Positions 1 to 58,743 of a DNA stretch of 58,743 bases are shown one piece after another. The position numbers were made by a program, and so were the translations under genes. The notes beneath the pieces are model-generated. The model saw only the letters and a program-made list of their open reading frames with translations. It ran no database searches and was not told where the DNA came from. Origin of the DNA: an uncultured Candidatus Saccharibacteria bacterium (lineage in GTDB: Bacteria > Patescibacteriota > Minisyncoccia > UBA6257 > GWB1-50-10); assembly GCA_964565515.1 (NCBI GenBank), contig CAZMFA010000002.1, positions 1 to 58,743 of the forward strand, read 5' to 3'. How positions within the stretch are numbered: the first letter of the stretch is position 1; each line of letters opens with the position of its first letter.

Positions 1-62
1 CCGGTATACGTCATCGGTACCTCGAAAACCCCTTCACTGTAGCGAAAAAGCGGGGACGATAG

Positions 63-70
63 TGTATAAT
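63..70 (+). promoter_or_regulatory. extended -10 element TGTATAAT upstream of the T4SS-like cluster
   Basis: TGTATAAT at 63-70, 53 nt upstream of ATG 124; no convincing -35. Confidence 0.35.
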
Positions 71-123
71 TAAAATCAGGAATTACTCTACCTGCGCTAT
101 TTAAAGTTAGCTACGAAATACGA

Positions 124-882
124 ATGAGATTTCATTTAACCAAAAAGAAAAGAAGGGTGGTTGGTGTCCTTATTGTGGGCGCAGCCGTCGGTTTGAGCGC
201 TTATCTCATTGTGAAACCCACATCGGCGGAACCCCAAGCGACCGGCATTTCCATTGCGACTTCGACCGGCGGGGCGAAACTCGATCCTTCGCTCGTCTTC
301 CAATCAAATCCCCTCGAAAACCTGACGCTCGACTTCGCCAACAAGGTGTTTCAAAGCGCGATCGATAACAATTTGTACCAAACGAGCGGCCCCCCGAGCA
401 TCCTTCCGCCGAACACATCGGACGTCCAAAAGACTATTTCCCAAATCATCGACAACGAGTATGCAACGGAGGTCGTGACGAGCTCCGACATCACAGTCGG
501 CACCGATGACTCCAAGGCGGCGCAAACGCTTTACCTCCTCTATATGAATCAAGTCGTGTCGGACATCCCGACCTTCAGCGGAACCTCGACGCCTTCGGCG
601 GACCTTGCAACGTCGTTCACGACGGCCGCACAAAATTTCGATACGGCCGTGCAACTTCTCGAGGCGGTCAAGGTTCCGCCGTCGTGGGTCTCGGTCCACA
701 AAGACCTCTTGACGCTTCTCATTCACCAACGGAACGTTTTCCAGTCGCTCGCCAAAGCGAACAACGATCCGGTGCGGTTCATGATCGCTCTCTATCAAGG
801 GGGGTCGAATCAATTCGACGCCGTTTTTTCGGAGATACAGAGCGAGATAAACCAAAAGATACAAGATGAAAAACTTATTTAA
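124..882 (+). CDS. membrane-anchored hypothetical protein (first gene of T4SS-like cluster)
   Basis: 252-aa ORF with a K/R-rich N-terminus followed by one hydrophobic helix (VVGVLIVGAAVGLSAYLIV). It overlaps the next ORF by 17 nt. Confidence 0.5.
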   Translation: MRFHLTKKKRRVVGVLIVGAAVGLSAYLIVKPTSAEPQATGISIATSTGGAKLDPSLVFQSNPLENLTLDFANKVFQSAIDNNLYQTSGPPSILPPNTSDVQKTISQIIDNEYATEVVTSSDITVGTDDSKAAQTLYLLYMNQVVSDIPTFSGTSTPSADLATSFTTAAQNFDTAVQLLEAVKVPPSWVSVHKDLLTLLIHQRNVFQSLAKANNDPVRFMIALYQGGSNQFDAVFSEIQSEINQKIQDEKLI

Positions 883-2779
883 AACAGCTGCGGTTTTCCT
901 TTTAGTAACCACGACGGCAACGTACGCGGCGTTTCCAATCATTTCGAACGCTCAAACCGTTTCCCAATCGTGCGATTCATATAGCTTGGTGTGGGCATCG
1001 AACGGCAGCCCCATTGACCCCACCAACCTTAACGACTTCACTGTACCTCCAACGCCCACAACTGCGGTGGCGGGAAGTTTCGGGTTGACCACCTCAACGA
1101 ACTCCACCGCGGGGGCCACGGTACCAACATACACCCTAAACACGGCAAGCTCGACCCACGCCGGGGACACCGTACAATGGGCGTGCAGTAGCGGCACGGC
1201 GACCGCGGGTGGGCTTTTCTCGACAACCGAACAGCAGAATCCCCCCGGCATGGAATCATGTCTTGCGGCGGCCCAAATCGCCCAAAAGTATGCTTGGTAC
1301 ACCACGATGGGAAGTTCCACGCAGCTCGAAAAGAATATCAGCCTCTTCATTATGCCGAAGATTAAAAACCTGCTCTCCAATGCGCTTGGCAATTACAAAA
1401 TAGACCTCAGTACTCTCGTCGGGACGAGTACGCTGAAGAGCATCTTCGGCAACTCGAACATCTCAATCAATCAACTGACGAATCTTTTTAACAGCAATAG
1501 CATTCAAGGCGCTCTTCAAAACATTTTCTCGAATTCCGCCCTTGGACAAAGTGTAAATAGTCGGATCAGCGGCATTAGGAACACGGTAGAAGATGAGATG
1601 AAGAAGGAGCTTACTAAACTTGGCCTTGATGTTTCAGGAAAACTCACGCAATTTGCAAAATCAGAACTTGGCCTCAGCACCCAAGTTCCCGTCTACGACC
1701 AAAATGTTCAGTCGGCCGTGAATCAAAACACGGAAGCGACAAAGCAGGTCATCGCCGAGCAGAAGAACCAGGAGCTCATCGCGGACACGAGAGCGAAGTG
1801 CAACCTTCTTCTCCAAGACACCGTCGAGACAATCAAGCGATCGCTGCTCTACCAATTCACGAGCGAGACCGTCGACTGGATCCAAGGCGGAGGAATTCAA
1901 ATCAGCTCCGACGGGAAGATCACGGTGAACCCCCCGCAATATTTCCAGCGGCCCCTGAAGGACCTTGCTGACGCGGGGCTGAACGCCGTCGACAACATCA
2001 TCTCCCAGGTCGCGCCGCAGCTTTGCCAACCATTCCAGCTTGCCGTGACGCTCCAAATCCCCACAACCAACCGTCAATCCAATCCGTTCTACCAGCAGGC
2101 AAGCTGCACCTTGAATCAAGTGGTCTCCAATATCCAAGGCTTTTACAACAATTTCCGGAGCGGGAACTGGCTCGGGTACCAGGAAGTTTGGATGCCGCAA
2201 AACAACTACTACGGAGCGTCGCTCATGGTGAACGATATGCTCACGAGCGGCGTGACCCAAAGCCAGCAGGCGCTTCAAAATCAAATGAACCAATCGAACG
2301 GCTACAAGAGTACCTATATGTGCACCGAGTGGGACGAGTACAAGGAACAGCCGTCGTATTATTGCAGTTCCGGGACGTCGAATACCCGGCTGGAAAACGG
2401 GGTGTGCTATGCCTTGAACAACACCTTCAGCGATCCGAACGGAATGGTGGTCCCGACGGACGCCCAATCAATGCTGACGTCGAGCGCCTTCTTCGACCAA
2501 TCTTCAGGCAAAATCTACACGAGTTCTGACAAGTCCATGTACTACCAATGCGCAAGCGCCATCGTCACCCAGCCGTCGAACATTGCTGCGGGCCTCGCTC
2601 AACAAGCCTCTCAAGTCGACACGAACGCTATCATCAACGCGCAAGACCTGACGGACATCGGCACCATCATCCAAAACGCGGTCATCAATAAACTGACGAA
2701 GGTCGGCATCACGGGCATCCGGGGAATCCTTCAAAACCTTCCCGCCATCCAGGAAAAGTGGCAACTATTGAAACCTTGA
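866..2779 (+). CDS. secreted hypothetical protein, S/T/N/Q-rich
   Basis: 637-aa ORF with a signal-peptide-like N-terminus (MKNLFKTAAVFLLVTTTATYAAFPIISNAQT). I recognise no catalytic motif. Confidence 0.5.
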   Translation: MKNLFKTAAVFLLVTTTATYAAFPIISNAQTVSQSCDSYSLVWASNGSPIDPTNLNDFTVPPTPTTAVAGSFGLTTSTNSTAGATVPTYTLNTASSTHAGDTVQWACSSGTATAGGLFSTTEQQNPPGMESCLAAAQIAQKYAWYTTMGSSTQLEKNISLFIMPKIKNLLSNALGNYKIDLSTLVGTSTLKSIFGNSNISINQLTNLFNSNSIQGALQNIFSNSALGQSVNSRISGIRNTVEDEMKKELTKLGLDVSGKLTQFAKSELGLSTQVPVYDQNVQSAVNQNTEATKQVIAEQKNQELIADTRAKCNLLLQDTVETIKRSLLYQFTSETVDWIQGGGIQISSDGKITVNPPQYFQRPLKDLADAGLNAVDNIISQVAPQLCQPFQLAVTLQIPTTNRQSNPFYQQASCTLNQVVSNIQGFYNNFRSGNWLGYQEVWMPQNNYYGASLMVNDMLTSGVTQSQQALQNQMNQSNGYKSTYMCTEWDEYKEQPSYYCSSGTSNTRLENGVCYALNNTFSDPNGMVVPTDAQSMLTSSAFFDQSSGKIYTSSDKSMYYQCASAIVTQPSNIAAGLAQQASQVDTNAIINAQDLTDIGTIIQNAVINKLTKVGITGIRGILQNLPAIQEKWQLLKP

Positions 2780-4983
2780 TGAAGATGCTGAAAAAGAGGA
2801 GTTTCATGGTCGGTACAGCCTTGGTGATTCTATTCTTCGTCGCTTTGTCGCCGGTAACGAAAGCTCAGACCACCGTCCCGGTGCCGGTCACAAATGCGAC
2901 GTCTTCCTTCGGCAGCGCTGCTCAATTTGCAACCTATGGTTCGACGTTTTCCCAAGTGGTGGGGGGGTTGATAGACAAAGGGCTCACGGCAACAGTTACC
3001 GGGGTTGTCAGCATTGTGGGTCAAATCCTCGGCTGGATCGCCGGCGTCCTCATTTACCTCGGCTCCCAGCTTATTTCGTTCGCTTTCAGTTTGAACAACT
3101 ACATCATGGAAATGCCCGTTGTTTTGACTGGCTGGCAGGTCACAAGAGACTTGGCCAATCTCGGGTTTGTTCTCGCCCTCATCGTTATCGCCTTCATGAC
3201 CATTCTCCGGTTCAACCAGTACGGCGCCCAAAAGATGCTCCCCAAACTCATCGCTGCCGCAATCCTTGTGAACTTCAGCTTGATGATCGGCGGAGCCATC
3301 CTCGACTTCACGAACGTGGTGACGAAATTCTTCGTCGATCGGTCGCTTGGCAACGGGTCGTACGCTGAGTCGCAGGACATCGGGAGCGAAATAACGGCGG
3401 CTTTCAACCCTCAAAAACTTCTGGAAGTTGATCAATCCACCGTGAAAACGCTGACGCCGGGATTTACGACCGCCATCGTGAACGTCGGGAGCTTGCTGTT
3501 CGCTACGGCATTCACCTTCCTCATGGGGCTCGTGATGCTCGCCGTCGCGCTTATGCTTCTTTCACGATTCGTGTGGCTCGCCTTCCTTATGGCGATCGCG
3601 CCCCTGCCGTGGCTTTTTAATATAATACCAATCGGGCAATTGAAGAGCGAGGGGGGCAAGTGGTGGTCCCAATTCATCCATTGGGCATTCGTTGCTCCGA
3701 TTCTTTCCTTCTTTTTATACCTCACGCTTGCCACCGTGAACGCGGTCAGTAATATTTCGGGCACGATCTTGAGCCAAAACTCAAACGCCAGCTTGAACCC
3801 CACACTCATCAGCGGCGCCGTTCTCCAACTCACGAACATGCTCATCTTGGTCGGGTTTTTGATCGGGGGGCTCATGGCCGCAAACAGCATGGGGATCGCC
3901 GGCGCAAACGCCCTGATGGGCGTCGCGAAGAAAACCGGCGAAAAGGCCAAGGGGTGGGCTGGAAAGCAGACCGTCGGCAGGGCAGGGAGGCTTGGCAGAA
4001 GAGCACTTACGGCCGGAGCCGCCGGCGACAAAGACGGGAAATCGTGGCTTGAACGGGGAGGGGAAAGTTTGGGAAAGATACCGGTCGTCGGAGGCGCTTT
4101 CCGCGGCCTTGCCGGCGCTTCCTTCGGCGCCAAGGAGAAGTCCAAGAAGGAAATAGAAAAATCACAAGGCGAGAACAAGCGATATTCAAAAGAACTTTTG
4201 GCCGCGAAGCTCGACAAGCAAACCGTCATGACCGAGGACGACGTGGGAGCCGCCCTTGCTTTGGCGGAAAAAGGCGGATGGAACCTGTTGAACGACGGTA
4301 CTAAGGCGAAGTTGGTGAAAGCTATCAAAAGAGCCGGGGCGACGGAACGGATAGCAGCATTCGACCCCGTCGCTGCCGCTGCGGCCGGCATGCCGATAGA
4401 AAAAGCCGTCGGAAAAGTCGAGGACGTCTCGAAGCTCGACAAATCCATCCTTCAGCAGATCGCCCCCCACTTGAGGCAGCAACAGATCCGGGATTTGGGT
4501 AATAAAGGAACGAAGGATCAAAAGCAGGCATACATGGAAGGTATTCAAGGAGCCTTTATCTCCGGGGCGGCAACAGACGAGAAACGAGCTGCAGTGAAGG
4601 AGGTGTTTGATCTCTTGGACAAGACCAACGATCAGCTAGACGCAACGCTGAAAGACTACAAGGACGCAAAAGACCTCGGCAAGACGGAAGAGATGGCAAA
4701 GCTCCAGCAAAAGAGAAATGAACTCCAAAAAAGGATAGTCGACATTCAAAGCACCCTCCAAAACGGCGGTACCTACGAAGTGAAAGAAACAAGCAGCCTT
4801 CTTGGGCCGGATAACAGACCCCAAGAGACCGTCATCAAGACCATAACCATCGACACCGCCACCGACAACGAAAAGGACTTGAGAAAGAAGGCGATCGGCA
4901 ACAACCTTTCCGCTGCGAAACAAACGAGCTGGCAGGGTGAAGGCCTCTACAAAGAAAGGGTGCAGGAGCATGAAACATCATAA
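2779..4983 (+). CDS. polytopic membrane protein, VirB6/TrbL/PrgH-like by architecture and synteny
   Basis: ATG 2779 overlaps the upstream TGA (TGATG); an alternative start is at 2758. A signal-like N-terminus is followed by about 8 hydrophobic helices and a long K/E/A-rich hydrophilic tail. Its position ahead of the PrgI-like and VirB4 genes matches Gram-positive T4SS gene order. Confidence 0.45.
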   Translation: MKMLKKRSFMVGTALVILFFVALSPVTKAQTTVPVPVTNATSSFGSAAQFATYGSTFSQVVGGLIDKGLTATVTGVVSIVGQILGWIAGVLIYLGSQLISFAFSLNNYIMEMPVVLTGWQVTRDLANLGFVLALIVIAFMTILRFNQYGAQKMLPKLIAAAILVNFSLMIGGAILDFTNVVTKFFVDRSLGNGSYAESQDIGSEITAAFNPQKLLEVDQSTVKTLTPGFTTAIVNVGSLLFATAFTFLMGLVMLAVALMLLSRFVWLAFLMAIAPLPWLFNIIPIGQLKSEGGKWWSQFIHWAFVAPILSFFLYLTLATVNAVSNISGTILSQNSNASLNPTLISGAVLQLTNMLILVGFLIGGLMAANSMGIAGANALMGVAKKTGEKAKGWAGKQTVGRAGRLGRRALTAGAAGDKDGKSWLERGGESLGKIPVVGGAFRGLAGASFGAKEKSKKEIEKSQGENKRYSKELLAAKLDKQTVMTEDDVGAALALAEKGGWNLLNDGTKAKLVKAIKRAGATERIAAFDPVAAAAAGMPIEKAVGKVEDVSKLDKSILQQIAPHLRQQQIRDLGNKGTKDQKQAYMEGIQGAFISGAATDEKRAAVKEVFDLLDKTNDQLDATLKDYKDAKDLGKTEEMAKLQQKRNELQKRIVDIQSTLQNGGTYEVKETSSLLGPDNRPQETVIKTITIDTATDNEKDLRKKAIGNNLSAAKQTSWQGEGLYKERVQEHETS

Positions 4984-4986
4984 CTT

Positions 4987-5859
4987 ATGACGTTCGACGA
5001 AATTCCGCAAAACATAAAAAACAGCCTCTTCTCGGAACGAGTGGATGAAATTCTCGATGACGTGAGGGATAAGGCCTGCATCGCGAACCCCGCACTTCTG
5101 CCAGGCGCCTTTTACGACCTCATCGCCAAAGAGACGCCCGCCCATTACTTCATCGAATCCCTTGCGGAAACGGGCATCGGCGAAAAAATAGCGAAGTCGA
5201 TAGCGAAAGCAATGAAGGAACGCATCCTCGAATCGGAACGATACCCGCTTTTCCGATGGGGCGTCGACATCAGCGAGATCAAAACGGGCGATGCGGAAGA
5301 CATCGAACGCCTCGGCCTCAAAGAAGATTTGGAGTCGGCAAGAGAGGAAAAAACCATACACTTGGAATCCCTCGACACTGCGACTTCCGAGCCGGAAACC
5401 ATTCCGATCCTGCGGACAGAGGGGGTCCCGCCGGAAATAAAGAAAGGGGAAACGGCGACGCCTTTCGTCCTCCAAGGGAAACCGGAGGAAGCGCGGTCGT
5501 CGGGATTTTCAGGGAGGGTGTTGCCGTCATTTTCGATGGGATTTTTCAAATCGAAGAAGCCGGCCGTTGTCGCGGAACCCAAGACCATAAAAGCGGAAGT
5601 GGAGACGCCGTCCAGCAACATGAAAAGGGTCATACATTATACGGAATCGCGATCCACGATCTCTCCCTTCGAGGCCGGCGGTGAATTTTTAAAGACCGAA
5701 GAAATCGTTCCACTTGTCAAACCGGCCGTCGAAGCCGCACTACCCGAAAGGCCGGCCGAAGAGAAAACGTTCGTTAATACCATTGCGAAGAAACAAGAGC
5801 CGACCCCCGCAGAAACCGGACCCACCCTCGAAGGGAATGTCATCAACCTCAAAGGATAA
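4987..5859 (+). CDS. hypothetical protein
   Basis: 290-aa ORF packed tightly between cluster genes; no motif recognised. Confidence 0.45.
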   Translation: MTFDEIPQNIKNSLFSERVDEILDDVRDKACIANPALLPGAFYDLIAKETPAHYFIESLAETGIGEKIAKSIAKAMKERILESERYPLFRWGVDISEIKTGDAEDIERLGLKEDLESAREEKTIHLESLDTATSEPETIPILRTEGVPPEIKKGETATPFVLQGKPEEARSSGFSGRVLPSFSMGFFKSKKPAVVAEPKTIKAEVETPSSNMKRVIHYTESRSTISPFEAGGEFLKTEEIVPLVKPAVEAALPERPAEEKTFVNTIAKKQEPTPAETGPTLEGNVINLKG

Positions 5860-5868
5860 TTATCAACC

Positions 5869-6363
5869 ATGGAATTTCAGGTGCCTCAATTCATAGAACA
5901 GAAGGCGAAAATCGTCGGGCCGCTCACCCTCGCGCAGTTTTTCTACCTCGCCGGCGCGGCAGCGGTGAGTTTTGTCGCCTATAACATTTTCAACGCGTTC
6001 TTGTGGATCTTCGTGACGTTGATCGCTTTTACCGCCGGTATCGCCTTGGCATTTGTAAAGGTCAATGGACAGGACATGACAAAGGTTCTTGGTTCGGTCT
6101 TCAGCTACTTCACGCAATCGAGGACCTACACGTGGCAGCGACAGCTTGCACAAACCACCCTGGAGCTTTCCGACGAAGATTTAAGCAATCTTCGAAAAAA
6201 TATGAGCATCCAAGAAAAATTGAAATCTCTCGCTCTTAAGGTTTCCGTCGGACGGATCCTTGGGAAGGGGCTGCCGGGAGAAGAAGGCAAGAAAAAGGAG
6301 GGGTACGAAGTTGTGACCTACTTGACCGGCGAACAGAAATTAGCCAAGCGGGTTGACTATTGA
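5869..6363 (+). CDS. PrgI-family (VirB3-like) small membrane protein
   Basis: The N-terminus MEFQVPQFIEQKAKIVGPLTLAQFFYL fits the PrgI-family pattern as I recall it (VPQ..E..K..GP....QF.YL). Two hydrophobic helices follow. Confidence 0.6.
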   Translation: MEFQVPQFIEQKAKIVGPLTLAQFFYLAGAAAVSFVAYNIFNAFLWIFVTLIAFTAGIALAFVKVNGQDMTKVLGSVFSYFTQSRTYTWQRQLAQTTLELSDEDLSNLRKNMSIQEKLKSLALKVSVGRILGKGLPGEEGKKKEGYEVVTYLTGEQKLAKRVDY

Positions 6364-6367
6364 TAAA

Positions 6368-6445
6368 CCCCGTTAGATTCCTCCTTGTTTGTCGCGGAAA
6401 TCTAAGACGACAGGAAGTCAGCTTTAAAAAGGGGATTTAACGGGG
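6368..6445 (+). repeat. palindrome-bounded element, short degenerate copy (E1)
   Basis: Arms CCCCGTTAGATTCC (6368-6381) and GGGGATTTAACGGGG (6431-6445) pair over 14 bp. Both non-Watson-Crick positions are G:U in the + strand RNA. Confidence 0.6.
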
Positions 6446-6458
6446 TAAAATAAAAGAA

Positions 6459-7115
6459 ATGGCCCAAACAAGCCTCCCAACGCAAAATTTAGTGGAGATC
6501 AAGAAGATCAAGGATGGCGTCGTCTATCTCAAGGACGGCGGCTTGGTGCAAATTATCATGGTGAACGGCATCAACTTCGACCTCAAGTCGGAAGAGGAAC
6601 AAAACGCCATCATCGGCACCTTCCAAAAATTCCTCAATTCTCTCGACTTCAGGACGCAATTCTTCATCCACTCCCGGAAGGTCAATATTCAAAAATACAT
6701 CGAGAACATCAGCGAGCGGAAAAAGAACGAAACAAACGAGCTTCTCAAGATACAGATTGATGAGTACTTGAGCTTTATAAAATCGTTCGTCGAAGAAAAT
6801 GCGATCATCAGCAAAAACTTCTTCATTGCCGTCCCGTATAATCCGACGCCTGAAACGGCTGCAACGACATCGGGACTTTTCAGTATGCTGAAGTTTGGGA
6901 AACGTGCGCCGACCCCTGCAGAAAACCAAGCGGCCGGCGTCAAGATTCAAGAGAACCTCGAGCAGTTGAAGAACCGGGTCGAGGGCATCATCGCCGGTCT
7001 CGAGCAGTTGGATCTTCGCGCAACGCCCCTGGAAGACGACGAACTCACCGAACTATTTTATAATCTCTACAATCCACAATTGACCGAGAAAAAGGATGTC
7101 AACATACCATCATGA
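6459..7115 (+). CDS. VirB4 N-terminal-domain-like protein (apparent 5' part of a split virB4)
   Basis: 218-aa ORF. The pattern VNGINFDLKSEEEQNAIIGTFQKFLNSLDFRTQFFI resembles the N-terminal domain of Gram-positive VirB4 homologues, recalled from memory and needing an HMM check. Its TGA stop lies inside the ATGAAT start of element E2. Confidence 0.45.
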   Translation: MAQTSLPTQNLVEIKKIKDGVVYLKDGGLVQIIMVNGINFDLKSEEEQNAIIGTFQKFLNSLDFRTQFFIHSRKVNIQKYIENISERKKNETNELLKIQIDEYLSFIKSFVEENAIISKNFFIAVPYNPTPETAATTSGLFSMLKFGKRAPTPAENQAAGVKIQENLEQLKNRVEGIIAGLEQLDLRATPLEDDELTELFYNLYNPQLTEKKDVNIPS

Positions 7116-7233
7116 ATCCTGTTAGAAATCGCGTACGCACATCGAAGGAAATACATGAATAAAAAATCAATCAAAGGGGTTAAAAACAATGTACGCAAAG
7201 CGCGGGGCGCGTATGCGTACTATTTCTAACGGG
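7112..7233 (+). repeat. palindrome-bounded element, family-2 copy (E2)
   Basis: Starts ATGAATCCTGTTAGAAATCGCGTACGC and ends GCGTACTATTTCTAACGGG. It is homologous end to end with 41951-42077 on the minus strand. It contains a 16-codon ORF (7112-7162, MNPVRNRVRTSKEIHE). ATG 7234 follows the 3' arm directly. Confidence 0.7.
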
Positions 7234-9003
7234 ATGAAGGTCCAAATACCAAAAGCATACAAGCCGGGGGAAGAAGATCTTTTCAACATCGTCGCCCCGT
7301 CGGGCGTGGAGGTAAACTCCAATTACTTGAAGGTTGGCGATTATTTCGCCAAAACCTTCTTCATTTTTACCTACCCGCGGTACATCTCGACGGGATGGTT
7401 TTCGCCGATCATCAACCTGCCGACCATGATGGATATTTCCATATTCGTTCACCCCATGGACACAGCCCTCGCCTTGAGGAACTTAAGAAAAAAGGTGACT
7501 CAAGTCGAAGCCGAAATAGGAGAAAAAGAAGAAAAGGGGATTGTACGCGACCCCGTCCTTGAAACCGCCTACCAAGATATCGAAAGCCTACGGGATGCGC
7601 TCCAGCAGGCCCGAGAACGGCTTTTCGAGGTCGGGGTTTACATCACCATTTACGCTTCGAGCCTCGAGGAACTTGCAAAAACGGAGGAAACCGTGACCAA
7701 TGCCATGGAAAGCCGGCTCGTGTACGTAAAGCCCGCCCTCTTCAGGCAATTAGACGGCTTCAATTCGGTCCTTCCCATCGCCAAGGACGTACTTGCCGTC
7801 CGAACCCCCCTGAACAGCGGACCGGCATCCTCGATCTTTCCCTTCACTTCCGCCGACCTTACCTCCGAAAACGGCATCCTTTACGGGATCAATATGCAGA
7901 ACAACACGCTCATCATTTTCGACCGTTTTTCGCTCGAGAACGCCAACATGGTCGTCTTCGCCAAATCGGGTTCCGGCAAATCATATGCCACAAAACTTCA
8001 AATACTCCGATCGCTTATGATGGGGACCGACGTCATCGTGATCGATCCGGAAAATGAATATCAAAACCTCGCCGATTCCATCGGGGGAAGTTATTTTAAA
8101 ATCTCGCTCACCTCAAAAAACCACGTCAATCCCTTCGACATCCCCGTCATCCCCGAGGGGGAGGAACCGGCCGACGTCTTTAAGTCGCACATCTTGAACC
8201 TCACCGGCCTCGTAAAACTGATGTTGGGAACCATAACGCCGGAAGAAGAAGCACTCCTCGACCGCGCGATCACCGAAACTTATACATCCCGTGATATCAC
8301 CGCGGAAAACTTCGGAACCTTGAAGGAAATGAATCCTCCGCTCCTCGAAGATCTCCAAACCATCCTTCGGAATACCGAAGGGGGAGCGGGAATCGCGGAG
8401 CGGTTGGATAAATACACCCACGGATCGTATTCCGGCTTCACCAATGCCCCAACCAACGTTGACATCAAAAATCGGCTCATTGTCTTTTCAATCCGCGACC
8501 TCGAGGAAGAGCTCCGGCCGATCGCCATGTACATCGTTTTGAACTTCGTTTGGAATCTCGTGCGCTCAGAACTCAAGCAGCGGCTTCTCGTGATCGACGA
8601 GGCGTGGTGGATGATGAAATACAAGGATAGCGCTTCGTTCTTGTTCGGCCTTGTGAAGCGTGCTCGGAAATACTACCTCGGCGTTACGACCATCACCCAA
8701 GACGTGGACGACTTTCTCCGCTCCGAATACGGCCGACCGATCGTCACGAACTCCGCCATGCAACTTCTCCTTAAACAATCGCCGTCAAGCATCGATTCAT
8801 TGAAAAAAGCGTTCAACTTGACTGATGGAGAATCGGCATTGCTCCTCGAGTCGGCCGTCGGCGAAGGGCTGCTCTTTGCCGGTTTGAAACATGCTGCAAT
8901 CCGCATCATCGCGTCGTATACCGAGGATCAAATCGTCACGACAAATCCCGAACAAATCCTCGAAACAAAGGGCATTAAAGAAGAAAACAATGGATCCCAT
9001 TAG
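7234..9003 (+). CDS. virB4: VirB4-family type IV secretion ATPase (C-terminal ~590 aa)
   Basis: Walker A FAKSGSGKSYATK, Walker B RLLVIDEAWWMM, and the motif YPRYISTGWFSPII typical of VirB4/TraC-like proteins. ATG 7234 is preferred over 7189 because the 15 upstream codons are element-encoded. Confidence 0.8.
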   Translation: MKVQIPKAYKPGEEDLFNIVAPSGVEVNSNYLKVGDYFAKTFFIFTYPRYISTGWFSPIINLPTMMDISIFVHPMDTALALRNLRKKVTQVEAEIGEKEEKGIVRDPVLETAYQDIESLRDALQQARERLFEVGVYITIYASSLEELAKTEETVTNAMESRLVYVKPALFRQLDGFNSVLPIAKDVLAVRTPLNSGPASSIFPFTSADLTSENGILYGINMQNNTLIIFDRFSLENANMVVFAKSGSGKSYATKLQILRSLMMGTDVIVIDPENEYQNLADSIGGSYFKISLTSKNHVNPFDIPVIPEGEEPADVFKSHILNLTGLVKLMLGTITPEEEALLDRAITETYTSRDITAENFGTLKEMNPPLLEDLQTILRNTEGGAGIAERLDKYTHGSYSGFTNAPTNVDIKNRLIVFSIRDLEEELRPIAMYIVLNFVWNLVRSELKQRLLVIDEAWWMMKYKDSASFLFGLVKRARKYYLGVTTITQDVDDFLRSEYGRPIVTNSAMQLLLKQSPSSIDSLKKAFNLTDGESALLLESAVGEGLLFAGLKHAAIRIIASYTEDQIVTTNPEQILETKGIKEENNGSH

Positions 9004-9101
9004 AAACCACAAACTTATAAAAAACACAATCGCTCGCAAAGTCGAATTAACCAAGTTTCATAGGCAATCGCTTATGAAAAAGGTATTTTGTTTCTAAAGG
9101 G
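8990..9101 (+). repeat. palindrome-bounded element, family-1 copy A, with 35-codon mini-ORF 8990-9097
   Basis: Arms CCCATTAGAAAC (8996-9007) and GTTTCTAAAGGG (9090-9101). Mini-ORF: MDPIRNHKLIKNTIARKVELTKFHRQSLMKKVFCF. The virB4 stop TAG (9001-9003) lies inside the 5' arm, and ATG 9102 abuts the 3' arm. Confidence 0.7.
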
Positions 9102-9560
9102 ATGGATGAAGATTTAAAGCCATTAAAGGAGTTCGACGCGAAGGGGCTTGACGAAACCGCAAAGAACATCGCGGGCGACGCCCCGAAGATCGGCTGGGGA
9201 GAGATCTTCCTCATAACGCCGCTTCTCTTGTTTGTTGATTTTGTGGAACTCATGGCCGGGCTCCTTGAATTCGTGCCGATTGCCGGACAAGCGATACTCC
9301 TTCCCCTTGCACTCATTTGTTCCGTAGTCGGACTCCTTATCACCGGCGGCGTCCAAGTTTATCTTTTTTTCAAACACATCAAAAACTATACCTTTCTTCT
9401 TGTCGGCATCGCCGATTCGGCCCCGTTCCTAAGCGACTTGCCGCTTCGGACCGCGGGCTGGCTCGTGACTGTTTTCATGACCAATAATAAGAAGGTTTCT
9501 CAAATAACCTCCCGAATTCCGGGCGGGAAGATCGCCAAAGCTCTAAGTGAATTGCCATGA
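9102..9560 (+). CDS. small integral membrane protein
   Basis: 152-aa ORF with about 3 hydrophobic helices; 4-nt overlap with the next ORF. Confidence 0.5.
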   Translation: MDEDLKPLKEFDAKGLDETAKNIAGDAPKIGWGEIFLITPLLLFVDFVELMAGLLEFVPIAGQAILLPLALICSVVGLLITGGVQVYLFFKHIKNYTFLLVGIADSAPFLSDLPLRTAGWLVTVFMTNNKKVSQITSRIPGGKIAKALSELP

Positions 9561-10246
9561 ATGCCATAAAAACAACTCTTGTCGCTCTTGCCGTCCTCGT
9601 TGTTGCGGCCGGAACGGCGGCAAAAATAAACGCTCAAGCGACGGGGAACAATTACTCGGCGATTATCACCTGGAGAGCGAACAACTATCATCCTTCCGAT
9701 TTCTTAGGAAAGGCGCTCCCGACCAACGGTACGACTGTTTCGTTGTCCGTCATCGTCCTCAATAATCAAAAGGTTCAAGACTCGTTGAGTCTGCCGATCC
9801 TTTGGTATGTGGATGGAAATTTTATGAACGGCGGCGTCGGGCAATCTCGAACGAGTTTTACCGTTACGAAAACTGCGGGTGATTCTCATGTCGTAAGCGT
9901 GCAAATAGGGGTGGGGGGGCAGACCATTTCTGCATCAACGAGAATCCCCGTGACAAGCTATAAAGCTGTCATAAACGCTCCTTATCCGGCTCAAACCGTG
10001 AACCAAAATTCGACGGCCAACCTCGAAATAATTCCTTACTTCTTCAATGTCACCTCGTTCAACGATTTCCTCTTTTCTTGGAACGTCAACAACCTCCAAA
10101 ACGTGACGAGTACCACCGACAACACCCTAGCGCTCCAAGTCGGGCAAGTCGGTACGGCGCAAAACATTTCTATCAATGCTTCGGTAGAAAACTCGGCGAA
10201 TGCGTTCGAATTCGCCTACGGGAAAATAAACCTCTATGTCCAATAA
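9557..10246 (+). CDS. secreted hypothetical protein
   Basis: 229-aa ORF with signal peptide MNAIKTTLVALAVLVVAAGTAAKINAQA. Confidence 0.5.
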   Translation: MNAIKTTLVALAVLVVAAGTAAKINAQATGNNYSAIITWRANNYHPSDFLGKALPTNGTTVSLSVIVLNNQKVQDSLSLPILWYVDGNFMNGGVGQSRTSFTVTKTAGDSHVVSVQIGVGGQTISASTRIPVTSYKAVINAPYPAQTVNQNSTANLEIIPYFFNVTSFNDFLFSWNVNNLQNVTSTTDNTLALQVGQVGTAQNISINASVENSANAFEFAYGKINLYVQ

Positions 10247-11093
10247 GAACAAGAAAATTTTGATCTTGGCGGCGCTGCTCTTCATCACCCTCATTCCCCC
10301 CATAACCCACGCGCTCGATCTCCAGCTTTACAGCTCTCCGCCGTGCCTTTTGACCGATGTTTACGGCGGATGCAACGCTTCGAGCAGCTTGAACGGCTAC
10401 ATTCAACTCCTCTACCGATTCGGCCTCGGCATCGGCGGCATTCTTGCCGTCGGCATGATTGTTTGGGGATCCATCCTCATATCCATTTCCGGGAGTATTG
10501 ATAAGGAGCGGGAAGGGCGAGACTTTATAACCTCGGCTCTCTTCGGCTTGGCTCTCCTCTTCGGCGCTTACCTCATCTTGAACCAAATCAACCCGAATTT
10601 GGTGCAACTCGTGCCGCCAAGCGCTCCTTTTGCGCCGACGCCCGCGGTGCCTGGGGGACAAATGTCCCCGGATATGTACGCGAGCAACGCCGCAAATCTC
10701 CAAACACTCCAACAGGCGGGGGTTGGCGTCTCTTCCACGGGGGGTTGTTATGACGCCTACAACGCAAAATGCACGAGTTTGGCCGATATGCCCCAAAACG
10801 CCATCGATTTTCTCGTTAATCTAAAGAAGGCGTGCAACTGCGACATCACAGTAACCGGCGGAACGGAAGTCGGCCACGTATCCCACGGGCTCAATAAACC
10901 CGTTTTTGATCTCCGAACGTCGAGCGCCTTTGTAAGCTATATCCAAACCAACCTCAATCGGACCAGCGGAACCCTGGACGGGGTCCACATCGATCAAATT
11001 TGCACGACAAACGCAAACGCGAACATCCGCTATAATTGTTCAAACTACAGCGAGTCGGAAGAGCACGTCCATATTTCCTTGAGCGGGAATTAA
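10236..11093 (+). CDS. T4SS pilin-like (VirB2/TrbC-like) domain fused to a LAS/M15-type zinc peptidase-like domain
   Basis: A signal sequence is followed by two hydrophobic helices (GIGGILAVGMIVWGSILISI ... ALFGLALLFGAYLILNQINPNL), a layout typical of T4SS pilins. The C-terminal part has SHGLNKPVFD and EHVHIS, which fit the H-x(n)-D ... H-x-H zinc motif. Confidence 0.5.
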   Translation: MSNKNKKILILAALLFITLIPPITHALDLQLYSSPPCLLTDVYGGCNASSSLNGYIQLLYRFGLGIGGILAVGMIVWGSILISISGSIDKEREGRDFITSALFGLALLFGAYLILNQINPNLVQLVPPSAPFAPTPAVPGGQMSPDMYASNAANLQTLQQAGVGVSSTGGCYDAYNAKCTSLADMPQNAIDFLVNLKKACNCDITVTGGTEVGHVSHGLNKPVFDLRTSSAFVSYIQTNLNRTSGTLDGVHIDQICTTNANANIRYNCSNYSESEEHVHISLSGN

Positions 11094-11099
11094 TCAACC

Positions 11100-12278
11100 A
11101 TGAAACGATTTTCAAAAATATTCATCTACCTGGGGGTTGTAATCGCCATTGGTCTCATTTTATACCTCGTGTGGAATCTTTTCGTCCCGAAGCCGATTCC
11201 GCCCGCAACCCCTGCAACCTCCACGACCGGCGGAAGCGCTTTGCCGACCGGGCAAACGACGGGTGGTATAGGTACGGGAACATCTTCGGCGACGACTTCA
11301 GCTGTGAGCGCCCCGACACTCACGAAAATATCCGACCACGATGTCTTTTATTACTGGGTCGACCCCCAAACAAGCGATGTGGAATATTTGGGAACTGACG
11401 GCGAGGTTTGGAGCGCGAGAAACGGCGGCGACGTATCCAACTCGCAGCAAACCGTAAGTGCACTTCGGAGCGCCGAGGTTTATCAAAACGGGCAAGAGGT
11501 TTTGGTTTCCTTCGGCGACCCGATATCGCCCCAATGGGCTATTTACAACGCAGTCGACAAAACATGGCACTCGCTTCCTCAGTCGATTGAAAACGCCACA
11601 TGGGGCGCAAATCAAAACCAGCTCATTGCTCTCGTAAAAAACATCGACTCATACTCTCTTTCTTATGTTGACTTGACGAAGAATCCACCGGTTTTCAAGG
11701 TGATTGCCAACAACTTTTATTTTCACGATGCGATATTCACCTTCAGCTCCCCCGGAACGCTCATCATCACCGAGCGGCCTTCGAACACATACCAAGGGAG
11801 TGTGTGGGAATTGAATTTGAAAACGCTGTCGCTTAACATGCTCCTCGAACCACAAAACGGCCTCTTTGCCGAGCCAAGCCGAGACGGATCCCTTATTTAT
11901 GAAACGGCAAACGGCACGACAAGCGTCATCAACACCTCAACCCTTCAACCGTCCAATCTTCCCTTCCCCTCCCTTCCCAATAAATGCGACTTGTCGGCCG
12001 ACGCTTCTTCGTCCAATATTTATTGCTTTTCTCCCGAAAATTTGACTCAAAGCGTCACCATGCCGGACGATTATCTCATGAAGGCGTTCTACACGATCGA
12101 CATCTTGTATAATTATCAATTTGCAAGCGGCAACACGAGGGCGGTCATTTTGAGCGGGGCACCCGGCGTACCGATGATAGATGCCACGGAAGTTGTTTCC
12201 TCGGGAAATAACATATATTTCGTGAATCGGTACGATCAATCACTCTACCAACTCGCTCTTCCGAGCTCAGGAAACTAA
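11100..12278 (+). CDS. membrane-anchored hypothetical protein (last gene of cluster)
   Basis: 392-aa ORF with an N-terminal TM helix, a T/S/G/P-rich linker and a beta-rich domain. Confidence 0.5.
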   Translation: MKRFSKIFIYLGVVIAIGLILYLVWNLFVPKPIPPATPATSTTGGSALPTGQTTGGIGTGTSSATTSAVSAPTLTKISDHDVFYYWVDPQTSDVEYLGTDGEVWSARNGGDVSNSQQTVSALRSAEVYQNGQEVLVSFGDPISPQWAIYNAVDKTWHSLPQSIENATWGANQNQLIALVKNIDSYSLSYVDLTKNPPVFKVIANNFYFHDAIFTFSSPGTLIITERPSNTYQGSVWELNLKTLSLNMLLEPQNGLFAEPSRDGSLIYETANGTTSVINTSTLQPSNLPFPSLPNKCDLSADASSSNIYCFSPENLTQSVTMPDDYLMKAFYTIDILYNYQFASGNTRAVILSGAPGVPMIDATEVVSSGNNIYFVNRYDQSLYQLALPSSGN

Positions 12279-12287
12279 AAGTCCGAG

Positions 12288-12716
12288 CTAACCCTCTATT
12301 GGAATAATGACGATGTGGCGTTCCTTTCCAACGCCGATGCTCTCCGTCCGGAGATCGGGATTTGATGCTATTTCAACGTGAACGAGGCGCCGCTCATACG
12401 AATTCATGGGCGGCAGGGCGACTTCCCCTTTTGATATTTTTACTTTCTTTGCACCGGCTTTGGCGAGCTCGATGATCAAGCGTTCGCGCTCCCGGCGGTA
12501 GTAGTTCATATCGACGACGTACGGGGGTTTTTCTCCCCGCTTCAAGCCCAAATTAATGAGGTGTTCGACGGGTTGCAGGATGGTCGGAATTTGAGAACGG
12601 AAAAATTCATCGTCGATCACAATCGAAATCTTCCTCACGCTCTCGTCAATATTCACCTCGACCTCGTTAAACCCCATCAAGGTAAAGAGTTGTCGCACGT
12701 AATCAACTATGTCCAT
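12288..12716 (-). CDS. jag: Jag/KhpB-like RNA-binding protein (KH + R3H)
   Basis: R3H-like motif NSYERRLVHVEIA; conserved position downstream of yidC. Confidence 0.7.
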   Translation of the reverse strand: MDIVDYVRQLFTLMGFNEVEVNIDESVRKISIVIDDEFFRSQIPTILQPVEHLINLGLKRGEKPPYVVDMNYYRRERERLIIELAKAGAKKVKISKGEVALPPMNSYERRLVHVEIASNPDLRTESIGVGKERHIVIIPIEG

Positions 12717-12765
12717 TAGTGGGTAGTATCGCTTATTTCCAGCTCTTTTTCAACCCCTCGACGAT

Positions 12766-13437
12766 TTATTCCTCCAATGAAACCGGATCGACGGCAATCC
12801 GCTTATTGATGTAGATTTGCTGAATGAACGAAAATACCGTAAAGGTCAGCCAGTAAAGGGCTATCGCCGACGGAAGATTTCCCAAAATCAAAATGGTCAC
12901 CAGGGGGCCTAAAACGACCATGGTTTTCTGCATTTGCGCCTGCGCTCCCCCTCCGGATTGTTTCGGCATCATGGCCTTCGTTTGGAAGTACTGAAGGACG
13001 GCCGCCACAATAACCACGATCCAATTTTTTGCCGTAAGATCAAAAAGACCGAAGAAGGTCGGCGACACGAAGCCGAAATTCTTTATTTGATTGCTGAATA
13101 AATCAAAGAGTGCCAAAAAGATCGGTATTTGAACAATAAGGAGGAGGAGGCTGGAAAAGGGATTGATTTTGTGCTTCTTGTAAAGCTCCATAAGCGCTTC
13201 CGCCTGCTTTCCCTTGTCGTTCTTGTGCTTTTCTTGAATTTGCTTGATGTGAGGCTGGAGCTTTTGCATGATGGTTTGGTCCTTGGCGCCCTTATAAAAG
13301 AAGGGGAGAAGCACGACCCGAACCAAAACCGTAAGGATCACTATGGACAAACCGAGATCGTGAAAAGCGACGGATTGATAAATAAAAACCAAAACCGCAA
13401 AAAGCGGCTTTGAAATATAGAGATCAATGAATGACAT
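12766..13437 (-). CDS. yidC: membrane protein insertase YidC (short form)
   Basis: 223 aa with multiple TM helices; the segment LLPFFYKGAKDQTIMQKLQPHIKQIQEKHKND...LMELYKKHKINP is typical of YidC/Oxa1; rnpA-yidC synteny. Confidence 0.85.
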   Translation of the reverse strand: MSFIDLYISKPLFAVLVFIYQSVAFHDLGLSIVILTVLVRVVLLPFFYKGAKDQTIMQKLQPHIKQIQEKHKNDKGKQAEALMELYKKHKINPFSSLLLLIVQIPIFLALFDLFSNQIKNFGFVSPTFFGLFDLTAKNWIVVIVAAVLQYFQTKAMMPKQSGGGAQAQMQKTMVVLGPLVTILILGNLPSAIALYWLTFTVFSFIQQIYINKRIAVDPVSLEE

Positions 13438-13682
13438 TAAAGGGTGGTTTCTTTTATTTGCGACTCAACTTCCTTTTGCAACTCTTTAAAGCTTAAACCA
13501 AAAACACCGGGTTTGGCAACAACAAAAAACCGGGATCCTTTGCCTTCGAAGGGATGGATAACCGAACGTATCCGCCTTCGCATAAGATTCCGGTCGGAGG
13601 CCTTGGGGGCCACTTTTTTACTGACGACGATAACCGACTTTCTGGAGCCGCCGTTCGAATTTTTTTTGACAGAAACGAGCAC
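13437..13682 (-). CDS. rnpA: ribonuclease P protein component
   Basis: 81-aa basic protein with DRNLMRRRIRSVI; GTG start; sits between rpmH and yidC. Confidence 0.7.
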   Translation of the reverse strand: MLVSVKKNSNGGSRKSVIVVSKKVAPKASDRNLMRRRIRSVIHPFEGKGSRFFVVAKPGVFGLSFKELQKEVESQIKETTL

Positions 13683-13683
13683 G

Positions 13684-13812
13684 TTACGCGGAAAGTCTTT
13701 TTCTTCCCTTCCTTCTCCGCTTCGTAAGGACCTTCTTATTACTCCTTGACCGCTTAAGGAATCCGTGCGTCCGTCTCCTTTTCTTCTTTTTTGGTTGGTA
13801 TGTTCTCGACAT
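13684..13812 (-). CDS. rpmH: 50S ribosomal protein L34
   Basis: Hand-translated 42-aa ORF, absent from the ORF track: [42 protein letters not shown]. Confidence 0.85.
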
Positions 13813-13849
13813 TGCGTTTAGTATACAACACGGCAAGGTTTTCAACAAC

Positions 13850-13858
13850 TAATCCACA
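13850..13858 (+). promoter_or_regulatory. DnaA-box-like site TAATCCACA
   Basis: 8/9 match to TTATCCACA in the rpmH-dnaA intergenic region. Confidence 0.4.
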
Positions 13859-13889
13859 ATTAAAGCACACAGGGGTCTTAAAAGCAATG

Positions 13890-13920
13890 TTGCAACTTTC
13901 TAAAATACCTCTATCATAAT
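13890..13920 (+). promoter_or_regulatory. dnaA promoter (-35 TTGCAA, -10 CATAAT), probably leaderless
   Basis: CATAAT at 13915-13920 lies 8 nt before ATG 13929. TTGCAA at 13890-13895 gives a long 19-nt spacer. Confidence 0.4.
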
Positions 13921-13928
13921 AAAAACTT

Positions 13929-15296
13929 ATGGAAGAGCAAGAAATCTGGAAAAATGTTTTAGGGGATATCGAGCTCCAAATATCGAAACCGAATTTCTTG
14001 ACGTGGTTGAAAAACAGCCAACTCGTCGGCTTGAATAAAAAGGAGGGCGTCGTCATGGTTGGCCTTCCCAACAACTTCGCCAAAGAGTGGGTAAAAAGCA
14101 GATATCACAAACTTATCCTGACTTCCATTCGTAACCTCGACGGATCAATAAAAAATATCGATTATGTTGTCGTCAACTCCTCCCACGCGGGAACCGATGA
14201 CAAAAAGACCGCCTCGGCCCCGGAGCGTGGCACGCCTCAATCCTCTCTCATTGATATAAAAGTCGACTCCAAAACGAACCTCAACCCGAAATACAACTTC
14301 AAGAACTACATCGTTGGATCATCCAACGAACTGGCAACCGCTGCGGCGCAAGCCATCATTAAAAATATCGGAAAAAAATACAATCCGCTTTTTATATACG
14401 GCGGCGTCGGCCTCGGTAAAACCCATCTCCTTCAGGCGACTGGAAACGAAATCATCAACCATTACAAAAATTCGGTCGCCGTTCTTTATATTTCATCGGA
14501 AAAATTCATCAACGACGTCGTATGGGCTCTCCGAAACAAACGGACGGACGATATGAAGAAGAAATATCGCGACGTCGACGTCCTCATCATCGACGACATT
14601 CAATTCATCGGCGGGAAGGCGGCAACTGAACAGGAATTCTTCTACACCTTCAACACACTCTACGAAAACAACAAGCAAATCATCATTTCTTCCGACCGGC
14701 CGCCGACAGCCATCCCGACGCTCGAAGAGCGGCTTCGATCGAGGTTTGAGGGGGGGATGATAGCCGACATCACCTACCCAGATTACGAAATGAGGCTCGC
14801 GATCCTGAAAACAAAGGCGCAAAACCAGTCTATCTTCATAGAGGATTCAATACTTGAGCAAATAGCATCAAAGGTGCAAAGAAATATGCGGGAATTGGAG
14901 GGTGTTTTTAATAAGGTTGTTTTTTACGAGCAGTATAAAAATCAAAAAATAGACGGCAAAAAACTCGATGAAATCATAGGTGAAGCGATTCAAGTGACGC
15001 CGAAAAATATAACCGCCGGCGATATTATACGGATCGTCGCGGAATTTTTTGAGGTGCCGGCGGCCGATATGACCGACAAAAGCAGGAAGCAGGAAATCGT
15101 TGAGCCGAGACAAATCGCCATGTTCCTTATGCGCGACGTTCTTAAACTTTCCTTTCCGCATATCGGGGAAAAACTTGGAAAGCGGGATCACACAACCGCC
15201 ATCCACGCCTGCGAGAAAATAAGCCAAGAAATAACCCGCAACCCATCCTTAAATCAAAAAATAATGCTTATTAAGGAAAGGTTGTATAAGGTGTAG
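13929..15296 (+). CDS. dnaA: chromosomal replication initiator DnaA
   Basis: 455 aa; AAA+ Walker A GGVGLGKTHLL, Walker B LIIDDIQF; C-terminal DNA-binding motif DHTTAIHA. Confidence 0.95.
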   Translation: MEEQEIWKNVLGDIELQISKPNFLTWLKNSQLVGLNKKEGVVMVGLPNNFAKEWVKSRYHKLILTSIRNLDGSIKNIDYVVVNSSHAGTDDKKTASAPERGTPQSSLIDIKVDSKTNLNPKYNFKNYIVGSSNELATAAAQAIIKNIGKKYNPLFIYGGVGLGKTHLLQATGNEIINHYKNSVAVLYISSEKFINDVVWALRNKRTDDMKKKYRDVDVLIIDDIQFIGGKAATEQEFFYTFNTLYENNKQIIISSDRPPTAIPTLEERLRSRFEGGMIADITYPDYEMRLAILKTKAQNQSIFIEDSILEQIASKVQRNMRELEGVFNKVVFYEQYKNQKIDGKKLDEIIGEAIQVTPKNITAGDIIRIVAEFFEVPAADMTDKSRKQEIVEPRQIAMFLMRDVLKLSFPHIGEKLGKRDHTTAIHACEKISQEITRNPSLNQKIMLIKERLYKV

Positions 15297-15436
15297 AATA
15301 ACTGTGGATGGCTTACGGGGAAATTGGCTAGAAAACGGACAACCCCCAAAAATCTTCCCCACCTAAACCAACCCCATCAACACCTAACTAAAAAACAAAA
15401 GAGGAAAAAGTCCGCTCAAGGAAACAAAAAACGAAT

Positions 15437-15453
15437 TTATCCACATATCCACA
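15437..15453 (+). promoter_or_regulatory. two adjacent DnaA boxes (TTATCCACA + TATCCACA)
   Basis: A perfect consensus box at 15437-15445 is followed directly by TATCCACA at 15446-15453. A further ATCCACA lies on the opposite strand at 15303-15309. Confidence 0.6.
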
Positions 15454-15468
15454 CCGCCGACTACTACT

Positions 15469-16572
15469 ATGAAATTAATTATACTAAGAACTAACTTATT
15501 AGAAGCGTTGGGGAGTATTGAGCGAGCCGTTGGCGAAAACGTAAATCTCCCGATATTAAAAAACTTCCTCGTGAGGGCTTTGGGGGGTGGGATAGAGTTT
15601 GTTTCAACAAACCTGGAAATAGCCGTGGAACGCAAAACCGCCGGAAAGGTGATTGAGGAGGGGGAGGCGACCATCCCGTTCTCGATTTTTAATTCCATTA
15701 TTCGAAACCTCACGACTGAGCGGATAACCATCGAGCGCGAAAAAGACAAGATTATGGTGAGCTCCGACAATTATGAGAGCGTCATTCAAGACGAGGATCC
15801 CAAGGAGTTTCCCATCATACCGCGCATTGCTGACACGGAGCGGTTTTTGAGGGTGAAGACGGAGCGGCTGAAGGATGTGTTGCGAAACATCTCTTTGTCT
15901 GTCCAGTATTCGACTATACGGCCGGAAATAAGCGGCGTTTATTTAAGTCAATTAAATGGAATATTATCTTTTGTTGGGACCGACGGATTCCGCCTGTCGG
16001 AGATTGTAGTTGGGGAGGGTGGTTTTACTTCCACTATGGATGATTTTTCTCTTATCATCCCGCTTCGGACTGCTCAAGAGGCGATCCGAATGTTCAATGG
16101 GGCGGAAGAGTTGTCTATTTTTACCGACTCGAATCAAATACTACTTGAAAGCGATGGTGAAAAAATAATTTCTCGGATTATCGATGGTTCATTTCCCGAC
16201 TACAAGTCCGTCATCCCCAAAGATTTTAAAACAACCGTTTCTTTGGATAAGAACGAGTTTTTGAATTCTTTGAAGTTGGTGAGTGCGTTTTCCGGGAAAG
16301 CCAACGATGTCAGTTTGAAAACGGGAGAAAATGGAAAGTTTTTGGAGGTTTCGGCTTCCGATGCAACACTCGGTAAGAATGTTTACAAGATACCCGCGAA
16401 AATAAAAGGCGACGGGTTTGCGGTGGTCTTTAATTGGCGGTACTTATTGGACGGATTGAAGATTTATCGGGGTGAAGAGGTTGATTTCCGCGTCTCCATG
16501 GATAAGCCGGCCGCAATAACGAGCCCTAAGGAATCCAATACGATTTATATTGTCATGCCCATCAAGGGGTGA
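15469..16572 (+). CDS. dnaN: DNA polymerase III beta sliding clamp
   Basis: 367 aa; dnaA-dnaN synteny; three-domain length; N-terminus MKLIILRTNLLEAL is typical. Confidence 0.9.
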   Translation: MKLIILRTNLLEALGSIERAVGENVNLPILKNFLVRALGGGIEFVSTNLEIAVERKTAGKVIEEGEATIPFSIFNSIIRNLTTERITIEREKDKIMVSSDNYESVIQDEDPKEFPIIPRIADTERFLRVKTERLKDVLRNISLSVQYSTIRPEISGVYLSQLNGILSFVGTDGFRLSEIVVGEGGFTSTMDDFSLIIPLRTAQEAIRMFNGAEELSIFTDSNQILLESDGEKIISRIIDGSFPDYKSVIPKDFKTTVSLDKNEFLNSLKLVSAFSGKANDVSLKTGENGKFLEVSASDATLGKNVYKIPAKIKGDGFAVVFNWRYLLDGLKIYRGEEVDFRVSMDKPAAITSPKESNTIYIVMPIKG

Positions 16573-16587
16573 TTTATTGTAAGCCCC

Positions 16588-18723
16588 TCAGTCCGGCATA
16601 TTCTTTGAGACCCAATCAAGAACGCCAGCTTCCCAGTTGGTGAATTGGGGATCGCTCATGGGATTCGCCGGGACTGGTCCTGTTGGGTCGCTCTTGTTTG
16701 TGTAATAGAGGATGGAGTGGATCAATCCGTCGTTGATGTATTGCCCATTCAACATCGGCTTGGTGTTTGGCGGAAGTGGATCCGGCGGCGTGAACGATTC
16801 TTGGGGGTAGTTCGGCAGGACCTTATTCAAAAAATCGCTCCACATCGGCACGGCAGCCAAGATGCTTGTACCGCTGTGCTGCATCGGCGTATTGTCGCTG
16901 TTGCCCGCCCACACGCCGACGGCAAGAGCGGGGGTGTATCCAAAGGCCCACGCGTCGCGGTAGTCGTTTGTTGTGCCGGTTTTCAAGGCGACGTCATAGC
17001 CCGGAAACACTGTTTTGTTGAAACTTGCTTGAAAGAGGGGCTGTCGGAAGGCCGGGTTCGAGAGGATGTAGTTAATCCATCTGATGTAGGTTGGGATATC
17101 GACGCGCGTCGATTGATCTTGATACTTTTCGAGGGTGTTGCCGTTTGCGTCGTCAACCTCTAAAACCATAGTTTGGCTGTGTTCAACCCCTTCCTGGGAC
17201 AAGATGGAGTAAGCCTTCAAGAGATCTATTAATTTCACCTCGCCGCCGCCCAAAACCAACGAAAGGCCGTAGCGCGACGGATCGTTGAGAGTTGTTATCC
17301 CAAAACTTTGCAGTTTATTGAGTGCGTTTTGGAGGCCGACGAGGTAAAGAACCTTGACTGCCGCGACGTTGATGGATTCAGGGAGAGCTTGCTCGAAAGT
17401 GACCGGACCTTGGAAATTTTCGAAGTCTTGGGGGTGAAAGCAGGACTTTTTATAATTAACATCTGTGTTATTAAAATCGGGGATGGCTGTACAGACGGGG
17501 TTATTGGGCACGAATTCGGTCGGAACGTCCCAAACCATCGTATTCGGTGGATAGCCGTCTTCCAGGGCCTGCAGGTAAACGAAGGGCTTGAGACTCGATC
17601 CCGGTTGTCGGAGGCCCTGGAGCGGCATATCGAAATTTCCGTCGATACTTTGATCAAAATAGTTCGCCGACCCGACGAGCGCCAAAATTTGGCCCGTTGT
17701 CGGATCTTCGGCGACGAGCGCAGCGTTTTTGCTGTTATACAACTTTGTGTTCCTTGCTACGCCGGTTTCCACCGCGCTTTCGGCCGCTTGCTGCATATTC
17801 CAATCGAGCGTCGTGATAACTTTTAATCCGCCGTTCAACACCATATCCTCGCCGTATTTATTGACCAGGTAATCTTTGACGGCCATGACGAAATGGGGAG
17901 CTTTTATGGTTCCCAGTGATGGCGGCACAAAGTCCAGTTTTTCTGATTTTGCTTGATCGGCTTCCGCTTGCGCTAGGTATCCTTGTTGGGCCATCCGATC
18001 CAAAACATAATGCTGTCTCGCGATGAGATCGCTTACGTGGTCGCCCCATGGGGAGTAGTAAGTCGGCGCTTGGGGGAGGCTTGCGATGATGGCCGACTCG
18101 GCGAGGTCGAGGTCTTTGGCCGGCTTGCCAAAATAGGTTTGGCTTGCCGCTTCGACACCATAGGCATTCGACCCGTAGGGGATTTGATTGAGATAAAAAT
18201 CGAGGATTTGGTCCTTGGGATATTTTGCCTCCAATTCAACAGCCAAGATCATTTCCTTCACCTTCCGGCTTATTGTTTTTTGCGACGAAAGGAAAATGTT
18301 TTTTGCAAGTTGCTGGGTTATGGTCGATCCGCCTTGGACGGGTGCTCCGGCGCGGATGTCGGCCCAAAGGGACCGCAGAATCCCTTCCCAGTCGATGGCC
18401 GGGCGCGTGTAGAAATTCGCGTCCTCGATGGCTATGGTCGCTTCCTTGAGATAGGTCGGTATTTCAGAGAAGGGGATGACGGTTCTCTTTTGCTCTCCGT
18501 GAATTTCATAGAGTAAAACCTTCCCCGTGCGGTCGTAAATCTTGGTCGATTGGCTTGTTTGGTGGAATTGAAATTGTTCGGGTGTTGGGAGCGTTCGTAT
18601 GAGGAGCGCAACGTAGACGACGCCGACCGCAACCCCGATGGTAAGAAGCGAAAAGAGGGCCAGTACTATGATTGGTACAAGCCTCCTTTTGTTTTTTGCC
18701 CTTGCTTTTCCTTTTGGCGGCAC
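16588..18723 (-). CDS. class A penicillin-binding protein (glycosyltransferase + transpeptidase)
   Basis: 711 aa with an N-terminal TM anchor. GT51 motifs EDANFY and GGSTITQQLAKN are present, as is the transpeptidase SxxK motif (GSSLKPF) and KTGTT. Confidence 0.85.
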   Translation of the reverse strand: MPPKGKARAKNKRRLVPIIVLALFSLLTIGVAVGVVYVALLIRTLPTPEQFQFHQTSQSTKIYDRTGKVLLYEIHGEQKRTVIPFSEIPTYLKEATIAIEDANFYTRPAIDWEGILRSLWADIRAGAPVQGGSTITQQLAKNIFLSSQKTISRKVKEMILAVELEAKYPKDQILDFYLNQIPYGSNAYGVEAASQTYFGKPAKDLDLAESAIIASLPQAPTYYSPWGDHVSDLIARQHYVLDRMAQQGYLAQAEADQAKSEKLDFVPPSLGTIKAPHFVMAVKDYLVNKYGEDMVLNGGLKVITTLDWNMQQAAESAVETGVARNTKLYNSKNAALVAEDPTTGQILALVGSANYFDQSIDGNFDMPLQGLRQPGSSLKPFVYLQALEDGYPPNTMVWDVPTEFVPNNPVCTAIPDFNNTDVNYKKSCFHPQDFENFQGPVTFEQALPESINVAAVKVLYLVGLQNALNKLQSFGITTLNDPSRYGLSLVLGGGEVKLIDLLKAYSILSQEGVEHSQTMVLEVDDANGNTLEKYQDQSTRVDIPTYIRWINYILSNPAFRQPLFQASFNKTVFPGYDVALKTGTTNDYRDAWAFGYTPALAVGVWAGNSDNTPMQHSGTSILAAVPMWSDFLNKVLPNYPQESFTPPDPLPPNTKPMLNGQYINDGLIHSILYYTNKSDPTGPVPANPMSDPQFTNWEAGVLDWVSKNMPD

Positions 18724-18729
18724 GGGTTC

Positions 18730-18735
18730 ATTGTA
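18730..18735 (-). promoter_or_regulatory. -10 TACAAT 6 nt upstream of the PBP GTG start
   Basis: Minus strand reads TACAATGAACCCGTG. Confidence 0.35.
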
Positions 18736-18761
18736 CCTCTTGATTGTTTACGGCACAATGA

Positions 18762-18788
18762 AAATTCCGGCACTTTGTGCCGGAATTT
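18762..18788 (-). terminator. intrinsic terminator hairpin
   Basis: 12-bp stem AAATTCCGGCAC/GTGCCGGAATTT with a 3-nt loop, followed by a T-run on the minus strand, downstream of the 18807 ORF. Confidence 0.65.
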
Positions 18789-18806
18789 CTTTATTACAAA
18801 AGCCAG

Positions 18807-19052
18807 TTAAACTTCTTCGTCCGATTCTTCTATGAACTCGTTATCAAGATCATCGACACCGAGACCGTCCTCGTCCATGTTTTCCCCCAACTCTTTTTCG
18901 TCGAGGTTTTGGTTTTCGGCGCCAACTTCCTCTTCTTCGTCTCCGTCATGAAGCGCATTCAGGTATAGAGGGCTCAATTTCTTTAATTCGGCAGTTCTCA
19001 TGATTGCTTTTATGAAGCGACCTTTTATTTGAGTTGAAATTATAGCCGGCAT
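18807..19052 (-). CDS. small protein with strongly acidic C-terminal tail
   Basis: The ORF-track entry 18807-19127 overlaps ruvC, so an internal ATG at 19052 or 19001 is more likely. The tail is DGDEEEEVGAENQNLDEKELGENMDEDGLGVDDLDNEFIEESDEEV. Confidence 0.35.
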   Translation of the reverse strand: MPAIISTQIKGRFIKAIMRTAELKKLSPLYLNALHDGDEEEEVGAENQNLDEKELGENMDEDGLGVDDLDNEFIEESDEEV

Positions 19053-19062
19053 CCTTGAAATG

Positions 19063-27538: not shown

Positions 27539-27964
27539 ATGAAAATGAGAATAGGAACGCTTGCCCTCGTCGCGCTTGCCGCGATGCTCTTCGGTGGGTG
27601 TATGACCTTCTCCCCGCTCCAGTTGACCGTTGTCGACGTGGGGCAGGGGAAAGTGATTCAAAAGGGCGGATTCCCCCTCACGTTCGGCGGCGTGAGATGC
27701 ATCAATAGCACCGGTACCGTCATCGACTTTCATCAAGCCGGTCGATGGGGAGACGAATATTATGCCGATAATGTCCCCCCGGGGGGATCGTGGTTTTTTT
27801 ACTGGGATTACACTCAGTACCCCACGATGTCGATTACGGCGCAGGTACGGGGGGGCTACCAAAGCATTTCCCAGGTCTTTACGGGGAACTCCTACAATCC
27901 CCCGACGAGGGTTTGGACGGTCTACCTCGACAGGCAAGGGAACCTGCGGGCGTCCACCCAGTGA
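27539..27964 (+). CDS. putative lipoprotein
   Basis: Signal peptide with a lipobox-like LFGGC; 141 aa. Confidence 0.5.
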   Translation: MKMRIGTLALVALAAMLFGGCMTFSPLQLTVVDVGQGKVIQKGGFPLTFGGVRCINSTGTVIDFHQAGRWGDEYYADNVPPGGSWFFYWDYTQYPTMSITAQVRGGYQSISQVFTGNSYNPPTRVWTVYLDRQGNLRASTQ

Positions 27965-27977
27965 AAATTCAAGGAAA

Positions 27978-28014
27978 ACGGCGCACTCCGCTTTGTGGGG
28001 ATGCGCCGTCTTTT
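27978..28014 (+). terminator. intrinsic terminator
   Basis: Stem ACGGCGCA/TGCGCCGT followed by CTTTTGTTG. Confidence 0.55.
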
Positions 28015-28036
28015 GTTGTACAATTATGAAAAATAA

Positions 28037-28840
28037 ATGATTACGTATTTATACGGCCCTGATTCATTGCGGCGGAACGTAAAACTTACGGAGCTTCTTC
28101 GTCGTCTCGAAGAGGGTGAAATAAGCGAGCGGATGGACGCCGATGTAGAGGAGGACTCCGACGCATGGAGGAGCGTAAAAGATTTTTGCCGGCAGCAATC
28201 GATTTTCGGCGGATCGAAGATCGCGATCGTGAGGGAAGGCGGATCGCTTGCGGACAAAGAATGGATAAAATTTTTAAAAGAAGAAACTAAGGACCCTTCG
28301 GTCAATCTTTTTGTTTTGGATCGAGGGAAGCCGCTTAAGGCGCTCAACTTTCTCCTCGAAAAACCTTCCTCATCGTACGAGTTTGAGGAGCTTGCGGGGC
28401 GGAATCTTTCGTTGTTTGTGGTAAAGGAAGCAGAAAAAAGAAGATTCGCTTTTTCACCCGACGCCCTCTCGTTCTTTCTCGACTACTTGAGCGGCAAAAA
28501 GGAGGGGAGAAGCTGGATCGCAGTCAGTGAAGTAGAAAAGGCCGGATTTCTCGGTAACACAATCGTTTCTTTGGAGGATTTGAATAAAATCTCCTCGTTT
28601 CCGGATTTCGACGAGGTTTGGACGCTTTCGCGGAAGATTGTCGGGTCGGAACGGTGGGTGGAAAAGATCGTTTTCCTTGAAAGGCTGTTTTTGGAAGGTG
28701 CCGACTCCGGCCACATCTTCAACTCGTTGGCGCTCCAAGCGGGTGGAAAAGAAATCGCACGTCTTGCGGCGTACGATATCTCAGTGAAGAGCGGGAAACT
28801 CGATTTCCCCGAAGCGTTACTTGACTTTGTTTTGAGCTGA
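28037..28840 (+). CDS. holA: DNA polymerase III delta subunit-like
   Basis: 267 aa. The N-terminus MITYLYGPD is typical of HolA, and adjacency to rpsT is common. The call is weak. Confidence 0.5.
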   Translation: MITYLYGPDSLRRNVKLTELLRRLEEGEISERMDADVEEDSDAWRSVKDFCRQQSIFGGSKIAIVREGGSLADKEWIKFLKEETKDPSVNLFVLDRGKPLKALNFLLEKPSSSYEFEELAGRNLSLFVVKEAEKRRFAFSPDALSFFLDYLSGKKEGRSWIAVSEVEKAGFLGNTIVSLEDLNKISSFPDFDEVWTLSRKIVGSERWVEKIVFLERLFLEGADSGHIFNSLALQAGGKEIARLAAYDISVKSGKLDFPEALLDFVLS

Positions 28841-29092
28841 ATTTAGTTTTTTCGAAAGCCTCGATTTCAAGCGGTTTGCCTTCCCCTTCTTTATAAATTT
28901 AACTTTGGACATCTTGTCCAGGGCCTTATAGACGGCTGGGAGCGCCTTTTTTGCTTCATCAAATTTTCCGGCGTCGACGAGCTTTTTGAAGGCGTTGATC
29001 TCGAACCTCACCTTTCTCTTCCTCCCGAGATTCATTTCCCGTCTTCGAGAGCTCTTACGGAGCGCCTTTTTTGCTGATTTCGTAATAGGCAT
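28817..29092 (-). CDS. rpsT: 30S ribosomal protein S20
   Basis: 91-aa basic protein starting MPITKSAKKALRKSSRRREMN. Confidence 0.85.
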   Translation of the reverse strand: MPITKSAKKALRKSSRRREMNLGRKRKVRFEINAFKKLVDAGKFDEAKKALPAVYKALDKMSKVKFIKKGKANRLKSRLSKKLNSAQNKVK

Positions 29093-29104
29093 AGTAGTGG
29101 TGAA

Positions 29105-29133
29105 ATAGTAGCTTTAATGGGGCTGGTTGTCAA
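29105..29133 (-). promoter_or_regulatory. rpsT promoter TTGACA-17-TACTAT
   Basis: Minus-strand TTGACA (29133-29128), 17-nt spacer, TACTAT (29110-29105). Confidence 0.55.
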
Positions 29134-29134
29134 T

Positions 29135-29270
29135 AAAATCCTAATGTCAAAATCCTAAATCCTAAATAAATTTCAAAGCACCAAATATCAAATTCAAAAC
29201 ACGTGTTTCGGTCATTATGATTTTAAATTTTGCTGTTGTTTAGGATTTAGTGCTTAGGATTTAGAATTTT
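29135..29270. repeat. AT-rich heptamer-periodic imperfect palindrome
   Basis: The left arm is tandem 7-mers (AAAATCC TAATGTC AAAATCC TAAATCC TAAATAA). The right arm, TTTAGGATTTAGTGCTTAGGATTTAG, is its imperfect complement. The centre has the perfect 12-nt palindrome AAACACGTGTTT (29197-29208). Confidence 0.6.
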
Positions 29271-29282
29271 AACCTGCGGGGG

Positions 29283-29288
29283 TATAAT
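29283..29288 (+). promoter_or_regulatory. -10 TATAAT, 8 nt before the ruvA ATG (leaderless)
   Basis: TATAAT at 29283-29288; ATG at 29297. Confidence 0.5.
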
Positions 29289-29296
29289 GAGTGGTA

Positions 29297-29881
29297 ATGA
29301 TATACTCACTTTCGGGAAAAATCGCGGAAAAGAAGGAGAATTTTTTTGTCATCGACGTCGGCGGCGTCGGGTTCAAGGTATTTTCCAATGCCGAAACGCT
29401 GTATAAGCTCCCCTTGGGGGGCGAACGGGTCGTCCTTTACTCGCATCTTCACGTGAAGGATGATGCGTTGGAGCTTTACGGCTTCCTCGATGAGGGGGAG
29501 TTGAAGTTCTTTGAGATGCTTATCACGGTTTCCGGCGTCGGTCCCCGGACAGCCCTCCTTATTCTCGACTTGGATTCATTTCCGAACGTGATGGCGGCAA
29601 TCGTCGGCAAAAAAGCCGACGTCTTGTCGCGCGCGCAGGGCATTGGAAAGAAAACCGCCGAGCGGATCATTTTGGAACTTCAAAGCAAGATCAACGTTTC
29701 CGAAGTGAAAGGACTCGATAAAGCGACCGAAGTGAATGTCGAAGTCGAAGACGCTCTTGTGGGATTGGGATATGATCGGCGCACGGTGAAGGGGGTGCTT
29801 TCCGCGATGAACGACGTCCCGAATGCAGGCGTCGAAGAAAAGCTCCGGAGCGCTTTGAAGGCGTTAGGCGAGAAGAGATGA
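29297..29881 (+). CDS. ruvA: Holliday junction DNA helicase subunit RuvA
   Basis: MIYSLSGKI start, HhH motifs (GVGPRTAL, GIGKKTAERI). ATG 29297 is preferred to GTG 29291. Confidence 0.85.
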   Translation: MIYSLSGKIAEKKENFFVIDVGGVGFKVFSNAETLYKLPLGGERVVLYSHLHVKDDALELYGFLDEGELKFFEMLITVSGVGPRTALLILDLDSFPNVMAAIVGKKADVLSRAQGIGKKTAERIILELQSKINVSEVKGLDKATEVNVEVEDALVGLGYDRRTVKGVLSAMNDVPNAGVEEKLRSALKALGEKR

Positions 29882-31161
29882 AGAAGATTTACCATTTTTT
29901 GTTGGCGTTCTTGGGAAACGTCGTATACGGCCGGCCGAGCCGCAAACTTACGGTCGTCGGCGTCACCGGAACCAAGGGGAAATCGAGCACGCTCGAGCTT
30001 TTGGATGCCGTCATGGAATCGGCCGGGAAAAAGACGGCTCTTCTTTCTTCGGTGAAGCGGAGGGTCGTCGGCGTCGAGACGAAGAAGGTTTCCGGCAATA
30101 CGATGCCGGGCAGATTTTTCATTCAGCGGTTCCTCAGCGATGCCGTCCGTGCCGGCGCCGAATACGCGTTCATCGAAGTGACCTCGCAAGGAGTCGTTCA
30201 GTGGCGGGATCGGTTCATTGATTGGGATGCGGCGTTCTTCATGAATCTTTCGCCCGAACATATCGAATCACACGGATCGTTCGAGAAGTACCGCGCGGCG
30301 AAAGTGAGGTTCTTCGAGGACGTTCTCCGATCTTCGAAGGGAACAAAATCGTTCTTCGTGAACGCCGAAGACGGGAACAAGGATTATTTCATCCGCGCCG
30401 TGGAGGGGGCCCCGGGCGCAGAACTTTTTTATTTCGATAGGAATTATTTGATTGATGAAGCGAAGCGATGGGGATGGGATCTTTCGACAGCCGCCGCCCG
30501 CGGCGCGGTTGCCGACTGGCTTATGCCGGATTTCAATGTTTTGAATGCCGCTGCGGCCCTTCGGTTTGCAACCGTCCGCGCCGTGCCGCCGGAGGCGATT
30601 CAAAAAGCTTTCCGGGAATTTGCCGGAACGCCGGGGCGGTTCGATCTTGTGATTAAGGAGCCGTTCGCCGCGATCGTCGATTATGCCCATACGCCGGATT
30701 CGCTGGAGAAGATTTATTCGGCTGCGAGAGATTTATTCGCCGGAAAATCCCGCGGCAGGTTGATCTGCGTCCTCGGTTCGGCAGGCGGCGGGCGGGACAA
30801 GTGGAAGCGGAAGGTTATGGGAAGCATCGCGGCGAAGTTTTGCGATGAGGTCATTTTAACCAACGAAGACCCCTATGACGAAACCCCGGAGGCTATCATG
30901 GACGAGATCGAAGCGGGGCTTTTGCAGTCCCCGGCTTCCAAGTTTCATATTTCGAATAATTACTGGAAAATCCTCGATCGCCGCGAAGCGTTGCGAAAAG
31001 CTCTTTATGATGCTTTGCCGGGAGACGTTGTCATTGGGACCGGAAAGGGGAGCGAGCCCTCCATCCATATCGCAAAAGGAAAGACGATTCCCTGGAATGA
31101 GAGAGAGATCGTAAAAGAGCTCATTGCCGAGCGTTTTGCGAACGAGCGAAGCGGGGTATAA
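29878..31161 (+). CDS. murE: Mur ligase, MurE-like (short N-terminus)
   Basis: P-loop GVTGTKGKSST and the signature DYAHTPDSLEK. At 427 aa it is shorter than typical MurE. Confidence 0.7.
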   Translation: MKKIYHFLLAFLGNVVYGRPSRKLTVVGVTGTKGKSSTLELLDAVMESAGKKTALLSSVKRRVVGVETKKVSGNTMPGRFFIQRFLSDAVRAGAEYAFIEVTSQGVVQWRDRFIDWDAAFFMNLSPEHIESHGSFEKYRAAKVRFFEDVLRSSKGTKSFFVNAEDGNKDYFIRAVEGAPGAELFYFDRNYLIDEAKRWGWDLSTAAARGAVADWLMPDFNVLNAAAALRFATVRAVPPEAIQKAFREFAGTPGRFDLVIKEPFAAIVDYAHTPDSLEKIYSAARDLFAGKSRGRLICVLGSAGGGRDKWKRKVMGSIAAKFCDEVILTNEDPYDETPEAIMDEIEAGLLQSPASKFHISNNYWKILDRREALRKALYDALPGDVVIGTGKGSEPSIHIAKGKTIPWNEREIVKELIAERFANERSGV

Positions 31162-31168
31162 CGGCGAA

Positions 31169-31280
31169 ATGAATCCCATGAGAAACCGTAAACTTATAAA
31201 AAAGATGATTATTCAAGAAGTCAAATTAACCGCGCATTATAGGCAGCTGCTTATAAAAAAGGCGCCTCGTTTCTAATGGG
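31169..31280 (+). repeat. palindrome-bounded element, family-1 copy B, with 35-codon mini-ORF 31169-31276
   Basis: Arms CCCATGAGAAAC (31175-31186) and GTTTCTAATGGG (31269-31280). Mini-ORF: MNPMRNRKLIKKMIIQEVKLTAHYRQLLIKKAPRF. ATG 31281 abuts the 3' arm. Confidence 0.7.
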
Positions 31281-32636
31281 ATGAAACTTACTTTTTGCGG
31301 TGGAGCCAAAATCGTCACGGGTTCCAACTATCTTTTGGAATCGGGCGACACGAAGATTCTCATCGATTGCGGATTGAATCAAGGCGAAAGTTTTTGCGAG
31401 AATTTGAATTACGAGCCGTTTCCTTACGACCCCCGGGAAGTGCAAGCGGTCTTCGTGACGCATGCCCACATCGATCACATCGGCCGCCTTCCCAAGCTCG
31501 TGAAGGACGGTTTCCGCGGCGCGATCCATTCGACGGGGCCTACCAAGGATTTCGCCGCTCCAATGCTTGAGGATACGGCACATTTATTCGGCGAAGAAGT
31601 GATGAAAAAGGGCCGCGAGCCGCTTTATGGCGATGGTGATATTGAGCGAACACTCGCCCTGTGGCAAAGTTTCGCTTATCACGAGACGGTCGAAGTCGGA
31701 CCGTTTTCGGTGGAATTTTTCAACGCAGGTCATATCCTGGGATCGTCAACGCTCGTCGTGTCCGTCGAAGGGGGAAAAATCGTCTTTTCCGGCGACCTCG
31801 GGAATAGTCCATCACCCCTCATTACGGGGACGGAATATCCGACGGACGTCGATTATGCGCTCGTGGAGTCCGCTTACGGCGACCGGATCCACGAGGATTT
31901 GGACAAGCGGAAGGAAATGCTGAAGGAAAATGTCCAAGAGGCCGTTCGCGCGGGAGGTGTCCTTATGATCCCGGCTTTTGCTCTCGAACGGACCCAAGAA
32001 ATGCTCTTCGAGTTGAATAATATGGTTGAGGGGAAGGAAATTCCCGCCGTGCCGGTTTTTGTCGACAGTCCTCTCGCAATCAAGCTTACGGATGTCTATC
32101 GGAAATATTCCCGCAACCCCCTGTATTTCAACAAGGGCACCGTCGATTTGGTGCGGTCCGGCGAAGATATTTTCAATTTCCCCGGCCTTACGATGACGCT
32201 TACGAAAGAAGAGTCAAAAAAGATCAATGATGTCCCGCCGCCCAAGATTGTTATTGCCGGCGCCGGGATGTCGAACGGCGGAAGGATCTTGCATCACGAG
32301 GTTCGTTATCTCTCCGATCCGCGGAGTACGCTTCTTGTTGTCGGCTACCAATCGGTCAATTCGCTGGGGCGGAAGCTTTTGGACGGAGAACGCCGGGTCG
32401 AGATCCTCGGCCAAGTCGTCGAAGTGAAGGCGAAAATCCTTTCAATCAGCGGCTATTCGGCCCACGCCGACCAAAATCAGCTGCTTGATTGGGTTTCTCG
32501 CTTGGGGAAGGGCGTGAAGAAGATCTTCGTGGTCCAGGGCGACGGCAACGCTTCCGATATTCTTGCGGAAAAGATCAGAGAAAGATTCTCCCTTGAGGCC
32601 CTCGCTCCTTCACGGAGGGATTCGGTACTGTTATAA
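31281..32636 (+). CDS. metallo-beta-lactamase / beta-CASP family RNA-metabolising hydrolase
   Basis: HAHIDHIGRLP motif; 451 aa; C-terminal SGYSAHAD, typical of beta-CASP proteins. Confidence 0.75.
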   Translation: MKLTFCGGAKIVTGSNYLLESGDTKILIDCGLNQGESFCENLNYEPFPYDPREVQAVFVTHAHIDHIGRLPKLVKDGFRGAIHSTGPTKDFAAPMLEDTAHLFGEEVMKKGREPLYGDGDIERTLALWQSFAYHETVEVGPFSVEFFNAGHILGSSTLVVSVEGGKIVFSGDLGNSPSPLITGTEYPTDVDYALVESAYGDRIHEDLDKRKEMLKENVQEAVRAGGVLMIPAFALERTQEMLFELNNMVEGKEIPAVPVFVDSPLAIKLTDVYRKYSRNPLYFNKGTVDLVRSGEDIFNFPGLTMTLTKEESKKINDVPPPKIVIAGAGMSNGGRILHHEVRYLSDPRSTLLVVGYQSVNSLGRKLLDGERRVEILGQVVEVKAKILSISGYSAHADQNQLLDWVSRLGKGVKKIFVVQGDGNASDILAEKIRERFSLEALAPSRRDSVLL

Positions 32637-32643
32637 TTCGAGT

Positions 32644-33297
32644 ATGCCTATCAAGAAATCAAAGGAGAAGGAACGGGGGGAAAAGGATGGGTTGGGGCGA
32701 TTCGAAAACCATAACCACACTTATCATTTAAAGTACAAGATTTGCGTTTCCGGAGCTGCCGAGACCGGCCATTGCTCGAAAGACTCATTCGAAAAAGCCG
32801 AGGCCATCGGTCGGGAAATCGCGAAACGCGACTTGATTCTCGTAACCGGTGCAACGACGGGAATGCCGTATTGGGCCGCCAAAGGCGCCAAGGAAGCCGG
32901 CGGCATTGTGATTGGGCTTTCGCCTGCGGTTTCGAAGCTCGCTCACGTGAAGACATATCATTTGCCGCTTGATTATCACGATCTCATTGTGTACACCGGC
33001 TTTGATTACTCGGGGCGCAATTTGCTGCTTACGAGGTCGGCCGACGCCATCATTACCATTTGCGGCCGAATGGGGACATTGAACGAATTTACCATCGGAT
33101 TCGAAGATCATAAACCGATCGGCGTTTTGGAAGGTACCGGTGGAACGGCCGATATGCTCCGGGAAATTCTCGAAAAGGCCCACCGCGGATCGTCGAACGT
33201 CGTTTTTTCGAACGACCCCTCGAAACTTTTGGATCAAGTAATGAAGTTGGTGGAAGTCGAAGAGAGGCGAGACGGTATTCACGGAAAGATTCTTTAA
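32644..33297 (+). CDS. TIGR00725/LOG-like Rossmann-fold protein
   Basis: Internal ATG 32644. Motifs ICVSGAA, LVTGATTGMP and ICGRMGTLNEF resemble the LOG/TIGR00725 family. Confidence 0.55.
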   Translation: MPIKKSKEKERGEKDGLGRFENHNHTYHLKYKICVSGAAETGHCSKDSFEKAEAIGREIAKRDLILVTGATTGMPYWAAKGAKEAGGIVIGLSPAVSKLAHVKTYHLPLDYHDLIVYTGFDYSGRNLLLTRSADAIITICGRMGTLNEFTIGFEDHKPIGVLEGTGGTADMLREILEKAHRGSSNVVFSNDPSKLLDQVMKLVEVEERRDGIHGKIL

Positions 33298-33335
33298 GCC
33301 ATTGGGAAAGGTCGGGTAAGGAAGGCGAGAATACT

Positions 33336-33605
33336 ATGCCAAATTCCCAAGATGCCGGAAAGGCCGTCATGGTCGGTATTGTGACGCATTATTTCGGTCA
33401 CGTCGGCGTTGCCGCCATGAAACTCATGAAGCCGGTTAAGATCGGCGATACCGTAAGGTTTGTCGGCGCAACAACCGATTTCGACGACGTCGTGCGATCC
33501 ATCCAAATCGAGCACGAAGCCGTAACCGAGGCCGGGCCGGGGGACGAAATAGGCATCAAGGTAAGGGACAAGGTTCGGGAGGGGGACCGAGTGTACGTGA
33601 TGTAA
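33336..33605 (+). CDS. small EF-Tu-domain-2-like beta-barrel protein
   Basis: 89 aa; the pattern VGIVTHYF...IGDTVRF...GDEIGIKV...GDRVY resembles translation-factor domain II. Confidence 0.45.
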   Translation: MPNSQDAGKAVMVGIVTHYFGHVGVAAMKLMKPVKIGDTVRFVGATTDFDDVVRSIQIEHEAVTEAGPGDEIGIKVRDKVREGDRVYVM

Positions 33606-33634
33606 GGTCGGTTAATTTGGTATTCTTAAGACGA

Positions 33635-34978
33635 ATGAGAAATTCGCTGAATAAACTGCTGTTTTATTTCCTCATCTTCTTGATCCCGATTGGAATCAAA
33701 AAGTTCATCATTTCCTTCCCCGAGCCGTTCAAGGTTCCGATTTCTTACGGCTCGTTTTTCCTTTACGGCCTCGACCTTATCGTTTTCCTTTTTGTCGTCC
33801 TGAATTTGAAAAAAATATCGTTCGATTGGCGGACGCGATGGCTCGCGGCGTTCCTTGCCGCCGTTCTCGTTTCAATCTTCTTTTCTTTGAGCGTCGGTTT
33901 GGCGGTTTACGCATTCTTACATCTCGTCCTTTTTGCCCTCTTTGCTCTTTTGGTCGCCCGGATGATGGGCGACGGTTTATTGAACTTGAAGACTACCTTC
34001 GGCGTTCTGGGATTTTCCGCTGTCGCCGAAGCCGTCGTCGGCCTTCTGCAGTTTAGGGACCAAGCGAGTGTGGGCCTTCGCGTTCTCGGCGAATCCGTTC
34101 TTGGTCCCGCGACAGAGGGGGTTGCGCGGGCCTCAACCGCCTTTGGCGATTTTTTACGGATTTACGGCACGATGCCGCACGCGAATATCCTTGCGGGATT
34201 TTTGGTGTTCGGATTTGTTGCACTCATCTTCGTTTTTCTAAAAACCGGTAGGGGAAAACGGGATGCGTTGAAAAGGCTTGGGATCGTCGCCGGCCTTTTT
34301 CTTATTTTCACCGCAACGCTCCTCACCTTTTCGCGGTCGGGACTCGCGGTTTTTATTTTCGCGGTCGGGACGGCGGTCGTCTACGGGCTTCTTGAGGCGT
34401 TCTTGAGATATCGGACGATCTTTTTAGTCGGCCTCCTCCTCCTTTTTATTGTCTTCTCCGCATTCGGTTTCAGAAGGCTTGCCACGGCGCGGGACAGCGT
34501 TTCCCTTACCGAACCCTCGGTGACCTATCGGGTGGATTACGGATTGATAGCGCTCGATCTCATACGGTCGCATCCGATTTTCGGTGTCGGGGTCGGCAAC
34601 GAGATCCTTGCCGGCCTTGCGGCAGGATTGTATCAAGACCAGGGCATGCGGTCGAGTTGGCAGTGGCAGCCGGTCCACAATCTTTATCTTTTCGTCGCGT
34701 CAGAAACCGGTCTTGTGGGCCTCGTCCTTTTCTTCGGATTTTTGGGGAGTGTCTTTTATCCCACAATAAAAGAATTTTGGAAAGAGCGGAAAAGCGAAAG
34801 GGGTTTGGATTTCTTCTTTCCGCTTGTTCTCGGCGTCTCGTGGCTCGCCTTCGGCATGGTGGACCATTTCTTTTGGGATTTGGAGTCGGGGCAATTGATG
34901 TTTTGGCTCACTTTAGGCATTATTATGGGTGTGAGCGCCCATAGCTCAACGGATAGAGCGTATCCCTCCGAAGGATAA
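33635..34978 (+). CDS. O-antigen ligase (Wzy_C)-like polytopic membrane protein
   Basis: About 12 TM helices with a central loop containing SRSG and a later HN motif. An alternative TTG start is at 33617. The last 44 nt overlap tRNA-Arg. Confidence 0.6.
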   Translation: MRNSLNKLLFYFLIFLIPIGIKKFIISFPEPFKVPISYGSFFLYGLDLIVFLFVVLNLKKISFDWRTRWLAAFLAAVLVSIFFSLSVGLAVYAFLHLVLFALFALLVARMMGDGLLNLKTTFGVLGFSAVAEAVVGLLQFRDQASVGLRVLGESVLGPATEGVARASTAFGDFLRIYGTMPHANILAGFLVFGFVALIFVFLKTGRGKRDALKRLGIVAGLFLIFTATLLTFSRSGLAVFIFAVGTAVVYGLLEAFLRYRTIFLVGLLLLFIVFSAFGFRRLATARDSVSLTEPSVTYRVDYGLIALDLIRSHPIFGVGVGNEILAGLAAGLYQDQGMRSSWQWQPVHNLYLFVASETGLVGLVLFFGFLGSVFYPTIKEFWKERKSERGLDFFFPLVLGVSWLAFGMVDHFFWDLESGQLMFWLTLGIIMGVSAHSSTDRAYPSEG

Positions 34979-35006
34979 AATCGAGGTTCAATTCCTCGTG
35001 GGCGCA
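34935..35006 (+). tRNA. tRNA-Arg(CCG)
   Basis: Hand-folded cloverleaf: acceptor GCGCCCA/TGGGCGC, anticodon stem TATCC/GGATA, loop CTCCGAA, T-arm CGAGG-TTCAATT-CCTCG. CCA is not encoded. Confidence 0.85.
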
Positions 35007-36368
35007 CTAGAACCCATCTTCTGTCATTCTCTCGATTTCAGAAGCGCGCGCTTCAGCTTCTTTTTTGGTCCTCGCTTCCGCAATGATCCGCACAATCGGT
35101 TCCGTATTCGATCTTCTGATATGGACCCAATAATCCGGTGCATCGATCTTCAGTCCGTCGTCGGTATTTATTTTGAATTTTGAAAATCGTTCTTTGAGCA
35201 TCTCGAGAATCGCGTCGGGCTTTTTTCCTCCGATGTCAATTCTCTTCTTTGCGATCTCGAACAAGGGAAGCGTTCTTTGGTATTCGGAAAGCGTTCCGCC
35301 GGATTCCACGAGATTTTGGAGCGCGAGAGCGATGCCGACCAAAGCGTCGCGCCCGTAATGGACCTCGGGGAGGATCACGCCGCCGCTCCCTTCACCGCCG
35401 ATCGACGCGCGGACCCTTTCCATCTTTTCCACGACGTTGATCTCGCCGACGGCCGATCGGTACACCGTACCGCCCCGCCGCTTTGCGATCTCGTCGACGG
35501 CTCGCGTCGTCGAAAGGTTCACGACGGCGATCCGTCTTTGTTTCGGAAGGTGCCGGAATAAAAAGTCGATCGCCTGAGCGACGGTATACTCCTCATTGAA
35601 GGGCTTGCCTTGTTCCGTTACGAGAACGAGGCGATCGACATCCGGATCAACGACGACGCCGAGGTCTGCTTTTTCTTTTTTCACGCGGGTCATGATGCCG
35701 GTTATGTTTTCGGGCAACGGCTCCGGTTTTCGGGGGAATATCCCGGTCGGCTCGCAGTTCATGGCAACGACTTGACAGCCGAGTCGTTTGAGGAGTTCCG
35801 GCACGACGAAGGAGCCCGAAGCATTGACCGCATCGACGACGACTTTCAACCTCTTCTTCTTGATCAACGGCACATCGATCGTTTTCATCGCGAGAATGCG
35901 CTCCACGTGGTCGCGAAGAAAGAACGACCCGTCGTGCAAGGAGCCGATCGGCTGCCGGTTAAGATCCGCCGCTCCCCTTGCTGCCTCCGCGAGGAGCCCC
36001 TTGTTTTCGCGTGTGTTCAAAAAAACGCCGGTTCCATTGAGAAATTTCAATCCATTCCATTCCATGGGGTTGTGGCTTGCGGTAACGATGACGCCGCCCG
36101 CTGCGCGGGAATGCAGAACGGCAAGTTCGACGGTCGGTGTCGGGCAAACGCCGATGTCGACCACCCGGCAGCCGTTTGCAGCGAGCGTTCCCCGAAGGAT
36201 ATCCGCAAGCATAGTACCGTGATATCTTCCGTCGCGCCCCATGACGATCGTTCCGCGTTTCGAGAATCTCGCAAAGGCTTTTGCGTACCGCACGACGACG
36301 TCGGGGGTGAGCGTTTTACCGACCACACCCCGGACACCGGAGATACCCTCGATGAGTTTTTGTTCCAT
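35007..36368 (-). CDS. phosphohexomutase (phosphoglucosamine mutase / phosphomannomutase family)
   Basis: 453 aa; active-site TASHNPMEWNGLKF; Mg site VVVDPDVDR. Confidence 0.8.
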   Translation of the reverse strand: MEQKLIEGISGVRGVVGKTLTPDVVVRYAKAFARFSKRGTIVMGRDGRYHGTMLADILRGTLAANGCRVVDIGVCPTPTVELAVLHSRAAGGVIVTASHNPMEWNGLKFLNGTGVFLNTRENKGLLAEAARGAADLNRQPIGSLHDGSFFLRDHVERILAMKTIDVPLIKKKRLKVVVDAVNASGSFVVPELLKRLGCQVVAMNCEPTGIFPRKPEPLPENITGIMTRVKKEKADLGVVVDPDVDRLVLVTEQGKPFNEEYTVAQAIDFLFRHLPKQRRIAVVNLSTTRAVDEIAKRRGGTVYRSAVGEINVVEKMERVRASIGGEGSGGVILPEVHYGRDALVGIALALQNLVESGGTLSEYQRTLPLFEIAKKRIDIGGKKPDAILEMLKERFSKFKINTDDGLKIDAPDYWVHIRRSNTEPIVRIIAEARTKKEAEARASEIERMTEDGF

Positions 36369-36410
36369 TTGTAGACACCTTCAGTTTAGCATATACTGAA
36401 GGGTAATTTG

Positions 36411-37346
36411 ATGACTCGGCCGGAGGTTTTCACTCAATTTAAGATCAAGAAAAATGCAAAGCTTGCTCCGCTTTCGACGTTCAAGATTGGCGGAACTTCG
36501 GAGTATCTTGCCGTTGCCGAGACGCCCGAAAAATTCGTGGATATCGCTCTGTGGACGAAGAAAAACAAGATACCCCTCACTATAGTTGCGGGAGGGAGCA
36601 ACACCGTTTTTCCCGACGGAGAATTGAAGGGGCTCGTTTTGCGATTTTTCGGGGGAAAGATCGTTTTTCGGGGGAAGGAATGTGTGGCGGACGGCGGTAT
36701 CCTTTTGGGCGAGGTTGTAAAAAAATCCATCGGCCGCGGACTCTCGGGACTCGAGACGCTCTCGGGGATACCGGGGACGATCGGCGGCGCGGTTGTCGGG
36801 AATGCCGGCGCCTACGGCCACTCCATTGCCGAAGTCGTTGAATCCGTAGAGATTTGGGACGGCAGAAAAAAGCGGTGGATCTCGAAGCGCGAGTGCATCT
36901 TTGCTTACCGCGAGAGCGTTTTTAAAAAACGGCCGTGGCTCGTTTTGCGGGTTCGGCTCAAATTCAAAAGGGGAATTGCACCGCATTTGAGGCGAATTTC
37001 GAAGCACATCGTTGCATTGCGCGAGAAAAAATACAAACCAGGGATCAAGTGCCCCGGAAGCTTCTTTAAGAACGTCCTGGTCGCCGATATTTCGCGAAAG
37101 TCGCTTGAAGGGATCGATCAATCGAAGATCATCGATGGAAAGATACCGGCCGGGTACCTTTTGGAGTCGGTCGGCTCGAAGGGCATGCGCGTCGGGGGCA
37201 TTGAGATCGCCTCCTTTCACGGGAACCTCTTCGTCAACAAAGGGCGCGCGAAGGCCGCCGACGTGCGGAAGCTCGCGAATATCCTGCGGAAAAAGGTACG
37301 TAAGAAGTTCGGCATTACGCTCGAGGAAGAAGTGCGGTATATCTGA
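36411..37346 (+). CDS. murB: UDP-N-acetylenolpyruvoylglucosamine reductase
   Basis: FAD-binding N-terminus (APLSTFKIGGTSEY, VAGGSNTVF) and GSFFKNV. TATACT at 36392-36397 lies upstream. Confidence 0.85.
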   Translation: MTRPEVFTQFKIKKNAKLAPLSTFKIGGTSEYLAVAETPEKFVDIALWTKKNKIPLTIVAGGSNTVFPDGELKGLVLRFFGGKIVFRGKECVADGGILLGEVVKKSIGRGLSGLETLSGIPGTIGGAVVGNAGAYGHSIAEVVESVEIWDGRKKRWISKRECIFAYRESVFKKRPWLVLRVRLKFKRGIAPHLRRISKHIVALREKKYKPGIKCPGSFFKNVLVADISRKSLEGIDQSKIIDGKIPAGYLLESVGSKGMRVGGIEIASFHGNLFVNKGRAKAADVRKLANILRKKVRKKFGITLEEEVRYI

Positions 37347-37355
37347 TGAAATTCT

Positions 37356-37402
37356 AAAATCCAAATACCAAATGTCAAATTTTAATTTTGAACTTTGACA
37401 TT
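37356..37402. repeat. AT-rich heptamer-periodic tract ending in a 9-bp inverted repeat
   Basis: AAAATCC AAATACC AAATGTC AAATTTT AATTTTG; inverted repeat AATGTCAAA (37371-37379) / TTTGACATT (37394-37402). Confidence 0.55.
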
Positions 37403-37449
37403 GATTTAATATTTGTCACTTGAGCTTTGGCATTGAAAGCCACACGGCG

Positions 37450-37455
37450 TATAAT
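37450..37455 (+). promoter_or_regulatory. -10 TATAAT, 8 nt before ATG 37464 (leaderless)
   Basis: TATAATGGGGGTGTATG. Confidence 0.5.
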
Positions 37456-37463
37456 GGGGGTGT

Positions 37464-37811
37464 ATGGTTCTTGCGTATGTGACGCAGAAGTTCTTGTGGC
37501 GGATCGTCGATTTTTTGAGGCATTGGTACGTTCGGAGCGCGAAATTGTATTCGAATTATGTCCTCGACCGGCTGCACGACTTTGATAAGGTTTTGGCGTG
37601 GAGGATAACACTCAAGAATCTTTTTACCCCCCTTTACAAGGATTACACGTTTGTCGGTTATGTGTTGGGATTTTTCTTGAGAGCGGTGCGGCTCTTGGTC
37701 GCCTCGGGTTTTTATGCAATCGTCTTTTTCGCGGCCATCGCCTTATATGTTATTTGGCTTCTTATCCCGCCGGTCTTGGTCGCCGTATTTTTGGGTATCC
37801 TTCATGTCTAA
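37464..37811 (+). CDS. small membrane protein
   Basis: 115 aa with two C-terminal TM helices. Its stop overlaps the start of the Clp-like gene (ATGTCTAA). Confidence 0.45.
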   Translation: MVLAYVTQKFLWRIVDFLRHWYVRSAKLYSNYVLDRLHDFDKVLAWRITLKNLFTPLYKDYTFVGYVLGFFLRAVRLLVASGFYAIVFFAAIALYVIWLLIPPVLVAVFLGILHV

Positions 37812-40305
37812 AACCCCCGAGATGTATTTCAAAAGCAAGCGGATATTTTTGAGTCAAATGGGTGATTTCCTCACGCGGCTCCTCGGCTACTCGGCCTACG
37901 TCGTCACGGTGGCCGTGGCCTTGGTTTTGCTCTTATCGCAAAATTCGAGGCTCATTGCCCTCGGCATTCTTTTTGCTCTGTTCCTCGCCGACCGAATGAT
38001 GCACATCGGGGACGGCGAACGGAACCTCGTGGAGATCGAGCGCGGAAAGGGGAATATCGGTGACGCTTTGACGCCGTCCTCGTACCGCATTTTGAGCTCT
38101 GCGTTCAGGAAGTCGAAAGGAGCTAATGTGAGCTTTTACCTCGTTCTTTTGGAGCTTCTTGCCGAGCGCGACGACATCCAAGAGATCTTGAAGCGTTTGG
38201 ATGTCAAACCCGAGACATTCCTCCAAAAAGCGGCCGTTGCCTTCAGTGAGAAGGGAAAATTTTCGAAAGAAAGCTATCTTTCGGTCTTGAGCGATTTGGT
38301 TTCCCGGGCTTACGCAAATGCGCGCGCCCACAACGACGTTTTTATTTATTCCCGGAACCTCTTTGCCGGCATCTTTGACGTCGGTGACAGCGATCTCGAA
38401 AAGGTTTTTATCGCCTCGGGCATCAAGAAAGAAGATGTCGAGTCGGCGGTGGTATTTGGGAAATGGCGGAAGATATTCGGAGCCCCGCGGTTTATGCCGA
38501 AGATTATCGGCGGGTTCGCCCACCGGCCGGGGTTTTTGAGGCACCGGGTCATGAACCGCGCTTGGACGGCGCGCCCCGCGCCGACGCTCGACAAGTATTC
38601 GACGGATCTTACCGATTTAGCGCGTTCTGAGGCCGTCGGTTTTCTCATCGGCCACGAAAAAGAATACGAAGAGCTCCTTCAAGTTATTGCGCGGCCCGGG
38701 AAGCCGAACGCCATCTTGGTCGGCGAAGCGGGAGCGGGGAAGTCGACCATCATCGATCATTTGGCGTTCGCCATCGTGAAAGACGAGGTTCCTGAAGAGC
38801 TGTTTGATAAGCGCTTGGTTTCCCTTGAGATCGGAAATCTTTTGGGGAATGCCACGCCGGACGTTTTGACGGCCCGATTGAACGCCATTACCGAAGAAAT
38901 CCTCCTTGCGGGGAATATTGTTCTCTTTGTGCCCAATATGCATGACCTCTTCCGAACTTCGAAGGAGACCGTGAATGCGATTGATATCATCCTGCCGATC
39001 GTGAAAAGCGCGGCAATTCCCGTGATCGGCGAGACCTACCCCCGCGAGTTCAAGACGTATATCGAACCTCGGTCGGATTTTCTCGAGCAGTTCGAAGTGG
39101 TTCGAGTCGACGAAATCAGCGAAGAAGAAGCGATCAAATTCCTCATTTACCAAAGCCTTCTCCTGGAACGGCAGTACCGCGTCTTCGTTCCTTTCAGCGT
39201 CATCAAAGAATCCGTGTATCTTGCAAAGCGGTACTTCCACGCGAAGCTTCTGCCGGGAAGCGCCGTCGACCTTTTAAAACAAACGCTCGGGAAGGCGGTC
39301 GAAAACAGGAAAAAATCGATTTCCGTCCAAGATGTTGACATGGTCGCGGAAAGCCTTTCTCGAATTCCGATCCAACGGGTTACGGCGGACGAAGCGTCGA
39401 AACTGTTGGGGCTCGAAGATGTTATCCATAAGAAGCTCATCAACCAAGATGCGGCGGTTTCCGCAGTCGCTCGGGCTCTTCGGGAATATCGGAGCGGACT
39501 TTCGCGGAAAGGGGGACCGATTGCGGCATTCCTTTTTGTGGGTCCGACCGGCGTCGGAAAAACCGAGCTTTCGAAGATTCTCGCAGAGGTGCAGTTTGGT
39601 TCCAAAACAGCCATGCAGCGCTTCGATATGTCCGAGTATCAGGATAAAACGAGCATCTTCCGGCTGATCGGTACCCCCGATGGATCGAAAGCTGGAACGT
39701 TGACCGATGCCGTTTCAGACAATCCTTACACCTTGGTACTTCTCGACGAATTCGAGAAAGCCCATCCCGATGTTTTAAATCTTTTCCTCCAGGTATTTGA
39801 CGACGGGCGGCTGACCGATAGTTTGGGGAAGACCGTCGATTTCCAAAACACCATCATCATTGCGACGTCGAACGCCAATTCCGACTTCATAAAATCGGAG
39901 ATCGAAAAGGGGAAGAAGGTCGAGGATATTTCCGGTGAATTGAAACAAAAACTGTCCGACTTTTTCAGGCCAGAACTCTTGAACCGGTTTTCGGATGTCG
40001 TCGTTTTCAGGGATTTAAAGGAAGACGAGATCAAAAAGATCGCCGGGTTGTCAATCGATGAATTGAAGGAAATGTTGGGTGAAAACAAGGGCATCGATAT
40101 CGTATACGACGATGCGGTGTTGGGCGAGCTTGGGAGGCGGGGTTACGACCCGGTTTTCGGTGCGCGCCCTTTGCGGAAGGTCATCTCTGACGACGTGAAG
40201 AGCGTTTTGGCGAACAAGATCCTCGACGGAAGTCTTGGGAGTGGTGACACGGTTACCATTTCTTTCCAAAATGGGGCATTTGATTTTCAAGTTTCAAAAA
40301 GTTAA
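37804..40305 (+). CDS. Clp/Hsp100-family AAA+ ATPase with membrane-anchored N-terminus
   Basis: Two nucleotide-binding domains (GEAGAGKST; GPTGVGKTELSK with LLDEFEKAH). The N-terminal 60 aa contain two hydrophobic helices instead of a Clp N-domain. ATG 37804 is preferred. Confidence 0.8.
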   Translation: MSKTPEMYFKSKRIFLSQMGDFLTRLLGYSAYVVTVAVALVLLLSQNSRLIALGILFALFLADRMMHIGDGERNLVEIERGKGNIGDALTPSSYRILSSAFRKSKGANVSFYLVLLELLAERDDIQEILKRLDVKPETFLQKAAVAFSEKGKFSKESYLSVLSDLVSRAYANARAHNDVFIYSRNLFAGIFDVGDSDLEKVFIASGIKKEDVESAVVFGKWRKIFGAPRFMPKIIGGFAHRPGFLRHRVMNRAWTARPAPTLDKYSTDLTDLARSEAVGFLIGHEKEYEELLQVIARPGKPNAILVGEAGAGKSTIIDHLAFAIVKDEVPEELFDKRLVSLEIGNLLGNATPDVLTARLNAITEEILLAGNIVLFVPNMHDLFRTSKETVNAIDIILPIVKSAAIPVIGETYPREFKTYIEPRSDFLEQFEVVRVDEISEEEAIKFLIYQSLLLERQYRVFVPFSVIKESVYLAKRYFHAKLLPGSAVDLLKQTLGKAVENRKKSISVQDVDMVAESLSRIPIQRVTADEASKLLGLEDVIHKKLINQDAAVSAVARALREYRSGLSRKGGPIAAFLFVGPTGVGKTELSKILAEVQFGSKTAMQRFDMSEYQDKTSIFRLIGTPDGSKAGTLTDAVSDNPYTLVLLDEFEKAHPDVLNLFLQVFDDGRLTDSLGKTVDFQNTIIIATSNANSDFIKSEIEKGKKVEDISGELKQKLSDFFRPELLNRFSDVVVFRDLKEDEIKKIAGLSIDELKEMLGENKGIDIVYDDAVLGELGRRGYDPVFGARPLRKVISDDVKSVLANKILDGSLGSGDTVTISFQNGAFDFQVSKS

Positions 40306-40320
40306 TCTCTTATTGAACGC

Positions 40321-40989
40321 ATGAAATTTCCGCACTTTAAGATAAGCTTCGGCGAAATGAAGATGAATAAGGTGGTGCGGTTCTTTATCCTCTCGGATTA
40401 TTTGTTTTGGGGCGGATGGGGGCTCATTTCCCCGATCTTTGCGGTCTTCATTTTGCAACGAATCGGCGCAACGAACGTATTTACCGTCGGAGCCGCTGCC
40501 GCATTGTACTATTTAACGAAGGCGATCTCCGAGGTACCCATTTCGTTCTACTTGGACAAGCATGAGGGGGAAAAAGACGATTTTTACGCCCTCCTCATCG
40601 GACTCTTTCTCGGCGGCCTCGCGTGTTTGATCTTTTTGGCCGTTCGGAGCGTTCCGGCACTCCTGGCCTCCATGGTGGTACAGGGCCTTGCGTTCGCCTT
40701 TTACTCGTCCTCTTGGCCCGCGATCTTTTCGAGGCATTTGGACAAGGATCACTATTCGCTCGAGTGGACGCTTGACCATTTCGGCATCGATATCATTTCT
40801 TCCGTTATGGCATTGATGGGCGGCGGCATTGCGCTCCTTTTGGGATTCGATTTCATCTTCATTTTAGCGTCCCTTGCGGCATTTGCAGGAGCAGTCCTCC
40901 TTTTTATGGTGCCGGACCTCATCTTACCGAAACAAACGTTGAAACAGCCCATTTTACGAGACCATGCCGGACCAATCATTGGTGAATAA
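40321..40989 (+). CDS. six-helix MFS-like membrane protein (half-size)
   Basis: About 6 TM helices; the start is uncertain (ATG 40321, 40357 or 40363). It could be a truncated transporter. Confidence 0.4.
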   Translation: MKFPHFKISFGEMKMNKVVRFFILSDYLFWGGWGLISPIFAVFILQRIGATNVFTVGAAAALYYLTKAISEVPISFYLDKHEGEKDDFYALLIGLFLGGLACLIFLAVRSVPALLASMVVQGLAFAFYSSSWPAIFSRHLDKDHYSLEWTLDHFGIDIISSVMALMGGGIALLLGFDFIFILASLAAFAGAVLLFMVPDLILPKQTLKQPILRDHAGPIIGE

Positions 40990-41443
40990 AAAAGAAGGCG
41001 ACCTTTCCATCTCCGCGGGCGTTATCGTTTTCAGGCGGGCGGAGGAGGGGATAAAATTCCTGCTCTTGTACCACGGGGGCAGTTATTGGAATTTTCCGAA
41101 GGGGAAGCTAGCCGAAGGCGAGAAAAGCTTCAGGGCGGCCCTGCGCGAGGTTGAAGAAGAAACGGGCATCAAAGCGCCGAACCTGCGGTTTATCAACTGG
41201 TTCAAAGTTTCCGATCGGTTTGTTTTTTATACGAAAGAAAAGAAACGGATCCCGCGTCTCGTGATCTACTATTTGGCGGAAACGAAAACGCAGGCAGTCA
41301 CGATCGTTCCCCGGGAGCATCAAGGGTACGGCTGGTTCCTCTATAAGGATGCCTCGAGAATGCTGAGGGCTCCGAATTTAAAATCGAACCTCAAGAAAGC
41401 ATACACCTCGATCACGAGGAAGAAGCAGGCGCCTACTTCGTAG
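40964..41443 (+). CDS. NUDIX hydrolase
   Basis: Nudix box GKLAEGEKSFRAALREVEEETGI. Confidence 0.8.
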   Translation: MPDQSLVNKKEGDLSISAGVIVFRRAEEGIKFLLLYHGGSYWNFPKGKLAEGEKSFRAALREVEEETGIKAPNLRFINWFKVSDRFVFYTKEKKRIPRLVIYYLAETKTQAVTIVPREHQGYGWFLYKDASRMLRAPNLKSNLKKAYTSITRKKQAPTS

Positions 41444-41780
41444 CGGACTCAACTATCTTTTTGAATATCTCCGGTTCGTTCCCGGCGAGATCGGCCAAGA
41501 TCTTCCGATCGAGTTTGATGCCCTCTTTTTTCAGAGCGCCGATGAGCTTGCTGTATGTTGTGCCGTTCAATCTTGCCCCTGCGTTGATCTCGGTTTCCCA
41601 AAGCGTGCGGTAAACCCTTTTCTTTTCCTTCCTCCCCTTTAGTTTCCTCGCAAGGCCGTGGAGAAGCGCTTCTCGTGCGGCGCGCTCCTTTGATTTCCGG
41701 CTCCACTTGTATCCCTTGCTCTTCTTGAGGAGCTTTTCTCTTTTTTTGTGGGCGATTGTGCCCCGTTTTACTCTTGGCAT
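41433..41780 (-). CDS. rplT: 50S ribosomal protein L20
   Basis: MPRVKRGTIAHKKREKLLKKSKGY. Confidence 0.9.
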   Translation of the reverse strand: MPRVKRGTIAHKKREKLLKKSKGYKWSRKSKERAAREALLHGLARKLKGRKEKKRVYRTLWETEINAGARLNGTTYSKLIGALKKEGIKLDRKILADLAGNEPEIFKKIVESATK

Positions 41781-41950
41781 CAGTTATTGATAAGTTTTTG
41801 TATGTCGACGTTTCCTAATGTTCGGGCGTTCTTTTTCCGTTTGATTTGCACCGTTCTTTTGTTCGCTCGCGAGTGACCCAAAGCCATTGCCCGGCGGAGC
41901 ACCTTGCCTGACTTCGTTATTTTTATTCTTTTTGACACGCTTTTCCTCAT
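41780..41950 (-). CDS. rpmI: 50S ribosomal protein L35
   Basis: MRKSVSKRIKITKSGKVLRR. The start at 41950 abuts the element arm; the track's 7-codon extension is element-encoded. Confidence 0.85.
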   Translation of the reverse strand: MRKSVSKRIKITKSGKVLRRAMALGHSRANKRTVQIKRKKNARTLGNVDIQKLINN

Positions 41951-42077
41951 TCCGTTAGAAATAGTACGCACACACGGAGTGCGTTTTGCGCCTATTGTTT
42001 TTAACCTTTTTCATTGATTGTTTTTTCATAAGTTTATTTTCTTTTCATGGGCGTATGCGATTTCTAACGGGATTCAT
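41951..42077 (-). repeat. palindrome-bounded element, family-2 copy (E6)
   Basis: Minus strand reads ATGAATCCCGTTAGAAATCGCATACGC ... GCGTACTATTTCTAACGGA. It is homologous to 7112-7233. It contains a 10-codon ORF, MNPVRNRIRP (42077-42045). Confidence 0.7.
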
Positions 42078-42079
42078 TG

Positions 42080-42616
42080 TTATTTCTTGGTTATTTGCAT
42101 AAGGTAGCCTCTCCCTCCTTGCCGCGGTTCCATGGTCACTTGGTACGGTACGGTTATTTTTCCCGTGAATTCCTTTATGCGTCCCAGTGCCCATTCTTTA
42201 TTCGCCTTTTCCCTTCCCCGGAGCCGGAGGTGGATTTCCACCTTGTGTCCTTCCCTGAGGAATTTCTCGGCTTGCTTTGCTTTCATTGCCATGTCGTTCT
42301 CCGCGATCCGGGCGGAGATTTGCACTTGTTTCAGTTCTTTTTGTTTTTGCGCCTGCTTCGATCGCTTTTCTTCCTTGGCTCTCTGATATCGCCATTTATC
42401 GAAGCTCATGATCCTCGCGACGGGGGGCGCGGCTTGCGGGGCGATTTCGATAAGGTCGAGTCCTGCCGACATGGCCTTCGCGAGGGCTTCTTCTTTCTTC
42501 ATGACGCCGAGATTTTCTCCCGATTCGTCGATCACGCGAAGTTCGATGGCTGTTATTTCTCCGTTTATCCTCTGCCGCGGGGCGGGTGCTGGTCTGTATG
42601 GTCTTTGATAAGCGAT
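42080..42616 (-). CDS. infC: translation initiation factor IF-3, probable non-canonical (ATC) start
   Basis: The conserved N-terminal motif RINGEITAIELRVID lies upstream of the first GTG/ATG (42535). The in-frame TAG at 42628-42626 limits the ORF. ATC at 42616 gives 178 aa, the normal IF3 length. Confidence 0.8.
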   Translation of the reverse strand: MAYQRPYRPAPAPRQRINGEITAIELRVIDESGENLGVMKKEEALAKAMSAGLDLIEIAPQAAPPVARIMSFDKWRYQRAKEEKRSKQAQKQKELKQVQISARIAENDMAMKAKQAEKFLREGHKVEIHLRLRGREKANKEWALGRIKEFTGKITVPYQVTMEPRQGGRGYLMQITKK

Positions 42617-42622
42617 ACGAAA

Positions 42623-42651
42623 ATACTAATAAAAAACGCGCCAAAATGCAA
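42623..42651 (-). promoter_or_regulatory. candidate infC promoter TTGCAT-17-TAGTAT
   Basis: Minus-strand TTGCAT (42651-42646), 17-nt spacer, TAGTAT (42628-42623), 6 nt before ATC 42616. Confidence 0.4.
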
Positions 42652-42663
42652 ATGAAGAGCTCC

Positions 42664-42684
42664 GGCGGGGGGTTGGACCGTCGC
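42664..42684 (-). repeat. degenerate copy of the tmRNA 3' end (distal)
   Basis: GGCGGGGGGTTGGACCGTCGC resembles 42751-42773 and, less closely, the genuine 3' end. Confidence 0.4.
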
Positions 42685-42747
42685 GGCTCGACAAGTTTGA
42701 TGGGTGGTTCACCACGAGTGAGTCCACCGAAAGGTGGGCGAATCGAG

Positions 42748-42773
42748 TGGAGGCGGAGAGATTGAACCGTCGC
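42748..42773 (-). repeat. degenerate copy of the tmRNA 3' end (proximal)
   Basis: TGGAGGCGGAGAGATTGAACCGTCGC matches 23 of the first 26 nt of the genuine TGGAGGCGGAGGGATTGGACCCTCGTCC (42930-42957). Both are preceded by GCGAATCGAG. Confidence 0.6.
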
Positions 42774-42888
42774 AATTCGCTATACAGCAAATTGCTCCCT
42801 GACACCTTGCGGTTTCAGTACTTCCACCACGGGGAAACTCCCGTTTTCCCGACCCCCTTCCCAGCCCACTCCCTCTTCGCGAATCGAG

Positions 42889-42929
42889 CAATGAAAAAGA
42901 CCGGCAATAAATGCCGGTCTTTTTCATTG
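42889..42929 (-). terminator. 18-bp perfect hairpin terminator after tmRNA
   Basis: CAATGAAAAAGACCGGCA-ATAAA-TGCCGGTCTTTTTCATTG, with T-runs in both directions. Confidence 0.7.
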
Positions 42930-43268
42930 TGGAGGCGGAGGGATTGGACCCTCGTCCAAGAAAGTATTCAAAAATATTCTACAAGCTTAGTTCTCTCGAA
43001 AGAGAGCGGAAATCATTCCCGATGGTTTAACCCGCTTTATTGGAAACGCCTTTCAGCGGGCGATCCTGCGGTATGACACCGGTTACCCTCGAGCAGGAGT
43101 AAAGGACCGATGCCCGGCTCTTAGAGCCGGGGCCGGCATTAAGCGAAAGCCAATGCCGGGGCTGCAACTTTATTGTTGGCAGTTCTTGATTTGCGACGAG
43201 TTTAACGAGATTATCGCGAGCTCGGCTTGCTACTTTTAAAGATCTCTCCTGTCGAAGCGTGCGCCCCC
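42930..43268 (-). ncRNA. ssrA: tmRNA (SsrA), tag ANNKVAAPALAFA
   Basis: The 5' GGGGGCG pairs with the 3' CGCCUCC-A and includes G3:U70. The tag frame GCC...GCT TAA runs 43180-43139. It lies next to smpB. The T-loop looks 1 nt short in my fold. Confidence 0.8.
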
Positions 43269-43282
43269 TTGGGGATGAGGTT

Positions 43283-43714
43283 TTAGGCAAATTTCTTTAT
43301 TTCCCGTTCGGTCTCCCTTTTCTTTATCACTTCCCGTTTGTCGGTTTTCTTCCGGAATCTCCCGAGGCCGATTCCAAGCTTTATCTTGCCGTGCTTATTA
43401 TACATCTTAATCGGGATTAGTGTCAATCCTTTGGTCTTTCCGATGAGGTAATCGATCTCGTTTTTTTTCACGAGCAGTTTTCGCAATCTCTTGGGGTCAT
43501 AAACCCCGGGAATATTCTTCGGCTGGTACGCCGGGATGTCGAGGTTCACAATCCAAAGCTCGCCCCGCACGAGGGAGGCGTAGGACCCCGAAAGGTTCAC
43601 TCGGCCGCTCGTTACGGCTTTCGCTTCGTAGCCCTTCAATACGATGCCGGCCTCGAATGCCCCGAGGATCTCGTAGTCGAAGAGAGCTCTTTTGTTTTCC
43701 GCAAATATAGCCAT
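43283..43714 (-). CDS. smpB: SsrA-binding protein SmpB
   Basis: 143 aa; NKRALFDYEI and GYEAKAV motifs. Confidence 0.9.
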   Translation of the reverse strand: MAIFAENKRALFDYEILGAFEAGIVLKGYEAKAVTSGRVNLSGSYASLVRGELWIVNLDIPAYQPKNIPGVYDPKRLRKLLVKKNEIDYLIGKTKGLTLIPIKMYNKHGKIKLGIGLGRFRKKTDKREVIKKRETEREIKKFA

Positions 43715-43748
43715 GAAACCTCTATTATTTTATACTAAACAACAAGCA

Positions 43749-45335
43749 ATGACGATAAGGGAAGAAATAAAGAAGAAATTGAAGGAAGTGGCCGGCCTCG
43801 AGGCTGGATTCTCGGTCGAGGTTCCGGACAGGAAGGTGACCGATGCCGACTATGCGACGAACATCGCTTTTGCGCTTGCAAAACTCGAGAAAAAATCTCC
43901 GCAGGAAGTGGCGAATGAGATCGCTGATTCGTTCCGGCGATCTCCGCTTGGGGCGGTGGACCGGGTGAGCGTTTCGGGAAACGGCTTCATTGATTTTTGG
44001 ATTTCGAAAAAATCGCTTCAGGAGGAAATCGGTGAAATTTTGAAGGCGGGGTCGAAGTACGGTTCTTCCCAATCGATCAAAGGACGCGTGCAAGTCGAGT
44101 TCATATCGGCGAATCCCACGGGGCCCCTTACGCTTGCCAACGGCCGCGGCGGATTTTACGGAACTGCGCTTTCGAATGTCCTTCAGTTCGCCGGCGCCGA
44201 TGTCGAGCGTGAATACTACGTGAATGACAGCGGCAATCAGGTTTTGACGCTCGGGAAGTCGATTCTTGCCGCAGCGGGGTTCGTCGAAGGTTCGGAAGAA
44301 TTCTATCAAGGCGAATACGTCAAAGAATGGGTCGGCAGAAACCGTGCGTTTGTGGAGAAGCATCGGGAGGATCCGGAAGCTGTCGGCGAGCGGGCGGCAG
44401 ACGATTTTTTGGAGGGGATCAAGCACGTCATCGAAGGAAAGTCGGGCATACGTTTCGATCGCTATACTTCGGAGCGGAGTATTCGGAAGAAAAGACTTCC
44501 CGAAGAGGCACTGCGGCTTCTCCGAAAGTCGGGGAAGGTGTACGAGGCCGATGGCGCCGTGTGGCTCAGGACGGCCGACTTCGGCGACGATAAAGACCGA
44601 GTTCTCCTTACCAAAGACAACCTTCCGACGTATTTTTTAGTCGATGCCGGCCATTATCTCGAGACCAAAAAGCGCGGGTTTGACTGGAAGATCAATATTT
44701 TGGGGCCCGACCACTACGGTTACGTGCGGCGGATCCAGGCGGTTGCAGACATTTTAAAATTCAAAAAATCAGACGTTTTGATAACGCAAGCCATTCTCAT
44801 TAAAAAGGGGGAGGAATTCGTGAAGATGTCGAAACGGAGAGGCACGTTCGTCACCTTTGAAAATTTGGTGGACGAAGTCGGTGTCGATGTCGCAAAGTTC
44901 TTCTTCCTTGCGGTCGGTGCGAACTCCCATATCGATTTTGACCTGGATTTGGCGAAGGAGCGTTCGTCGAAAAACCCCGTGTTTTACGCCGAGTACGCCC
45001 TCGTTCGCGCCCGGAAGATCCTCGTGAAGGCCGGCGCTAAGATAAAGGCCAAAGCGAAAGACCTGGGCGCTTTAGATTCAGCTTCCGAGCGCGAACTCAT
45101 GGTTCGCCTCGCATCCTTCCCCGATGTAGTTGCCGAATCAGCGCGTGATTACGAGATCCATCGGCTCACGCGGTATCTTATGGGAGCCGTAAAATCGTTC
45201 CATAATTTTTACGAAGAGGAAAAGGTGATTGGCGGTGAGCATGAGCGGCCGAAGCTCGCTTTGGTCGCCGCGTCCGTTGTTGTTTTCGAGAACACTTTCC
45301 GCCTTTTGGGTATCGTGCCGCCGGAGGAAATGTAG
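43749..45335 (+). CDS. argS: arginyl-tRNA synthetase
   Basis: SANPTGPLTLANGRG (HIGH region) and KMSKRRG. Internal ATG 43749 lies 12 nt after TATACT (43731-43736). Confidence 0.9.
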   Translation: MTIREEIKKKLKEVAGLEAGFSVEVPDRKVTDADYATNIAFALAKLEKKSPQEVANEIADSFRRSPLGAVDRVSVSGNGFIDFWISKKSLQEEIGEILKAGSKYGSSQSIKGRVQVEFISANPTGPLTLANGRGGFYGTALSNVLQFAGADVEREYYVNDSGNQVLTLGKSILAAAGFVEGSEEFYQGEYVKEWVGRNRAFVEKHREDPEAVGERAADDFLEGIKHVIEGKSGIRFDRYTSERSIRKKRLPEEALRLLRKSGKVYEADGAVWLRTADFGDDKDRVLLTKDNLPTYFLVDAGHYLETKKRGFDWKINILGPDHYGYVRRIQAVADILKFKKSDVLITQAILIKKGEEFVKMSKRRGTFVTFENLVDEVGVDVAKFFFLAVGANSHIDFDLDLAKERSSKNPVFYAEYALVRARKILVKAGAKIKAKAKDLGALDSASERELMVRLASFPDVVAESARDYEIHRLTRYLMGAVKSFHNFYEEEKVIGGEHERPKLALVAASVVVFENTFRLLGIVPPEEM

Positions 45336-45371
45336 AGCCGAAATGACTAATTAGAATAATTAGAAATTCTC

Positions 45372-45380
45372 TGCTAAAAT
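45372..45380 (+). promoter_or_regulatory. extended -10 TGCTAAAAT, 8 nt before the ileS ATG (leaderless)
   Basis: TGCTAAAATACCCTTTAATG. Confidence 0.5.
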
Positions 45381-45388
45381 ACCCTTTA

Positions 45389-48300
45389 ATGCTCGATGAT
45401 TTGGATAAATTCTCCTTGCCGGAAACCGAAGAAAAGGTGCTGAAATTCTGGAAAGAAAACGGCATTTTCGAGAAATCGCTCAAGAAGAACAAATCAAAAA
45501 AGAAATTCATTTTCTATGAAGGCCCTCCGACGGCGAACGGCCGGCCGGGGATCCATCACGTGCTTTCCCGCTCATTCAAAGACGTCATTTTGCGCTACAA
45601 GACGATGGCCGGATTTTTCATTCCGCGCCGGGCTGGGTGGGATACGCACGGCCTTCCGGTTGAGATTGAAGTCGAAAAGAAGCTCGGATTGAGATCCAAG
45701 AAGGAGATCGAAGAGTACGGCATTGCGGCGTTCAACAAGAAATGCCGCGAGTCGGTGTGGGAATATAAGGATGAATGGGAGAAAATCACCGAACGCATCG
45801 GATTCTGGCTCGACATGGATCATCCGTACATCACGTACGAGAAGAATTATATGGAGAGCTTGTGGTGGATCTTTTCTCAAGTTCATAAGGAAAAGCTTTT
45901 ATACCAAGGGCACAAGGTCGTGCCGTGGTGCACGCGGTGCGGAACGGCTTTGTCGTCGCACGAGCTCGCGCAGGGATACAAGACGACGGAAGATACGTCT
46001 GTCTACATCAAGTTCAAGCTCCTCCCGGGCCAGACGATCGGCAGGAATTTCACGACCGACGAGAAGACGTATGTCCTTTCGTGGACCACGACGCCCTGGA
46101 CGCTCCCCGGGAATGTCGCCTTGGCCGTCGGTGAATCGATTGAGTACGCCCTCGTTTCCGTCGAGAGCGGGGAAAAATACCTTCTGGCCGTTCCCCGTCT
46201 CGGTATTCTGGAAAGATACGAGATGAAGGCCAAGCTGAAGGGTAAAGATCTCATTGGTCTCAAATATGAGCCGCTCTTCGACGTGCCAAAACTCAAGACA
46301 GAAAAATCGTATAAGGTGTATCCCGCTGGTTTTGTGACGACGGAAGATGGTTCCGGCGTCGTCCATACGGCCGTCATGTACGGTGAGGACGACTATGAGT
46401 TGGGAACGAAGATCGGTTTGTCGAAGCACCATACGGTCAATACCTCGGGAAAATTTACCGCTGATGTTCCGGAGCTTGCGGGGTCATACGTAAAAGCGAA
46501 GGAAACCGAGGAAAAAATATTCGAACTTCTCAAGAGGCGGAACTTTCTCTTAAAGACCGAAAAGTACGAGCACGAGTACCCGTTTTGCTGGCGGTGCGGC
46601 ACGCCAATCCTTTATTACGCCCGTGATTCGTGGTTCATCGGCATGTCGAAGTTGAAGCAGAAGCTTTTGACTTCGAATAAGACGGTGAACTGGGTCCCGA
46701 AGGCCATCAAGAACGGCAGGTTCGGGGGATGGTTGAAGGAGGCCAAGGATTGGGCGATTTCCCGCGAACGGTATTGGGGAACGCCGTTGCCGGTCTGGGT
46801 ATGCGGGAAGTGCGGCGCAACCGAGGTTTTGGGAAGCGTTGCGGAGCTTGAAAAGAAGCTCGGCCGCTCGAAGAATAATTACTGGGTCATGCGTCACGGC
46901 GAGTCCGAAAGCAATGTGAAGGATATTATCGACGCGACGGCGAATCGCTTCCATCTCACGCCGCGCGGCAGGAAGCAGGTGGAGGCGTCGATCAAGAAGT
47001 TCAAGCGAGAACTTTCCCGAAAAGGGAAGAAAATCGATGTCGTTATCACATCTGACATCTTGCGGACGAAGGAAACGGAAGCAATCGATCTTAAAGTGCT
47101 GGGGAACGTTGCGTCGAAGGTGGATAAGCGCCTCGAGGAGATCAAATTGGGGACGGACCTTGCCGGCTGTCACGATGAAAAGTACCACATGCTCTTCCCG
47201 ACCTACCAAGCGAAGTTCGAGCGGCGGCCCGAAGGAGGGGAGTCGGTTCGCGACCTTCGGACGCGCCTCTTCGCGTTCCTCAAGGAGTGCGAGGCGAAAT
47301 ACGAGGGGAAAAATATCCTTCTCGTGACGCACGAATACCCGATTTGGATGCTCTTTCAGGTCGCCGAAGGTTGGACGGAGCGCGAAGCGATCGCCGAAAA
47401 GGAAAGACGAGGTGATGATTTCATAAAATTTGCCGAAGTCCGGAAGCTCGACCTTACGGTGGTCCCCCGGAACGATACCGGCGAGATTGATCTCCATAAG
47501 CCGTATGTAGACGAAGCAGTTTTCAAGTGCCGGTGCGGCGGAACAATGAAGCGGATCTCCGAAGTGGCGGACGTGTGGTTCGATTCCGGATCGATGCCGT
47601 TCGCCGAAGACCACTATCCTTTCGAGAACAAGATGAAGCTCGCGTATCCCGCCGATTACATCGTGGAAGGTATCGATCAAACGCGCGGCTGGTTCTACAC
47701 GCTCCTTGCCGTCGCAACCCTTCTCAAGAAGAAAGCTCCGTACCGGAACGTCGTTTCCCTGGGTCTCGTGCTCGACAAGAACGCCCAAAAGATGTCGAAG
47801 TCCAAGGGAAACACCGTGAGTCCGTGGGACATGATTCAAAAATACGGGGCCGACACCGTTCGGTGGTATTTTTATACCGTGAACGCACCGGGCGAGCCGA
47901 AGCGTTTTGACGAAGCGGATCTCGGGAAGGTGCTCCGCCAGTTCGTCCTCATGATATACAACTCGTACGTCTTTCATCGAACCTACGCGGATAAACATGC
48001 AAAATACAAAGCGCCGACCGCCAAGTCGAACATTCTCGATCGGTGGATCATTACCCGCCTCGATGAGGTTGTTGCCGCCTCAACAAAGGCGCTCAATGCT
48101 TATGACGTCGGGGGAGCCGGCAAATCGATCGAAGAGTTCGTGAACGATCTTTCGCGGTGGTATATCAGGCGTTCGCGGAGGCGTCTCCAAAAACCTGACG
48201 ACAAAAAAGATTACGCCGCCGCGTCAGCGACTCTCGGATACTGCCTCGCGGAGCTCGCGAAACTCATCGCTCCCTTTATGCCGTTTTTCGCCGAATCGCT

Positions 48301-48886
48301 TTATCAATCAGTGTCGCCGAAGGGGAAAACCTCGGTTCATTTGGAAGACTGGCCTAAAATTAATTCAAAATTCGAAATTCGAGATTCGAGATTACTGCGC
48401 GATATGAAAACGATTCGCGATCTGGCGAGCGCGGCGCTCGCGAAGCGCGCCGAATTGGGGATCAAGGTCCGACAGCCCCTCCAGTCGTTGGAAGTGAAAA
48501 ATTTCAAATCAAGAATGAACGAAGAGTTGCTGGCTATTTTGAAAGATGAAATCAACGTGAAGGAAATAATTTTTGACCCCAAACTTAAGGAAGATTTTGT
48601 TCTCGACGCGAATATAACGCCGGAACTCAAGGAAGAGGGAACGGTGCGCGAACTCGTGCGGATGGTCCAAGGTCTCCGTCAGGATGGGGGACTGGCCCCC
48701 AAAGACAGGATTGTTCTGATGCTGGAGGCCGGATTGGAGGTGAAAGGCGTAGTTGAGCGGAATAAGAACGCCATCATGAAAGAAATAAGCGCTTCGGCAA
48801 TCGTCCTGAAGCGCTTCGATAAATTCGACGTCGAGATCGACACGAAGTTCGACGGCGATCAGATTTGGATCGGGATAAAAAAATAG
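45389..48886 (+). CDS. ileS: isoleucyl-tRNA synthetase with an inserted histidine-phosphatase-like domain
   Basis: HIGH (PGIHHV), KMSKS (KMSKSKGN) and editing-domain motifs. About 195 extra residues (aa 496-690) between the CGKCG and CRCGG knuckles carry RHGESESN and LVTHEYPI. Confidence 0.9.
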   Translation: MLDDLDKFSLPETEEKVLKFWKENGIFEKSLKKNKSKKKFIFYEGPPTANGRPGIHHVLSRSFKDVILRYKTMAGFFIPRRAGWDTHGLPVEIEVEKKLGLRSKKEIEEYGIAAFNKKCRESVWEYKDEWEKITERIGFWLDMDHPYITYEKNYMESLWWIFSQVHKEKLLYQGHKVVPWCTRCGTALSSHELAQGYKTTEDTSVYIKFKLLPGQTIGRNFTTDEKTYVLSWTTTPWTLPGNVALAVGESIEYALVSVESGEKYLLAVPRLGILERYEMKAKLKGKDLIGLKYEPLFDVPKLKTEKSYKVYPAGFVTTEDGSGVVHTAVMYGEDDYELGTKIGLSKHHTVNTSGKFTADVPELAGSYVKAKETEEKIFELLKRRNFLLKTEKYEHEYPFCWRCGTPILYYARDSWFIGMSKLKQKLLTSNKTVNWVPKAIKNGRFGGWLKEAKDWAISRERYWGTPLPVWVCGKCGATEVLGSVAELEKKLGRSKNNYWVMRHGESESNVKDIIDATANRFHLTPRGRKQVEASIKKFKRELSRKGKKIDVVITSDILRTKETEAIDLKVLGNVASKVDKRLEEIKLGTDLAGCHDEKYHMLFPTYQAKFERRPEGGESVRDLRTRLFAFLKECEAKYEGKNILLVTHEYPIWMLFQVAEGWTEREAIAEKERRGDDFIKFAEVRKLDLTVVPRNDTGEIDLHKPYVDEAVFKCRCGGTMKRISEVADVWFDSGSMPFAEDHYPFENKMKLAYPADYIVEGIDQTRGWFYTLLAVATLLKKKAPYRNVVSLGLVLDKNAQKMSKSKGNTVSPWDMIQKYGADTVRWYFYTVNAPGEPKRFDEADLGKVLRQFVLMIYNSYVFHRTYADKHAKYKAPTAKSNILDRWIITRLDEVVAASTKALNAYDVGGAGKSIEEFVNDLSRWYIRRSRRRLQKPDDKKDYAAASATLGYCLAELAKLIAPFMPFFAESLYQSVSPKGKTSVHLEDWPKINSKFEIRDSRLLRDMKTIRDLASAALAKRAELGIKVRQPLQSLEVKNFKSRMNEELLAILKDEINVKEIIFDPKLKEDFVLDANITPELKEEGTVRELVRMVQGLRQDGGLAPKDRIVLMLEAGLEVKGVVERNKNAIMKEISASAIVLKRFDKFDVEIDTKFDGDQIWIGIKK

Positions 48887-48912
48887 GAGCGGTCCTTTCA
48901 GAAAACCGCTCC
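48886..48912. terminator. bidirectional terminator hairpin
   Basis: GGAGCGGT-loop-ACCGCTCC between convergent genes. Confidence 0.55.
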
Positions 48913-48922
48913 TTGGTTCAAG

Positions 48923-49108
48923 CTATGCGCCGGTCGTGAGACGCTCGGCCTCTCGAATAATGTCTTTGTGGGACATATCGAGGGCCTTGCGTATGTCTTC
49001 CATTGTTTTCCGTACCTCACCGTTGGCGCCGTTTTTCCTATTGATGGCCAGTCTTATATATTTAAAGACCAGCCCGTCCTTTTCGGCCTTCGTGAGTTTA
49101 TTCTTCAT
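48923..49108 (-). CDS. small hypothetical protein (61 aa)
   Basis: Internal ATG 49108 (MKNKLTKAEKDGLVFKYIRLAINRKNG...). It overlaps the upstream ORF by 11 nt. Confidence 0.35.
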   Translation of the reverse strand: MKNKLTKAEKDGLVFKYIRLAINRKNGANGEVRKTMEDIRKALDMSHKDIIREAERLTTGA

Positions 49109-49553
49109 GGTCGGCCCTTTCTTTATTGTGATTGGGTAGTCGTTCCAGAATTCTGTAGGTTGTAAGGAGAGCCAATCTCCCATACTCGGCTCTCGATCTG
49201 AAGGAGGTGATCCACCGCGTGTCGTAGCCGGCTTTCTTGAGCTCTCGCGCGAGGATGTTGATCGCATCGACGGTCGCATCGTGAACGACGTGTTCCGTCA
49301 GGTCGAGCTGTGCTTGGTCGGCTTTGTCTTTTGAAGGATCGGTGAGTAATTCTTTGTACGCAGCAACACTTTCGGTGTACCGCTCGCAGTACTGGATGGT
49401 GCTGTCGATCAATTTCTTAAGCCCTTCTTCGGCAACTTCTTCTTTCAGCTTCTCGAGATCGACAGGAAGCCGTAATCGTTCGGGGTCACCGAGTTCGCGT
49501 TCCATTTCTTCGAACGTGGATCGATGGTTGATTGAAAAGTCCTCAATGTTCAT
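49098..49553 (-). CDS. hypothetical protein (151 aa)
   Basis: Helical, charged ORF; no motif recognised. Confidence 0.45.
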   Translation of the reverse strand: MNIEDFSINHRSTFEEMERELGDPERLRLPVDLEKLKEEVAEEGLKKLIDSTIQYCERYTESVAAYKELLTDPSKDKADQAQLDLTEHVVHDATVDAINILARELKKAGYDTRWITSFRSRAEYGRLALLTTYRILERLPNHNKERADHEE

Positions 49554-49587
49554 AGTTGCTGTTTTAATAATAACATCGCTGGACTAC

Positions 49588-50577
49588 TTAGTCAAGTGAT
49601 ATGCCTATTTTCTCTTTTATCTCCTTGATTTTTTTCTCGGCGACTGCGTTCGCTTTTTCGTTCCCGGCAGACAGTGTTTTTTTAATGGTGCTCGGGTTCG
49701 CGAGGAGCTCCCGCTTCTTCTCCTGGAACGGCGCGAGGACCCGCACGATGACTTCCGCGAGGTCTTTCTTGAAATCGCCGTACCCCTTTCCCTTGAATCT
49801 GGCTTCGATCTCGTCGATTCGCATGTCCGCCATGGCCGCATAGACGCTCATGAGATTCGAGAGCGCCGGCTTATTTTTCGGGTCGTACTTTATTTCGCTC
49901 CCCGAGTCCGTCACGGCCCGCTGTATTTTTTTGCGGATTACATCCGGTTCATCGTCGAGGAAAAGGCATCCCTGGGGCCGCGATTTGGACATCTTCTTCG
50001 CGGGATCGTCCAGGCTCATGATCCGTTTGGCTTCCGTGAGGATCGGCTCCGGTTCGATGAATGTCTTCCCGAATCTGGCGTTGAACCGGCGGGCGAGCGC
50101 CCGCGCGAGTTCGAGATGCTGGGTTTGATCTTCGCCGATCGGTACGACCGCGGCGCCGTAGAGGAAGACGTCGGCGGCCATGAGGACCGGGTAGTCGAAG
50201 AGCCCCATGTTGATATTCTCCGACTGGCTTTGGGATTTATCCTTAAACTGGGTCATCCGCTTCATTTCGCCGATGGGAGCGAAGTTATTCAGAATGATTG
50301 CGAGTTCGCTGTGCGCCGGCACTTCGGACTGCTGGAAGATAACCGATTTTTTCGGATCGAGGCCGGCCGCCAGGTAATCGGCGACAACGTTCGCGATTTG
50401 ACCGCGCTTTTCCGTCGGGTCGAAATTCTCGGTCAACGAGTGGAGATCGGCGATGAAGAAAAAGCATTGATATTCATCAAGGTTCTGGAGCGTGACGAAA
50501 TTCTTGAGGGATCCCAGGTAATTCCCGATATGCAGTTTTCCCGTCGGCTGGATGCCTGACACGAGTACCGGTTTCAT
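49588..50577 (-). CDS. trpS: tryptophanyl-tRNA synthetase
   Basis: The start MKPVLVSGIQPTGKLHIGNYLG contains the HIGH motif; KMSKS is present. CATAAT lies 6 nt upstream (50589-50584). Confidence 0.9.
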   Translation of the reverse strand: MKPVLVSGIQPTGKLHIGNYLGSLKNFVTLQNLDEYQCFFFIADLHSLTENFDPTEKRGQIANVVADYLAAGLDPKKSVIFQQSEVPAHSELAIILNNFAPIGEMKRMTQFKDKSQSQSENINMGLFDYPVLMAADVFLYGAAVVPIGEDQTQHLELARALARRFNARFGKTFIEPEPILTEAKRIMSLDDPAKKMSKSRPQGCLFLDDEPDVIRKKIQRAVTDSGSEIKYDPKNKPALSNLMSVYAAMADMRIDEIEARFKGKGYGDFKKDLAEVIVRVLAPFQEKKRELLANPSTIKKTLSAGNEKANAVAEKKIKEIKEKIGISLD

Positions 50578-50599
50578 ATATCCATTATGAAATACAACA

Positions 50600-50626
50600 C
50601 CCCCGGAGTCCATAGGATTCCGGGGG
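50600..50626 (-). terminator. intrinsic terminator after rnj
   Basis: 8-bp GC stem CCCCCGGA/TCCGGGGG, followed on the minus strand by TGTTGTATTT. Confidence 0.55.
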
Positions 50627-50699
50627 GCTTCCATGAGCGAATAGTTGCGGGTGGCGTACCCCTCACGAAGGCTAAGACTTAGGCGTCGTCCCGGAGCTT

Positions 50700-52412
50700 T
50701 TATATCTCGATAATGACCGGAAGGACCATCGGCCTTCGTTTTGTCTTGCTGTACAAGAATTGGCCGACTTGGTCCCGAATGAGCGCCTTCAGGTAGTCTG
50801 TGTCCACTTCCTCGCGGCGGGGGATTCTGCCGAAGATGCCGCGCACCTTCCGCCGAATTTCATCCAAAAGCTCTTGGTTTTCGCGGAGGTAAATGAAGCC
50901 GCGCGAAATGATGTCCGGATTTTTCACGACCCGCCCGGTCTTCCGGTCCAAGGTCGTAATGACGACGAACATGCCCTCTTCTGCGAGCAAGAGTCGGTCG
51001 CGGAGGACCACTTCGCCGATATCGCCGACGCCGAGGCCGTCGACCAGAATATAGTTCGCCGGCACGGTTTCTCCCGTTATGACAAACTCGTCTTTCGTGA
51101 GGTTCGCCACTTGACCGTTGTCCATGAGTCGGACGTTTTCCGGCCGCACGCCGGCGCGGACGGCGTTTTGGCCGTTGGCAAATCGCATGAAGTAGTAGCC
51201 GTGGACCGGCATAACGAACTTCGGCCGCAAGGCCCGCATCGCGAGGTCGATATCGTCTTTCATGGCATGTCCGCTTACGTGGATGTCGATGATGGACGAA
51301 GTGTAAACGACCGCGCCTTGCCGCGCCAAATTATCTTTGAGGTTTTGAACGCCGCGCTCGTTCCCCGGAATAACCGAGGAAGAAAAGATGACGGTGTCGC
51401 CGGCTTTAAGCTTGATGTACTTGTGGATCCCAGTCACGATCTTCATGAGGCCGGCGGAAGATTCTCCTTGGGCGCCGGTCGAAAGGATGAGGATCTCGTT
51501 ATCCTTGTACTTGTGGATGTCCTCGACGGCGATCAAGGTATCCTTGTTTTTGGTCTTGATGTAGCCGAGATTTTTCGCGATGAGGACGTTGTCCCGCATC
51601 GATCGGCCGTTGACGGCAACTTTCTTGCCGAGGCGTTCGGCAATCTTCACGATCTCCGCGATCCTCGTCAACATCGAAGAAAAGGTGGCGAGAATAATCC
51701 TGCCTTTCGCTTGCTTGATGAGCATCTCGATGTTCTTTTCGATCACTTTTTCCGAAAGTGAGTGTCCTTCTTCTTCGGCATTTGTGCTGTCCACCATGAA
51801 GGTGTGGACGCCCATATCGCCGATGCGCTTAAAAGTGTCGAGGCCTTGCGGTTCATCCTTCTCGTTGTATTCGATGCGGAAGTCGGCGAAGTGAACAATG
51901 TTCCCGGCCGGCGTTTTCACGACGACGCCGATGGTTTCGGGGATCGTGTGGTCGACGCCGAAGAACTCGAGTTCGATATTCTCGCTGATCTTAAAGCGGT
52001 CGCCGTATCGCACTTCTTGCACCCGGAGGCGCGGTGCATTCGTGAATTCGTTTTGCCGCTTTTCGATGATGGCGCGGGACATCCTCGTGGTGTAGACCGG
52101 CGGATTGCCGAGCTTGCCCATAAGGTAGGGCATGGCACCGATATGATCGTAGTGGGCATGTGTGATCACGACCGCTTTGATCTTTTCTTTCTTTTCCTCG
52201 AGGCACGAGATGTTCGGGATGATGAAATCAACGCCCGGTGTCGTTTCCTCGGGAAACTGGAGGCCCATGTCGATCACAATGATGTCGTTCTTGTATTCGA
52301 TGAACGACATGTTGCGGCCGATTTCTTCAAGTCCGCCGAGGGCCGCAAGGCGGACATGGTCGCCGGACATTTTTTCCGGCAGTTTGGTTGTTTTTACTCC
52401 TCTTGGAGTCAT
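50700..52412 (-). CDS. rnj: ribonuclease J
   Basis: 570 aa; HAHYDHIGA metallo-beta-lactamase motif, beta-CASP region and C-terminal domain; typical length. Confidence 0.85.
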   Translation of the reverse strand: MTPRGVKTTKLPEKMSGDHVRLAALGGLEEIGRNMSFIEYKNDIIVIDMGLQFPEETTPGVDFIIPNISCLEEKKEKIKAVVITHAHYDHIGAMPYLMGKLGNPPVYTTRMSRAIIEKRQNEFTNAPRLRVQEVRYGDRFKISENIELEFFGVDHTIPETIGVVVKTPAGNIVHFADFRIEYNEKDEPQGLDTFKRIGDMGVHTFMVDSTNAEEEGHSLSEKVIEKNIEMLIKQAKGRIILATFSSMLTRIAEIVKIAERLGKKVAVNGRSMRDNVLIAKNLGYIKTKNKDTLIAVEDIHKYKDNEILILSTGAQGESSAGLMKIVTGIHKYIKLKAGDTVIFSSSVIPGNERGVQNLKDNLARQGAVVYTSSIIDIHVSGHAMKDDIDLAMRALRPKFVMPVHGYYFMRFANGQNAVRAGVRPENVRLMDNGQVANLTKDEFVITGETVPANYILVDGLGVGDIGEVVLRDRLLLAEEGMFVVITTLDRKTGRVVKNPDIISRGFIYLRENQELLDEIRRKVRGIFGRIPRREEVDTDYLKALIRDQVGQFLYSKTKRRPMVLPVIIEI

Positions 52413-52525
52413 AATGTTTTGTTTTTTTCTAACGACTTTTATTGAGTACTTGCTAAGCCGCGAGCGGTGAAGGGACCCGCCGGGTGTTTAGCTCTGAAAA
52501 TTATTCGACTTTTTAATTTTCATTG

Positions 52526-52577
52526 TGGGTAGAGAGGGACTTGAACCCTCACGGGATTGCTCCCACAGGCTCCCTTG
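52526..52577 (-). pseudogene. 3' half of a tRNA-Leu(CAA), truncated in the anticodon loop
   Basis: Minus strand reads CAAGG-GAGCC-T-GTGGGAGCAATCCCGT-GAGGG-TTCAAGT-CCCTC-TCTACCC-A. That is an anticodon, 3' anticodon stem, long variable arm, T-arm and acceptor 3' strand. No matching 5' half (GGGTAGA...) is nearby. Confidence 0.5.
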
Positions 52578-52690
52578 CCCCGTTAGAAATGTGCTGGAGG
52601 AGGGACTTGAACCCTCACGTCCTTGCGGACACTAGCTCCTGAAGCTAGCCTGTCTGCCAATTTCAGCACTCCAGCATATTTCTAACGGGG
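52578..52690 (-). repeat. palindrome arms enclosing tRNA-Leu(CAG) (E7)
   Basis: CCCCGTTAGAAAT (52578-52590) and ATTTCTAACGGGG (52678-52690) are perfect 13-nt complements that extend the tRNA acceptor stem. Confidence 0.7.
52592..52675 (-). tRNA. tRNA-Leu(CAG)
   Basis: 84-nt class II tRNA: acceptor GCTGGAG/CTCCAGC, anticodon arm CTAGC-TTCAGGA-GCTAG, variable arm GTCCGCAAGGAC, T-arm GAGGG-TTCAAGT-CCCTC. Confidence 0.85.
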
Positions 52691-52713
52691 TGAACCTGCG
52701 TTCTCCCCGGATG

Positions 52714-53691
52714 CTATTGAAAACGTTCCTTCAGCTCATCGATGATTTTTGTTTCTTCCGGTGCGACGCCGTTTTGTTTAGCGAGGCCGAGCGCGGTCCA
52801 CCAAGCGAACGCGACGCCGTTCCAGAATTTCTCTTCTTCATTTTTCCCTGTGAGGGGGATCATTGCGCTTTTAATGCCGCGCTGTTCGAGTTTTTGCGCG
52901 ACGAATTTCACTTTATTCTTAACCTTCCGTTCGAGGGCGGGGTCTATGAGCCAAAGGACGAACCAAGGTCCTTTGATGTTTTGAAAACCGACAATTTCGT
53001 TGTGATTGATTTCCGGGTACGTATTCCAAAATGCGGCGTTCTTTCCCGTTTCATTGAAGCTGATCTTCCAAATATAGCTAAGAGCCGCATGCGCTTCATC
53101 GGAATAAACTAAAATATTTTTCCCCTTGAGCTTTCCGGCCAACGAGGTGCCGCGTGCGGAAAACCGTGCCGCTTTGATCGTTCGGGAGAGGTCCCGAACG
53201 GCGACTGCGGGGAAGATCGCTTGGAGTACGCTTGCTATTCCGTAGTACATCATGCCAGATGCTTCGCGTGGTGTCAAGTCCCCGGGGTCGAAGGAGGCCG
53301 CGGGGATCTTTTTTTGTTCGGCGATCCTCCTCATGATTCCGCCCTTGCCCGTTACAATCGCAATGCCGGATTTCTTCTTCGTTTTCAGGGCTTCGCTAAG
53401 GCAATGGATGGTTTCTTCGGTGTTGCCCGAAAAAGAGATGCAGAGGTAAAACGGACGTCTGAAGGGAAGGGGAAGCAATCCGCCGTTCTTTAAGGTTACG
53501 ACGGGGACGGGAATGCCGAGGGGCGCCGCATGTTCCCGGATGATGTCGCCTACGAGACCCGAGCCGCCCATGCCGCAGACGACGACGGCGTCCGGCTTTG
53601 GTGTTTTGAGTTTTTCGAAGTTCGCCGTCTTGATGTTCTGGACCGAAAGCTGATCCTCGAAGCGGCGGAGATTTTTTTCGAATGAAGTCAT
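52714..53691 (-). CDS. SIS-domain phosphoglucose/phosphomannose isomerase-like
   Basis: 325 aa; CGMGGSGLVGD and a second SIS-like half. Confidence 0.65.
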   Translation of the reverse strand: MTSFEKNLRRFEDQLSVQNIKTANFEKLKTPKPDAVVVCGMGGSGLVGDIIREHAAPLGIPVPVVTLKNGGLLPLPFRRPFYLCISFSGNTEETIHCLSEALKTKKKSGIAIVTGKGGIMRRIAEQKKIPAASFDPGDLTPREASGMMYYGIASVLQAIFPAVAVRDLSRTIKAARFSARGTSLAGKLKGKNILVYSDEAHAALSYIWKISFNETGKNAAFWNTYPEINHNEIVGFQNIKGPWFVLWLIDPALERKVKNKVKFVAQKLEQRGIKSAMIPLTGKNEEEKFWNGVAFAWWTALGLAKQNGVAPEETKIIDELKERFQ

Positions 53692-55298
53692 GGTTTTATT
53701 ACTTGCACTTCCGCAATCGACCAGTGGCTCACGTCGCGGTAGAGATCGGAAGGCGATGCAACGTGGCCGCTGGCAAATCCCCGAAGCTCATCCGAGTGGA
53801 TGTATAGATAGGGAAGCGAGAAAAGGAAAGCTGCCGGATCATCGTTCAAGATGGTCGATTGGAGGTTTCCGAGGAGTGTTTGCCGGGTGCCTTCGTTAGA
53901 AGTTTCTCTGATTGTTTCCATAAGATTGTCGGCCTTGGTGCTTTGGTACGAAGCAAGGTTGAGGCCGGGATAGGTGATTTGGGAGGAATGCCAGAAGGGG
54001 AAAAGGTCCTCGGGGTTTTGAAGGAAATTCCCGAAAAGGAGCGCGTCGTAATCCCTGGTTTTGAGCGGAGAATTCACCGGGTCCGCCATAGCGACGGTTT
54101 GAATGCTCACGTGGTCGATGCCGATGCTTTTCCAGTCGCTTTGGATGATCTGCGCCACATTTTTCAAGAATTGGACGTCCGGCACCGATAAGGTGATGGC
54201 AAGAGGCTGATTCTTGTTCTTCGATTTGTACTTGCTGACGAGGCTTGCTGCCGTCGAAGTGCCCAGGGTCGACGTTGCCGGCGGGATCCCTGGAGCAAGG
54301 ACGGGGCTCTCGACCGCCGTTGCTTCGGGGCCGAGTACCTTGTCGATGATTCCGTTTTTATCGATGCTCATAACGAGGGCCGCCCGTATATTCGGGTCCT
54401 TCAGTATGGGGTTCACGGCCGGATTGAAGAAGACGGCGTAGTAATCGGATGCGGGGATCGTGTCGACGACAAACCCCTTCAAAAGAGAAGCGTCGACGCC
54501 GGTCGGCCACATCGAGCCGTAGCCGTTTATTTGATGAAGCTCCAGCGCTTGGGTGACTTCGTCGGTGTTCTCGAAAAACTTGAACGAAAAGGTCGGTATG
54601 AGCGGCTTAGTTCCGGTGTAAAAGGGGTTTGCAGCAAGTTCGTATGACGTTATGAAGCCGTCTTTCCTCTTCGAGAAGCTTTTGAAAAGATACGGGCCGC
54701 TCCCGATCGGTTGCAGCTTGTAGTCCGAGAGTGAGTAGTTTTCTGCGGGTATCGATCCGTAAATATGCTCCGGTATCACAGGGAGGTTGTCGACGTTATC
54801 CATGAAAAAGACGTTTTGGTTGGGGAGCGTTATTTTTATTTGAAGAGAACTCACGCGTTCCGCCGAGACTCCTTGCCAACTTTGATAAAGGGGGGAGTGG
54901 GCGTTGTAGTTCTGCACGGTGTTGATGGTAAAAAGGACATCGTCGCTTGTGAGAGGTTGTCCGTCGCTCCATTTCAAGCCGTCCTTAAGCTCCAAAGTAT
55001 AGGTTTTGCCGTCGGAGCTTGCATTCCATGTTTGGAGAAGCTCGGAAAGCCGGGAATATAAAAGAAGGCTCATTTCTTGATCGGTTGGATTTGCGGAGAG
55101 GATCGGGTTGATGTTGATCGGCTGGCCTACGACACCTTCCGTATATGAGCCGCCGGGTATGGAAATGAAAGTGCCTGAATCGCGAATGATGATGAATGCG
55201 AGGAATAGAAGGAGAAGAACGGCGAGTATAATACCGCCGAGAAAAAGCTTCCTTTCTTTCGTTGAGAATTTCCGAAATAGTAAATTAAGTAGGGGCAT
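53688..55298 (-). CDS. ABC transporter substrate-binding protein, family 5 (peptide/nickel type)
   Basis: 536 aa; N-terminal anchor; the family call rests on overall length and the pattern (YTLELKDGLKWSDGQPLTSDDV). Confidence 0.7.
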   Translation of the reverse strand: MPLLNLLFRKFSTKERKLFLGGIILAVLLLLFLAFIIIRDSGTFISIPGGSYTEGVVGQPININPILSANPTDQEMSLLLYSRLSELLQTWNASSDGKTYTLELKDGLKWSDGQPLTSDDVLFTINTVQNYNAHSPLYQSWQGVSAERVSSLQIKITLPNQNVFFMDNVDNLPVIPEHIYGSIPAENYSLSDYKLQPIGSGPYLFKSFSKRKDGFITSYELAANPFYTGTKPLIPTFSFKFFENTDEVTQALELHQINGYGSMWPTGVDASLLKGFVVDTIPASDYYAVFFNPAVNPILKDPNIRAALVMSIDKNGIIDKVLGPEATAVESPVLAPGIPPATSTLGTSTAASLVSKYKSKNKNQPLAITLSVPDVQFLKNVAQIIQSDWKSIGIDHVSIQTVAMADPVNSPLKTRDYDALLFGNFLQNPEDLFPFWHSSQITYPGLNLASYQSTKADNLMETIRETSNEGTRQTLLGNLQSTILNDDPAAFLFSLPYLYIHSDELRGFASGHVASPSDLYRDVSHWSIAEVQVIKP

Positions 55299-55357
55299 TA
55301 AGTGCTAGCGCGAAGCTATAGATGGCAATGTGTTGCAAGACGGCAGTAATTTACCGT

Positions 55358-55564
55358 TTACAGCAGATTAGCTATTGCCAAGCCGGCAAAAATAACGGCA
55401 AAGACGATAGTTGCGTAAAAGATCGTTTTCTCGAGCCCTCTCCTTGTCTGGTAGGGGGTGGCGCCTTGACCCCCGAAAACGCCGGAAATGCCGCTTGCCC
55501 GCTCTTGAATGATGACGAGGACGATGAGGATGATTGAAACCGCTATTTGGAGCGCGAGGATCAT
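55358..55564 (-). CDS. secG: preprotein translocase subunit SecG
   Basis: 68 aa with two TM helices and a G-rich loop, SGVFGGQGATPY. Confidence 0.7.
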   Translation of the reverse strand: MILALQIAVSIILIVLVIIQERASGISGVFGGQGATPYQTRRGLEKTIFYATIVFAVIFAGLAIANLL

Positions 55565-55927
55565 TTATTTTTTATATCCGAGTTTTGCCGATGAACTTAC
55601 GATGAAGTTTACGAAGCTTATGATAAGCGTTGCAATGATAAGTTCCTTCAATCCTTGAATTGTAATCGCTTGGCTCAGCATGTCAAGGATGTAGATTGAA
55701 ACGGCGTTGATGACGATGGTAAAGAGGCCGAAGGTGAGAAGGATCAGGGGGCCCGAGAGAAGTTTCAGGATGGGCTTGAGGAATATATTGATGACGGAAA
55801 GGATGAGTGCGGCGATGGCAAGGTCCTGTACTCCTCCGGAAAAGAATCCCGGGACCGCGTAGTTGGTCACGAGTATCGCGATGATGTTCGAGAAGATTTG
55901 GAAGATGAACCTGCCGATAAGCCTCAT
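55565..55927 (-). CDS. four-helix membrane protein, phage-holin-family-4-like
   Basis: 120 aa with 4 TM helices; the pattern resembles the YvlD/holin-4 family. Confidence 0.5.
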   Translation of the reverse strand: MRLIGRFIFQIFSNIIAILVTNYAVPGFFSGGVQDLAIAALILSVINIFLKPILKLLSGPLILLTFGLFTIVINAVSIYILDMLSQAITIQGLKELIIATLIISFVNFIVSSSAKLGYKK

Positions 55928-55929
55928 GG

Positions 55930-56562
55930 TTATTGGAGGGATTTATCGAAACTCCCGATCTCTTGAAGGAACGTTTGGTTGAGGCGGTTGATGTCGTCAA
56001 CCTTCTGGTTGATTTCGGCGAGCGAGGTTTTGATGTTGTTTTCGATAGTCGGATTGTCGTTCGTAATCGACGCCGAAAGAAGGGTAAGGAAATTATCGAG
56101 GAGTTTCGTGTAGGTTATGAATTCGTTGGTCAGCGAAATTTCGGTTGCAACGGCTTGGGCCGCCAAGGCTTGGCTCGTTGTCGAGGTAAAGCCGCTCAGG
56201 GATTTCGACATTTCTGCGAGACCAGCGGAAAAACTTTGCGCTTTTGCGACCGCCTGAGCATTCGTTTGCTTGGCGTCTTGAATGGCCTGGAGAGCTTTTC
56301 CCGTCTCGCCCGCCTTTTTGGCCGCTTGGATCGTCGAGATCTCCTGCGACATTTCCTGATTCAAGCTTGCGATATCCTTGCTGATCTCGGAAAGGTTTTG
56401 CCGGGAGGTGACGAAGCTTTGGGGCGGTTCCATGGTACTTTGGCCTGCTGCCGCATAAACGGCGAGGCCGACGATTGCAATGACCGGCACGACAAGGAGC
56501 GTTATTTTTTGCCGCAAATGCTTGTCTTCGATGACGTCGGATTTCTTGCTCTTAAATTTCAT
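55930..56562 (-). CDS. membrane-anchored coiled-coil protein
   Basis: 210 aa; a single N-terminal TM helix followed by an A/Q/S/T-rich helical region. Confidence 0.45.
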   Translation of the reverse strand: MKFKSKKSDVIEDKHLRQKITLLVVPVIAIVGLAVYAAAGQSTMEPPQSFVTSRQNLSEISKDIASLNQEMSQEISTIQAAKKAGETGKALQAIQDAKQTNAQAVAKAQSFSAGLAEMSKSLSGFTSTTSQALAAQAVATEISLTNEFITYTKLLDNFLTLLSASITNDNPTIENNIKTSLAEINQKVDDINRLNQTFLQEIGSFDKSLQ

Positions 56563-56600
56563 TTCCTAGACTCTACCATTATTCGGTCCGTTTTTCCAGC

Positions 56601-56629
56601 TTGTCACAAGCCGCCTTTTTGTTTAAAAT
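56601..56629 (+). promoter_or_regulatory. tRNA-Gly promoter TTGTCA-17-TAAAAT
   Basis: TTGTCA at 56601-56606 and TAAAAT at 56624-56629, 14 nt before the tRNA. Confidence 0.55.
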
Positions 56630-56643
56630 GGGAATTGTCGCGT

Positions 56644-56714
56644 GCGGGTATCGTATATCGGTATTACCTCAGCTTTCCAAGCTGATGAGAGGGGTTCGAC
56701 TCCCCTTACCCGCT
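56644..56714 (+). tRNA. tRNA-Gly(UCC)
   Basis: Acceptor GCGGGTA/TACCCGC, anticodon arm TCAGC-TTTCCAA-GCTGA, T-arm AGGGG-TTCGACT-CCCCT. Confidence 0.85.
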
Positions 56715-56847
56715 CCGAATTTAAAAACCTCCTTATTTCTTGCCCTTTTGTGGGGTTATTGGTACCATCTTCTTGACGCTTGTTACGCAGTGTTACACTT
56801 CGAATTTGTAACGCAGAAACGAAATCGGAACAGCGTCGTTTTAACCT

Positions 56848-57417
56848 ATGGAGGACGAAAAGCTCTTGAGAAAAGCCAAAAAAGGGGACAGCTCTTCGTT
56901 TGGCGAAATATACGACAAATACGCCCCCAAAATATACCGGTATTTCTTTTTGAAGCTCGGAGGAAGGAAGGGTGAGGCGGAAGACCTCACTCACGAAGTC
57001 TTCTTGAGCGCTTGGAAGAATATGGAAACGTTCGATGTGCGGGGAGTGCCCTTCTCAAGCTACCTTTATAAGGTTGCTCGGAATGCGGTCATCGACTACT
57101 GGCGGACAAAGCGCCCGGCGGTCGACATCGATGTCGTCCCCGAAGAGACGTTCTCTGCCGATTCGGATTTGGCTCAAAAATTGGACTTCGATTCGGATCT
57201 CGCGATGGTGAAAAAGCGCGTTGCTTCTCTCGAACCGGTGTATCAAGACGTCCTTATCATGAAGTTCGTCGACGATATGACGAACCGGGAGATCGCAAGC
57301 GCACTCGATAAGAGTGAAGGAGCCGTACGAGTCATCCAGCATCGCGCTTTGAAGCAACTGAAAAGAGAAATAGAAAAACATGAATCGGGATTTTCCCAAA
57401 CAACTGAAGAGGCTTAG
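56848..57417 (+). CDS. ECF-type sigma-70 family sigma factor
   Basis: Region 2 (DLTHEVFLSAW, YLYKVARNAVIDYWR) and a region 4 helix-turn-helix (NREIASALDKSEGAVRVIQHRALKQL). Confidence 0.8.
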   Translation: MEDEKLLRKAKKGDSSSFGEIYDKYAPKIYRYFFLKLGGRKGEAEDLTHEVFLSAWKNMETFDVRGVPFSSYLYKVARNAVIDYWRTKRPAVDIDVVPEETFSADSDLAQKLDFDSDLAMVKKRVASLEPVYQDVLIMKFVDDMTNREIASALDKSEGAVRVIQHRALKQLKREIEKHESGFSQTTEEA

Positions 57418-57856
57418 CTCTATAGAGCCGGACGCCGCCTTCCTCGCAAGGAGCAAGGCGACCATTCTTTCCCTTGAGCGGGGAGGAAGGGTCGGCGTGC
57501 GCACCTATTTGGCCGCTTGGGCGACCTCGTTTGCTCTCATCGTCCTTTTGGTAGTGGGATATGCCCTTTTGCCCCTCTTCACGCCGGGAAGATCCAACAG
57601 CTTGCCGATTGCAAGCGCCGAGACGCTCAGTAACGAGCTCCAAGGCATGAGTATCAATATCGCTTTGAACGAGGTGAGCTACAACAATCAAGTGAGTCAA
57701 ACAATCGACAACACCATTACCGCGATCACAAGCAACAAGGCCCCGCATTTGAATACCGAAGTCCTCCAATCGGAGGGTTCGAAGCTTACGACGGGAGTTT
57801 CCGCGACTTCGACAGATGAGCAAATCAATGATCTCTTGAATCAAATTTCCCAATGA
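57380..57856 (+). CDS. putative anti-sigma factor (single-pass membrane protein)
   Basis: It overlaps the sigma gene by 38 nt. It has a central TM helix (WATSFALIVLLVVGYALLPLF). The call rests on position only. Confidence 0.4.
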   Translation: MNRDFPKQLKRLSSIEPDAAFLARSKATILSLERGGRVGVRTYLAAWATSFALIVLLVVGYALLPLFTPGRSNSLPIASAETLSNELQGMSINIALNEVSYNNQVSQTIDNTITAITSNKAPHLNTEVLQSEGSKLTTGVSATSTDEQINDLLNQISQ

Positions 57857-58743
57857 GGTATCGATCCGCGAAGAAAATTTTAATCGTGACGGCGATCGTA
57901 GGGCTCGCGGGTTTGGGCTTTGCGTCGCCGGTCCTCGCCGATGGCAGCACGAGCACAAGCGCGGTCAATCAAGTTTTTCAAAGCGCAAAAGACGCGCTCG
58001 ACAATCTCCTCTCGGCGAAGGATGCGGGCGATGTGAGCGACGTGACGCTCCGGGTCAGCGCTTTCAATCAAGTGTTGGACCTTTCGACGGCCGAAGCAAA
58101 GGACTTCGAGTTGAAGCTTTTGACGGTCGACAAGAACGCCGATTACAACCTTTGGGTAAAAAGCGCGCTGGACGGGTTGACGAATGCTTTGGTCTACTAC
58201 GATTCCGAGCGGCAAACGCTTGCAAGTTCCTCGCCGACCCTCGACGGCATCAAATCGATGGCAGCGGATTTCAAAACTTGGAGAGAGAAGAATTACGTAC
58301 CCCTCTTGAATCAGTTGCAAGATTTCTTCTTGGTGCGGCAGGAATTTTCCGCCATTGGGACGTCCGAAAAGAGATTGAGCAATATTCAAAATGACCTTTC
58401 CACGTTGAGTTTCTCGTCGAAAAACCAAAAGGCCATCAACGGGATGCTCGATGCCGCATCGAGCGATATCAAAAGCGCAAAAGATCTCAACGATCAAGCC
58501 TACCAATTGTTTTTGAAGAACGACGTAGAGCCTTTAACGGCGACATCGACTGAAGCGACATCGACTGAACCGGTTGCGACGTCCACCTCCCCCTCGACTT
58601 CGACTGCAACTTCCACCGGCGCGACAGAAAGCACGAGTACCCCTCAAATCGTATCAATCAAAGGTTTGGTCGGCGAGTCACTCAGCAGGATCAAAGACGC
58701 CTACCAAAACTTTATTGATATAAGCAATTTAGTGAGGAAATTG
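57853..58743 (+). CDS. secreted protein, 3'-truncated by the window end
   Basis: Hand-translated open frame from ATG 57853 (ATGA overlap) to the window edge. Signal peptide MRYRSAKKILIVTAIVGLAGLGFASPVLA; S/T-rich linker with a tandem ATSTE repeat. Confidence 0.55.
   Translation, partial: MRYRSAKKILIVTAIVGLAGLGFASPVLADGSTSTSAVNQVFQSAKDALDNLLSAKDAGDVSDVTLRVSAFNQVLDLSTAEAKDFELKLLTVDKNADYNLWVKSALDGLTNALVYYDSERQTLASSSPTLDGIKSMAADFKTWREKNYVPLLNQLQDFFLVRQEFSAIGTSEKRLSNIQNDLSTLSFSSKNQKAINGMLDAASSDIKSAKDLNDQAYQLFLKNDVEPLTATSTEATSTEPVATSTSPSTSTATSTGATESTSTPQIVSIKGLVGESLSRIKDAYQNFIDISNLVRKL

Follow-up and report, generated by a model that had tools for sequence, protein, structure and literature searches.

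The paired arms that recur at eight loci in the window, by which we mean the whole 58,743 nt stretch of DNA analysed here, are probably terminal inverted repeats that form hairpins and delimit very small mobile DNA elements, all of one family, a reading to which we assign a probability of about two in three. The arms form a helix of 13 bp, the core of which (CCCGTTAGA/TCTAACGGG) is nearly invariant when 249 non-redundant copies, drawn from many phyla of bacteria, are compared. What lies between the arms is highly variable: a loop of just 3 nt in some copies, and in others a mini-ORF, a tRNA, a GC-rich hairpin or the gene for an 86-residue GIY-YIG nuclease.

Architecture and covariation of the stem

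The general layout of an element is Y-CCCGTTAGA-NNN ... NNN-TCTAACGGG-R, and both ends pair with each other to give the 13-bp helix. In a preliminary description of this DNA, a common CCCGTTAGAAA/TTTCTAACGGG stem was reported at eight loci, and all eight were recovered in place. The stem itself is as described, but its length is not, as the helix has one more outer pair (Y:R), in which the T or C before CCC lies opposite the A or G after GGG. In the stem-extension analysis, ungapped extension ended at position 13 because a bulge comes next, and from position 13 onward there is no in-register pairing. A search for single arms with up to 2 mismatches gave 21 matches within the window, not above the 23 expected by chance, so that only paired arms are informative. 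A relaxed search for arm pairs returned 269 pairs in 1.23 Mb of fetched DNA, versus 9 in reversed-sequence controls, and these were clustered to give the 249 non-redundant elements. There are also bare hairpins of 27–31 nt with loops of 3–7 nt. Generic detection of inner stems was dominated by spurious stems (533 transversion mismatches).

Positions 1–9 of the 249 elements are essentially fixed as the core sequence, with at least 94% identity across phyla. Two to four standard pair types occur at each of positions -1, 10, 11 and 12, with 1–14% of cells unpaired. At position -1 the pairs are T:A (119) and C:G (116), and at position 10 they are A:T (163), G:C (75), T:A (6) and C:G (2). Position 11 has A:T (217), G:C (14), T:A (5) and C:G (4), and position 12 has T:A (141), C:G (46), A:T (21) and G:C (7). 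Pairing was counted on 135 elements (120 distinct sequences) for which perfect arms were not a selection criterion, and 97.0% of cells were found to be paired, compared to 87.9% in shuffles. None of 500 shuffles attained the observed pairing values, and when the partner was shifted by one to three columns, pairing fell to 37–51%. Both sides had changed in 176 cells versus 55 expected, with double changes at 8 pairs, although the counting tool itself warns that such counts are inflated by related sequences. The constraint on pairing put forward in the preliminary description is strongly supported by this larger set of copies. The core also shows rare compensated changes, namely ACCGTTAGAGA...TCTCTAACGGT at one locus (L209) and CCTGTTAGAAA...TTTCTAACAGG at another (L092). 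Pairing, or strict inverted symmetry, is maintained.

The elements are widely distributed. With one genome counted per species, the exact 11-mer pair, spaced 80–110 bases apart, is present at at least 120 loci. Those listed are in metagenome-assembled genomes of many Patescibacteria classes, Omnitrophota and Nitrospirae, as well as Deltaproteobacteria, Syntrophaceae, Thermodesulfobacteriota, Planctomycetia, Phycisphaerae, Bdellovibrionales and others. These listed loci share one flank pattern, and their loops are unrelated in sequence. Additional copies with different flanks were found in DNA contigs of the source metagenome, and just a handful of copies in viral contigs. When the whole window was searched with Rfam covariance models, only a tmRNA and three tRNAs reached the gathering score, and no element was matched. 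A literature search returned no relevant paper containing the motif, and none describing GIY-YIG elements at start codons.

The eight loci of the window

The copy at 6368..6445 (host strand +) is intergenic, and is situated between a PrgI-like gene and an ORF at 6459-7115. Its arms (6368-6381 and 6432-6445) enclose a 49-nt loop and contain two G·T pairs (6376/6437 and 6379/6434), and it is flanked by the target duplication TAAA (6364-6367 and 6446-6449). A family-2 element on the + strand (7117..7234) is found at the start codon of the ORF for a VirB4-like ATPase. Its outer pair is T7117:A7234, and A7234 is also the first base of the rebuilt ATG. The target duplication is TGAA (7113-7116 and 7235-7238), the left copy of which retains the overlapping stop codon TGA (7113-7115) of the upstream ORF. 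The stem of this element has a T·G pair at 7120/7231, and there is a second helix (CGCGTAC/GTATGCG).

The mini-ORF family is represented by elements at 8995..9102 (+), 23826..23933 (-) and 31174..31281 (+). The first is at the start of an ORF (9102-9560), is flanked by TGGA (8991-8994 and 9103-9106), and has an A:A mismatch at 8999/9098. The second separates tsaE from polA and is placed at the start codon of the latter, with the duplication TTCA (+ strand spelling) at 23822-23825 and 23934-23937. The third is in the gap between the genes for a Mur ligase and a beta-CASP protein, at the beta-CASP start codon, and is flanked by TGAA (31170-31173 and 31282-31285). Its stem carries a compensated A-T pair at 31178/31277 and a G:A mismatch at 31180/31275.

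The copy with the GC-rich loop (25452..25519) occupies the T2SSE-ruvB intergenic region, where both neighbouring genes are on the - strand (ruvB, 24384-25391; T2SSE ATPase, 25753-27429). The insertion point is within the -35 box (TTGACA) of a promoter on the + strand, and the duplication TTGA is at 25448-25451 and 25520-25523. The copy lies upstream of the -35 box, and its stem is kept. Two of its pairs, 25452/25519 and 25457/25514, read as T·G on the + strand and as C:A on the - strand. A second family-2 element (41950..42072, - strand) occupies the infC-rpmI interval, at the start codon of rpmI, and its flanks (CTCA and TTCA) match at 3/4 positions. Here, the pair 41951/42071 is T·G on the + strand, equivalent to C:A on the - strand, which is the host strand (rpmI, rplT and infC). 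At the remaining locus (52578..52690, - strand), 13-bp arms surround a complete tRNA-Leu(CAG) gene (52591-52675, - strand); this copy lacks a target duplication and is flanked by CTTG and TGAA. A further tRNA is placed between arms at a locus outside the window (L046). No nuclease-coding copy occurs within the window.

The base pairs cited in the preliminary description all agree with the sequence, base by base. They comprise A-T at 31178/31277, G-C at 25462/25509, G opposite T on the + strand at 6376/6437, 6379/6434, 7120/7231 and 25457/25514, and the mismatches at 8999/9098 (A:A) and 31180/31275 (G:A). The list of deviations was incomplete, as 41951/42071 and 25452/25519, both C:A on the host strand, had been left out. 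It was also proposed that the G·T pairs would be G:U pairs only in the transcript of the host strand. This is correct for 6376/6437, 6379/6434 and 7120/7231 but not for 25457/25514, where the host strand has C:A.

Insertion sites and nuclease-coding copies

Perfect 4-bp target duplications flank six of the eight window copies and 139 of the 249 elements, versus 35 expected from shuffled flanks. Insertion prefers TGAA and similar sequences and very often falls on ATGAA at the start of a gene; a start codon is overlapped by the duplicated 4-mer at five of the eight window loci. At start codons the arrangement is A-TGAA-[T CCC...GGG A]-TGAA, in which the left side retains the ATG of the host gene and the right-hand start codon is rebuilt from the last base of the element (A or G) and the duplicated TG.

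A relative with the same gene order and 84% PolA identity (L201) lacks the element at three of the window insertion points. The empty sites are AAATGAAGG (tsaE/polA), ATGTCAACCCTCG (T2SSE-ruvB spacer) and GAAATGAAACTC (Mur ligase/beta-CASP), and at each of them the 4-mer found twice in the window is present once. In a more distant relative (68% PolA identity), elements are present at these three sites. At the Mur ligase/beta-CASP site, this relative carries a family-2 element and the window a mini-ORF element, and therefore either the site was hit independently or one element replaced the other.

Copies of 272–279 bp (typically about 277 bp) with the common ends encode a GIY-YIG protein. Three copies of 276–279 bp among the fetched loci have the arms CCCGTTAGAGA/TCTCTAACGGG and an ORF of 84–86 residues, for which the sole Pfam match is the GIY-YIG catalytic domain (PF01541; E = 1e-16 to 5e-14). 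Among solved structures, the UPF0213 proteins 1zg2 (E = 3e-8) and 1ywl are closest, and the NCBIfam match, to group I intron endonucleases, is weak and below threshold. A protein-based metagenome scan detected at least 385 relatives of the nuclease among 600 candidate stretches. The loci of the best 80 of these carry these ends and the flank pattern of the other copies; the nuclease ORF begins, in frame, at the duplicated host ATG, and its stop codon is the TGA of the duplicated TGAA, which overlaps the rebuilt start codon. The nuclease gene is translationally coupled to the host gene, and the nuclease-encoding copies at host start codons are all co-oriented with the host gene (41, with 0 opposed). 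The non-coding family 2 has the right end of the coding copies, TCCTAT(C/T)TCTAACGGG. GIY-YIG genes at five other loci (L001, L086, L011, L107 and L023) were set aside, being 35–40% identical and without these arms. Taken together, the 4-bp duplications, the three empty sites and the nuclease-encoding copies with the same ends contradict the earlier view that the stem does not look like a DNA-level site.

An invariant core beside covarying pairs is best explained by recognition of a folded DNA hairpin. The nuclease may read the nine core base pairs by their sequence and, by analogy with the Ssn nucleases discussed below, may require ends that have formed a hairpin, probably in single-stranded DNA. 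A need for the folded form could be the reason that pairs -1, 10, 11 and 12 change only on both sides. Structure-preserving substitutions would then mark lineages of the element that are still mobile, or arms that are corrected against each other in a hairpin intermediate. The variety of cargo, from a loop of 3 nt to the nuclease gene or a tRNA, is proposed to arise because the loop carries no recognition. The nuclease alone leaves integration and the 4-bp duplication unexplained, and this counts against the mobile-element reading.

The polA site provides another point against it. The copies of the window and of the 68% relative (L203) are collinear and 73% identical at this site, and the flanking polA DNA is 74.5% identical. 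Differences between them fall at 28 of 82 positions in the loop but at only 2 of 26 in the arms (p = 0.002), and the two arm differences form one compensated pair. If the two copies are orthologous, the arms would have been selected in place, which is not predicted by selection for mobility and, if real, would argue for a function at the level of the host, possibly in RNA. Independent insertion of diverged family members at polA is at least as likely, because the site is empty in the closer relative.

Alternative readings of the stem

The foremost alternative is that the helix works in the host mRNA. The stem would loop out the insert and so bring the duplicated and rebuilt start codons side by side, or else would be a site for RNase III or other processing, and host selection would keep the pairing on the sense strand. 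We regard this as unlikely, although such a role could coexist with one at the DNA level. In its favour, elements at start codons are necessarily transcribed in the sense direction, the nuclease-encoding copies share the orientation of the host gene without exception, and the closing pair of the helix contains the first base of the rebuilt start codon. The conservation of the arms relative to the loop at polA would also be in agreement with it.

An RNA helix on the sense strand should tolerate G:U pairs in preference to C:A, and the counts differ according to how the elements are oriented. On the host strand, the window has three G:U (6376/6437, 6379/6434 and 7120/7231) and three C:A (25457/25514, 25452/25519 and 41951/42071). 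For 117 elements oriented by the host start codon, the ratio of sense G·T to A·C is 6 : 1, which favours the mRNA reading and counts against the mobile-element reading, but the surplus becomes only slight (6 : 3) when the window pair 41951/42071 and the copy of L206/L207 are added. Orientation by flanking genes, which is rough, gives 19 : 23, and a strand-symmetric self-alignment of the ends gives 11 : 9. Across the 249 non-redundant copies the ratio is about 25 to 25, so the excess of G:U that was looked for in a larger set of copies is absent.

The second helix of family 2, which includes the window copies at 7117 and 41950, can be drawn in two registers because the right end of this family has a tandem repeat (GTCCGC-GTCCT). 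Register a (CGCGGAC/GTCCGCG, with a 4-nt bulge) has 13 G·T versus 1 A·C in the sense direction, and this too was counted against the mobile-element reading. Register b (GGACGC/GCGTCC) has 3 G·T versus 8 A·C; it is the better paired of the two (93% versus 88%) and is the one picked by RNAalifold. The registers cancel each other, and there is no robust signal of the transcript strand.

Predicted RNA folding energies in the window are evenly split, the host strand and the opposite strand each folding better at four loci. The values (host and other strand, in kcal/mol) are -29.2 and -22.5 at 6368, -35.3 and -33.8 at 7117, -26.9 and -27.4 at 8995, -32.0 and -34.1 at 23826, -31.4 and -32.6 at 25452, -26.5 and -23.5 at 31174, -29.4 and -32.8 at 41950, and -61.5 and -65.1 at 52578. 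For 80 oriented elements, folding of the sense strand is better by a mean of 1.1 kcal/mol, with a split of 45:33 (p = 0.053), and the predicted G:U pairs in the same elements (238 sense versus 215 antisense) do not differ significantly. Among copies of middle length, stem mismatches are fewer at start codons (4/182) than elsewhere (21/286; p = 0.02), a difference in favour of a role in mRNA and against the mobile-element reading, but confounded by the chance hits included in the latter group.

The comparison of G:U with C:A gives no support to the proposal that the helix is one of sense-strand RNA. Of the selection on an RNA duplex that was put forward in the preliminary description, the constraint on pairing stands, and the part specific to RNA does not, as no strand bias is seen. 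If only pairing were constrained, nine base pairs would not have stayed the same from phylum to phylum; the stem of the copy at 25452 is kept although this copy is upstream of a promoter -35 box; and no Rfam family is matched. No contig on the window was present in metatranscriptomes of its source study, nor one on L142, another locus with the element, in groundwater metatranscriptomes, and for locus L130 no RNA run was listed.

It is also conceivable, but improbable in our view, that the stem has a dual role, being a single-stranded DNA hairpin handle for nuclease-driven movement and, in RNA, a loop-out that hands ribosomes from the duplicated ATG to the rebuilt start. The host would then keep the stem after insertion, and this would explain why, at polA, the arms differ only by one compensated pair and the loop at about a third of its positions. 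If so, the element family would amount to a sort of translational intron, tolerated within the start codons of hosts from several phyla.

A still less probable reading is that the arms are ordinary double-stranded terminal inverted repeats, each bound separately by one protein, and that the hairpin never forms. Elements that move by cut-and-paste are classically recognised by inverted ends and a target duplication, an invariant core is what a protein-binding site would have, and covariation could reflect copying from a few master elements with ends that were symmetric by chance, the kinship of the sequences inflating the counts. Against this, four positions switch among two to four pair types in many independent families, and separate binding of the ends gives no reason for them to change jointly. 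The rare compensated changes in the core (L209 and L092) and the bare hairpins with loops of 3–7 nt are likewise difficult to reconcile with it, and what the longer copies encode is a small GIY-YIG nuclease rather than any known transposase. Other candidates were rejected by reasoning: integron attC sites have their core and inverse-core motifs in the opposite order, the cores of hammerhead and other small ribozymes are absent, and an archaeal bulge-helix-bulge intron does not fit a bacterial lineage and a stem without bulges.

Comparison with known systems

The mobile-element reading, which we prefer, invites comparison with miniature inverted-repeat elements (MITEs). Shared features are the 13-bp terminal inverted repeats, the target duplication and the empty sites, but a parent with a transposase of a known insertion sequence family is missing, as the longer relatives encode only the GIY-YIG nuclease. 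MITEs derive from insertion sequences with conventional transposases, whereas the elements described here would derive from a 277-bp unit encoding GIY-YIG only. The Correia elements of Neisseria are non-coding MITEs of 100–150 bp that have terminal inverted repeats and target duplications and are co-transcribed with neighbouring genes, and their transcripts fold into hairpins that are cut by RNase III. This is an RNA-level role of the kind that the preliminary description proposed. Correia elements differ in having repeats of 26 bp, a TA duplication and a distribution restricted to a single genus, unlike the nine-base core seen here, which is common to several phyla.

The REP/BIME sequences with their RAYT proteins, and the IS200/IS605 elements, are similar in that short palindromic hairpins are found genome-wide and pairing matters in addition to sequence. 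Their enzymes recognise folded single-stranded DNA, and by analogy the same mechanism is proposed here. Their transposases are of the HUH/Y1 tyrosine type and insertion leaves no target duplication, in contrast to the GIY-YIG nuclease and 4-bp duplication of the present elements, and REP sequences are species-specific, which these elements are not.

It is unusual for a nine-base core to be identical in genomes of Patescibacteria, Omnitrophota, Desulfobacterota-type bacteria, Planctomycetota, Nitrospirota and others, and unusual for a coding form to be only about 277 bp long, and for start codons to be hit and then rebuilt. The stem also carries a warning for covariation-based discovery of RNAs in repeat-rich genomes, since the same signature is better fitted by the folding ends of mobile DNA.

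The closest known system is that of the Ssn nucleases with their NTS/SRM hairpin repeats. Ssn nucleases are single-domain GIY-YIG proteins of about 94 residues, the genes of which are flanked by hairpin repeats, and their binding and cutting are restricted to single-stranded DNA, with neither dsDNA nor RNA as a substrate (PMC11893778). A resemblance to insertion sequences was remarked upon by Chenal et al. (2025), who raised transposition as a possibility (PMC11893778). In both systems a single-domain GIY-YIG protein of about 90 residues is encoded by a gene bracketed by inverted repeats, the repeat is also scattered in many copies that lack the gene, and it consists of a conserved sequence and a stem. 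They differ in that the ends described here pair across the cargo, so that each flank is half of a hairpin, whereas an Ssn flank is a complete hairpin by itself, and this difference counts against the mobile-element reading. The present elements carry the motif CCCGTTAGA and the Ssn repeats the NTS sequence; the repeat here is perfectly palindromic, and the NTS has non-palindromic flanks that confer direction. The 4-bp duplications, the empty sites in a relative and the preference for start codons have not been reported for Ssn. On the sequence evidence, the element is best explained as related in kind to the Ssn hairpin-repeat systems and to MITEs. Should its nuclease recognise a single-stranded DNA hairpin as Ssn does, the family would link the Ssn nucleases to real transposition, and would provide a nuclease with a defined site of about nine bases beside a stem with variable flanking pairs.

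Target sites in promoter boxes and in a distant relative

Several copies of the element have inserted into TTGAC(A) motifs with duplication of TTGA, including those at L049 (5050-5141), L066 (5439-5540) and L164, loci from other genomes and metagenomes, and the 25452 copy of the window. After such an insertion, one side retains an intact -35-like box, and the target preference thus takes in promoter boxes besides start codons. Three target sites are occupied in both the window and L203, a relative with 68% PolA identity, whereas none of the three is occupied in the closer relative (84% PolA identity). The L203 copies at 8300-8375 and 9896-10000 lie at the target sites of the window elements 25452 and 23826, and the copy at 2308-2423 shares the Mur ligase/beta-CASP site of element 31174. 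At this last site the element families differ between the two genomes, and yet both copies carry an unusual T>G at left-arm position 6 (window 31180), a hint that cargo has been replaced inside a resident element.

Variation in the helices and cargo

Only a handful of element copies were found on viral contigs. One of these, on an IMG/VR contig (L209, 5864-5926), has the arms ACCGTTAGAGA...TCTCTAACGGT, a compensated change within an otherwise invariant core; position 1 is an A:T pair, and the target duplication is TCAA. Family-2 elements have a second, inner helix (for example, window 7130-7138 paired with 7210-7222), and a tandem repeat (GTCCGC-GTCCT and variants of it that covary) is found at their right end in alignment A3. 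This helix can therefore form in two mutually exclusive registers, and covariation among the family-2 subfamilies is seen in both. Arms enclosing a complete tRNA gene occur at window 52578-52690, where there is no target duplication, and in a second genome, a Bdellovibrionales MAG (L046, 5058-5165).

A candidate small RNA gene beside the 25452 element

Immediately to the right of the 25452 element is a near-consensus promoter (TTGACA-17 bases-TAATAT), followed by about 140 nt of RNA predicted to be highly structured, and then a strong terminator hairpin and T run. The predicted fold has an energy of -90.3 kcal/mol (z = -8.2). The region (window 25520-25738, + strand) is kept in the relative L201, and a search of it against Rfam matched no family. 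This is probably a small RNA gene that lacks an annotation.

Further copies and other small GIY-YIG genes

In contigs of the source metagenome (DNA run X1), elements 7117 and 23826 also have their ends joined to other flanks (window 7111-7238 and 23938), and depth across both elements is 2-3x the local level, so further copies are present in the window's genome or its community. Small GIY-YIG genes at two other loci (L001, 4454-4651; L086, 5217-5441) encode proteins with 35-40% identity to the element's nuclease. They have duplicated tRNA-like segments on both sides and lack the CCCGTTAGA arms; they are probably insertions of another type, located in tRNA genes.

Follow-up and report, generated by a model that had tools for sequence, protein, structure and literature searches.

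The DNA analysed (the window) comprises positions 1 to 58,743 of contig CAZMFA010000002.1 (assembly GCA_964565515.1), from an uncultured Candidatus Saccharibacteria bacterium, an ultra-small member of the Patescibacteria/CPR. Two aminoacyl-tRNA synthetase genes adjoin on the forward strand, the second of which encodes an isoleucyl-tRNA synthetase (IleRS) with a phosphatase domain nested in its chain; the genes and the landmarks of the synthetase proper are the following.

43692..45335, + strand: argS (arginyl-tRNA synthetase), immediately 5' of ileS; from the ORF list, listed start TTG at 43692.
45389..48886, + strand: ileS, type-2 IleRS of 1165 aa with nested phosphatase; from the ORF list and profiles.
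45548..45559, + strand: class I signature in the swapped form G54-I55-H56-H57 (G/AXHH for HXGH), aligned to HVGH of 1ILE.
45974..46582, + strand: CP1 editing domain, aa ~196-398, with TTTPWT (aa 233-238) and GxGxVH motifs; matches 1WK8 and 1UE0.
47789..47803, + strand: KMSKS loop K801-M-S-K-S805, read from the sequence.

The true start of argS may be the ATG at ~43749 (MTIREE...) instead of the listed TTG. The ORF 45389-48886 (+), taken for a 1165-aa IleRS in an earlier sequence-only reading, was confirmed as such: its product scored 891.2 bits with TIGR00392 (cut-off 621.4), in two stretches with an interruption at aa ~502, and also matched the tRNA-synt_1, Anticodon_1 and DUF5915 profiles. 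The match to PF19302 (DUF5915) at aa 1032-1164 indicates the type-2 C-terminal region, not the type-1 C-terminal zinc-binding domain; the top PDB matches of the IleRS body were 1ILE and 8C8U-W (PmIleRS2), not S. aureus 1FFY. The whole body was aligned to the IleRS of Thermus thermophilus (1ILE, 1JZQ; E 1e-236) and to IleRS2 of Priestia megaterium (8C8U-8C9D; E 1e-234).

The protein has its class I signature, its KMSKS loop, the motifs for editing and the anticodon domain; the editing residues T233-T235, W237, H326 and D335 are invariant (60 homologues), as are K801, S803 and K804 of the KMSKS loop among homologues. The G/AXHH form is a natural, accepted IleRS2 variant (Brkic et al. 2023, PMC10485003), and a tie between it and the insert was rejected (embedded forms: 60 HxGH, 69 G/AxHH). 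The full-length AlphaFold model gave pLDDT 91.4 and pTM 0.85, with blocks at the junctions >90; base composition is flat along ileS. Assignment to the mupirocin-resistance enzymes MupA/MupB was rejected (exception models 813 and 800 bits, below the cut-off of 1900), and no second ileS was found within the window. By its sequence the gene product is a complete and presumably working type-2 IleRS, and aminoacylation is predicted for it.

The interruption lies in the CP3 zinc knuckle, with the features given below.

46802..46816, + strand: CP3 zinc knuckle, first half, C472-G-K-C475-G (aa 472-476), aligned to CQAC of T. thermophilus IleRS.
46859..47488, + strand: nested histidine-phosphatase (HP) domain, aa 491-700; from PF00300, AlphaFold and Foldseek.
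46883-47380, + strand: Pfam core of the HP domain, aa 499-664 (PF00300 His_Phos_1).
47528..47536, + strand: CP3 zinc knuckle, second half, C714-R-C716, aligned to C502 and C504 of T. thermophilus IleRS.

Structure-sequence alignment with 1ILE paired query residues 6-490 with chain residues 6-479 and query residues 700-1024 with chain residues 488-820; the alignment is broken between query residues 490 and 700, and ~200 extra residues are therefore located there. Against this structurally characterised IleRS the insertion was thus placed between chain residues 479 and 488, at the tip of the knuckle, with C472/C475 before it and C714/C716 after it. The 1ILE-type and PmIleRS2 enzymes have about 9 residues where the present IleRS has about 210; the segment is missing from 1ILE and from insert-less relatives, and the insertion point is identical in all nested forms compared. 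The coordinates first proposed, 46874-47458, hold for the domain core (aa 496-690) and fall short of the full extra segment, 46859-47488. The distance from CGKCG to the following segment, put at 195 residues, is actually 224 up to DLHKPY (DLHKPYVD...KCRCGG spans aa 701-717); the net gain in length from the insert is about 195-200.

A CP3 bearing a zinc motif has been described for IleRS (PMC7191050). The CP3 Cys pairs, zinc-binding in the T. thermophilus enzyme, are also present here, and each pair (C472, C475; C714, C716) is kept in at least 90% of homologues. The sequence-only reading had the ends of the insert held together by these flanking pairs; the pairs do flank it, but the zinc knuckle is dispensable for holding the ends, since its cysteines are lost in some embedded relatives.

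It is of negligible probability that the insert is an artefact, produced by chimeric assembly or by faulty joining of a contig. Logan contigs from three samples of the same study (46466, 46482 and 46505, respectively, to 47900) span both junctions as single pieces with 0 differences, this being a check by contigs, not raw reads, with the source sample of the window probably among them. The reading frame is unbroken through both junctions, across which the structure model is also confident, and at least 120 homologues (NCBI, JGI, ENA and Logan; among the matches listed of 7980) have the same nested architecture. As the contigs bridge both junctions and the architecture is clade-wide, misassembly is not the explanation.

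The identity of the insert was settled by profile, motif and fold. The PF00300 His_Phos_1 profile matched aa 499-664 (E 1.4e-25), scoring 90.6 bits on the full-length protein and 95 bits on the excised segment with a cut-off of 21.7, well outside what chance would give. AlphaFold of aa 488-700 gave pLDDT 93.5 and pTM 0.91, and Foldseek paired this model with PspA, PhoE, GpgP, CobC and cofactor-type mutases (dPGMs) at probability 1.00 and TM about 0.7. PDB matches at E<=0.001 numbered 285, the best 50 of the 285 being all histidine phosphatases or mutases. The predicted catalytic residues are the following.

46892..46900, + strand: RHG motif R502-H503-G504, H503 being the predicted phospho-accepting nucleophile; from conservation and alignment.
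47063..47065, + strand: R559, second phosphate-binding Arg, motif S555-x3-R559; aligned to the conserved Arg of PhoE/dPGM.
47138..47140, + strand: E584, predicted general acid, LEEIxLG motif; aligned to the 'rlrEihlG' Glu of PhoE.
47330..47332, + strand: H648, second catalytic His, VTHEYP motif; aligned to the 'vtHg' His of PhoE.

The nested domain is thus a member of branch 1 of the histidine phosphatase superfamily (PF00300), its place in the superfamily having been proposed from the two motifs WVMRHGESESN (aa 499-509) and LLVTHEYPIW (aa 644-653). R502, H503, G504, R559, H648 and E584 were aligned to the catalytic residues of PhoE and of Schizosaccharomyces pombe PGM. The domain was also judged intact rather than decayed in that reading, and this was borne out: no catalytic residue is missing, and relatives show little or no variation at these positions. 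R502, H503, S555, R559, E618 and H648 were found in 205/205 embedded copies examined, and the position of E584 holds E or D in 203 of them; in the free-standing copies described below, the equivalents of the R and H of RHG, of R559 and of H648 are present in 41/41. The mean identity to the query is 61% for the insert and 55% for the rest of IleRS (106 homologues). An N-x-Y motif ahead of RHG is peculiar to the ileS-linked HP family.

A decayed or pseudo-enzyme domain was accordingly rejected. Pseudo-enzymes are known in the superfamily, and the domain could in principle have lost its chemistry and serve merely as scaffold or spacer in CP3; this is highly improbable, as the catalytic set R502, H503, R559 and H648 is upheld across the embedded lineages down to about 30-40% identity. 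An intein or mobile selfish insert was rejected likewise: no second Pfam domain and no nuclease were found, and a single globular HP fold extends from junction to junction. From these residues the nested HP is intact and probably active as a phosphohydrolase.

The closest structures of the HP model (among the matches listed) were PspA 4IJ5, the riboflavin-pathway HFP 9MMH, PhoE 1H2E, GpgP 4QIH and CobC 6NRU, small-molecule phosphatases or mutases throughout. The small branch-1 phosphatases PspA (4IJ5), PhoE/YhfR (1H2E, 1EBB) and GpgP Rv2419c (4QIH, 6S2Q) have the fold in common with the nested HP, as do CobC and HFP, and the small phosphatases also share with it the catalytic Arg-His...Arg...Glu...His set and a short cap region; they are free-standing, act on known small substrates and are only about 20% identical to it. 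Named families were rejected by score: dPGM (NF038349, 66.7-70.6 bits, cut-off 225; NF002339, 36-40 bits, cut-off 316), CobC (TIGR03162, 42-47 bits, cut-off 162.9), PspA (NF045917, 30-35 bits, cut-off 350) and SixA (TIGR00249, 19.8 bits, cut-off 74.5). The second-best NCBIfam match to the insert was NF005567 (bifunctional RNase H / acid phosphatase, Rv2228c type; 61 bits, far under the cut-off of 326), likewise a branch-1 HP joined to a nucleic-acid enzyme; there the fusion is end-to-end and the partner is another, whereas the present HP is nested. NF040702 (IleRS with a GNAT N-acetyltransferase) is also a curated IleRS with an additional enzymatic domain; it differs in carrying GNAT, not HP, and was matched here by the IleRS body only (349 bits, cut-off 1999).

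The superfamily also includes the protein phosphatases SixA, Sts and PGAM5, and the kinases HipA and HipT phosphorylate GltX and TrpS with inhibitory effect. The HP could on this pattern take an inhibitory phosphate off IleRS or another translation factor; action in cis would explain the 1:1 nesting, and the SixA model was weakly matched. The score of that match, the small-molecule nature of the nearest structures and the lack of any kinase gene seen in the conserved neighbourhood make a protein substrate very unlikely.

The relation of the domain to IleRS was brought out by its free-standing homologues. A search with free HP homologues gave 49 loci; in 43 of them a free-standing hp precedes, in the same orientation, an ileS without insert, 3 are nested, and contig ends truncate the remaining 3. 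An argS gene directly precedes hp or ileS in 46 of the 49 related loci. In 21 of the 43 loci with free hp, no more than 10 nt separate the hp stop from the ileS ATG, or the two overlap, and the order argS-hp-ileS was met again, by a separate route, in 3 more free HPs of other subclades. The same HP is thus encoded between argS and ileS in relatives, and HP and IleRS look like conserved partners. Whether built from IleRS or from HP, the tree requires no fewer than 4 switches between free and nested states; the nested HPs of three loci (L038, L040, L042) fall inside the free-HP clade with SH-aLRT 97-98. Further, hp genes that are 69-81% identical precede ileS genes that are only 43-45% identical, so that the adjacency outlasts replacement of ileS.

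Since the nested domain is the same protein as the product of the argS-hp-ileS gene, the stop of which is often at the ileS start, it is taken for an operon partner absorbed into the polypeptide. We infer that the nested HP is a former operon partner of IleRS, now inside its chain, and that the two are coupled in function. The pairing is not obligatory for this IleRS type, as hp-free relatives show (IleRS-like genes at 50-58% identity with no hp nearby, e.g., L067 and L062). An IleRS-only survey of metagenome contigs gave 64 without hp, 7 nested and 1 with free hp upstream; the survey covered mostly non-CPR IleRS2 and serves as a control, not as a frequency within CPR.

The neighbourhood is a translation cluster, infC-rpmI-rplT, smpB, argS, ileS and recO, and the gene order kept within it may reflect co-expression only. 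The HP could accordingly be a housekeeping passenger, an ordinary PhoE-, PspA- or PGM-like metabolic phosphatase that is co-expressed with or fused to IleRS and has no mechanistic tie to it. Reduced genomes are prone to gene fusion; the general character of the cluster, the existence of hp-free IleRS relatives and the occurrence of the HP in free, ArgRS-fused or Sua5-fused form (see below) agree with such a passenger. It is, however, far more demanding to fit 200 aa into a loop of an essential synthetase than to share an operon, and despite this the inferred switches led always to the same loop. The hp-ileS adjacency was retained though ileS was exchanged for a distant type, the hp stop is close to or overlaps the ileS start in about half of the free loci, and the models of dPGM, CobC, PspA and SixA scored far under their cut-offs. 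On balance a mere passenger is rather unlikely.

The same HP clade was met in other fusions, all rare: at the C-terminus of ArgRS in 2 clusters (P0191, P0270) and with Sua5/TsaC in 1 representative (P0186); two-domain IleRS forms, of the kind noted by Kantor et al. 2013 (see below), also occur among relatives (P0174, P0253). ArgRS-HP as a widespread architecture was rejected, the two clusters being the only ones and 92% identical. In the ArgRS-HP locus ileS is absent between hp and recO; with argS followed by hp, loss of a stop codon would suffice to produce the fusion. Sua5/TsaC forms an acyl-adenylate and PPi, and its reaction does not involve the tRNA 3' end. The hp-ileS gap holds a NUDIX or CYTH phosphohydrolase gene in some genomes; the other gap genes encode Fic, a PLP enzyme, a PaaX/Cas2-like protein, a cupin and two unknowns.

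These fusions bear on healing of the tRNA acceptor end, by which the HP would strip a blocking 2'/3'-phosphate or a 3'-pyrophosphate remnant from tRNA-Ile on IleRS. The blocks could stem from nuclease damage or from tRNA-pyrophosphorylating toxSAS toxins; toxins that pyrophosphorylate the CCA end and so block aminoacylation are documented (10.1101/2021.04.30.441581; PMC11559606), which lends this explanation some support. IleRS and ArgRS both bind the CCA end, and nesting by the catalytic core would put the HP near it; in one relative hp and ileS are separated by a NUDIX gene, and NUDIX and PGM domains are reported inside an SR1 IleRS (Kantor et al. 2013, PMC3812714). The Sua5/TsaC fusion does not fit, given that this enzyme does not bind the 3' end; the close structural relatives (among the matches listed) are all small-molecule enzymes, no RNA-binding feature was identified in the HP domain, and there is no evident reason for tRNA-Ile alone to need repair. 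End healing was therefore rated unlikely, below the passenger.

The reading preferred, tentatively and at somewhat under even probability, is that an operon-partner branch-1 HP, nested in a working type-2 IleRS, hydrolyses a small adenylate-linked phosphorylated compound. The HP would act as a true phosphohydrolase by the standard chemistry of the histidine-phosphatase family: phosphate would be held by R502, R559 and H648, H503 would be transiently phosphorylated, and E584 would serve as the acid; nesting would fix the HP at 1:1 stoichiometry beside the IleRS catalytic core. A small-molecule, adenylate-related role is hinted at by the ArgRS and Sua5/TsaC fusions and by the NUDIX/CYTH genes in the hp-ileS gap. 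As to the substrate class, a possible but doubtful choice is a by-product or inhibitor of nucleotide or pyrophosphate type that is connected with adenylate-forming tRNA enzymes; isoleucine and the tRNA body are less likely targets. Action on tRNA ends, nucleotides or a regulatory phosphoprotein had been put forward as speculation in the sequence-only reading, and is speculative still. The products of IleRS are AMP and PPi; a role in PPi hydrolysis would be unusual for branch 1, because histidine phosphatases are typically phosphomonoesterases. The rarity of the ArgRS and Sua5 fusions and the heterogeneity of the gap genes count against the guess at the substrate.

The sequence-only reading knew of no phosphatase inside an aminoacyl-tRNA synthetase. 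A precedent exists: one sentence in Kantor et al. 2013 (mBio, PMC3812714) mentions an SR1 IleRS with NUDIX and PGM domains, and it was the only mention of a nested or ileS-linked HP found by full-text searching of the literature; a 2026 survey paper on IleRS evolution does not mention the HP insertion. The Pfam pair of IleRS and PF00300 stands already in thousands of database IleRS (Patescibacteria). In both cases a CPR IleRS is interrupted in frame by domains of the phosphoglycerate-mutase (histidine phosphatase) family; the Kantor enzyme has NUDIX and two PGM domains at several sites, whereas the present one has a single domain in the CP3 zinc knuckle. The earlier remark came with no analysis and does not describe the free hp in the argS-hp-ileS operon. 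HP-type domains inside CPR IleRS are thus already on record.

Aminoacyl-tRNA synthetases are among the best-studied enzymes, and to our knowledge the catalytic sites of class Ia synthetases are those of synthesis and editing. That IleRS is accompanied throughout a bacterial radiation by an intact phosphatase, either encoded by a coupled gene or inserted always into the same loop through several separate switches, suggests an additional enzymatic function. A more far-reaching proposal, that Ile-tRNA synthesis in a large part of the Patescibacteria includes an unrecognised phosphohydrolase step (removal, at the synthetic site, of a phosphorylated by-product or inhibitor, or unblocking of the tRNA 3' end), is speculative and was given about the same low weight as the passenger; the HP would then be a translationally coupled partner or a third active site in the CP3 loop, and the proposal would extend more loosely to other adenylate-forming tRNA enzymes. 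If the HP is a passenger only, it shows reduced genomes packing unrelated enzymes into essential genes and cautions against inferring function from fusions. Functional coupling, if real, would mean a further step in tRNA charging, which could remove a by-product, repair tRNA ends or protect against an inhibitor or toxin; the case would then also serve as an instance from nature of a domain being nested repeatedly within an essential enzyme.

The open reading frame studied and two features within it are as follows.

45389..48886, + strand: ileS, ORF of isoleucyl-tRNA synthetase (IleRS), 1165 aa; TIGR00392, 891 bits against a cut-off of 621.
45548-45559, within ileS: IleRS signature motif GIHH, the class I motif in its swapped G/AXHH form.
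aa 499-664 of the IleRS: His_Phos_1 (PF00300), E 1.4e-25 (Pfam).

Judged by its sequence, the product is an isoleucyl-tRNA synthetase: tRNA-synt_1, Anticodon_1 and DUF5915 were matched beside His_Phos_1 in the Pfam scan, and conservation was seen in KMSKS, in the motifs of the editing domain and in the anticodon-binding domain. The natural G/AXHH variant in type-2 IleRS (IleRS2) has been tied to mupirocin hyper-resistance (Brkic et al. 2023, PMC10485003); relatives with a nested domain were split between HxGH (60) and G/AxHH (69), and the form of the motif is therefore unrelated to the insert. The window argS ORF was listed from TTG at 43692; its conserved N-terminus apparently starts from an ATG ca. 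19 codons on (MTIREEIKKK; window 43692-43760).

Alignment with the T. thermophilus IleRS structure (1ILE) paired residues 6-490 with 6-479 of the chain and 700-1024 with 488-820; the gap between 490 and 700 leaves ca. 200 extra residues in the window protein. These fall between two Cys pairs which in the Thermus enzyme make up the zinc motif of the connective region CP3 (Chung et al. 2020, PMC7191050). The motifs had been correctly placed by the sequence-only reading (CGKCG, 472-476; RHG, 502-504; VTHEYP with H648; DLHKPYVD...KCRCGG, 701-717); its distance of 195 residues between two landmarks fits the net insert of ca. 200, the true spacing being 224. The AlphaFold model of the full-length protein (pLDDT 91.4, pTM 0.85) contained no low-confidence segment at either junction and fits a firmly packed insertion.

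An artefactual origin of the insert was ruled out by a flat composition over the whole ileS gene, by spanning contigs and by at least 120 relatives of the same architecture. Logan contigs (assembled contigs, not raw reads) from three samples of one mine-drainage study, one of which may be the window's own source, each ran from ca. 46.47/46.50 to 47.90 kb as a single piece with zero differences; both junctions are thus spanned. A search with aa 440-760 gave 7980 matches; the 120 listed, from NCBI, JGI, ENA and Logan assemblies labelled Patescibacteria, Paceibacterota or Minisyncoccia, were all IleRS (full-length or fragment) with PF00300, 53-87% identical. In all three Logan runs a contig break was seen at window 46466-46534, ca. 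350 nt upstream of the insert, and the loose ends there read as Nextera adaptor (CTGTCTCTTATACACATCT); the break, which lies away from both junctions, has the look of a library artefact in the assembly graph.

The nested domain (HP) is a real, intact and strongly conserved histidine phosphatase in CP3 of a complete IleRS2. An AlphaFold model of aa 488-700, built from an alignment of 41 sequences, showed a confident fold (pLDDT 93.5, pTM 0.91); Foldseek against the PDB gave 285 matches (E ≤ 0.001), of which the 50 best, those listed, all belonged to the histidine phosphatase superfamily. The best of them (TM ca. 0.7, identity ca. 20%) were PspA (4IJ5/6), the riboflavin-pathway HFP (9MMH), PhoE (1H2E), GpgP (4QIH, 6S2Q), CobC (6NRU) and dPGMs. 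R502, H503, S555, R559, E618 and H648 were kept in 205 of 205 embedded copies and E584 was E or D in 203, bearing out the earlier impression that the insert is not decayed. Across 106 homologues the insert averaged 61% identity to the query and the host 55%, the insert being at least as conserved. dPGM, CobC, PspA and SixA were rejected as its identity, all models scoring far below the curated cut-offs.

HMMER with the insert alone against 1.84 billion representatives gave 2354 matches at E ≤ 0.001; the closest were nearly all IleRS with the domain at the same site, or fragments, followed by free proteins of ca. 190-210 aa. Nine of these free proteins were used as queries and gave 49 loci from species genomes, mostly labelled Staskawiczbacteria or Nealsonbacteria: in 43 the free-standing gene (hp) lay on the same strand upstream of an insert-less ileS, in 3 (L038, L040, L042) the domain was nested as in the window, and 3 were cut by contig ends; argS stood upstream in 46. 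The order is thus argS-hp-ileS in relatives and argS-ileS[hp] in the window. The distance from hp stop to ileS ATG in the 43 loci was ≤10 nt or an overlap (ATGA, TAATG) in 21, 11-120 nt in 11 and >120 nt in 11. A second search route led to three further free HPs of other subclades, and these again showed argS-hp-ileS(-x-recO). The nested domain is interchangeable with an operon partner gene. The larger hp-ileS gaps form a variable hot spot (L008, L015, L016, L034, L004, L006, L007, L019), in which genes for Fic, a PLP-dependent enzyme, a PaaX/Cas2-like protein, a CYTH triphosphatase-family protein, a cupin and a NUDIX hydrolase and two without Pfam match were found. As control, metagenome contigs were queried with IleRS alone; of 72 classifiable loci, 64 had no hp, 7 were nested and 1 had hp free upstream; the 64 were mostly IleRS2 of 44-52% identity, apparently from other bacteria, and a few fairly close IleRS also lacked hp (e.g., locus L067, 58%).

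Nesting has recurred at one site. At least four nested/free changes, forced by well-supported branches, were counted in a tree of IleRS stripped of the insert (88 rows; nested P0172 and free L044 are sisters, support 100), and likewise at least four in the HP-domain tree (101 rows, IQ-TREE), where the nested HPs of L038, L040 and L042 fall within a clade of 41 rows whose other HPs are free (SH-aLRT 97-98); the trees were FastTree or 'quick' runs, unrooted, and the changes are counted without direction as to insertion or excision. All nested forms share one insertion point, which lies between '...GSxxELxx' and 'xDLHRPYID'. The cysteine knuckles had been thought to hold the ends of the insert together; nested P0173, P0165 and P0224 have lost the CP3 zinc cysteines on both sides of it, and the knuckle is therefore not required.

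Close hp genes precede very different ileS genes (hp 81% and IleRS 43% identical in L009 and L012; 74% and 43% in L041 and L044; 69% and 45% in L022 and L034), and the adjacency therefore persists even where ileS has been replaced. The flanking argS of relatives is of two types (ca. 25% and ca. 40% identical to the window argS); hp was apparently conserved while the synthetase genes on either side of it were exchanged in situ. Fusion of HP to the C-terminus of ArgRS was found in only two clusters, 92% identical (P0191, P0270); the locus of the former (L052:6001-8070) reads smpB | argS::hp - recO, and ileS is absent from its usual place between hp and recO, so that hp remained beside argS on the departure of ileS. 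One representative, P0186 (L053:977-2140), joins HP to Sua5/TsaC (threonylcarbamoyl-AMP synthase), its HP being sister to IleRS-nested domains (support 98). In P0174 and P0253 two separate loops of IleRS each hold an HP domain; the first lies at the CP3 site in both proteins, and the second near query aa ca. 748 (P0174) or directly before the anticodon-binding domain (P0253). Both proteins resemble the SR1 IleRS of Kantor et al. 2013. Many database proteins (P0122, P0129, P0136, P0166, P0210, P0231 and others) have the Met of 'MRHGE', within the insert, as their first residue and run on into the IleRS C-terminal half; they may be gene-calling artefacts (contig ends, frameshifts) or an IleRS truly split at the insert.

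From fusion, taken together with coupling, persistence and recurrence, we infer that HP is active and functionally tied to IleRS; the rival reading of the same association is a housekeeping phosphatase merely travelling with translation genes. All close structural relatives of HP are small-molecule enzymes, which favours a small phosphorylated compound as substrate over the competing reading of HP as a protein phosphatase. Sua5/TsaC forms an adenylate and PPi and leaves the 3' end of tRNA untouched; the presence of HP on this enzyme too, and of NUDIX and CYTH genes occasionally in the same slot, inclines us to an adenylate-linked compound. Healing of tRNA ends is a further rival, and toxins that pyrophosphorylate the CCA end do exist. 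The rare fusions and heterogeneous gap genes are weak evidence, and our guess for the substrate is a small phosphorylated molecule linked to the tRNA enzymes that form adenylates.

Interruption of the SR1 IleRS by one NUDIX and two PGM domains was reported in one sentence by Kantor et al. 2013 (PMC3812714); no other description of an IleRS-nested HP was found in full-text searches of the literature, and a survey of IleRS evolution from 2026 passes over it. Thousands of database entries already show this architecture through their Pfam annotations; the window is a further member of this noticed but unstudied arrangement. New here are the form with a single domain in CP3, the operon relationship of argS, hp and ileS, the persistence of hp adjacency through replacement of ileS, and the repeated changes from free to nested forms or back.

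Follow-up and report, generated by a model that had tools for sequence, protein, structure and literature searches.

The locus considered here raises the question of why a complete tRNA-Leu(CAG) gene should be enclosed by a pair of 13-nt inverted repeats and be followed at once by the 3′ portion of another tRNA gene. It is located on the minus strand of a 58,743-nt stretch of DNA (hereafter the window) from an uncultured Candidatus Saccharibacteria bacterium. The initial annotation had described the repeat arms, the complete tRNA-Leu(CAG) and the subsequent tRNA 3′ portion (to 52526), and all of these were present. In the order of the minus strand, the locus was composed of the following features.

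52695–52708, minus strand: decayed 5′ remnant of the resident tRNA-Leu(CAG), GGGGAGAACGCAGG, aligned to the intact orthologue GGGCAGGTGGCGGAACCGGCAGACGCGCAGGC in the sister genomes L001 and L002
52691–52694, minus strand: TTCA junction tetranucleotide, which precedes the arm in 17 cassettes that end in CAAG
52678–52690, minus strand: 5′ arm, CCCCGTTAGAAAT, a terminal inverted repeat shared with sibling copies in the window and with copies bearing a GIY-YIG gene
52592–52675, minus strand: cargo tRNA-Leu(CAG), complete (ARAGORN; Rfam RF00005)
52578–52590, minus strand: 3′ arm, ATTTCTAACGGGG (coordinates checked)
52574–52577, minus strand: CAAG junction tetranucleotide, found 3′ of the arm in at least 17 cassettes
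52526–52573, minus strand: 3′ remnant of the resident tRNA-Leu(CAG), positions 36–73, differing from the tRNA of L001 and L002 in 1 of 48 nt
52426–52436, minus strand: solitary GTCGTTAGAAA word in the rnj leader, outside the cassette; GTCGTTAGAAAAATAAAAA in the cassette-free relatives L001–L004

The insert consisted of TTCA, an arm, a foreign tRNA-Leu(CAG), an arm and CAAG, and was situated after anticodon-loop position 35 of the resident gene. The 5′ arm was separated from the cargo tRNA by AT, and the cargo from the 3′ arm by a single C; the arm-to-arm unit measured 113 nt and contained neither an open reading frame nor a direct repeat. As had been noted initially, the acceptor stem continues into the arms as a duplex: arms and acceptor stem together formed a 22-nt inverted repeat with 95% complementarity, and the predicted fold had a z of −6.7. 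Both cassette junctions were covered by unitigs of three runs with zero differences, and the arrangement is therefore not an assembly artefact.

Analysis of the cargo tRNA showed the acceptor strands GCTGGAG/CTCCAGC, A73 as discriminator and a long variable arm; CCA is not encoded. It was recognised by the Rfam tRNA model RF00005 with 52.1 bits (E = 1.6e-10; gathering score 29). Its identity to the resident tRNA-Leu(CAG) of the sister genomes was 66%, that to the cargo of L024 and to the resident gene of L006 was 81%, and its middle part was about 90% identical to the resident tRNA of a co-occurring relative (the 82% relative). A stretch of 20 nt, CGTGAGGGTTCAAGTCCCTC, was identical in cargo and remnant. 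Judged from these comparisons, the cargo tRNA is foreign to the locus and looks functional. Three small metatranscriptomes from the same study gave zero coverage.

The nature of the interrupted gene was indicated by the sister genomes L001 and L002, in which RNase J was 95% identical and a single intact tRNA-Leu(CAG) occupied the locus, flanked by the same PGI-like gene and rnj as in the window. Sister MAGs of this genome are GCA_023474215.1 and GCA_027423705.1. The 3′ remnant included GGA, the 3′ strand of the anticodon stem, the variable arm, the T arm and the acceptor strand TCTACCC plus A, and the spacer downstream of it, CAATGAAAATTAAAAA, was identical in both sisters. By itself, this remnant was not recognised as a tRNA by Rfam. 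It had been assigned to a tRNA-Leu(CAA), an assignment that has to be replaced: the fragment comprises positions 36–73 of the tRNA-Leu(CAG) that is intact in the sisters, and CAA belongs to the junction word CAAG. The accompanying statement that the window has no GGGTAGA 5′ half overlooked the decayed remnant GGGGAGAACGCAGG with its adjoining TTCA (52708–52691), in which the 5′ strands of the acceptor and anticodon stems are retained but about 15 nt, corresponding to the D arm, and C31 have been lost; the loss of C31 is a shared loss. A GGGTAGA-type 5′ half was rejected as a candidate, the sole GGGTAGA in the window being the reverse complement of the remnant itself. No anticodon was present between the TTCA and CAAG of the outer pieces. 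By alignment, the resident gene is now a two-piece pseudogene, with a nearly intact 3′ piece and a 5′ piece without D arm.

The empty allele was also present in metagenome contigs, as loose ends: contigs of relatives followed the window to 52573 and then ran on as an unbroken loop (loose end TGAAGCCTGCGCGTCTGCC...). The cassette was absent from all ten syntenic relatives examined, and the filled allele, the empty allele and the 82% relative co-occurred in the same samples. The solitary half-site before rnj, which had initially been considered able to pair with the arm, was conserved in cassette-free relatives and is therefore unrelated to this insertion.

The arms form the ends, as terminal repeats, of a dispersed element family, of which the window contains at least seven copies. 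When up to two mismatches were allowed, the arm motif was found 8 times in the window, compared to a mean of 2.1 in shuffled sequences, which never reached 8. Among the fetched loci, 253 elements had this arm. The siblings in the window were as follows.

41945–42078, minus strand: sibling that shares the arms; insertion at the start codon of rpmI (filled vs. empty site)
7112–7240, plus strand: sibling sharing both the arms and the interior family of 41945–42078, ending at the ATG of the next gene
23821–23940, minus strand: sibling of the mini-ORF type
8990–9108 and 31170–31290, plus strand: further copies of the mini-ORF type
25448–25522 and 6368–6445, plus strand: arm-variant copies

The empty infC-rpmI site, ...AAGAAATAA(C)A/ATGAAGAAAAGC, was present in L001–L005 and L008–L010, and from this comparison of filled and empty sites the arm family is therefore insertional. 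Besides the infC-rpmI copy, four other copies terminated at an ATG. Of the non-coding copies that lie directly ahead of an ATG in the window, one has a confirmed gene start at that ATG and is a proven insertion. The cargo between the same arms varied and included mini-ORFs, GC hairpins and a nuclease gene.

Species-representative genomes were scanned for arm-tRNA-arm units. This yielded 68 loci, among them 54 units in addition to the window with a complete tRNA enclosed by arms; with few exceptions, these units were embedded in the remains of a tRNA gene for the same amino acid. The flanks matched a cargo of the same amino acid best in 47 of 55 cases, whereas shuffling gave a mean of 10.8 and a maximum of 23. 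Nearly all cassette anticodons (53/55) started with a pyrimidine followed by a purine (Y34R35), and the base beside the arm core was paired in 69 of 69 elements (C-G, T-A or G-C). The window locus had the same organisation, its complete tRNA and inverted arms interrupting a tRNA gene that had the same anticodon, and the junctions of the Leu cassettes of L021, L024 and L028 were identical to those in the window. In L042, a cassette was found within a cassette within a resident gene. For tRNA-Ala, identity among cargos (83%) exceeded that among residents (72%), while the two were level in the other groups; since the excess was clear for Ala only, it was not used as a general proof of horizontal spread. 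Horizontal spread of the cassette as a unit is shown for the present locus, which is not proven for the whole family. No cassettes were found among viral contigs, and a description of the layout of a tRNA inside a dead tRNA was not found in full-text searches of the literature.

CAAG adjoined the arm in cassettes of Ala, Leu, Val, Pro and Gly tRNAs (at least 17), and the cassettes flanked by TTCA included tRNAs whose own loop has no TTCA. From these sequences, TTCA may represent either positions 32–35 of the resident loop or a left ‘handle’ of the element itself. There was no target-site duplication at this copy, its flanks being TTCA and CAAG, and identical 4-nt flanks were found in 113 of the 253 members of the arm family. 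Target duplication of 4 nt or 2 nt, IS200/IS605-like insertion 3′ of the target, carried-over staggered ends and recombination between copies were each considered as sources of TTCA...CAAG, and each failed to fit some of the cases.

A link to GIY-YIG nucleases was provided by arm-bounded open reading frames elsewhere, which encoded single-domain GIY-YIG proteins (PF01541; E = 1.8e-16 and 1.8e-17) of 84–87 aa ending in FLTG; in the nuclease gene, the arm itself was read through as coding sequence (FLTG). GIY-YIG genes abutted tRNA genes at several cassette loci, and in a sample containing this genome, fragments of related nucleases adjoined an arm variant. A nuclease gene was not found within the window or the 21-kb sister loci.

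Taken as a whole, the locus is probably (probability of about 0.8) a replacement cassette, i.e., a mobile arm-tRNA-arm element that interrupts the resident tRNA-Leu(CAG) in its anticodon loop. A small mobile element with 13-nt terminal inverted repeats around a foreign tRNA-Leu(CAG) was inserted into the resident gene after position 35, and the cargo, read from the transcription signals of the resident gene, would now supply tRNA-Leu(CAG). With regard to the mobilising mechanism, we infer that movement of the cassette, at present or in the past, depends on a GIY-YIG nuclease acting in trans on the DNA hairpin of the arms. The target would be a TTYR word, which is offered at loop positions 32–35 by anticodons with a pyrimidine-purine start. 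Only insertions whose cargo matches the broken gene would persist, likely because the host can then no longer do without that cargo; alternatively, break repair could direct the homing of the cassette to its cognate gene. At the RNA level, acceptor stem and arms would together form a helix of roughly 22 bp, which would have to be opened or cut ahead of RNase P and 3′ trimming. The initial suggestion of a recombinogenic element that destroyed a tRNA gene thus held with respect to the destruction, in view of the empty sites and the dispersed arm family, but missed the replacement by a tRNA of the same anticodon.

The arms could also be viewed as an RNA device, in which a leader-trailer helix was selected for the processing of tRNAs or short transcripts (e.g., as RNase III entry) and the recurrence of the arms reflects function, not mobility. 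A near-perfect 22-bp helix that extends the acceptor stem and the predicted fold (z = −6.7) agree with this, as does the base beside the arm core, which always pairs and covaries, so that pairing in the single-stranded form is under selection; such pairing would, however, be needed equally in a DNA hairpin recognised by a nuclease. On the other hand, the same arms enclose unrelated cargo, among it a protein gene whose reading frame runs through the arm (FLTG), two loci are cleanly empty in sister genomes, and the arm-to-tRNA spacing ranged from 0 to 13 nt among cassettes. These observations render an RNA device quite unlikely. The shared processing stem proposed in one of the initial readings is not supported as the primary meaning of the arms, since the same arms bracket unrelated cargo and the infC-rpmI copy is a proven insertion, although a secondary effect of the arms on pre-tRNA processing may exist. 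Import of a ready-made interrupted allele from a co-occurring relative by homologous recombination, with a cassette that is itself immobile now, would be in line with the shared samples of filled allele, empty allele and 82% relative, with the approximately 90% identity of the cargo middle to the resident tRNA of that relative, and with junctions equal to those of L021, L024 and L028. We consider it unlikely, as both the outer 3′ piece and the spacer behind it belong to the window's own lineage (1 of 48 nt different from the sisters) and none of the ten fetched syntenic relatives had the cassette; it would, moreover, cover the last step only and still require an original insertion somewhere.

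The identical 20 nt of CGTGAGGGTTCAAGTCCCTC could in principle have misled the assembler or driven slippage, in which case the locus would be a tandem tRNA-Leu pair that was duplicated locally or mis-assembled. With the arm-remnant and arm-tRNA junctions spanned by unitigs of three runs, a cargo merely 66% identical to the resident type and the same architecture in 54 further cases, this is very improbable. A split tRNA as in Nanoarchaeum, in which the outer 3′ half would join a 5′ half encoded elsewhere through arm pairing, is refuted for this locus. The proposal, made tentatively in the initial annotation, draws on a superficial likeness of layout, namely an arm directly ahead of a tRNA 3′ portion, whereas the organism is a bacterium with tmRNA (ARAGORN) and the sister orthologue of the fragment is a continuous, ordinary tRNA-Leu(CAG) with the same anticodon as the inner gene. 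Furthermore, the fragment's own decayed 5′ part, which lacks the D arm, lies 113 nt upstream, CAAG is element sequence that also stands beside Ala, Val, Pro and Gly cassettes, and the outer halves were badly decayed in many homologous cases, the T-loop motif being retained in only 31 of 55.

Extending the replacement cassette to the whole group, we tentatively propose, as a possibility that is on balance doubtful, that tRNA genes of CPR/Patescibacteria undergo repeated replacement by a cut-and-rescue drive. In such a drive, small GIY-YIG nucleases would cleave anticodon loops, with a preference for TTYR at positions 32–35, and the break would receive, by copying or ligation, a hairpin-ended cassette with a spare cognate tRNA. 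Dependence of the host on the invader and decay of the old gene would follow, and Russian-doll loci would record repeated rounds; the cognate rule would then arise from the mechanism and not solely from the survival of harmless insertions. If true, such a drive would constitute a natural ‘toxin-free’ gene-replacement system and would inform the origin of disrupted tRNA genes. Replacement cassettes would make tRNA genes, which are normally very stable, fast-turning-over and horizontally exchanged in ultra-small bacteria, with a bearing on tRNA-based phylogeny and on inference of codon usage in CPR genomes. In annotation, the halves and junction words are easily mistaken for split tRNAs, extra isoacceptors or new anticodons. 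The arm-bounded genes also bear on the biological role and natural substrates of the many uncharacterised GIY-YIG proteins of approximately 85 aa.

Several known systems share part of this organisation. In archaeal split and permuted tRNA genes, the halves adjoin complementary sequences (PMC3218864). Unlike these, the halves in the window derive from one continuous bacterial gene, the 5′ half is defective, and there is neither a BHB motif nor a splicing endonuclease context. Integrative elements that target tRNA genes are 9–23 kb long, integrase-driven and supply a replacement 3′ end; only the 3′ part is duplicated, as a direct repeat, and a chimeric gene is reconstituted (bioRxiv 10.1101/2022.07.05.498093). 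The cassette resembles them in that a tRNA fragment is left beside a functional copy and function is saved by element-borne sequence, but a unit of 113 nt supplies an entire tRNA of its own and leaves both old halves in place. Neither a direct repeat of a tRNA 3′ end nor an integrase gene was found at the insert.

MITEs and hairpin repeats such as Correia/NEMIS of Neisseria, RUP and ERIC are short, non-autonomous elements with terminal inverted repeats, and bacterial MITEs occur in many copies, often at gene borders and co-transcribed with their neighbours. Terminal inverted repeats on many dispersed copies and empty sites in relatives are likewise properties of the arm family. In contrast to MITEs, the cargo is a complete, apparently functional tRNA with the anticodon of the interrupted gene, no target duplication is present here, and coding copies with the same ends encode a GIY-YIG protein of roughly 85 aa as putative mobiliser rather than a DDE transposase. 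The arm core also bears a no more than loose resemblance to the integron attC motif GTTRRRY; an integron origin was rejected, with the arm copies dispersed rather than arrayed and no integrase present.

Ssn nucleases are single-stranded GIY-YIG nucleases flanked by NTS/SRM hairpins (Chenal et al. 2025, PMC11893778). On both sides of their tiny single-domain gene lies inverted-repeat DNA, which has multiplied across the genome, and the loop of the hairpin can be exchanged for other DNA with cleavage kept; tRNA is mentioned 0 times in that paper (PMC11893778). The degenerate SRM motif HGTCWY...RNCYNB (PMC11893778) had 0 matches in the window. A small single-domain GIY-YIG ORF (84–87 aa) between the repeat arms is common to Ssn and the present family, but here two arms bracket the cargo and there is no compact hairpin on each side. 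SegB of phage T4 is a free-standing GIY-YIG homing endonuclease in a tRNA gene cluster. As with SegB, a GIY-YIG enzyme is tied to tRNA genes and selfish DNA enters a conserved gene region without an intron; unlike SegB, the unit lies inside the tRNA gene, has no nuclease attached here and would rescue the host with a whole spare copy.

The same host group and gene region are involved in group I introns, which occur in anticodon loops of CPR tRNA genes (Williams 2020, bioRxiv 10.1101/2020.01.27.920355). Over 52380–52760, the Rfam model Intron_gpI gave no match, and only the tRNA and chance-level hits were obtained. Unlike these introns, the cassette has no ribozyme and is not spliced, and the host gene is lost and replaced instead of being restored in the RNA. 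The replacement cassette would represent a different route for selfish DNA into an essential gene, by which a whole spare copy of the gene takes the place of self-splicing.

The minus strand between the PGI-like gene and rnj carried a complete tRNA-Leu(CAG) enclosed by repeat arms, as the initial annotation had described, lying within the remains of a second tRNA gene. The elements of this locus were as follows, all on the minus strand.

52716–52714, minus, TAG stop of the PGI-like gene, upstream boundary of the locus
52708–52695, minus, GGGGAGAACGCAGG, the 14 nt before TTCA (from sequence)
52694–52691, minus, TTCA, junction word left of the arm
52690–52678, minus, 5' arm CCCCGTTAGAAAT
52677–52676, minus, AT between 5' arm and cargo tRNA
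52675–52592, minus, tRNA-Leu(CAG), 84 nt (ARAGORN, Rfam)
52591, minus, C between cargo tRNA and 3' arm
52590–52578, minus, 3' arm ATTTCTAACGGGG
52577–52574, minus, CAAG, junction word right of the 3' arm
52573–52526, minus, 48-nt outer 3' piece, GGA-GCCTG-TGGGAGCAATCCCGT-GAGGG-TTCAAGT-CCCTC-TCTACCC-A (from sequence)
52412, minus, rnj start codon, downstream of the outer 3' piece

The inner tRNA was called by ARAGORN and scored 52.1 bits in Rfam (E = 1.6e-10); Rfam did not recognize the outer 3' piece as a tRNA. Arms and acceptor stem together made up an inverted repeat of 22 nt, perfect but for one mismatch. Both junctions were covered without difference by contigs from three metagenome runs that contain the window genome (one contig spans 52350–52677, another 52626–52800), which rules out an assembly artefact as the source of this order.

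RNase J homologues with 95, 89, and 82% identity came from Patescibacteria MAGs, and their contigs preserved the gene order. The 48-nt outer piece corresponded to positions 36–73 of the intact tRNA-Leu(CAG) in the sister genomes L001/L002 (RNase J 95% identical), with one substitution, and the spacer downstream was shared as well. The 14 nt preceding TTCA aligned with the 5' strands of the acceptor and anticodon stems of that gene, the 5' piece lacking approximately 15 nt of the D arm as well as C31. Relatives' contigs matched the window up to 52573 and then ran on as TGAAGCCTGCGCGTCTGCC..., an uninterrupted loop. Based on the 48-nt match, the 5' alignment, and this uninterrupted loop, the outer fragment is identified as the resident tRNA-Leu(CAG), and the alignment places the insertion point after loop position 35. 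The match to the sister gene refutes the original assignment of the fragment to tRNA-Leu(CAA), and the speculation that it was half of a split tRNA is likewise refuted, its counterpart in L001/L002 being part of a continuous gene. CAAG cannot be an anticodon, because the same word also follows the arm beside Ala, Val, Pro, and Gly cassettes. The proposal that the element had destroyed a tRNA gene held: a foreign arm-tRNA-arm unit was inserted in the resident gene, which decayed. Loose ends at 52573 in runs X2, X3, and X4, metagenomes of mine-drainage samples, belonged to contigs with an uninterrupted tRNA-Leu(CAG) allele.

Turnover at the locus is fast among close relatives, whose arrangements are listed here.

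L001/L002: one intact tRNA-Leu(CAG), GGGCAGGTGGCGGAACCGGCAGACGCGCAGGCTTCAGGAGCCTGTGGGAGCAATCCCGTGAGGGTTCAAGTCCCTCTCTGCCCA, then CAATGAAAATTAAAAA...
L003/L004 (L003:9651–10012): tRNA-Leu(CAG) of the L001/L002 type with a different 134-nt inverted-repeat element, arms CCCCCACACCTAAGCGAAAG, in the acceptor 5' strand
L005 (89% relative; L005:9693–10012): 17-nt remnant of the former 5' half, gggcagatggcggaatc, then an unrelated, complete, armless tRNA-Leu(CAG)
L006/L007: yet another tRNA-Leu(CAG) type

The gene in L003/L004 is intact, its 5' end being restored by a CAGG duplication and the terminal GGG of the element; L008 showed the same 335-nt gap, a size at which it probably carries this element too. 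The tRNA of L005 represents an independent second replacement at the locus. Filled and empty sites coexist in the community of the source mine-drainage samples, since contigs with the uninterrupted allele occurred alongside the cassette allele.

Sequence comparison identifies the cargo as foreign. It shared 66% identity with the sister resident, and 81% both with the cargo of a Jorgensenbacteria MAG cassette (L024; acceptor stem GCTGGAG common to both) and with the resident tRNA of L006, the 82% relative, which co-occurs with the window genome in the same sample. A 20-nt stretch running from the last part of the variable arm across the T arm, CGTGAGGGTTCAAGTCCCTC, was identical in cargo (52599–52618) and remnant (52533–52552), two tRNAs sharing 66% identity otherwise, and gene conversion between the nested copies may have produced it. 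The cargo looks mosaic, a pattern that spans only 84 nt and should not be over-read.

The arm word occurred eight times in the window at two or fewer mismatches, compared to 2.1 on average in 100 shuffles, of which not one reached eight. It delimited the following units.

7112–7240, 8990–9108, 23821–23940, 31170–31290, 41945–42078: arm-bounded units of 70–135 nt, from paired arm matches
25448–25522, 6368–6445: units with arm variants

Their interiors belonged to families unrelated to one another, namely a GC-rich hairpin and mini-ORFs of two kinds, and all five units of the first group ended directly at an ATG; two of these ATGs, at rpmI and at a DNA polymerase I-like gene, were judged on visual inspection to be gene starts. 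Between infC and rpmI, a 120-nt unit lay between two (A)TGA(A/G) copies in the window; in eight relatives' loci the site ran uninterrupted from ...AAGAAATAA(C)A into ATGAAGAAAAGC. This filled site against eight empty ones identifies the arm family as insertional. The five siblings started with ATGAATCC.. and held short ORFs (e.g., MNPVRNRKL...RF and MNKKSIKGVKNN...AYYF) that stopped at TTC TAA within the 3' arm, with 5 nt left to the ATG of the next gene, an arrangement suggestive of a translational hand-over to that host gene.

Among 253 family members in the fetched loci, 113 (~45% of copies) had the same 4-nt flank on both sides, mostly TTTA, TTGA, or TTCA; the remainder had unlike flanks, most often CTTG...TGAA. 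The words TTCA...CAAG, together with the reverse form CTTG...TGAA, accounted for 23 of the 253. Nuclease-bearing and tRNA-bearing copies were of the unlike-flank kind, and no single insertion model among those tried covered both kinds.

The recurrence of such cassettes was investigated by scanning one genome per species for an arm, 45–75 nt, a T-loop word, 8–22 nt, and an arm, a pattern for which we estimated less than one match by chance. This yielded 68 loci, mostly from Patescibacteria, and a complete tRNA lay between the arms in 54: Ala CGC (13), Leu CAG (8, or 9 including the window), Pro CGG (9), Pro TGG (7), Val TAC/CAC/GAC (8), Ser CGA (3), Thr CGT/TGT (5), and Gly CCC (1). Because exact arm cores and the T-loop word were demanded, these counts do not measure the frequency of tRNA cargo among all elements, and cassettes with other arms escape the scan. 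In nearly all cases the flanks were two halves of another tRNA gene. Their best match was the same-amino-acid cargo of another locus in 47/55, compared to a mean of 10.8 and a maximum of 23 with shuffled labels; by eye, most of the eight mismatches were still cognate, being class II Leu vs. Ser or the sole Gly in the set. Cognate nesting thus recurs. The T stem of the cargo was perfect in 54/55, the outer 3' piece kept the T-loop word in 31/55, and the base beside the arm core was paired in 69/69 (C-G 48, T-A 17, G-C 4).

The anticodon started with pyrimidine-purine in 53/55, so that loop positions 32–35 read TTYR or CTYR, and legible old loops began with the cargo's own anticodon bases (TTTA for Val-TAC, TTCA...CAT for Val-CAC, TTCG for Ala-CGC, TTTG for Thr-TGT, CTCG for Ser-CGA). 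Three Leu cassettes (L021, L024, L028) had exactly the junctions of the window, ..GG TTCA / arm ... arm / CAAG GGA GCC.., with the same loss of C31. Another Leu lineage (acceptor GCCGCGG; L036, L038, L042, L065) always lay between D arm and anticodon stem. At L042:3400–3630, a tRNA-Leu cassette (arms ..GTTAGAAAT) was nested in the cargo of another, older one (arms ..GTTACAAAT), itself inside a resident tRNA-Leu.

Coding members of the family bear only a small GIY-YIG nuclease. A metagenome scan for arms 222–252 nt apart returned at least 120 loci; nine among the matches listed carried an 84–87-aa ORF, MFYYTYV...KYLKSGMGKRYLKNRLKKFLTG, whose last codons TTT CTA ACG GGG are the arm, with the stop codon in the 4-nt flank. 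This ORF encodes a GIY-YIG domain (PF01541, E = 1.8e-16), and the closest relatives of solved structure are UPF0213 protein BH0048 and Slx1. A profile from these ORFs found no nuclease copy in the window or sister loci; it did detect GIY-YIG genes adjoining tRNA genes at several cassette loci (L074, L027 twice, L067, and L122). These small ORFs overlapped or abutted the tRNA genes at L074:4080–4442, L027:385–813 and 1189–1756, L067:5773–6359, and L122:4000–4455; two lay less than 150 nt from an arm-bounded tRNA cassette, and the L074 copy had different arms followed by a repeated tRNA 3' end. Contigs of the window-genome samples (runs X1–X3) carried a nuclease C-terminus followed by ...CTCTAACGGGATGAA, an arm resembled by the variant CCCGTTAGAGAC/GTCTCTAGCGGGG at 25448–25522. 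Nuclease-bearing copies are therefore present in the community, though this does not locate any in the window genome itself.

The cargo would be transcribed from the signals of the resident gene; the gap between the upstream stop codon and the arm is only 23 nt. In the precursor, the tRNA would sit on a 13-bp arm helix within a D-arm-less outer shell (predicted fold −94 kcal/mol, z = −6.7), and this helix would have to be opened or cleaved to allow RNase P processing, 3' trimming, and CCA addition. Movement would occur in trans, via the nuclease acting on a DNA hairpin. The cognate rule could reflect survivorship: TTYR loops would be struck regardless of identity, and only a matching cargo would rescue the cell and then become indispensable. 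Targeted homing into the cognate gene seems the less probable account, even with lineage-specific insertion sites, identical junctions in already diverged residents (whose stems differ and are internally compensated), and the lack of any cassette outside a tRNA gene in the scanned sample on its side.

The cassette works like a MITE with cargo: its terminal inverted repeats are shared by many dispersed copies and relatives show the empty site, but the window copy lacks a target duplication, and a mobilizing role would fall to the nuclease of the coding members. It likewise works like an intron-less homing cassette. By membership tests it was neither a group I intron, an integrase island, nor a split tRNA. 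Its arms did not match the SRM pattern of the Ssn nucleases, described in a paper with no mention of tRNA (PMC11893778), and literature searches found no description of a tRNA-replacement cassette class. The present analysis adds a before/after pair from sister genomes, identical arms tying the tRNA cassette to the FLTG-type GIY-YIG element family (arm-bounded ORFs ending in FLTG), the pyrimidine-purine anticodon rule, and an explanation of the false "CAA".
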